Below, in pieces: positions 1 through 64,000 of a stretch of DNA of 64,000 nucleotides (the stretch's first letter is position 1; each line of letters opens with the position of its first letter). The DNA is from Lingula anatina (taxonomy: Eukaryota > Animalia > Brachiopoda): contig JBPQGU010000016.1 of the NCBI GenBank assembly GCA_051362555.1, positions 5,828,001 to 5,892,000 of the forward strand. The letters are read 5' to 3'. The position numbers and the translations under genes are program-made. The notes under the pieces were generated by a model, which made no database searches, had not been told where the DNA came from, and saw nothing but the letters and a program-made list of their open reading frames with translations.

Positions 1-444
1 TTTTTTAAAAGAATGTTGGGTGTAAAAAAGAGCACTTCTGATAACTTAGTTCATTGTACATAACTTAGTATATTATGAAAAGCGGGAGATACCCAGTTCT
101 TTTAAGTATGAAGCTACAATTTTTTTAATATTGATTTAAATCCCCTCTTCGAAAAATTGTATTATAACAGTCTGCTATAAAGATCTACTCAAGAAAAAAA
201 TTTGCTTGGGTAAAATTGAGTACGGAATGAACTGGAGACACTTGGCTTGTCATTAAGATTAGATTTCACGAAAATATGTCAGATAACTTTATACTGTCCT
301 TGAAAGAGTAAAGATTGAAAAATAATTTTAGACAAAGATTTATTAAAAGGCTATTGCACCAAAATCTTGTTGAAAATTTTACACTGCAATTCTATTTAAA
401 TATGCTTAGGAACTAATTGCCAAATTTAGACTTTCATCACATAA
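1..444 (+). mobile_element. Decayed non-LTR retrotransposon fragment (CR1/L2/Crack-group ORF2 region after the RT domain)
   Basis: Frameshifted pieces translate as LKRMLGVKKSTSDNLV (near 5-55), WVK..VRNELETLGLS (near 206-252) and LIAKFRLSSH (near 413-442). They occur in the order typical of the C-terminal region of L2/Crack-like LINE ORF2. The fragment ends at the CAGGGGCG element at 445. Confidence 0.65.
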
Positions 445-2140
445 CAGGGGCGTAACCAGACCTGCAAAAATTGTACGCACAGATTTTAAAAAATTCCGAG
501 CACGTACAGCAAAATGTAGACTAACCCAAAACATGAAGGACAGCGTAATCACAGCAAATGTACCACATATATATGTGGTATATAATAGCTTAATTTCCAT
601 TAATAATAAAATCATCATTTAAGTCAAAAATATTCTCGCGATTTAATAAATATTCTAATTTACCCAGAATGGTATATTTATTTAAAAGGAGGCTAACTGA
701 ATTATAGTTTTATTATTTGTTTGTGAAAATTGCTCATGTCACCCTGTTAGTTTGGAGGTCTAAGCTTGATCAAGTCTGTGTTAAAATTCCTATGAAGCTG
801 TGCAAGAAAAATTCTTCCTCTGTTTCTCTAGCTCCTCAATAACAGGGGCGTAACCAGACCTTTAAAAATTGTACGCACAGATTTTTAAAATTCCCAGCAA
901 AATGTAGACTAATGCAAGAGATGATGATCGAAGGACAGCGTAATTACAGCATATGTAGGGCCTACCACACATCGCAGCTTAATTTCCATTTTAATGGAAT
1001 ATAAAAATAATAAAATCATCATTTAGTCAGAAATATTCTCGCAATTAAAAAAGTTTCAATATTCTTATTACCCAGAACGGTATATTTATTTAAAAGGAGG
1101 CTAGCTTCGCATATGTGGAACCCCTTCGAATAATCCTGGATCCACCTCTGAGTTGAACTAACATACGGTTTCATTCACCTTACATGTGGATGCATGGCTC
1201 CCAAAAACAACCAACGACAGAGCTCTGATACATCTAAGTTTAATTATTTGTTTGTAAAAATTGCCCATGTCACCCTGTTAGTTTGGAGGGGTAAGCTGGG
1301 TCAAGTCCATGTCAAAATTCTTTGAAGCTTTGCAGGAAAAATTCTTCCTTTGTTTCTCTAGCTCCTTCTTTAACCTGGTGTCCAGATTTTATCTAGTGCC
1401 CCCAGGGTTGCGGGAGCTGCTCTTCGAAAATAACACTCAGGCAGATTTTTACCTGAGATAAATATCGCCAGCGAGAATGCGTTCAAGAAAGAGGGTACAG
1501 AAGAGTTGAGGGCCACTGAACCTTTCAATTAACAGGTAAAGGAAGTTCCAGTTAGATGGACGATTAAGATAGGACTTGTTAAGGTTACGGGCATTGTTTA
1601 CCTCAGTTTCCAAGACGGGGGAGGAGGGGGGGTCAGAACAATAGTGCCTATACAATTGATACAGAGGGTTTGTACATACAGGTGACTTTAATAAGCAGAG
1701 GATTTTCTTTTGTATTCCGTGAAAAATACACTAAATTTATATAAAATAATAACATTTTTTTATACAACGTTTATTCAAAAGAATGAAGTGGAGGCAAGGC
1801 GCTGGAAGCATTATATGCTAATAATATCATGGTTGGCCAAAAAAATTGTACGCACAGTGCATCCGTGCATATGCCTAGTTACGCCCATGAATAAACCTGG
1901 TGTTCAGATTTTATCTAGTACCCCCAGGTCTGCGGGAGCTGCTCTTTGAAACAAATGCACAGGTAGATTTTTACCTGAGATTAATATCGCCAGCGAGAGT
2001 GCATTTGATAATCGCAAGACAAAGGCTACAGGAGAATTGAATGCAGTTTAACCCTCTAATTAAGAGGTAAAGGAAGTTCCAGTTAGATGGATGATTAAGA
2101 CAGGACTTGTAAAGGTATCAGGCATTGTTTACCTCAGTTT
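445..2140. repeat. Nested or duplicated repeat complex containing a CAGGGGCGTAAC...GTTACGCCCATG inverted-terminus element (843-1889)
   Basis: 445-695 resembles 843-1103, 710-838 resembles 1241-1365, and 1372-1610 resembles 1895-2140. The element at 843-1889 has inverted ends and is flanked by aataa on both sides (838-842 and 1890-1894). Confidence 0.75.
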
Positions 2141-4468
2141 AATAAAATTATGCAAGACGAGGTGTCAGCGGTTTAATAAAATAAATTGAATTTCACAAAT
2201 AACATGGACCTCATATGGAATAATCAACAGTACCCTTAACATTCAAATGCAGTGTTTTATACAACTTGGGATAACCATAATTAAATGCTTGTTAAAGAAT
2301 TGAGTAGACAGGAAATGGTTTTACATAGCTTCACTAGGATTTAGACCCCTCAGGTAAGAGATTTGAATGAGTATAAACTTTTCTCAGAAGCCAGAAAAGT
2401 CATCTTACAGGTAGACAATTAATGCAGCTGAGTTTGACAGCTCTGCCGGTGGCACGATTGTCGTCATAGGACCACGTGACCACATAGCTCATTAACTCGC
2501 AGGCTAAGCAAAAAGGACGTTTTTTAGAGTCCAAAATTTACCAAATGAGCTTTAACTTTGTGTCTTTGGATAAAGATATCGTTAGTTGGGCATGTTTTCT
2601 GAAGAATATGCTCCGTTCAGGCCATTCCGACGGCATGACACATATCCTTTAAGAACCATACTGCCTGCCTGACAATATCTGTCTTAGCTTGTTTCACTAA
2701 ACCAATGGATGCTTTTCTGGACCTACCTTCAAAATACTTGAGGAATCAACAGCAAGAACAGCAACCAGTAGGAGCAGACTTATCAGCTTAATGGATGCCA
2801 TTGTTTCAAAGTCTGACTTGCCAAGATTTCTAAAACAAGTGAATTAACAAAACTAAAAAATTAACAACTAGTATGAGATATAAACTAATTAAGTCCATTT
2901 TAAAAGAAATAATCAGGGTTCTCTTTTACAGCTAATTACATCTACCACAGCTTTAACACGTTTATAAGTAATAATAATAATGATAAGAAGTAGAATACAT
3001 TTATTATAACTCAAGTCAATTGAGTTGTACATTTAAAAGCAGAGAATACCTAGCTGATATTAAATATTTATGCCTGGTCTTTATGGATCTCTACAGTCAT
3101 GAATAGTCCTTATCTCAGTAGGGAAAATACAAAGCAATGTGGTGCTACAAAGCTGTTACACATGTAGCTCTTGGACTAATATCAATTACAATAAATAGCA
3201 CTACTACATGTAGCAATTGCAAGGAGACAAAGCCATTTTCATAATAGATATAATGATAAAATATCATCCCCCAAATGTTATTGAACAGTCCATGCCTTAC
3301 CAGTTTTCTGTCCTACAGTTCTTAGGAGATTTGTGCCTTGACTGATGTGTGGCATTTCTCGGAGGGTGGTGTATTTAAATACAATCACATTAAAATGTAT
3401 TCCAGATAAAGTTTCTTTGTCATGCACTGTTGTCCCCTATTCCTCATGTTATCAATCCTATTTTACCTGCAGGTTTAAAAGCCCACCTTTATCTAAGAAA
3501 ATGTAAGTGCCAAACTACATCTTCATATGGACTGCCAAGAAAAGAATGTTATACTGCTATCATTTTTCTGCTGGTATGTTACATCATCATAATCTTTTTC
3601 AAAAAGCAACACTAGTCTTTAGTTGCCAGAATTGTTTTATTGTTATTATTATTATTATTATTAAATTAAATCAAACTTACGCAACATCACAACAACCAAG
3701 AAACACCCAGGGACCAACCTGTGTACTGTGGTGACCAATCAATGGTCATCTAGACCTCCCTGCATGACGAGGAAAGGCTGTAACACCCTTCCCGGCTTTT
3801 GCAGTGAAGGCTTCCTGTACCCCGTAGAGAACGAACAACAAGGAGAGACTGTAACATCCTAAACACACTGCCAATCAACAGTCAACTCAGCCTCGATCTC
3901 CACACGGCAAGGAGAGACCACAACACTTTGCCCGGCTTCCACAGAAGATAATACCTGGTCGCAGTAAATGTCAATCTCCAACACCCCTTCCTCGGTCCAC
4001 TCCTAGCTGTTTCTTTCACAAAAACGATTCTGGTTTCTCAGAATCATTTTTGAAAAATGATGATCATTTCATGTTACCAGGTTCGTTTTTAAAAATGTCA
4101 CTAGTTTCTGGTTGCCAGGTTTGTTTTTGAAAAAAAAAAACTGGAAACTGTACATTAGACACTAGCTTCAGTGCTTCACCAACAAAATTAGTATAGATTA
4201 CATGTTTGATGAATTTTTTATCATTATAAAATTTTATATCTAATCATTTTTTTTTTTTTGTTTGTTTTTTTTTATATACAGTAGATTACATTTCTTAAGA
4301 TTGCATGATGTTTTTATGTTTGGAATTTTGCTGTACTAGTAGTATATAAGGGTACTATTAAGTATTACTTTGTATTCTGGCTTTTTAGGCAAATTTATTT
4401 TGAAGTATAGTATCACACGTTATTTACTTTAAAAGAATGAAAATGAGATATGCTTATTTTACATAAAG

Positions 4469-7400
4469 GCTTTAACGGGACCCTCTGTGACCATAATATA
4501 GATGACTGTGCTGTGAACCCCTGCGCCAATGCTGTACAGTGTATAGATGGCACTAATGACTTCCTGTGCATCTGCTCACCAGGATGGGCCGGAAAGACAT
4601 GTCACATTAATGTTGATGAATGTGTCAGCCTCCCCTGTCTTAACGGTGGAACATGTCATGATCTGGTCAGTGAATACAGGTAAGGTGTTACCATCATCAT
4701 TCTAAGGACATCTTATATGTATGCAGTCATTAAATACTAAAATGATATTCTGAAGAAGATAATGTAGGAAAGAAAACCCTTTTTAAATGATTAAGTTACA
4801 GTTTATATATACAGTTTTTGAATATAAGAAATATGAAGATAAATATCTTCTGCTTAATGTTGTGGATAATACAAAACTCAAAACAGAATGTATGTTGCTC
4901 TTGCGAAATGCATGATTATTTTCAACGATTAATATCTCAATATCAATTCAGTGTTGTTTCCTATTATATCTGGTAATTCATATTAATATTCATTGATGAA
5001 ATTAGCTGTAAACAATAATGAACATTAACTGCTCCAGCTGTTCAGGGTGGATATTTACAGCCACATTATAATTCTTAATTCATAATAATGTTCTTCTAAT
5101 GTATTTGAGGACAGATGTTCCTGTCTTGCTGGCTACTCTGGCTCTGAGTGTGAAGAGAATATTAATGAGTGTTCCAGCAGTCCTTGTCTGAACAATGGCA
5201 CCTGTCTGGATAGAGTGAACAGCTACACCTGTATCTGCCCTCCAGGTATAAACTTACTCAGACACACTCCCACTTGTTGGGCTTGATTAGCATGATATGT
5301 AACAATTGCCATTACATTTTTCATTTATTTACCTCAAAGCTAAACTTAATCTTTAGTTTAAAAAAATTAAATGATAAACTTCTAATCAGTGCTATGGGTC
5401 TGCTCTGGGTACCCCCTGGAGGCTCAACACAATCATCTTGCCATTGATCTGGTTGCAGGATTCAATGGTTCTCTGTGTGGACACAACATAGATGAGTGTG
5501 CATCCCAGCCATGCATGTACAATGGAGCATGCACAGATCTGACAGACAACTACATGTGCATGTGCACACCAGGCTACATGGGCAGAAATTGCGAACATGA
5601 TATCAATGAATGCCTGAGTGGGCCGTGTCATAACAATGGCAGCTGTGTTGACTTGGTGGATGGCTACTCCTGTGTCTGTCAGTCAGGGTATACTGATATC
5701 CACTGCACTACTAATATTGATGAGTGTCACAGTAACCCTTGTCTAAATGATGGTAGGTGAAGAAAAATATGTAACTTTTAATAAACTGCCAATAAGTAAT
5801 TATATGTAGCTGCATGTTTCTACTTTACAGTTAAAGTAATTTAATTTCTTCTGCAAAGACCTAGCTAGCTATTATAAGTATTCTCCTTGCATTATGTGTA
5901 TATTTTTGTGTACTCTCTAAAGATTTTCTTTTCTGAATTTTAATTTTATTTTATAACAACAATTGAAAAACTGGAAAGAAGGTTATTTGTGTTTTAACCT
6001 TTGGATACTAGTGCATGTATCTTAATTAATACTCAGTATACTTTGATCATTCTCTTTTATGATCAGTTCAGTTTAACTTGTGATTACTTAATATTACAAA
6101 ATCTGTCTTAAACAAAAAGCTTCCTGCGTTGATGGTGTGGCTGGTTACAGTTGCCTGTGCAGACCTGGATTCTCAGGAATCCTTTGTGAACAAAATATAG
6201 ACGAATGTCAATCATCTCCCTGTATCCATGGCAACTGCTCAGATCTGACCAATGGCTTCAACTGCAGGTAAAGTAAAATAGGCAGGTGCAAAATAACAAC
6301 TTTAATTTCTTAAAAAGGTTCATTAGTCTGGTAGATACATGAATTATTGAATTGATAATTGCACAGGCAATGCTTTCCTACTGTCAAATTTTGAACAACT
6401 GAAAGTTAAATTTCCTCTTTCACTTTAATATTCCACCTACCAATACAAAAATATATTGAGAAAAATGATCAATGACGGATATGAAAAATGTAAAGTTTGA
6501 GACCTGAGAGTTCTGCTGTTTCAGTTGTTATCCAGGCTACACTGGCAGTGTATGTAGTGTAGATATTAATGAATGTCTCTATTTCAGTTGTTATCCAGGC
6601 TACACTGGCAGTGTATGTAGTGTAGATATTAATGAATGTCTCTATTTCAGTTGTTATCCAGGCTACACTGGCAGAGTATGTAGTGTAGATATTAATGAAT
6701 GTCTCTATTTCAGTTGTTATCCAGGCTTCACTGGCAGTGTATGTAGTGTAGATATAAATGAATGTCTCAGTCAACCCTGTCTCTATTTCAGCTGTTATCC
6801 AGGCTACACTGACAGAGTATGTAGTGTAGATATTAATGAATGTCTCAGTCAACCCTGTCACTATTTCAGTTGTTATCCAGGCTACACTGGCAGAGTATGT
6901 AGTGTAGATATTAATGAATGTCTCTATTTCAGTTGTTATCCAGGCTACACTGGCAGAGTACGTAGTGTAGATATTGATGAATGTCTCAGTCAACCCTGTC
7001 TCTATTTCAGTTGTTATCCAGGCTACACTGGCAGAGTATGTAGTGTAGATATTAATGAATGTCTCTATTTCAGTTGTTATCCAGGCTTCACTGGCAGAGT
7101 ATGTAGTGTAGATATTAATGAATGTCTCTATTTCAGTTGTTATCCAGGCTACACTGGCAGAGTATGTAGTGTAGATATTAATGAATGTCTCTATTTCAGT
7201 TGTTATCCAGGCTTCACTGGCAGAGTATGTAGTGTAGATATTAATGAATGTCTCTATTTCAGTTGTTATCCAGGCTACACTGGCAGAGTATGTAGTGTAG
7301 ATATTAATGAATGTCTCTATTTCAGTTGTTATCCAGGCTACACTGGCAGAGTATGTAGTGTAGATATTAATGAATGTCTCTATTTTAGTTGTTATCCAGG

Positions 7401-10400
7401 CTTCACTGGCAGAGTATGTAGTGTAGATATTAATGAATGTCTCTATTTCAGTTGTTATCCAGGCTACACTGGCAGAGTATGTAGTGTAGATATTAATGAA
7501 TGTCTCAATTTCAGTTGTTATCCAGGCTTCACTGGCAGAGTATGTAGTGTAGATATTAATGAATGTCTCTATTTCAGTTGTTATCCAGGCTACACTGGCA
7601 GAGTATGTAGTGTAGATATTAATGAATTTCTCTATTTCAGTTGTTATCCAGGCTACACTGGCAGAGTATGTAGTGTAGATATTAATGAATGTCTCTATTT
7701 CAGTTGTTATCCAGGCTACACTGGCAGAGTATGTAGTGTAGATATTAATGAATGTCTCTATTTCAGTTGTTATCCAGGCTACACTGGCAGAGTATGTAGT
7801 GTAGATATTAATGAATGTCTCAGTCAACCCTGTCTTCATGGTGGCACCTGTCATGACCTGGTAAATGGTCATCAGTGTCTGTGTCTGCAGGGATATACTG
7901 GAGAGATGTGTCAGGTTGGTTTCCTGTACTTAAAGATAACTTTGTACTTTATAAATCATGATTTTAAGCAAAAGCAGGTTTATATTTCAAGATTTCAAGG
8001 AAATGAGAAAAAAAGTTATTCACCTTGAGAATGTCACAGGTCTCCTGGGAAGACAAGATCTGTTAGTCTCAATTTTATGTGGAAATGGATCAGTTGTTCC
8101 ATTTTAGAGTGCTTAATGATTCAGAGAGAATGATGCAGTGTTTGATGTTTGTTTTAAAAACTGCTTCACTTTTAAATGGGTTTAAGTTGTGATAATTCCA
8201 ATAGGTTTGATCTTACTTTTAGCATACCGTAGCCCATTGTCTTGCTAATTTGTTCTCACATTTAATCCAGACCAACATCAACGAGTGTGACAGTCACCCA
8301 TGCACTAACAACGGCAGCTGTATAGACCAGGTCAATGGCTTCTGTTGTCTCTGCGTAGACGGTTTCACAGGAGACAACTGTGCAGTCAATATAGATGAGT
8401 GTGCATCAAGTCCTTGTGAACACGGAGGCACATGTGCAGATGATATTGCGGGGTACCACTGCACATGCACACACGGCTACACAGGACCAACATGCAGAGT
8501 TGATGTTGACGAATGTGTGTCTGCGCCGTGTGAAAATGGCGGAAGCTGTGTTGATGGAATTGGGGAGTTCTGGTGTAACTGTACTGCAGGTATATGATAT
8601 TGAATATTAAGTTAGGAGAGTAGGGGTCAGTAAGTAACAATCATTTGTAACTACCTTTTAACTAAACATGCTTGCATGTCTAGTAATTGTCTGGCAAGTG
8701 CAGATCCAGTTCATGTTTCAGAAAATTGAACAGACTGGATGCAAAAGTTCCATAAGATATAATTATTCTAGTGAAGTTTGAAAAACAGCAAAGTCAATAT
8801 TTTCTACTCATTTGTCAAAACCATCATATCTATCTTTGCATTCTGAAAAGTTAATTACTTACTTACTTATCCCTACCTTCCCTGTTGGGAAATATGGCCA
8901 CAAAAAGTTAATTGCCATGTGCACGCACTCCAGCACTGTACATGGAGAACTTAAATGAACTCATTATCTTAAATGAAATAATTTCAGGATTTTCTGGAAG
9001 ATATTGTGAGCAGAATGTGAATGAGTGTGCCAGCTCTCCGTGTGATAACAGAGCTACATGTGTGGACTTGGTGAACAGGTACAACTGCAGCTGCAGGGAG
9101 GGGTTTACAGGTATATAATTATATATAGTCTTAAAGGGTGTTTTCAATAATATGAATACAACTTAAAATATCAAATGTACTAGTATATTTAAAAAATAGT
9201 AAATATTTCTTCGTGGTTGAATACAGACAAGAATGGGCAGCTATACATGTAGGTGTTGGTACTGGTAGAACTATGTGTACATTATTTGTGTTATAGTCTA
9301 CACCTGTAGGATTACAAAGTACACCTGACATATTATGGATCCAAGTCTGTCTCAAAAGTTCTTCACAATCTCAAAGAATACATTAATTGGCAGGTGTCCG
9401 CTGTGAGATCAATATTGATGACTGCAGTCCATCTCAATGTCAGAATAATGGGACATGTCAAGACAGCGTAGCAGACTTCCTGTGTATCTGCCCACCTGGA
9501 TACCATGGCAAGACATGTGCAAACAACACCAACGACTGCGTGCCTTGGCCATGCATGAACAGTGCTACCTGCTACGACCTGGTCCAGGATTACCAGTGTG
9601 TGTGTGTGGAAGGTTTCGCTGGTAAAGACTGTGAAGAGAATATCAATGAGTGTGAAAGCAATCCTTGTCAGTCTGAAGGGACTTGTCTTGATGGCGTGGC
9701 AAGGTACCGCTGTGTTTGTGTTGATGGTAGGTATAATATTACAATGTGATTGGAGTAATCTTTTATAGTAGAGGGCTATGATATACTTTAAGATTACAGT
9801 TGAACTTTTAACAGGTTTCAACAGCCAGGAGCTATAGGCACCAGGAATGATACAGTGTATATAAGGGACCATTCCCAAAGACACATCTGACTAGGTGTGT
9901 AATTGGCTTAACTGATTGACACCCCTCCACAAGAAGCTATAAGGGGGTAATTGCTACAATGGGGCATCTCATCACATGTCATGGTATACATTTCATGGTT
10001 TCAGGCTACACTGGACCACACTGTGAAGTTAACATCAATGAATGTTCCTCCAGTCCCTGCTACCACAATGGAACTTGTCATGACCTGGTGAACGGCTTCC
10101 ACTGCACCTGTGCCCCAGGGTATGCTGGGAAGACCTGTAGTGTTGATATAGACGAGTGCGTTTCTTCTCCCTGTCAACATGACAGCAGTTGTGTGGATAT
10201 TGTGGATGGATACAGGTAAGATGATATGATATGACAATTTTAATGTCTGTTTTTTAGAATTTTTATGTCCTATAAGTTATCTTAATCATGCAAAAGTTTA
10301 TGGCATGCAAACAGAATGATTTTGAATTGTCAGAAATACAACTGGATATTTTTATTACTAATATAAAAATTAAATTTGAAGGACAGGCTGATTTTAAGGA

Positions 10401-13400
10401 ATTTCACTAAATCTCAGGTACTTCTATTTCTGTAGAATGAATTTTATTTTTTTTCCCTGGCAGCCGAGAGCTGGATTTATAGTTTATATGAATTATATCT
10501 TTTATTATATTTTCTACAATACTCTAGATGCCTGTGTTCTGCTGGGTTCACAGGAACAAACTGTGAACAAAACATTGATGATTGTGAAAACCTGCCATGC
10601 CATAATAATGGCACATGTATAGACCTGGTCGATGATTTCAACTGTTCATGTGCTGCTGGCTACACTGGGGACACGTGTGAAGTAGACATCGATGAGTGTG
10701 AGGAGAATCCATGTGTAGAGGGCAGCACTTGCATGGACGCTGTGGCTGGTTACTCTTGTGTCTGCCTGCCAGGTATGTAGATGGCAGCACCTGTAGGGAT
10801 GCTGTGGTTGGTTACTCTTGTGTCTGTCTGCCAGGTATAGAAAGCTGAATGCAATATTATTTGGGTGCTTGCCAAATAGGCACACTTTTTGTCATGTTGA
10901 TATCACATTGACAATGACATTTTAATGTTGAAAACACCATATGATGAATAGTGATGATTGCTTATTAGTGTTAGTAGTTACTGTAATGCTAAGGATGCCA
11001 CTTATTATGATTAATTCCTTATTATCAACAGCTGAACCAATAGAAGAATAGTGAATAATTTTAAAAAGCAAATAATAAAAGATAAAAAAATATCAGAAAT
11101 ATATGACATTGTTTAAGTCTCATATGCATGTATCAGTTCACAGTGCATACATATGAAATAAAAATGTCACAATACATATAAGTCTGCCTTCAGCCACACT
11201 TATACTGATCTTTTAAACAGATATTTTACAATTACCATAGATCTCATTATTGGTGATAATGAGCACCAGACAGCCCATTGTATTCATATTTTAGGTTACA
11301 TTGGCCAAAACTGCAGTCTGAACATAGACGAGTGCCAGAGTGCCCCATGTCACGGCAACTCCACCTGTGAGGACGCAGTGAATGGGTACACCTGTCATTG
11401 TACCCTGGGGATGACTGGGCCACTCTGTGAGGTGGATATTGATGACTGTCAGGGAGAACCGTGTGGTAATCAGGGTACCTGTGTGGACATGTTGAATGGG
11501 TTCAGGTAAAAATGTTTGCATGGTCATTTTTGTTTTAATTTTGTTAAAGTCACATGATAAGTGTTACTTTTAGTCACTCTCATAATGTACAAGAAGACTG
11601 GCAAATATCATTTGTGACTATGAAAAGTCCTAGATTGCACATTTCTAAATGATAATGGATAAAGTATACATTGGTGATAAATCTTAGAAAACTGCAGATT
11701 TTTTTATGTCAAAGAAGAGAGTTGAAGAAGTGTTTTTTGCAGTATGAAGGTCTATGTAGTGGGTGTGATATATATTTTTAGGCAATAATGCCCTATCTTC
11801 GTTAAGTCAAAAGGAAAAATTTTAATGTATTTTTCACATCATTCTGGTTTCCCAACCTAAATTTATTAAATAAAATGCCATCATTAATTGAATTTTAATC
11901 TCTTACTGCTACATATACATGTAATAATTTGAAAGGTGTTTTAGCTAGGGCACATAGCAGTATGAATAATATGAAAATGGCTTTTAAAAAATATTTAAAT
12001 CAATTCAAAATTATAAGTGTTTACTCTGAGTGATTTGAAAAATATTGCTCAGCTACATATGGTCATAAATAGTTTAATAATTTCATGAATTTGCAAAAAC
12101 ATCAAGTTTATCTTCTATTATGATCTCCAGATGTGAATGTACAGCAGGGTATGGCGGAGACGATTGTCAGACAAATCTAGATGACTGTGGAGAGAATCCT
12201 TGTGCTGAGAACAGCACATGTCTGGACAGAATCAACGACTACATGTGCATGTGTGCACCAGGGTTCACAGGGAAGAACTGTCAAGTCAACATTGATGAGT
12301 GTGCGTCTGATCCTTGTATGTATGGCGGGCATTGTGTGGATGGCGTCAATGGATATATGTGTCTCTGCAGTACTGGATACACTGGTAAGAAAACCTTTTT
12401 TTATCTTTTTTTCTTGAGATTGTTAATTGTAGGCCCTTTTCTTTATTTAAGCTGTTTTTCAAGATCAAATACTTGTATGGTATGAGACAATCTTTTGAAG
12501 CTTTACAAAGGAAACCATGTACAAGAATTAATTGAGTTTTGTAAGTTGATGGTTTGACAACCCTGACATTTTGAAATTGTTTTTTCTTTTTCATCTGAGG
12601 CTTTTGTATCTGTGGTCTTCATTTCAGGTGTTGTATGTGAAGAGATGATAGACTACTGTATTTCCCAGCCATGTCGGAACAATGCTAGTTGTATTCCTTT
12701 GATATCTGCATTCAGGTGTCAGTGTCTATCAGGTATTTATGTCAGCTGTCTTTTTACCCCTCTCTCTGGCAGTGGAGATGGGCAGGGGCAGATTGTGGCC
12801 AACTTCTTGGTCTTCTGGGAGACGGTCAGATTTTCAAGTTTACATTGACGAGTATCTAATTTTTTCTGTTGGAAGACAATCAAAATTGGAAGATGGATCA
12901 ACAAAGATTATTTCTGTCAGAAAATATCTCTGGATCCCTTCCTGATAGGAGTGGGTGAACTGGGACGTTGAACTCATCAAACAACAGTTATGGTTTCATG
13001 CAATCCTAGACTGGGGGGGTCATTTAGTGATTTTTTTTGAAAATTTTATATTATTAGAAGGGTACTAATACTTAATAGAAAAGGGAATTAATGGTATTTT
13101 CTACCTCTTACTATTTTGGGGCTAAACTTCCAATAAGTTTTTCTTTTTTTAGGTGATTTTTTTTAAATCACACTTTTTACAGAAAATTTTTATCGAAATT
13201 AATATTAGATATGTAAGTTCTCTTATAACTTCCTTTTATGGTTACATCTAGGTTCCAGATTTTTATTTTCTTTTTAAAGTTTTTTAGCAAAACTTTCAAT
13301 AATTTATGCGTGTGAAAATGGGAGATAATCTATAAGAGTTTTTCAAATACTTGCATGGCTTCAAAATTATGTTTCTCATGCATAATTCAGTATGAAATTG

Positions 13401-16400
13401 TATAATGAGGAGTTATTTCTGGTCTTTTTATATCACAGGCTACACGGGGGACTACTGTGAGGAAAATATCAACTTCTGTGCACAGAATGAATGTGGCATC
13501 AACAACACCTGCATAGATGGCGCTGGTGGTTATCAGTGTATTTGTGTTGAAGGAAGGACAGGGCGTCACTGCCAGGAAAGGGTCAACCAGTGCACCAGTA
13601 GTCCCTGTCTGAATGAGGCTCAGTGTGTGGAAGAGGAGGATGACTTCAGGTGTATGTGCAGGTAATATACATGTAGGGGTTGATTAGTGTGTTATTTAAG
13701 AATGGTGCTCATGTTTTTAAAAAGATAATTGATGAAAGTAGCTGACTGAAATATTAAAACAACAAAACGGGTAATGACAATTGGTGGAATGCAAATGAGG
13801 AAGATTAAAAGAAATTGAATTATACAAGATCAGTCACTTTTCAAATCAAACTCTTTTGTTCTGGTCCGATCTCACTGTTTTCTTGAGCCAAAGTTTGAAC
13901 ATCAATGACTTCCTTACTTTGATTTTAGTCTCTTTAGACAAATGATCATGAAAACAGGTGTAAGCAATTAATTGTCTGGTAAAAGAAAGGTTTTTAAAAT
14001 AGCTTGTATTTTTATGCATTTCATATACAAAAGAAATGCAGCAACTGAAAAGTAATATATTTGCAATTTGTTTCAGCAGGCACACATACATGCACACACA
14101 CGCACACATACACAAACCAACTTGCACAAGAAACTTCCCTTTTCAGGTAATACAACTTTGTTTTGTGAAACATTTTTTTCAAGTTTATGTAATTTTATCA
14201 TGCAATTCTGTATATTCAGGCCAGGCTATACAGGAGGCCAGTGTGAGGTGGACATAGACGATTGCCTCAGTTCTCCCTGTGTGAACAATGCTACCTGTGT
14301 GGATGGCCTCCATAGTTACTCCTGTGTCTGTCCTCAGGTAAAAGAAACAGCCAGTCTACTGGGTATATCATGTCAAGGTTTTAATTCTGGCTTTCTTAAA
14401 TCTGGGTTCAATTACCAGGTTTAAATCTGGTTTAAATCCATATTCACATACCTTAAAACTGGTTTTAACCTGGTTTAAACTTGGTATATCTTGGTTTATA
14501 TATATCTTAAATCTATGTTTAAGTCCACATATCACATATCTGTTTTTTCAATTTGTGCGTTTTATATTTAGGGATCTAAAGCTACTGTTATTATTTTTAA
14601 ATTTTTTACAGGGCTTCCTGGGCATCCATTGTGAAGAAGACCTGGATGAGTGTCAGTCACATCCTTGTCACCACAATGGTTCTTGTGAAGATGGTTTGAA
14701 TGGTTTCACCTGTCACTGCCCAGTTAACTATACAGGGTGGACATGTTTACATGTAATAGACCCGTGTTCTAGTTCTCCGTGTCATAGCGGGGCTCACTGT
14801 GTTCCAGCAGGACTGGAGTATAGGTGTGGATGTCTGCCAGGTAATACTGTATTGATTGAAGTTATTTGGACCAGAAATATTATTTTATTGTGACCTATTA
14901 ATTTTTAATTTAAATGTATTTTTAATGTTTTAAGCGTAAATGTTTTCCTTGATATTGATAAATCAAAATGTGATAAATAGATAAACATATTGTATACAAT
15001 GTTTTACAACACTTACTATCAATTTTGTAAAAATCTGATGACCATATATGTCCTATATGTCCACACTATCTTTTTAAGTTAATAAAAAAGTTAATATGAA
15101 AGATCTCATAGTTGCTTCTGCATATTTGATCTGAAGATAAAAATACTTGATTTTAAAGGTTACACAGGCAGCAGATGTGAGGTAGATGTAGATGAGTGTC
15201 AGTCAAACCCCTGTTATCATGGAGGTACATGTGTGGACCAGGTGAACAGCTTCTGGTGCAGGTGTGCTGACAACTTTACTGGGGACACCTGTAGGTCAGG
15301 TAGGTATGATTGTTATAGTAATGAATTAAAAGACTTAGTATTGGTCTTTGAAAAAAAAATGTAATTTAAAATTTCATAGGAGTCTTCAACAGTTTTCTTG
15401 TATTTATCTGCCATGACTCTAGTACAGACTCAATTTAAGGTGCAATTTGAATTCCTTTTGGGAGCATAAATTAAATCATCTAAAAGGTCTTTTACTTTTA
15501 GGTGAAAAATATCTTTTTAGAAAACTACATGTTTTCCTGTTCTTTAAAGCAGTATGCAAACTTTCAGATTTTTATTAAATTAGGTAGCAACCTAGCAATT
15601 AATCTGTCATCTGATACTTAATGTTGATATCTTGAATGCTATGTTATCAGCTGTGGACCCTTGTTTGAATGTGACATACGATGAAGATGGTAATCCAAGG
15701 TTAGTTTCCAGTTCAATATGTGGTCTCCATGGCAACTGTATCTCTCCAGATGGGCAAGTTGCCAAGTGTGAATGCCATCCTTCATTTACAGGAGCCTTCT
15801 GTGATATAGGTATGTTGTGGACAACTTATTTCTTTTATATAATGTCATTTATCTTTTAGTGTGTATTAGCAATAATGTATTGTTTGTATGTGTGTTTATG
15901 TGTGTTTATGTGTGTTCATGTGTGTTTATGTGTGTTTATGTGTGTTCATGTGTGTTTATGTGTGTTCATGTGTGTTCATGTGTGTTTATGTGTGTTCATG
16001 TGTGTTTATGTGTGTTTATGTGTGCAAGTGTGTCTGCATGTGTTTGTAGTCAAGGTACAATTAATATTAGAAATGTGTGGATAAATGTATTGTCCAGTTC
16101 TTATTATAAAAAAGTATTTTATGTCATTGTATAGATTGTTTTTCTTTGAAATATATAAATTGTTTGCAGTTTTGTTAGAAATTTACCTGGTCTTTCAGAA
16201 ATAATTGATACACCTTGCTATGAGAATACGACCCTTCATGAAGATGGAACAGTATGGCCACAGCAATGTAACAATTGTTCTTGTCACCAGGGGGAGATAG
16301 AGTGTACAATGGTGATGATTTTCTGCAGTTTTCTCTTAATTTCATATTCACTTTTATGTGTAAAGCAAATTAAATCATTGCTGAAAAGATACTGGTATAT

Positions 16401-18726
16401 AAATACAAAAATGCCTAAATGTGACATCTTTAAGGAGAACTGGGAATTTTTGCACCAAATGAGATTTTTCTCAAGAAAAAGGCAATTTTGTCCTACTCAG
16501 TAATCATTGCTCAACCTGCGCTGCCATTGGAATCGATGCTTTATACCATTTCTAGTGAGATGTATTAGCTTGTGAGGTTCTAAGATTCAGAAGGAAATTA
16601 TGACATCAGGCATGCTTCTGATGAACTTTTTTTATTTGAGTTTTATTTGGTTTTTAAAACAGTACAAACAAAGTAGAAAAGGAAAAAGCAAATTGCAAAG
16701 GATAATTCAGTTAATGGAATAATTTCTTTTATGTTTATTCTTGCTATTTCTAGTTGTGGTGTGGACGAGAAAAGTGTGCTTTAGCAGACGATACTCAACA
16801 GAATACATTGCCACCAGATGTCAGGCTAACTTGCCCCCCAGGACAAACTTGTAATAAAATTTTAGATCTTGAATGTCTCAGTCCCCCCTGCAGTACTCAG
16901 TATGGGCTCTGTAGCTACCAGGGCTCCTCTTGGTGTAGCCCTCTATTGGGCTCTGCTGGACCAGAATGTACCAAGTTGAAAGTTATACTGGACCAAAAAA
17001 ATATACCAAAGGTGAGACTTTGCTACTTAAAAAGCCTGCTGTACTCTTGTGCATGTAATGAAATTCACGCTTATGTAAACAAAGTTCTGTGGAAAAGGAT
17101 TTTAAAAATAAATTTGTTGGCATGATATTTTCTAATTTTTGGCAAGATAACAATTTTATTATTTTCGAGACCAGGGACCATTTTTAACAAAAAGTACTTT
17201 TTACCATTTATTTATTTTCACCAGTCTTTACCCATATAGAATCGGACAAAAGATATACAACTTCTGCTTTTTGTGATGTTTTTATTAACTTAATTGTAGA
17301 TATACAACTTCTGTTTGTTAACTTAGCAGTACCCCAGTACTTTGTTGCAAAATTTCAGGGATTCACAGTTGAAGAATTCTGCCATGCTGTACGGAAGATT
17401 CCAGCAATAAGGAAGTTTTACCAGACGTCACCTTTGATAATCCAGTGTCAACAAGTGCAGACTGAGAAGAAAATACAGTTAGGAATATCAGTGGTGAGGA
17501 GTGATACCGTTACATTTAGTTGATGTCATTTGTTGAACAATAAGCTTTCTGCATGGGTTGTTATAACTATTATAATAAGAAAAGTCAGGAATTGTGATAG
17601 GAGAACCAAGAAATTGCTCAAACATATAGAACATTTTTTTTTAAACTTTGGTTTGAGAAGAAACATAGTGTCTGGATATATTAATTATTATATACATGTA
17701 GCAACTATACACATATAGTAATGTAGTGGTGCATTTTGGAAATCAAGGTAATTTTTTCAATGTTTAATTGTAAATAAATTGATACCACATCAGGAGAGTG
17801 AGAACGGGACTGGTCTTGGCTTGATTGCTGCAGCAGAGCTGAGGGACAACATGAAAGCTGAGGCAGGGAGAGAGGACAGTGACTTCACCGCTGTGGTAGA
17901 TGTGACATTTGGAGACATAGTGGCCAAGGAACAGAAACGGAGCAGTAGTGAGTTTATTTTTATATATGTTAATTGAAGATTCCATTTTGGAAATATTCGG
18001 AGTAGGAGTTTATATAATGCTAACGAATCATTTGTTTAATTTTTTATATTAAATAAGAGACTTCATTGCAAAACTCCTTAATGTTTTGTCTTTGAGTATA
18101 TTTTTTCCTTGATGTACTAATGTTATGATGTAGATGAAAACTGCTTGCTAAGTTAATTATGCATTGCATATCTCAAAGGCACATGTGAAAATCTATATCA
18201 GAAATCATGACGTGAATCAGTAAATAAAGGCAAAATTTCTTAAGGCAAAAACAAATGACTTGAATACTGATATGATCTCCATTTATCTGTTATGAAGACA
18301 TGAAATAATACATTACTTTGAAATACACAGAACCTTCATTATTTCTCAGTTGTTGAATTCAGTGGAGGAATTTAATTTTTTTAAATTTTTTTTATTTCAG
18401 AAGGAGACAGTTTGTTATTGACATTCATCATTGCATCCAGTGTTGCTGCGTTTGGATTACTCACTGTGATAATAGTGTATTGTAGGAGAAAATGTAACGC
18501 AAAAAAGTTGCATTCCTCCGTGAAGGTAGGAGATGGACAGGAGCCATATTTGGTCCTGTCACCCGAGAATTCCACCAGCAAGACAACTGCTTTTATAAAC
18601 CCGGTGTATGGCAGAAACAGTCATGAAACGGAGTCTGCAACATGTGATAAAAATTTGACCTTGGAAGAGCGACATGTGTCACAGTTTGTAACATTTGGAA
18701 AAAGGCAAAACGAAAGCTTATCATAA
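4469..18726 (+). CDS. Jagged/Serrate-like EGF-repeat transmembrane protein, 5'-partial (at least 31 EGF repeats, VWC/cysteine-rich domain, stalk, TM, about 80-aa tail)
   Basis: Phase-consistent GT-AG exons: 4469-4679, 5115-5245, 5459-5752, 6120-6267, (6525 or 7767)-7914, 8271-8589, 8988-9110, 9394-9726, 10005-10215, 10528-10772, 11295-11505, 12131-12384, 12628-12732, 13439-13661, 14220-14337, 14612-14840, 15159-15299, 15651-15809, 16199-16311, 16754-17011, 17359-17493, 17794-17947, 18401-18726. Most EGFs have the Ca-binding pattern (NIDEC..PC..GTC.D....C.C..G..G..C). Jagged-like motifs: [15 protein letters not shown] (interrupted EGF), [18 protein letters not shown] (VWC) and [12 protein letters not shown] (stalk). 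TM segment [24 protein letters not shown] is followed by RRK. The N-terminus (signal, C2, DSL) is not in the window. Confidence 0.88.
6525..7766 (+). repeat. Tandem array of an acceptor plus partial EGF exon: 16 units of 63 bp and 3 units of 78 bp
   Basis: The unit is ttgttatccaggctacactggcagagtatgtagtgtagatattaatgaatgtctctatttcag. Unit starts are 6525, 6588, 6651, 6714, 6792, 6870, 6933, 7011, then every 63 bp to 7767, where the intact exon begins. Confidence 0.97.
10773..10840 (+). repeat. 62-bp tandem duplication of an exon 3' end including its splice donor
   Basis: ggcagcacttgcatggacgctgtggctggttactcttgtgtctgcctgccag|gtat is repeated as ggcagcacctgtagggatgctgtggttggttactcttgtgtctgtctgccag|gtat. 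Confidence 0.9.
12783..12944. mobile_element. MITE, diverged copy of the family at 36989-37156
   Basis: It starts caggggcagatt and shares the internal sequence aagtttacattgacg.gtatct...ggatcaacaaa...ctgtcagaaa with 36989-37156. Confidence 0.75.
15887..16045. repeat. 10-bp minisatellite (tgtgtttatg / tgtgttcatg)
   Basis: Directly visible in the intron. It explains the spurious VFMCV-type ORFs. Confidence 0.95.
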
Positions 18727-19107
18727 GTGGGAACAGAAATAGATGATAAGTTGATTCATAGATCATCAAGGTTTACACACATTTGCATGACTTATGCCTG
18801 GTAACATTATAATTATGTGCCCACATGAAGAAAATGGTGCCAAAAAGGAGAAAAGCTTTAACATATAGAGGAGAAAGATGCTGCAGAAGGGCCCCTTTAC
18901 ATTTCAGATAACGCTAGAACGTGAACAGTTGATACACAATTTCAATCAAAGCAATCAAAAAGTGAAGAAAAAAAGCTGGGGATTGCTGCTTTATGTAATA
19001 AATACCAAGCTTTGTTCTCTTTGAATTGTATTCATTTGACTCCAGTATTACTGAAATATCTAGACAGAATCAAACTTATTCCTGTGGTTGAAAGTTTTTA
19101 AAGAAAA

Positions 19108-19197
19108 TGTGTTTGAGGAGATATTAAGCAATGAGCACAATTTGAACATGATTGTGTTTGAGGTGCTATTAAGCAATGAGCACAACTTGATTGTGTT
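19108..19197 (+). repeat. About 45-bp tandem duplication in the probable 3' UTR of the Jagged-like gene
   Basis: tgtgtttgagg.g.tattaagcaatgagcacaa occurs twice. Confidence 0.85.
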
Positions 19198-22100
19198 TCT
19201 TCCATGAAATTATTCTGTGATTGTGTCTGTGCAATGGACAGTGACATTTGTAATCTTTAATGCACAATTACTGGAAAACAATTTATAGTTGTATTTCCAA
19301 TTTTCAATATTGTTTTATGTTACTTATATACCTCGGCTTTTTACATTTTATTTTTCAGAAATCACTGAATGCTCACGAATGTTATTTAAAACAAGTACAG
19401 TGATTAAGGTGACATTAACTTCACTTTCAGACTGTACTTCTGTTAAATATTTTACAAAAAATAAATAAATAAGAAATAGTAAATGAAAATGCAATGTTTT
19501 AAAGTTAACCTTTAATTAGTTTTTTTTTTTAAGAAAACATTTTTTTTTATCAATTGAGCCATTATGTCCTTTTTACACAGAGTGAAATGAAACTATAAAA
19601 TTAAACTTGTTACATTCTGAGCTCATTGGTCCAGCCCAGTTTGGCCCTATGATCAGCCCCAAGCTTTAGGTAACTAATATTCCAACTGAGCAGTTTTGAT
19701 GTTATGGTATTTATATTAAAATTGATTATTTGATAATATCCAAACTTTCCTGAGAAAATAATCAAATAGAAGAACATATTAAACAGTCACCGCCCGTGTG
19801 AGCACTTAAAACAAGCACCAGACCCCTCTAATATGAATATAGAAATCAAATTAGACACAATGAATTAACAGTTCAGACACTGCTATGGTCAGTGCTTTCT
19901 CTGGCATACTCTTATAGTACATGAAGTGATTTCCTCACTGTGTTCATGGCCCATACATAGGACAGTGACTAATTCATCATAAATATGCAGCTATAGTAAA
20001 CCACGGACATTAAACAAGGGATGGATTAGTAAGAACTGTTAACTGTACCAGCAGACTATACCCATACAGCATTTGCCTTATGTAGTTCATCACTATTGCC
20101 TTCACGGTCCTCAATAGTGCTACTAATGCTAGTTTGTACAACTGCAGGCATACCAATGCTCCACATTTCCTTAATTCTTTCTCGGAAAATATGGCAGCTT
20201 TACATGTGGGAAATGAAAAAGGCGGTTTAATTTAACACTCTGCTTGCTTCAGGATAAATGGTAGAGTGTCAGGAGAGAAAAAAGAAGTAGTTAAGGCCCT
20301 ATCATCTTAAATGTCAGTATCGTCTGAGGACCGCAAGGCAGATAAGAAAGACTAATGACTGTATTGGGACACGCAAGTAGTGAGCTATGGTAAAATTTAA
20401 TCAAAGTTTATTTCATGAAGGGCTCTCTAAGCCAGTTGGATATCACCCATTTACCACACTTTGGGCTTGATAACCAACGATCCTCCGACTTTAATGGCAT
20501 TACATGGGTAATTACATCTCTTCTGACTGTGCAGGCCCAGGTAGTTTTCACCAGTTGACTGCGCCACTAAATTATTATCCCCATTTATCTAGCTCATTTT
20601 TTTGTCCCTGAGCGGCAGTTATTGGATTCTGTGGATAAACTGAGCAAACAAACAGAAAGAAAATCCCAGGTTTCAATATCATTGCCATTTTATTAAAAGC
20701 CTTCCCGTCAACCTTTTGAGCAAATAACAATCAAATAACAATCCTGATTGTTTCCCCAATATTTATTGACGATGTGATACACTGAAATCAATAAACATCA
20801 ATTCTGTGCCGGCACAAAAGTTAATGTCTCGAAGAAAAGTGGAATCCATTAATTATATGGTCTTTGATTTCGGTGCTCACCTCTGCAGCATCAGTTGACG
20901 GTGATAAAAATGACAGATCAGGCAGAGACCCCGAGAGCTTTGTTTTTTTAAATAACCTCAGCATTGTTGAATTAAAGTTCAATTTACCATAGAAACTAAA
21001 GGTGGGAAGTTTTTTTATCAAGCAGGAAACACACTTTTTTGTCAAATGAGATTAGGATTACCAAGTGTTTTACAGCTGCTGTCTAGAGAGAAGGTAATTA
21101 AACCTTTTGTTTTTTTTAAAGTGATATATTATATTGAACCATTATGTTCTTGCTGCGCATGTATGATGTCTTCTTACAGGGATATAATGGAGTTTGTAGA
21201 CATGAAAAAGAATAATCGTCCTCTGTCACTCTACTCCCTGATGTTCTATAAGTATGACTGGAATGAAGTTACACAATAGGTAACACTTATACCATTAACA
21301 TCAAAAGTCCATTAACTCCACACAACAACCTCCCTGTTTTAAACCCAGTCAATAGATTCCCATGGCTCATTGTCATGTACAATTCAATTGCTTCTTTTGT
21401 GGGCAGATACGTTGTTCAGTACGGTAGAAAAAATATACAAGAAAGGAGATCTTTCAATGCAAGGCATTGCTTTCTTTCACATGAAGCTGTGGAAGATCCA
21501 GGGGGTTTCTGAAGCGAGACTGGGGGGGAGGGAGGGGGGGGGTAGTGGTAAAAATTGCTCCTTCTGGGCATGTGTACATGAAGAAGACTGTGTTTGAACT
21601 GGCCAATAGCAAAAATTGATTTATAGAAATGTAGTAAATGTACACTTTTCTTGAACTTACAGAATACTAATAACATGTTTTTATTCCCGAAGTTTGTCCA
21701 AAATTAAATTAAATTAATAGTTCATTTCAATTTCTATCCTATAATGAAACTAATTCAAAGTGTTTCTATAGTTCCGTTTCCACAAAATTCCTTGATTCAG
21801 CTCTCCCCACTCCTCCCAACCTTCACCTGTTTCTTTTTTGGAGTTTAAGAACACACACACACCTCCAAGGTAATATTATTAGCATGGTTTTATGTAAAAC
21901 CTGGCATTTGACTTATGAAAAATTTGCCAGGTGGCAGCACTTTTCTGACAAAATGAAGATTTCCATCAAGATTGTGTTTAATATAGTTATCAAAGTGAAT
22001 TTTTAAAACAAATTTTCAGCAAATATTATTATTTATCTAGAGGAGTTGTACATTTAACCAAAGAAAAGAAAAGTCACACACTTTCAAACTGCTTTAAGAT

Positions 22101-23061
22101 AATTTCTTTATTGCTTTAATATCAGTTTGACGCTTATCTCCAGTTCAAAATGGTGGGTGGTAAAATTGTTGCCAGTCCCTTGGACCAACTGAATTCCATT
22201 TTCCTCTGGGCCTTGAAAATTATTAATTGATCATGACTAGTAGAACCTGTATGTCAGTTGACTGAATGATAAACTAGCGTAAATCTGACATCATTTTACA
22301 AAAAGGTTTGAAATTAACTTTATTATATAAAGCTGAACATAAAACTGATACCAGGCAATTTCCCACATGAGGTAGAGCTAGAAATGGCAGCTCACAGCTG
22401 AAATCATGCGTCATTAAATGCTAGACTACCTAGTTTAAATCTGATATCATTAAAATATATAAAGTCATTATCTTTATAATCCAAAGCTTAACAAATATAT
22501 TACTGACAAAAGGCATACATGGGGTAGTCATACTAGTAGCTCCACAATGGAGTTCTCAGGTGAGTCTTGCATCATTTCAGTGACAGGCTAGCTTACACCT
22601 GATCAATTTTACAAAAAAGCATAAAATCATTTTCTTTAAAAAAACAAAACTTTCAATGACAAAAGGCAGCTTTGGCTCCAATAAGAACCAGGTGGACAAA
22701 TCCTCAGCCTTCAGTTATTGATCCTTTTCTCTTTGTTTTTCTGTGTTGACACAGTTACTGGTTAGCAGTATTTGAGAGGAATTTTCCTCCAATCATGAGC
22801 GATTTTTTGAAAGTTCTGTTCATATAGATCAAGTTCGTTAAAAAAGTTATAAATATATTAAGATACTGTTTATAATTTTGGTTTAACAAAATAGCATGAA
22901 AATGATTTATCAACATATGCCATAAAAATAGAAAAATTAATTCAAAGCATATAAAGCATAATGTGCAGTCATTTTATTATCATTATGTCATCTTTGAGGA
23001 ATACATGAAATCTTGTCAAAGAGATGAAAGAGTTCACAAAATGCACCTTCCCCTCACTTCT

Positions 23062-26000
23062 TCAGAAGAAATCATGATTCCCTACTCTCTTGGCAGGCCG
23101 TCCATCACCCACTGTGCAAGACAGCACTTGGAACTTCTTCTTGAATTCATCAATATTCACATAACAACCCTGGAATTGGTTAAATTGTTTTACTTCTCAT
23201 TTTGGAAAACAAGGCAGCAGAGCTGTCAAACGTACAGACAAAAAGCAGAAAATAATAATGCACGTTACTGTCAAAACTTCAACAAAGTAATCTAATCAAG
23301 CTAATTTTCAGACCTTTGAATCAGACCTGCGAGTTTTAAAGCAAAATATAACATGGTCTCTATTTTATTTGTATATTTCTGGATAAAATATGCCGAAAAA
23401 AGAAAATTAAACAGTATAATTTTTGGAAAAATTATCAGATCAGGCTTATTTTCAAACTTAACCTGTATTTCATGAATATTCATCAGTTCTGTAAGTTTGA
23501 AGACAAAAGGTAAAATGGTTTTCATTTTATTTGTATAACAGTGCATAAAATATGCTAAAAAAAAGCCAAAAAAAAGCATAACTTTCTGAAAAATGGTCAG
23601 ATCAGGCTGATTTTCAAACTTGACCTGAATTTCATAAATTTTCATCAATTCTGTAAGTTTGAAGACACAAGGTAAAATGGTTTTCTTCCTCTTTGTATAA
23701 CAATGAAAGCGACGCCAATAACACACTGGCCATACCAGACTCAGGCAACAGCAATATGTACATGCAGACACATCTGTGTATAAAAACTCAACATGCATGT
23801 TAAACCTTGACCACTGGAAAGTTAAATCTATAACACTAAATGAAAACATTAACTTATTTTTACTTAGACTAGTATAATGACCAAGCATATCAGTGTTTCT
23901 TTTGCAGGTTTAAAATCTCACCTGTAGGTGGCGCATACCGCCATTCAGCTCAAACGCCTTGCGTCCATGAAGAACTCTTCTGTTATTAAAGACAATCAAG
24001 TCTCCAGGATTCAGATGACGTTCAATCTGTGAAATATTAATATCATAAATATCTCTGCAATTAACTGACCCAGGCAGTGTGCTGATTAATCAAATTTGAC
24101 AAGGAAACCAATTAGGGTTAAATGTTTAAAATATGATGAGTGGCTATCAATCCCTATGGCTTTGAGGTACTGAATACATTTCATTCACTTCATAAAATTA
24201 TTTTTAAAATCCAATACTTCACTTTGATTTTTCCCAGGTTCAATATAAGTGATTACAGACTTTTGAGTCACTAGCATACTTACTATATGGGGCGAGTTGC
24301 AGAGCATTGACATAAAGCGATGATAAGCCTTATAATATGGCTCTACATCTTCCTGAAAAATGGAAATAATATACATAATTTTACAGCATTTATAAAAGAA
24401 AGAAAAACCCATCCCCTTTGTGAAGAACTTGAACAAACAGCCTAAATTTATATTGTACTACAAAGATGCTCATTATTCAAGAATTTTGACCAGAGTATTT
24501 ATTTCAGAGGAATAGCAATCCAATATTACCTACCTCAGGCACAAACAGAGGTCCTTCAAAATTTGGTGACCAATTGACAGCAACTATCTAAAAGTATAAC
24601 ACCAGTTTAATCAAACTACAATTAAAATATCCACAGACACACCCATCTCCCTCTCTCTCTCTCCCTCTCTCTCTCTGCCAGTCTTTGATCGCATTCACAA
24701 CGAGTTGAGCCAGGCTTTACAAATCCTGGGGACTAAATATGGTGGACGTACATGAAAGAAAAACCGCCTAATCTTGTAATAGTCTCTCTGCCTCTCACAC
24801 GCCTTCCCACACGTCATCCCTGCGGGGGGACAGTCATTAAATCTCAGCTCCATTGGGACGACACATTGGGAGGCATGTAATAACATAGTACACACATTTA
24901 CTCACACCCATTTTATACATTGCTATATTGTTGTAACTATCCAACTTTAATCCCTCCCTCAGTATCATCCATATTCCTCTGATTTATTAGTACCACCAGC
25001 GTGTACGCTGGCGGTACTCATGGTTTTAGTCCCGACCCGTCTCGTACAGCTCCGCCGGCTCCTGCGGCTCCGCCGGCTCCTGCAGCTCCGCCAGCTCCGC
25101 AGTTGGGCGCCGGAAACAAGTCACTGTTACCGCTTCTCCTCCTAGACCGCAAGGACCTGTGTCCCCATCTCTTGGATTTAGGTCACATATAATCTTAACT
25201 TGAACACCCTGGTTTTTTTGTCTCCGTTGGTGCACTGGCCTGGGCGTGACGCTTGTGGAAATGCACCCTTGTCAAAATTTTTGAAAATTCAATGCTAAAT
25301 ATCTCCCAAACCAAAGGAATTATGGGAAAAATTACTTCAGAAGTCTGACCGAAAGTCATATGTGGAGATTCCAAATATACCCTTGGATTTGACTTTTGAC
25401 CTTTTTTTCAAGGTCAAACAAGCCAAAATTTTCTAAAAATGGGAATTTTCTGTAAAAAAATATTTGTTTGTGCTAATTTTTGGAAACTACGCAGCCCTAA
25501 GCTCTCCTGTTATAGTGAGGGGTTACCATTGGGAACTCCTTTCATCTTTGAGAGTTTGGGGTCAATCGGTGCATTTTCACGGGAGAAGCAGCCATTAGAT
25601 ACCGAAACTGAAAACTCGCTCTAAATCTGGAACGGTAAATGCCAGAGACCTCTTTTTTATTGCATTTTGTAGACCTTGTCAAGTGCAATACTGGGGGTGG
25701 TGTCCATTTTTTTGGTTTTTGATATGGTTTAGGCGTTGCCCTATATCAAAAATTACAACATCGCAATATTCAGTAGGGAAAATGTGAAATACTCCAAAAT
25801 TAGCAGAGATACGCCCATAGTTACTATTGAACTTGAATAGGAAGTCATATACTGGTAATCTAACTGCGACCTTGAAATTGACCTTTGACCTACTTTTCAT
25901 TATGAACTGCACTTTGCAAGTTTTCTGATCTTTATATCTCCAAAACTGGCAAAGATACGCCTATAGCTACTATTGAACTTGAATAGGAAGTCATATACTG

Positions 26001-26847
26001 GTAATCTAACTGTGACCTTGAAATTGACCTTTGACCTACTTTTCAGTACTGCACTTTGCAAGTTTTCTGATCTTTATATATCCAAAACTGGCAAAGATAC
26101 GCCCATAGTTACTATTGAACTTGAATAGGAAGTCATATACTGGCAATCTAAATATGATCCTGAAATTGACCTTTGACCTACTTTTCACCATGAACTGAAC
26201 TTTGCAAATATTTCAACCCTTATATCTCCAAAACTGGCAGAGATACACCCATAGTTACTTTTGAACTTTAATAGGAAGTCATATACTGGCAGTCTTATTG
26301 TGACCTTGGAATTGACCTTTAACCTACTTTTCATCATGAACTGAACTTTGCAAATTTTCTATCCCTTATATCTCGGAAACTGGCAGAGATAAGTCCAAAG
26401 TTACAATTGAACTTGAATAGGAAGTCATATACTGGCAATCTTACTGTGACCTTGAAATTGACCTTTGACCTACTATCTATGATGAACTGCACTTTGCATG
26501 TTTCCTGGCCTTCATATCTCCAAAATTGGCAAAGAAATGCCCATAGTTACTATTGAACTTCTATAGGAAGTCATATACTGTGACCTTGAAATTGACCTTT
26601 GACCTACTTTTTCACCACAAACTGAACTCTGCATATTTTCTTGCCCCTCATATCTTCAAAACTAGCAGAGATCTGCCTACTGTTGTCCCAAGGTTTTCTC
26701 TTTTGTCAGCAAATATGCAATACTGATAATACATTTCAAGGAAAACCAATAGGCCTATTGTCTAGAAAATCACAGGAGTGATCAGATCAGTGTTAGGAAA
26801 ATACAGCTCAATTTGCACATCTGCTTGATTTGAACAGTTATGTTTGT

Positions 26848-26910
<63 letters not shown>

Positions 26911-29900
26911 TTTTTTTTTTTTTTTTTGCATATTTTGAGAACTTTTGTTAATTGCATTTTATAGAGCTTGTCAAGCACAAGACTGGTGGTGGTGTTCATT
27001 TTTTGGGAGTGGGGTTTCCATGAGAATGCGCTAACTCCAGCTGGTGGTACAATATCCAGAGGCGGTATCGCCTCTCTGATCCTCTAGTTCCTTTAGTCTA
27101 TCCCTCACCTCTCTCCTGTGATTCAGTGCTATGTGAGGCCTTTGGTAGGTCATGTACACTGGATATTCTCTGCAATTAAACAATACTACGTTATCGCATT
27201 ACCTAAGGTCAACATCTAATGCTTACAGGTATTCTTGCCAAGATATTCCTACCAAATTGATTTTCCTTGTGAAAAAAAAAAACTGTGACTTGGCATCATG
27301 TAAAATATTGACAATTTTGTTTTTTTTTTTTGCTTGAAGCTGTGATATGCCATGGCTTGGACTTTGCAAGAATATAAAGTGCAGGAGGAAATGATGATGT
27401 AAAGAGTGCTTATTAAACAGATTTTACTGTTTTAAGGTCTTAATTGGGAAGGATAATAAGCTTTGCAGGTTAAAAATATGGCTTTGGGGCACTATCCAAC
27501 GCAGGCAGAGAACCTTTCATCATTTCTTTCCAAAAGACTTTTGACAAAGAGTTATAAACAATCAAAAAATAAAAAGCTAATCACTGACAGATCACAGCAG
27601 AAGTAAAAAGAAATGTATCTCTTGGAATTATTTACTACTACTACTACTACTTTTGCTGCTGCTACAATTACTACATCTTTGACCAATCAAAAATATTTCA
27701 ACTGAGCCAGACATAATTCTTACTGTAAGCTTACGTAATTCCATAAACTTGAATTTCAAATTTTATATTTCAGGACGTCATGGAAAAATACAAGAAACTC
27801 ACCTTTCAAAGTGTATTTTCTGAAAAGTAGCTGGCACACGTGCTAATGTTTCAAAATCCTCTGGATACTGTTCCCTGAATTCTTCAGCTACAACAAAGCA
27901 GTCAAGGAATATGCTTTCCCCTCCTGTTACTTCTGGGTCAAATCTAAAAAACAGTTGCCATTCATGTTGAAATAACTTCATCCATTTGATAAACTGTTAA
28001 AAAAAAAATAAAGTAATATTTTTTTAGACAAATGAAGGAAACCACCTGCAGTATGACACCTGATCTAACCCATTTTTAATATCATAATGCAAGATTTTTT
28101 ATTGGTCACATTTGGTGTTTCTGCTTTTTCATGTATCAGAAATAGCTTACTTTTTGGATCCCATTTGAATATATAATTTCCATTTCTATTGCAGCCAGAC
28201 TAGACAACAAGCAAGCAAGACTACAGGCATTTTCATTATTTTCAAATTAATAATAAACATTTTGAATGCCCCCATTCTTGGTGTTCATTTTGTTTATTAC
28301 CAGGAGGGGAGAAAAGTTCTTATTAATTAACCTGAAATATTTCAGAAGCATTCCATCTCACCTAACGCAATGCAGAAACTGGAGGCCTGGTGGTGACTCG
28401 TAGTACATCAAGTCCATGTGAAAGTCCAGGAAGGAACTGGAGTAGGCCACATTGATGGGTTCTGGGTTGGAGATCACATCAAACACCTAGTTGACAAATA
28501 ATATAATGTCAAAATTTGTACAACAAATAAATAATACTGTTCACATTTTGAATGCACTTCTGCTCTTTTATTGCTCACTTAATCCTGTTGGAGAAAAGAA
28601 CTATTGTGACAGTTTAAGACCATCTAGGCTAAAGAAAACAGACTTTAATCAAAAATTTGACAATTTTTTGATAATAAAAATATAAGTCTTAGATCCCATT
28701 TCCATAGACACAATTGGTCTGGGTAGATCCTTCAGGGACTCTCGCAAAGTGCAATCAGCTTAAGTGAATGACAAGCCTCTTCTTGTTTCTAACATACTGG
28801 TAAAATCACACATTTATTCCGCATAAACGTCAGGAGGAGGCGTGTTAATCTGTTAAACTGATTGCAATCAGCAAGATTCCCTGTAGACTTGGAAGTTCAA
28901 CTATTCCTACCTCCTCATATATAGTCTGCTGAAGTGGAAATATTTTCTCAGCCACCTATAATATATAAAAAATGAATCACTGTATTTCTTGCTATATCAA
29001 TATTCAATATCAATTTCAAATTTAAGTTGCAAGTATTTTTTTTTATTTATTTATTTTTTTTTGTCAATTTTGGTCCTGACATCAGTTCTCAACCTTAACT
29101 ATATTTTGTGGTGAACTTTTATCATTGCACCTATTACAAAAAGTTTATATCTTAGCAGCTCAACAGTAACACGGTGTGTATAGTAAACTGGCTCATAGCT
29201 CCCATTCACATATCAGTGATGAAATTCCATGGCCACTTTTCCAGCTACTTGTCTTACATTTTTGCATTTTAATGTCAGTAAAGAGCATTTAGTTGCTATC
29301 TCTTTAAAAAATCACCAATCAATATATTTATACTGGATGGTCATTATATACAATTACTATCTGATCAAATGGATAGAAAGCGCCATCATAAATACCCATT
29401 TTCAGGTTTACCAAAGTTTAAATAAAGCAGACTTGTATGTCATTCAAGGTCATGGACTTATATCAAAATGACCCCTTTATTTCCTGATTAAAGTAGAAAG
29501 ATAAACGAGAGAAGTAGAACGGACCACAGATAAGGTCGATATGATCAAAACTTTCTTTGGCTGACCCACTAAGCAACCAACCACAATAAGCTGATTGTGA
29601 ATTATTACATGTGCTATTTTTGGAAAATATCTCAACAATTTACCAAAACAGTAGTAATGCCTTCACAACTTTTTTAAGCCTGTGTCTCTTTTTATTATAT
29701 AAACAACTTAATTTGATTGAAAAGTTTGCCAGGTCAATTTATCTTTATGTAACAAGGGTAGCTATATAAAATAAAATCCAAAATTACTTAATTTTGACAA
29801 TGGAAATTCATTGACCTAAAATATTACACAACTACTCTGCAACAAGAATAATTTCTGAAATATTTGTCCTTCTGTATACTTCATTATATTACTGAAGTAA

Positions 29901-31253
29901 TCCTTTTAGCTTTAGTAATGATAATTCTAGTCACACTGATAAAGAATGTTCACACATGCTATCTTCCTGTGGCTTGCTTGTGAAAGTCTGATTATAATGA
30001 ATGAACACCATTCAGTAAGACACTGACATTTAACAAATTGGATCAAAACATGGCATATCCTTTAAGAAAGGCAATGTGTTACAGTTGATGTCTGCCCTTG
30101 CCCTGTATTTTGACTCTAAAGATATATCTTACAAAGGTTTAATGTGAAACAGTGAAAGCTGGTTACCCCCCTCCCCTCAATTAACCTTAGAGGGGTTTAA
30201 CAAGAGAAGGGGGAGGGAGATGTAACAGTGAACAATTTAACAATTAGCTCCAGTGCTATGATTTCAAGATGTTAAAACTACAGATGCAAAATGATATTGT
30301 TCAAAAGGTTTGTCAAAGTACAGTTTGGGCTATAATGTCACTGGGTAGGAATAAACTGTCTACTACTGACTTCATTATTAAAATTCAAGCATGCCTTCTT
30401 TGCTATAGAAGCTATTGCTATTGCTAGCTAATCTTAGTCTTGATATCTGTTCTGGCTATTCTGATAGAAGGTTATAAACCACACATTCATATTTAACATT
30501 GTATATGTAATTAAAACTAAGGTGTATATGCCGTGGGAGTTCCTAGTATTCTACCCACATGGAAAGGATAAAAGGATGATACTTTCTACCCACACTACCC
30601 CGACAGGAATGTACATTTCCTGCAAAACATGATCACTCACGACAGTCACTGCCAAAGCAGGATATCTGTGGCCTGCAAGTCCTTCATCAAATGAATATAA
30701 ACACAACATTTACACATTATAAAATTATTTAAGTTAAATTTAAAACTGCACCTTCCGGTAATGACGCAGTCCTTGAAGGTAATATATTAATAAAAGACGT
30801 AAATACAAGGAATGACGTAAATTTACTACGCACAAATATAACGACAAATCTCATCTATATACAGTAATTTGCGGGCTGCCAATAAAGTACACACAGGCTC
30901 AATAAAAACAGAATGGACGTAAAGTTACTGTGGGTGTCAACCTTAATGTAGAAAGATGAAATATTTGCTGAGTACTGCAAAACAGACCAAGATTCTAGTA
31001 AGTGGCTTGTAGTGTATTTTATTTAAAGTGAAAATAATATATGGATTTTTTTTATTTCTATTACTATTTCTAATAACTTGTAATCAAATTTCTGATATAT
31101 ATTTTGTACATATATATTAACTGAATAATTGTTATTATTATTATTAGTAGTAGTAGTAGTAGATATAATTACAATCAATACTGACTAATGACCATTCAAA
31201 CTTAAGGACATCTGAAACTGTGAATGGTTTGAAAAAATAGGAGGAATGACAAA

Positions 31254-31323
<70 letters not shown>

Positions 31324-32134
31324 TCCAATGTTATTTTTCTAAAAATTTTTTTTTACAATCTGTCATTTGCTTTATTTTTGCTTTGAAATCAATCTAAAAC
31401 AAATATTATACTGGTAAAAATGTTAATTGAACAAATGAACTCATCCAAAGTAATTAACTCTTTGTACAATATACTTAATACAATATACAAATATGGCGAC
31501 CCACTACAAAGCTTGCCGTCTAGTACGCTAATAGACACTGAATAGATATCCCGTGGGGAAGTTTTCAAGAGGGTCGGCCATATTTGACCCTCAGACTAGT
31601 TAGTCCACTGTTCTGAATGCGGCCATATAGAGATGTCTATTTTATGTGTGTATGATTACAAAAGAAAAGATTTATTCTCAAACAAGACAAGGAGAGAGAG
31701 ACACATGGGGGAAAACATTCTTCCTTATAAGCATTGTCTAGCTTGTTTGAAGCAGTTAGGGTTTGTTCACATGAAAAATCTATTTTCTAAAAATCTACTG
31801 CGCATGCATCAAGGTCTCAGAATCTCCTCCGAGCGCGGCCGAGAATTAATTACAGCTTTGGAAGTAACTGGCTCGCGCTGCCAGTAATTACGCCGTGGGG
31901 TATTCAGGGCACAGACAGTGATCACAAGATACCGCCAATAGATTTTTAGATTTTTAGAAAATAGATTTTTCATGTGAACGAACCCTTACTTCAGGCCTTT
32001 AAATGTCATTACCTGCTTCACAGTTCCTAACTGTGTGGGTACCTCCTTGACCAGACATATGCCTTCATCTACCAGGGCTGATAACCATCTGTGGAAGGAA
32101 ATACATCTTAATATGTAGTTACAGACACTTTCTG

Positions 32135-32203
<69 letters not shown>

Positions 32204-32520
32204 TTTGTCATTCCTCATATATATAATTTACAAAAATACATACCAATAATATAGAAATATATACTCAAAGCTCCTTCAAGTTCATGTAATGCATATGAGA
32301 GTACAATTAAACATACCTAAAATCAAATTTTTCAAATTACAAAACCACAGATTTTAATCCAAGCAAAAGAATAAGAAAAATTACAAAACCAAAGAGATTG
32401 AAAAAAGATTTACCTCAACAACCCTCTGTCATTAGCATTGACTTCATCATAGGTGACCTCTGGAATTTTATCCTACTGAAAATAATCAACTTGCTTAATA
32501 TCAAAAATGTGCATATTTAG

Positions 32521-32559
<39 letters not shown>

Positions 32560-35500
32560 AGAGTATGTATGCAAATGCACTACCCATCAGTACCATCTAG
32601 TTCATTATAGTATTAAATAGACTAACTTATAGGATAAACATATTATTCATGAAAGTTTGAAAATATTAACTCTGAATATAATCACTGCAATCACTTGGAA
32701 AATTTGGGAGGAAGGGGAGGGCTTGGTACTCAAACCTACAAATAAATTCCCCCCACTTTCTGCAGTGACATCTAGTGGAGTATGCCATGACTAAGATCAC
32801 GTGAAAAGCCCAAAAGCTTCATGGACTTTCAGTATGATTAAACAATGTAAATTTCATGAATAATTAATGCCATGAAATTGAATTGAAAACATTGTCAAAT
32901 CAAATTCTAAATAGAATTTGCCTTTTCTGCCTCACAGCAATTAAGAATCTTCCAGCTCCAACTCTTACCCATTTCCTGGATGTTTTCACTGACTGAGCTC
33001 TCTGTTCTATTGCCTCCTTGGAATAGCTGTTTTCTCTCAACATTTTCAGGGGAATTCTGCCGGTGTGATCTGGATCCTCATTCCAAACCAGACATAAATC
33101 AGCACCTTAAAACAGTTCTGAGATGTAGTTGATAAAATTACTAGTATAAGCTGCTTTTAATATGTTCCACCCCTATTAATCAGCCAACCCAACCCTATCA
33201 ATACCAACCAATCAATTATCAGGTATATTTTTGTCACATTTTTATTTAGTTACTCCTACTCAATCATTTCTGACATACATGTAATTTAAGGGTATATTTT
33301 CTAATACCATATCATGTTACAAAGAAAAAGAAAAATTCAATTATTAGTGGAGAAGAAATATTGCTATCTAACCTTATTTTTCAAAACTTTCATTTGTAAG
33401 TGTAATAAAACCATTCTACAGTTGTTCAGACATGCTGAAAACTTTTCAGAATGGCCGGACATTTGGACCGGCAGTAATGAAAAATTTGCCGGGCCGAATG
33501 GATTTTTGTCAGACCGAAAATCACTCTATTCGTTTGAGACAGATACTACCAGTACGATTAGGGTAGCTTACTTATTTTGTGAATGTGATAGGTTTGAAAC
33601 GGAAGGGAAAAACGCTTTGGGTTTTATATAATTTTATTAGTGACGTATGTCGAATGATGACTGTAAATTCAAAATTGTGGCTCTTAAAACTCTTGTCGGT
33701 CCTTTGGACCGACCAAGTCCAATTTTTTACCGGTCCAGACAAATTTTACTGGTCATGACCGATTGGACCGACAGTTTCAGCATGTCTGGTTGTTCTGAGA
33801 TTTGGAACACACAATGCATAGACCTAGCTGTCGCTATGAGGTTAATTTCACATCATGTGATCCAGGAAACCAGGTCATGTGAGCAATGAAACTAATAAAA
33901 GTCATTGACCTGATATAAGAAACCGTTAGTAACCTTACAAAGCGCACTCGTAATGAGAGTGACGGAAGGCTGCATCTCAGATTTATTAGATTCGATTCAT
34001 TAACCAATCAAGGTGACAACAGTACTAACTCCTAACCACATGACTTGTTTGCCAGACATATAAGTGAAGACAGGTTACGACATGAGCATTTAGCACCTCT
34101 GCCATAAGCTGTGTGACTTACAACTCCCAGTTGCAAAATTATTGCTACCATCTGACCAAAAGACATAGTGGTCCAGCGACAATTTTTGCGAAGAATTTAA
34201 TACATCAGACACCTGACCTCTAGGAAAGAGTACAGTATATAATTCCCGTACCTTCTCTAGACACAGACTTGATGGTCACTAGGGCTGGCATGGACAGTGG
34301 ATTGATGGTAATCTGACCACTATGAGGCTGTTTACACTGGTCACAGTGGCAGTTGTAACGCAACCAGGTTGAATTATACCTGGGAAGTTAAATAATATTA
34401 CTAGGTCGAATTATATCTCTTAAGGTAAATAATATTACCAGGTTTAATATGATAATACCTGTGAATTAAATTATATTACTAGGTTGAATAATATTACGAA
34501 TTTTAGAGAGATATGGTTGCATGTCAATGTTTAATATTTTGCATTTTAATTGATATCTACCTTCACAAACAAGTTACAACCAAGTACTGCAGTAAGAGAT
34601 CTGTATTTGTTTGCTGGAGTATGCATCAAAATCTTGCATCATTTTTTCCCCCTTACCTGTCTTCTTTGCCATCTTTCCACTGCAGAGAAACTGGAGTATG
34701 ATTTTGTCCATGTGATGAGGCAGAAAAGCAGTGCACAAGCACCCGGCCATACATAACTTGTATGAGAAAAGAAAACATCGAAAAATCTTGCATCATTTTT
34801 CCCCCCTTACCTGTCTTCTTTGCCATCTTTCCACTGCAGAGCAACTATTCTGGCGCTTGGTTCCACAGAGACACTGTCTAATACTGTGTCCTTGGGGGCC
34901 GTCTGTTGTAATAAGAAGTGAAAATCATACAAATATTAACAGTATGTAATAGTGCAAGATCTTATCTTGACTTTATATAACTGATAGAAGATGTGCTTTG
35001 AAAGTTACATATAAAGAATATAAATCATTTTGGAAAGTAGTGTAACTTTTAAAAATATTTCAACTGCGTTCTTCACATCCTTGATACATGTACATGTACG
35101 CTGAAAGACCAACATCAATTCTTTACAAATCCATATGAGTTTATGATAATATTCCAAAGAATTCCATATATTTCAAAGAATACTTACAGCTGTACAATAT
35201 GCAGTTTTCTGTTGGCAATAATTCTCCCTGTATAAATTCATTTTTGTTGGATTTCTGAATAACACCTCTGTATTTAGAAGAAATGAAAAACAAAACATTA
35301 TTTTAAAAAATAACTTACTGACGCCCTTGTCTGTAAATAACAGTCTCAATACAATGTACTAATAAACTGATAACTATTCAACACACAAGGCAGATTTTTT
35401 TTTTTTTTTTTTTGCTTGAAAAAATTAATCCACTCATAAGGTTATTGCACAAGGTAATACATTCAACCTTTTCAGACTGTCTACATGGCATGCAGTATAT

Positions 35501-35660
35501 GTATGATCATTCATGTTTTACCTTCACACTACTTGACATATATACTTATATCTATGAACTTACCCTGAGCGACACCCCAGGATGCCGCAGCATTGGAGCA
35601 CCTTGGCAATCTACAGAAGACATTTCTACAGACACAGAGAGCCAGTGCCTTGGACCCCAT
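23062..35660 (-). CDS. BBOX1: Gamma-butyrobetaine dioxygenase-like Fe(II)/2-oxoglutarate dioxygenase (BBOX1/TMLHE family), 458 aa, 15 coding exons
   Basis: Minus-strand exons: 35660-35564, 35267-35188, 34902-34811, 34379-34252, 33105-32969, 32472-32414, 32088-32013, 28955-28911, 28486-28362, 27943-27803, 27169-27109, 24587-24534, 24352-24284, 24026-23922, 23169-23062. They total 1377 nt and stay in frame. Motifs: Zn site WLRYNCHCDQC; NVAYSSSFLDFHMDLMYYESPPGLQFLHC (HxD); GGESIFLD; PGDLIVFNNRRVLHGRKAF (distal His); RHLQGCY. Exact orthology within the family is not established. Confidence 0.9.
23208..23740. mobile_element. Interspersed element with about 2.7 internal tandem repeats of about 162 bp (possibly HINE/MITE-like) in the last BBOX intron
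   Basis: agatcaggct.attttcaaactt.acctg occurs at 23437 and 23599, with a more diverged partial copy near 23320. There is a short hairpin ggcagcagagctgtc near the left end. Confidence 0.55.
24686..24880 (-). mobile_element. Possible SINE remnant
   Basis: A GC-richer island next to a (CT)n tract, with gacgtgtgggaagg on the minus strand resembling invertebrate SINE cores. No clear A and B boxes are visible. Confidence 0.3.
24986..27087 (+). mobile_element. Helentron-associated non-autonomous element (HINE / DINE-1 / pearl-like) carrying a satellite core of about 146 bp
   Basis: 5' subTIR and hairpin agtaccaccagcgt-gt-acgctggcggtact (24989-25018). An 18-bp GC-rich minisatellite (25047-25100). 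At least six repeats of about 146 bp (25800-26680) and a (TA)n tract. 3' subTIR gctggtggtac (27040-27050), stem-loop agaggcggtatcgcctct and terminal ctag. Both flanks are T-rich. Confidence 0.85.
31253..31319. repeat. (TG)n(AG)n compound microsatellite
   Basis: Directly visible. Similar tracts lie at 32136-32202 (CT/CA), 32523-32558 (GT), 57428-57496 (TA), 59796-59847 (ATTT) and 63440-63488 (C/CA). Confidence 0.95.
31759..31985. mobile_element. PIF/Harbinger (Tourist-like) MITE
   Basis: TIRs of about 39 bp: gggtttgttcacatgaaaaatctattttctaaaaatcta and tagatttttagaaaatagatttttcatgtgaacgaaccc. TTA occurs on both sides (31756-31758 and 31986-31988). Confidence 0.85.
33427..33788. mobile_element. 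MITE with CAG termini (hAT-like) and a 6-bp target-site duplication
   Basis: TIRs cagacatgctgaaa and tttcagcatgtctg. gttgtt directly flanks both ends. Subterminal ggaccg/ccgg motifs are present. Confidence 0.85.
34364..34495 (-). repeat. Degenerate tandem repeat (37-41 bp, about 3.5 copies) spanning the acceptor of BBOX coding exon 4
   Basis: Consecutive copies on the + strand: ccaggttgaattatacctgggaagttaaataatatta, ctaggtcgaattatatctcttaaggtaaataatatta, ccaggtttaatatgataatacctgtgaattaaattatatta, ctaggttgaata. Confidence 0.8.
34628..34687 (-). repeat. Near-perfect 60-bp copy of the BBOX coding exon 3 end, its donor and the intron start
   Basis: aaaatcttgcatcatttttt/ccccccttacctgtcttctttgccatctttccactgcagag is also present at 34782-34841. 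Confidence 0.92.
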
Positions 35661-36499
35661 TCTTCTGGAAACAAATAATATTTGTACAATATATCAAGAA
35701 CAAGTGGTAGTCTTCAGGAGAGGAATCGTGGCTGCCGTCTGCTGTCTGGTGAAGGCATTCACATCTTAACCTAGGTTATCTGACCCAGACTACAGTCTAT
35801 TTTTATTCATGACCAAATGCACCCCTCCAGTTTCAGGTTCAAAGAACGTTTGCAATGACCAACATATATGACATCTATCATTGCTTCTTCCATAAAGGGA
35901 AAAATAGTTTGGCTTTTGCACACTAAATCTTCTTACAATTTTCTGAAGATGGCTTTAAAAATTAATGTTTGGATCCACAAGAGGTAATTATCATCACTTT
36001 CTTCTTAAACTGACCCCCAAGGATGGATCTGTCTGATTTCGGTGATTTCACAGTTCAAAGGTTCAAGGGTCCAAAGGTTCATTTATCTAAAGTGTTTTTT
36101 TTTTTTTTCAATCCATGGGATTGCAGATATAATTATTCACTGATCGAAAACCTCGACTATATTGCTCAGGGGTTCACTGTTCTGTATAGTGTTAATATAA
36201 TAGCAATTGTTATCAGCAAAACTAGATCTTTCTCTGCACTTTTTTAACAATTAAATTAATGTATTAAAAGTAACTGTTTTTGGTTTAAAGCTTTATGGCC
36301 AATGGACAACAATCAAGACAGCGCAAAGTCTAGCAAATTAGGCTGTGTTCAGAATAGAAGTAATATTGTACTAGCAGGATTGATATATCTTAGCAGGGAT
36401 TATCACCAAGGCGCAGTCGATGTTATCAGCTTAATTATCTGATACACCCCCTCATAAAAAGTCCTTGGGTAAAGTTAGGAAAACTTTGTGGTCAATGAT

Positions 36500-36662
36500 C
36501 AGGGGCAGATCCAGGATTGTTTGAAGGGGAAGGTCCGCGGTTACCAAGCCGCCGCCGACCCCTGCCCCCACTTGGCGTGGGGTTTGGGGCCGGCTGAAGG
36601 GCCCCAAAAAATTTTGGTATTTCAGGACCCCCCCCTGACTCCAACCTCTAAATCCACCACTG
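36500..36662. mobile_element. GC-rich MITE (caggggcagatcc...aatccaccactg)
   Basis: Imperfect inverted termini around a GC-rich island in an AT-rich background. Confidence 0.7.
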
Positions 36663-36988
36663 ATCGAATGATGTTGTGCATGTTGCTTTGATGTCATAAC
36701 TCATATGGCAGACAGCTAATGTGGATATTTCCTGATGGAAATTTTTGAAGGCCCATTTTCATATAGGTGTGATGGTGAACTACTCGAGTCTTGGTTAAAA
36801 TATTTTAAGGCTGAAGGGTCTAGTTCTGATGAATTGCAGTCTAAAGGATAAAAGTACCAATGTTTTGAGTGTTACTTAAGTATTACTTTCTCAGTCAAAA
36901 TTACTGGTGCATTAAGTTGCAGAGATCGCTTAAAAGTGAAAACATGGCCCGCTTATAGCTGAATCTTGTCCTTATTTTACTCCTGTAT

Positions 36989-37156
36989 CAGGGGCGGATT
37001 GAGACCGTCTTCTGGGTCGTCCGGAAGATGGTCAGAGTTTAAAGTTTACATTGACGGGTATCTTTTTTTTTTTCTGTCTGAAGACGGTCAAAAATGGAGG
37101 ATGGATCAACAAATATAATTTGGAAGACTGTCAGAAATAAATCTAATCTGCCCCTG
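36989..37156. mobile_element. MITE with CAGGGGC termini and a 6-bp target-site duplication
   Basis: Termini caggggcggatt and aatctgcccctg, flanked by ctgtat on both sides. A second copy lies at 12783-12944. Confidence 0.85.
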
Positions 37157-37549
37157 CTGTATGACAATATAATACCAAACAATAGAGTTTATTTCATGTT
37201 GGAAAGTTTATCCTAGAATGTACCTTAACTGCTACCCAACAACCAAAACATGTAACAGGTACGTAATCAACTTTCAGACCAATGAACCTTTGCTTCTCTC
37301 TCAAACCCCCACCCTCACTTTTAAGTTTTGCCTACATGTACATAGTGCCAAAAGACAAACGGGAGAAATGTTGGAACGTATGCCAGCCAGTGAAATGTCG
37401 GCCTACTACATGTATTTGTATGTCATCTCAGTGTGTCCATATGTTCCTGTGGGCCTCCCTCCTTATTATACAGTCAATATTGATACCTGGACAACCTTCA
37501 CTGATCCATGCTACCTTCACCAGCCCAGGTGTAAGTTAACTGATGAAGT

Positions 37550-38150
37550 TACCTGTTTTAACACATGACTGACCACAGCACGTGTTGCATAATGGCTGTC
37601 TAGACGGCTGATAAGGTCCGAGATCCACTGATACGGTGCGGTGACCGAGGTCAACTAGTAAAGGGCCTCCATGATATTCTACAGCCAGACATGGAAACTT
37701 TTTATAGTTGACATTGATGCGCCATTTTCTCTTTATTACAAATGTTTTATAATTGAAATAAATCGATGGTTATCGATCTCAATATGGTGTCGAAACGAGG
37801 CTTCGTTGTTTCACGAGTCCAGAGAAATGCAGAAAAACAGATAGATCTACAAGAAGAATATAGTCTTGATAAATATTTTAACGTTACTCATACATCTTTC
37901 TTCTCCTCATTGTATTGCTAACTGGGCAGTTACCTTGGTGTTTTGACAACAGCACATTCAAACGCCGATCACTTACCTGAGACACAATTAATTACCAATG
38001 ATGACCGGTAAGGTTATTTCTAGCAGCTAGCTTTCCATGGCTTGTTTACGTAGAATGCGATAGTTGAGACAAAGTTGAGACAGTCGCAATGCAATCGATT
38101 CTATCCACCGTAAATATCCCAGCAGTACTAACACGTGCTCCTCGTAAATT
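37550..38150 (-). promoter_or_regulatory. Probable BBOX promoter and non-coding first exon(s)
   Basis: The ATG exon has an acceptor 4 nt upstream of the ATG (ttccag|aagaATG), so an upstream UTR exon is expected. Minus-strand donor consensus sites are cag|gtaact near 37552 and cag|gtaagt near 37977. CpG frequency rises in this interval. Confidence 0.45.
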
Positions 38151-41100
38151 TTGTGCATGACCGTCATTGCTCTTATTGTTCTCTTTTCCTTGAACTGAGA
38201 GTAGAAGGCGTCATTTTAAGAAAAATTATAGGATAAGATCAATGTTGCTTTATAAGATTGGTATTGTGTAATTTATTTGTGACAGAGAATTTCATGTGAT
38301 AGCACGAAAAACGAACAAACAAACATGATCACCGCTGAATCTATGTACGTCAGTAGCAGATTCTATGTTATTTCTTTAGTTTCTGTATAAAACTCTTGGA
38401 TAAATGATAATTATAAATGAAACAAGATAAACGGCAAATGTCAAAAAGCAATTTATATTCATTAATTAAAATAATTACTTCTATTGTTGAATGTCGAAGC
38501 TGAATGCGTCGAAATTTCGATGGATGTCGTTAATGGTTTCCAACACTTGTTGTTTAACAGCATTTATGTCATTAAAATCAAATTAAGAAATATATTATTC
38601 ATAAATCAACATGCTTGTTGTTTAGGATTCTGCCTTTATTTCTTTCCAAAAGATTGTTTCTGAGACGCCCATGTCTAGATCCAAGGCAAAAATAGGCCTA
38701 CCTGTCTACCTTGTTTGCATTCTGATAGCTTGATCAGCTGATTTTCATAGACATAAAGCATTACTGGTAATTAAAAAATAAAGAAACGTCTAGGATCGTT
38801 TTGATCATGAATAACGAAAAGCTTGTCTGTAGTCCCATATATTTCATTTATGTCAATCAAGATAAATCGCAATTTGCAGAAAAAATTCTTAAAACGCACA
38901 TCTTTCACATTTAAAGGAAATAAAATACAGTAAGTAAATAAATGAGTAAATAAAAAATGAGGATTTTAGATTTTTCTTTGTCATTTAAAAATACAATTGG
39001 AATTTAAACTGTGAACCAAAATATCATAAAATTGTTTAACCGGTGGGTTGATGTTCGCGCCTCCTCCTTTCAGTAAAATAAATACAGACACGGGCGGTGA
39101 AACATACAACACAGGGCTGGCCTTCGCTTTATGGGTGCCATTTTACTTGGAAGAATTAAAGGCTGGTAAATCTAACTGAAGGCTAGCGGTATTTTTGGAT
39201 AATGACATTAACCAGATTAAGCAAATGTAGAAATGGGATTATTTACCTTGGTCATAGAAATGTATGATAGAAAATGCTGGTTGACTGAAGTGCAGTGAAT
39301 GGCTATCTAAGGACAGGTTCTTTCCGCGTACCTTGTTAAAAGTAGTTAAGAGGACGAATGATGCTATTTCTAGGTTATCAAATCTATCGTGAAAATCCGA
39401 TTTTTTTACTGTGTGGTCAGTAACATCACAGTAAAATTGGTGTGTGCAGTGATTTTACATCAGGGGGGCAATTTTTCCAAGCTGTCTGCTTGTTTTTACA
39501 GTTAATTTAACAGTTTAAATGCTAAAGCTCGATGTGGTTTAGCGGTATTTTACGATTATTGATAAAGTGTGAGTGCTGTTTAAAAAGATGATGTATGTAC
39601 GAACTGAGGTCCACAGTAGTTTAGAGATATGTCTTCCCATAGCGTTCCTCGTGTACAGTTTTATCAATGGAACAGAAATTAACGCCTGAGTTCGTAAAAT
39701 TGAGCTTAACATCTATGCAGCAAATACAATAATACTGATCACTGAGTAGTTTCTTTCCGTCCATAAATGAAAAAATAAAACCCCAGCATTACAAAAGTCA
39801 CAATATATACCTTTTTTTGTTTTACTTTCTTATTTTTTTAAACATAAATCTATATATTTCTCCTTTCTAATTTCAAATGGTAAATAAAATCCGTGAAAAT
39901 ATAAAATTAGATAAACCAATTTCTTCTTATGTATTTCAAAAATCTGCATTTTTCCGAATTCTGAAACTCTCTCCACGCTGTTTTAAGAAACGATACAGTT
40001 AACGCTGCACTCAGATTCAATTTACATAAAACAGAAAATCCACGGAGTTAATTATTAATGCCTTAGACACAAATATCCTCGAGTTTCACGGTGTTTTGTC
40101 GAAGATTGAAAGCTCCAAGTTCAACCACGGAGATTATAAATTAAGGGCCGTACTCACAAATAGTATCAAAAATAAAAATCTTAATTCTCATTAACAATTT
40201 TGAATTTTTTTCCTCTCTCCTTTTTTTCTTTATGCTTTATTTTATATCTGTGTATAGTAGAATTCTTTATAACGACGCTGCATTTAAACCGTAGCCTACA
40301 CCAAATTATAGCATATAAATCTGGTAGAATTGTTTACAGCACATAAACAACCATAAGTTATTTCTTTCTCTTTCACACATATGACGTTTGTCTCAGTCAG
40401 TACGAACTCGTTCAAAATACCTCCTTCTATCTTACTTCTGCGTGTGCGCGCGAGAAAGCGTGGTGTGCGCGTGCGGGTGTTCAAACTGTTTAGTTGAATA
40501 TTATAGAAACCCTTATCGAGATTAATTTCTGACAAGTGAATGCATTAATGTCACACTGAGTATCTCTCATTTTCCTCAACGGTACTTTTTTCCGTCACTT
40601 TAATTACCGAACGAGCAAAACAAGTTTGCGGCACGACAACTAAAAAGATATGAAGTAGGGAAACGATTCGGATCACGAGAAATGTTCTCAAATAACTATG
40701 CGGCGTCCTGCAAGCAAATGTGCATTTCTTTGTTTAAGGCTACATCTTGAAAAATGTTGTGAATGAAAAAAATTGAAAGTGGCTTCTTCGATAACAGTCT
40801 TGGGGCTATACGGCGGCCTAGGTGTTTCAACAGATACCTCACTTTTACGCAAGTCGCATGTCCCCGTTGCTTTAGAGTTTCTAGTGAGAGCCTCTAGTGT
40901 GGCATGAAAAAGAAAGTCGGTGACAGATATACAAATACTTCAAGAGTCTATATCGAGCAGAGAAGCCACTCCGAACAAAATTCTTTGTTGTTCTATTTCA
41001 GTCAGGGCTGTAAATATTTTTTGCTTTTCGAAACAAATTTCCACGCGGGTTGCGTAAATATTGCTAGCAAACTGGTCAAATGCAATTTTGCTTTAATATG

Positions 41101-43239
41101 AACAACACTTTTTGCATTGAGCCGAAATATTCAGATATTCGTTTTAAACCAATTTCTTTGATCCAGGCCGTTTTCAGCTATCATTATCAAATATATCCAG
41201 TCGATACTAAAAAAAATGCGTTCGCCAAATCTCAGGATGTCTCCGTTCTATTAGGAATAATAATTTGTCATGGATACTCGTGTATATTCTATTAAAACAT
41301 CCGTTTCGCAGGAATATGAAATTTATTATCAAATGTTTTTGTTTTTTGCCTCCGTGCTGAAGTATGATGTGTAAGAACAGATTTAATTCCAAAATGAAAC
41401 GGGAATCTTCAAAGAGGACAAAATTGTGGAGAAAAACCATAGTCTCTTTTAATGGAAATTATGTGGCGGTTTTTATTAATCGATCTCATTCAATCAAAGT
41501 TTCTTTTGCCGCATATCCCGTTTTTAGTAACCCTTATAAAAATCAGGGGATATTTGTTTCTTCATTTACTTCAGGAGTTATTCAACTTTGTGGTACGATT
41601 GACATAATGCTAACCGATATTCTGTGAAAAGCGAGAAAAAAAATCGTGTCAGTAACGTTGTTTATTAAGTGGGCCGATATGAATGCAACGTACTTCACAT
41701 GTTGGGAGTTCGACAGGGAAAACATAAATATTGACGATACATAAAATTAGATACAGATTACGAGTTTGCCAACAGAACTTTGATTGAATCTATATTGAAA
41801 GTGCTTGCTTTATTTCAACAAGGAAAATGAAATAGAGAAAGCTTGTAGATAAAAGAAGAAAAACAGAGAAAGGGATTTTTTATAATTCGCTTTTTTCTCT
41901 TTTTTGGGCATTCTTCTGAATAATATGAGTACAGCGAAATAATAGAGCGCACACCGTTCGTTGTCATAAGACTATGGTATGACTGCAAATTTAGGCGTAT
42001 TATTACCCTCATTATAACAGGATTATATTCATACCTTATAGTTGTTTGGGAATAAAATGCTTCCTCGAGCAAGGCTATTCTTCATGCCACTTCTCTGCTC
42101 TACTTTTCCAAACTTCATTGATCTCCCAGTAGAAGCTTTGTCTAAGTGCAAGCCTTCACGAGCAGACTACAAAATATCCTTTTCTGGATGCGAATTACAG
42201 ATACGTCCATTTTTCGGCAGTCGAGCCCTCGTAATTAAAGATTGAATTAAAAATCAAATTTCCATTTCACCTAGCTTGCATACAGATAGGGCAGTGGCGC
42301 CGGGGCCCTACACGGGCCAATAGGTTGGGAACGAACCGACGTGAAACTATTTCAGCGCATGCAACTAACGGGAACTTTGCAGTGCTGTGACATTTACTTT
42401 CTTTGTTTATTTTTTTTTCCAATCTTTATTGTTCAGAAATAGAATTGTATTGGTGTGGAATATTACTTATAAATTGAAAAACATCCCCCCGTTTTCCTGC
42501 TTTCACTTTAAAACAATCAAGTTAATATTACTTAAATTGTTTGCAATTAGCAATTAGCGCCGCCCTTATCCGTGTTCAGCGCTTGTGAGAAGACGTGAAA
42601 AGATAAATAATATTTTGTGTAAATATGCATGCTAAGGAGTAACTTAAAGCGAGATCTGAAATCTTATCCGGGATCATCAGATTTTTTTTCAAGATTAAAA
42701 ATCTTAAGTTTATGTACATCGTAGAGTGGTCTCAGCAAGTGGAGTTTAGCGTGCGTCAGCCACTCTGATGCTTATCCAGTACATTAACGGTTCAAAATAA
42801 ACCACTCGCACGTGCTGTCGCAGGCAGCAAGTTAGATGAGCCATGACAATGCAAGATATAAAAGTAGCCGCTCTGTTTCATGAAAAGTTGAATTCAAATT
42901 TACCTTTGTTGACCTTCATTGAGTTGCGTGCCTACGCCGCATCAGGGTTCGTCGGAACCCTTGTGTGCCAAATCACTGGGACATTTTTCTAACTCATTAC
43001 AGTTTGAGTTATCGTAATTTGCTTTATGCATATTTGCCGCGATAGAGGTGCACGGCGGCTTGCACACCTGTAAAAACCTGCACCACGGATCTTCCACATA
43101 CAGCGATGTGTCGAAATTTCCTTAGGATTCCTCCCTTATACCGACATGCTTAAACAAACGTTCTAATAGAATTCACACGAGAAAAAATATTTGCGTACAA
43201 CAAAAATTTCCTTTAAATCCCGAGAAAACTCCTGCCATA

Positions 43240-44145
43240 GTGACAGTGACTTTCGCCAGTTTTATTTCTTCCCAACGGTCAAATTTTAAGGAAAGAGTTG
43301 AATTCAGCGGCAAAGTGTGTTTTAAGCTTGGATTGGTTGTTTACAGCAGTTTGTCATGTAATCCGATTAGGCAGACAATATGATGAATGACCTGTAGGCG
43401 GGGTTAGAGGCAGGACACGCTACGCTCTTCAGCTGTTACCCTAAAGACGACGCTACACACTCTCTCCACTCATCTTTGTCTGTCGCCATATGGCGCATTC
43501 ACTATTATATTTTTTCACAGTGTTTACGTGTTTGTCTTCATTTTGCCTCCCATCTCTCTCGAACTGAGGCTTATTTTGCAAGTAATTTACGATAGTTGCG
43601 ACTCGAGAATTTACGATTTATTACCATGAAGAGCACTGGTGTTATCGTTCACCATTCATCTTTTCGCCTCTTCATCGTAGTGTAAAACTCACAAATGCGA
43701 AGTGACGTTTGGTCCTTTCGTTCGTGAATTTCCCGAGAAATTCGACGATACATTTTACCGATGTGGAGGTAAACCCACTTTCGCGCAAAAATAAACTTTT
43801 CTTTAGATTCAAACTGAAACCCCTTACAGATTTTCTCACAGCTTCAACCCTCCAGGCAATTGACTTCAATGACAGCTCATTTGTTACTCGTCACTATGGC
43901 AACGGCGGATGATTGACAGCCTCGCTGGAAGAGGCCACGAGCATCGACAGTTTAGTTGTTAAACTCGGATAGTGTTGACTTCAGACCAAATGGAGGGATA
44001 TGCTGTTTGACATGAAGTGAATGAAGTGACAAGAAGGGATTGGGAATTTGTTACTCGGGCAAGTGAACATCGCAGGTGAAGCAAGCTTACGCAATTTGGA
44101 CAGGAACGGCTTAAATCATTACGATCGAGCCGACAAACTATATGT
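43240..44145 (+). promoter_or_regulatory. Meis promoter and long 5' UTR, CpG-rich, with TALE-factor sites
   Basis: GATTGG (CCAAT box) near 43331, ggcggg near 43397, TGACAG near 43241 and 43870, and TGATTGACAG at 43910-43919. The transcription start cannot be fixed from sequence alone. Confidence 0.55.
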
Positions 44146-62809
<18,664 letters not shown>

Positions 62810-63443
62810 GTAAGAAACCATACACACATACACACTCATAATTTTATGCAAAGACATGAACATCAAGTAGAAATGATTCCACCTTGCTCCTGAAATCTGC
62901 AATATGTAGTCAACAAAGATGAGTATTTTTTGTTATGAACTGGTCAGTTTTGATTGAACCTTTGATTTGTTATTATAACAAGGGTCTGCTGTATTCCATG
63001 AATTTAGGTTTAAATACTTTATGGCAAAAATTAATGATAGGATTTGTAGCAATTATAAATAAATAAATAAATCAGGTTAATTAGGTATGAATTAAAAAGT
63101 AAACTATATTTAGCAAAAATTTTGATATTAAACTGAAGACTGCAAATAAGTGAATTTTACTCTTCCCAGTTGAATTTTTAATAAGTGTATGCTGTAGTAA
63201 AGCAGTCAACAGGTAATTTTTTTTTCATTTTTCACTTCTGTAAATTTAAGTTTGTCGTGAGAAACAGTTATTTGGTACTACCCAACCCCAAATCAAAGAT
63301 GATTATCATGCCATTGACACAAGCTGGGGGAATGTCGCGGTGATGAACTGAGAGAGAGAGAACCCATGACAGTGATAGGGCTTACAGACCGCATCACAGG
63401 GAACAGGGTAGTTTACACAGGGAACAGGTATTCCCCTGTCACC

Positions 63444-63490
<47 letters not shown>

Positions 63491-64000
63491 CTCTCTCTAA
63501 TGTGAAAGTGTATGACACACAGGTTCACAGACAGTGATTATAGATATATTGGCTTGATATGAAAACATATTTATTTATAAACCTAGAATCAAATCTTCAG
63601 GTGGTGAAAAATAATTTAAATGTAAATATGAAATGGAAGTGACTGTCATTAAAGTTTAGAAAAAAATTCAATTTGGGAGGTTATCTTATTAAATGGGTTG
63701 CAGGGTACTTAGCAATATGCTTAAGAATGCAAGGAAATTTTATCTCAAAATTAAAATCTCAAGTAGATATGAAAGAGGAAGAAGTGATAGTCTGTAAATG
63801 ATAAGTTTGAGTGTCCCCCACAAGTGAGAATACACGGGCAATGTGTCACAGTAAACTATGGACATCCCACACCAGTGAACAGCCCCTCTTCTGAAAATCT
63901 AATTCTCTTTTATCAAAGGTGACGTGAACAAGCACTTGCTTTTCAAAGACCCATCTGAAATGCATTTTTATTCATTGTAAAGCATATGTGACAATGTATT

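What the first reader, a model, noticed from the sequence alone, without database searches (positions are those of the whole stretch)
6511..7914. A ladder of 20 in-frame splice acceptors in a Jagged-like gene that could tune ectodomain length
Seen in sequence: the acceptor and first 54 nt or so of one EGF exon are amplified into 19 extra units (16 x 63 bp + 3 x 78 bp = 1242 bp). Each junction recreates a 3' splice site (ctatttcag; one copy ends tttag and one aatttcag). The 63-bp units also place a branch-like ttaat about 20 nt upstream with no AG in between. Every unit length is a multiple of 3, and the sense frame has no stop across the array ([21 protein letters not shown], long form ...[12 protein letters not shown]). 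Splicing from the donor after 6267 to any of the 20 acceptors therefore gives an in-frame protein with 0-19 inserted half-EGF modules, up to 414 extra aa. Only the last acceptor (7767) restores an uninterrupted EGF chain. Inference: this could generate graded isoforms of a Notch-ligand-like protein, or it could be an exon amplification being turned into intron. The ORF track misses the sense frame because it has no start codon.
Basis: partly seen in the sequence, partly recalled or inferred. Interest (0 to 1): 0.9.

Follow-up and report, generated by a model that had tools for sequence, protein, structure and literature searches.

The report
Leaky splice-acceptor repeat in EGF gene
The start of one exon and its splice signal are copied 19 extra times in an animal cell-surface EGF-repeat gene, a known kind of repeat usually reported as silent; here RNA from other individuals of the species holds both the normal message and repeat-containing sequence, so the repeat likely leaks in frame into some messages.

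Summary
The array is real as described: 16x63 + 3x78 bp, 20 AG acceptors, open sense frame. It matches the "mirage" intron/exon-boundary minisatellites of amphioxus, and this scan has noted three similar arrays on other genomes. The 78-bp unit is likely ancestral, and the 63-bp unit a 15-bp microhomology deletion of it. Changes among copies look neutral (3 synonymous of 11, two lose a Cys).

New here is RNA from conspecifics, 7 of 9 listed runs laid. One library has 3 reads of exon 4 joined to an intact exon 5 (inferred from depth arithmetic). All 3 libraries covering exon 5 have reads across the exact 78-bp junction (12 reads, about 2 per transcript). Published mirages are said not to alter mRNA, so this one appears leaky.

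Not shown: any 63-bp junction in RNA, use of intermediate acceptors, protein, or whether the two forms come from one allele. Those individuals carry another exon-5 haplotype, so the window's own 20-step ladder is untested. The gene has a Jagged-like C-terminus and at least 31 EGF repeats, but no DSL was found in the window. A tuned ladder is unsupported.

The parts
4469..18726 (+). Host gene, 23 modelled exons, 1528 aa, 5' end not found in the window: at least 31 EGF repeats, VWC-like module, Jagged-like juxtamembrane region, transmembrane segment, cytoplasmic tail
   Evidence: 8 of the 12 introns within 7740-15600 listed as RNA joints (6 marked GT..AG, 2 matching by length); exons 21-23 are modelled only
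6120..6267 (+). Exon 4 of the model, phase-2 donor CAG|gtaaag
   Evidence: covered by X7 reads
6268..6524 (+). Unique part of intron 4 (257 nt), ending in the ancestral acceptor
   Evidence: other introns of the gene are 213-706 nt
6525..7766 (+). Mirage array: 19 units (16x63, 3x78). Each is the first 54 or 69 nt of exon 5 plus 9 nt of intron tail, and would encode a half-EGF module with 3 (63) or 4 (78) Cys in consensus
6714..6869 (+). 78-bp units 4 and 5 (inferred ancestral type)
6933..7010 (+). 78-bp unit 7; its junction is letter-identical to the RNA joint 7830->7753
7767..7914 (+). Intact exon 5 (148 nt) behind the last acceptor; donor CAG|gttggt
   Evidence: joint to 8271 in X8 (3 reads) and X9 (2 reads)
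8271..8589 (+). Exon 6
10714..10838 (+). Second, donor-side boundary duplication in the same gene (62 bp x2, 88% alike, out of frame). RNA uses the first donor (10772)
   Evidence: joint 10770->11293 in 4 of 4 runs (7 reads), none listed from 10834

Best explanation
This is a tandem repeat of an intron/exon boundary (a 'mirage' minisatellite) in an EGF-repeat membrane-protein gene, and it is likely a leaky by-product of repeat instability rather than a tuned switch. Inferred origin: a 78-bp duplication copied the last 9 nt of intron 4 and the first 69 nt of exon 5; a 15-bp deletion between two in-frame TGTCT (Cys-Leu) pentamers made the 63-bp unit; unequal exchange amplified both. Shown: in conspecifics, poly(A) reads cross the 78-bp junction. 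Inferred from depth arithmetic: one library also joins exon 4 straight to an intact exon 5. Inferred mechanism: the exon-4 donor uses either the last acceptor (exon definition; normal EGF chain) or an upstream one, probably the ancestral first (short 257-nt intron), which keeps units in frame. Predicted: on the window's own allele the last acceptor would dominate, because the 15-bp deletion brings a branch-like TTAAT to -19 and removes an intervening AG; any 63-bp isoform would carry one unpaired Cys per unit and fold badly.
For: Anatomy. Class match. Intact form: in X7, 3 of 3 reads on unit 1 carry A at 6549 and leave at 6579 into exon-5 tail sequence (27 of 30 letters as 7822-7851). Depths fit a start at exactly 6522, the CAG shared with exon 4, not 6519 or 6516 as a unit or intron would give; one read has about 56 nt on exon 4. 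Unit form: joint 7830->7753 in X7, X8, X9 = 3, 5, 4 reads (2, 3, 4 starts), identical to the genomic junction. The 8 listed ordinary joints average 5.5 reads over the same runs; the estimate is 1.9 junctions per transcript (95% CI 1.0-3.4). Pure-intron depth is 0.000 (X7) and 0.003 (X9), so background pre-mRNA would need over 100 copies. Neutral drift: 3 of 11 array changes synonymous against 20% expected (p=0.46), while exon differences between RNA and window are 18 of 33 synonymous (p=0.0003 against 25%) with no Cys touched. All 12 reads at 7836 in the three libraries share one allele, which hints that both forms sit on one exon-5 haplotype. The donor-side duplicate in the same gene is unused and decaying.
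Against: Few reads, seen only as tables, from 6-30% of each run. No read is shown to link exon 4 directly to a 78-bp unit. The RNA individuals differ from the window by up to about 10% in exons, so two alleles or a paralogue could give the two forms. X8 has reads in intron 5 (depth 1.05), and retention of intron 4 with a long array is not excluded (P of no unique-intron read 0.35 at 10 copies, 0.59 at 20); diverged introns may also fail to lay. These libraries look unstranded, so the strand of the junction reads is unknown. Array against exon synonymous share is not significant by Fisher test (p=0.17). Acceptor scores rest on a 22-site matrix, and decoy AGs reach 6.8 at the 95th percentile. 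The window's own allele has no RNA coverage.
Confidence: 0.48

Rival explanations
1. Allelic coding VNTR: alleles with the array always splice to the first acceptor and translate all units, and the intact reads come from an allele without the duplication. Length varies between alleles, not within one.
For: About 2 junctions per transcript fits one allele with about 4 units. X7 and X8 show two haplotypes at 14241-14259. In human morpheus genes, transcript repeat variation was put down to structural polymorphism (PMC2812944).
Against: All 12 reads at 7836 share one allele and all 3 libraries hold the junction. The window's units drift neutrally and lose Cys, unlike the flanking exons.
Confidence: 0.2
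2. Ordinary silent mirage: mature mRNA uses only the last acceptor, and the 78-bp junction reads come from slowly spliced or retained intron 4 with a long array, from antisense RNA or from a paralogue.
For: Published mirages do not disturb splicing. CBS 844ins68 uses the distal site. X8 has intron-5 reads. Retention with 10 or more copies is compatible with no unique-intron reads in X7.
Against: X7 and X9 have almost no intronic depth over 1812 nt yet give 7 junction reads. X7 has no read on the unique intron-4 part apart from one short piece of about 33 nt. Four reads with joint 10585->7764 are probably spliced exon-4 reads.
Confidence: 0.2
3. Functional graded ladder: many of the acceptors are used, giving a regulated series of ectodomain lengths.
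For: All units are in frame, most repeat acceptors score at or above the ancestral one (4.4-7.4 against 4.2), and both forms occur in one library.
Against: No 63-bp junction seen in 7 runs; neutral drift with Cys loss; the in-frame 15-bp deletion follows from codon-aligned microhomology; donor minisatellites use at most the two nearest extra sites; no protein with tandem half-EGF units among the 121 fetched.
Confidence: 0.09
4. The 63-bp expansion or its copy number is an assembly artefact.
For: No RNA read with a 63-bp junction; no DNA reads were laid.
Against: Units carry patterned private variants, and the 78-bp junction occurs independently in RNA of other individuals.
Confidence: 0.03

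Closest known systems
Amphioxus 'mirage' minisatellites (Adh3, troponin C, globins BflGb6/BflGb9, PGBD5); PMC3087553 and PMC3902484, passages read
   Same: Tandem copies of an intron 3' end plus the next exon's 5' part; unit and copy number vary between haplotypes; acceptor-side and donor-side cases both occur, as here within one gene.
   Different: Those papers report no effect on splicing or no aberrant mRNA. Here units are in frame, and their junction is in poly(A) reads at about the level of an ordinary splice junction or higher.
Human CBS 844ins68; PMC2630376, passages read
   Same: Duplication of an intron/exon junction that creates a second competing site upstream of an intact exon.
   Different: One 68-bp copy; the distal site is strongly favoured and mRNA is normal.
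Donor-spanning VNTRs of human F7, CBS intron 13, 6-16, lamin B2, PDGF; PMC1557585, passages and Introduction read
   Same: A splice site reiterated 5-25 times; in CBS and 6-16, two extra sites are used besides the authentic one.
   Different: These are 5' sites; here the 3' site is repeated and every unit keeps the frame.
Variable internal tandem repeats at exon-intron boundaries of human paralogues; PMC2812944, passages read
   Same: Repeat either spliced out or kept in the exon; 66% of their intron cases had both transcripts.
   Different: Found in segmental-duplication genes as novel introns; not described there as a ladder of a pre-existing acceptor in the passages read.
Jagged/Serrate-type ligands (P0069 Rhopilema 'jagged-1b-like') and a nemertean Gla/EGF protein (P0114)
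   Same: Many EGF repeats, then VWC-like and Jagged-like juxtamembrane region and a transmembrane segment; blastp E 6e-22 and 1e-13 in a 120-protein local set.
   Different: At least 31 EGF motifs against 24 and 23 by the same regex; N-terminal MNNL/DSL or Gla exons not found in the window.

Membership tests
Mirage minisatellite | Tandem unit spans an intron/exon boundary | tested here: met
   Unit = 9 nt intron tail + 54 or 69 nt of exon 5
Mirage minisatellite | Copies repeat the splice signal, with an intact exon retained | tested here: met
   20 AG sites; intact exon 7767-7914
Mirage minisatellite | Array differs between haplotypes | tested here: inconclusive
   RNA of other individuals shows only 78-bp junctions while the window is 16:3 in favour of 63; DNA of those individuals not seen
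Mirage minisatellite | Somatic length instability | not testable with these tools
   Needs single-individual long reads
Mirage minisatellite | No effect on mRNA (reported property of published cases, not part of the structural definition) | tested here: not met
   12 poly(A) reads across the 78-bp junction in 3 of 3 covered libraries; intron retention not fully excluded
Jagged/Serrate Notch ligand | N-terminal MNNL (C2) and DSL domains | tested here: inconclusive
   tblastn with the first 300 aa of P0069 and P0114 found nothing under E 1 outside 4400-19000; the 5' exons may lie before the window start
Jagged/Serrate Notch ligand | VWC-like module, juxtamembrane JAG1 region and one transmembrane segment | tested here: met
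   VWC E 8e-5, below the curated cut-off; similarity to P0069 over 221 aa; Pfam JAG1 did not hit 3 of 3 single exons tried
Jagged/Serrate Notch ligand | About 16 EGF repeats (recalled for vertebrate Jagged, not from a call) | tested here: not met
   At least 31; P0069, named jagged-like, has 24
Rogers-type intron gain by tandem duplication | Duplicated AG|GY proto-splice site giving a new donor and acceptor | tested here: not met
   Every GT in the unit scores 0.4 bits or less against a real-donor range of 0.6-12.5; definition from PMC2891723 passages

The most novel reading that the evidence does not exclude
A mirage minisatellite has become a heritable, in-frame acceptor ladder: single alleles yield mRNAs and proteins with 0 to n half-EGF spacers, so repeat number and unit type (78 or 63) set the length distribution of a Jagged-like ectodomain. 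It would be a mirage caught entering the coding sequence.
Probability: 0.15. Interest if true: 0.82.

Novelty: new variant of a known kind. Interest (0 to 1): 0.5.

Why it matters
Mirage repeats are described as silent. A case whose units are in frame and present in poly(A) RNA shows a route from boundary duplication to new coding repeats. Near-identical acceptors with private SNPs, two unit types differing in branch-point spacing, and a donor-side control in the same gene make a natural test of first-AG scanning against exon definition in an invertebrate.

Tried and rejected
No whole genome is held, so paralogues and the 5' exons could not be searched. No indexed RNA holder was listed; the runs were added by species label. 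A transcribed interspersed repeat filled the loose-end table (187 rows hidden; 244 variant rows hidden), so loose ends at exon 5 were not seen. Homologue searches: exon 20 found none and one repetitive, apparently spurious hit among 1.84 billion representatives; the array frame found only generic EGF proteins, at most 39% identical among the 120 listed of 1728. The ESM Atlas did not complete. AlphaFold2 on the array frame gave a beta-solenoid-like model (pLDDT 77) with no PDB match at E<=0.001; I reject it as evidence because AF2 does this for perfect repeats (PMC11795689, abstract only). Back-splicing was rejected for the 78 joint because it lands in intron-tail bases; an exon-4/exon-5 mix-up was rejected by eye as too dissimilar for 48-68-nt sides. 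No look-alike stretch was found among earlier scan notes. Zhuo et al. 2007 is not held.
Full report
Observation. Twenty AG|[TC]TGTTATCC sites run from 6525 to 7767, with 16 units of 63 bp and 3 of 78 bp (TRF agrees). The sense frame is open and in phase with the exon-4 donor. The first site has unique upstream intron and is the ancestral acceptor, 257 nt from the donor, within the 213-706 nt range of the gene's other 21 introns. The open frame needs no selection: most of each unit is copied exon, a reverse frame is open too, and no stop among 11 changes has P=0.52.

Host gene. A 23-exon model (4469-18726) gives 1528 aa without a stop: at least 31 EGF repeats, a VWC-like module, a Jagged-like juxtamembrane region, a transmembrane segment and a tail. 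Eight of the 12 introns within 7740-15600 are listed as RNA joints; four fell below the listing threshold. Exons 21-23 are modelled only. The C-terminal part matches 2 of 120 fetched proteins, a cnidarian 'jagged-1b-like' with MNNL and DSL and a nemertean Gla/EGF protein with a weak DSL hit. No N-terminal domain was found in the window, so I call it Jagged-like and not a proven Notch ligand. Differences between RNA reads and window in exons are 18 synonymous of 33 classed (a subset: 244 variant rows were hidden), none at a Cys, so the gene is under purifying selection and very polymorphic.

Origin of the array (inferred). The 78-bp unit is 69 nt of exon 5 plus 9 nt of intron tail, which differs by one base from the ancestral tail. 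The 63-bp unit lacks the 15 nt between two TGTCT pentamers that both encode Cys-Leu, so that deletion is in frame by construction. Units differ from exon 5 at 0-3 of the first 54 sites. Of 11 variant sites 3 are synonymous (20% expected, p=0.46) and two remove a Cys. This looks like young neutral turnover, although the contrast with the exons is not significant (Fisher p=0.17).

RNA. Nine runs with the same species label were listed; I laid 7, and 6-30% of each was read. On 5400-6600 (X1, X4, X7, X2) only X7 reached unit 1. Its 3 reads carry A at 6549, leave at 6579 into exon-5 tail sequence, and by depth arithmetic begin at exactly 6522, the CAG shared with the end of exon 4; one has about 56 nt on exon 4. 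I read these as exon 4 joined to intact exon 5, though no joint row reached the listing threshold. On 7740-15600 (X7, X8, X9, X3) a joint 7830->7753 appears in X7, X8 and X9 with 3, 5 and 4 reads; X3 has no depth there. The joined form is letter-identical to the genomic 78-bp junction. It equals about 1.9 junctions per transcript (CI 1.0-3.4), and background pre-mRNA would need over 100 copies. No 63-bp joint is listed and no read runs past 7740 or 6600. Were the window's allele transcribed whole, 12 of 12 junctions of the 78 type would have P about 2e-10, so these animals carry or express a different array. They also differ from the window at three silent exon-5 sites.

Limits. No read is shown to tie exon 4 to a 78-bp unit. 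The 78-junction reads of X7 did not appear; a 15-nt gap pushing them under the 90% threshold may explain this, but I could not check it, and the X7 depth in the first bin is lower than six full reads would give. Alleles, a paralogue, antisense RNA (the libraries look unstranded) or retention of intron 4 with 10 or more copies remain possible; X8 has reads in intron 5. The window's 63-bp ladder has no RNA test.

Mechanism. The best reading is competition between the last acceptor (exon definition, 148-nt exon) and an upstream one, probably the first (short intron), on a drifting repeat. A rough matrix from 22 acceptors scores the ancestral site 4.2, sites after 78-bp units 4.5-6.1, and 15 of 16 sites after 63-bp units 7.4; the deletion also brings TTAAT to -19 with no AG between. 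I therefore predict more last-acceptor use on 63-bp alleles. A 63-bp unit has 3 Cys and a consensus 78-bp unit 4; odd Cys numbers in EGF repeats cause misfolding in NOTCH3/CADASIL (recalled, not from a call), which argues against the 63-bp isoforms being useful. A 62-bp donor-side duplicate at 10714-10838 is unused (7 reads at the first donor in 4 of 4 runs) and decaying.

Comparison. The structure meets the definition of amphioxus mirage minisatellites, which are reported not to disturb splicing (PMC3087553 and PMC3902484, passages). I took the name from earlier scan notes and checked it in those papers; the original Adh3 paper was not read. CBS 844ins68 duplicates a junction and uses the distal site (PMC2630376, passages). 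Donor VNTRs in CBS and 6-16 use two extra sites, F7 none (PMC1557585, passages and Introduction). Human boundary repeats are often both spliced and retained (PMC2812944, passages). So leaky use has precedent. Searches listed no acceptor mirage kept in frame in mRNA, judged from listings, in a library lacking most subscription papers. No supplements were read.

Verdict. A real mirage-type array, new variant of a known kind because unit sequence reaches poly(A) RNA in conspecifics. Leaky by-product 0.48, allelic coding VNTR 0.20, silent with retained intron or other source 0.20, regulated ladder 0.09, artefact 0.03. Interest 0.5.

Noticed in passing
window 10714-10838: Second boundary duplication in the same gene, donor side, 62 bp x2, 88% alike; RNA uses the first donor.
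   Followed up: yes
window 12783-12940 and 36989-37137: Interspersed repeat in an intron (79% to a second copy in the window); 130-290-fold depth from many diverged copies in poly(A) RNA, likely a SINE- or MITE-type element.
   Followed up: partly
window 34628-34692 and 34782-34846: 65-bp, 97%-identical direct duplicate 154 bp apart, each ending in a pyrimidine tract and CTGCAG; possibly another duplicated acceptor.
   Followed up: no
window 14241-14315: X9 reads differ from the window at 10 of 75 exon sites, while X7 and X8 show both types: very high polymorphism or a close paralogue.
   Followed up: partly
window 6472-7929, minus strand: A 486-codon open frame runs antisense over the whole array; probably a chance property of the unit.
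   Followed up: no
window 25792-26680 and 23362-23705: Other minisatellites, about 146 bp x5-6 and 162 bp x2.
   Followed up: no
protein P0114: Nemertean 1571-aa protein with weak DSL, a Gla domain, 23 EGF hits and a Jagged-like C-terminus; a candidate family for this gene.
   Followed up: partly
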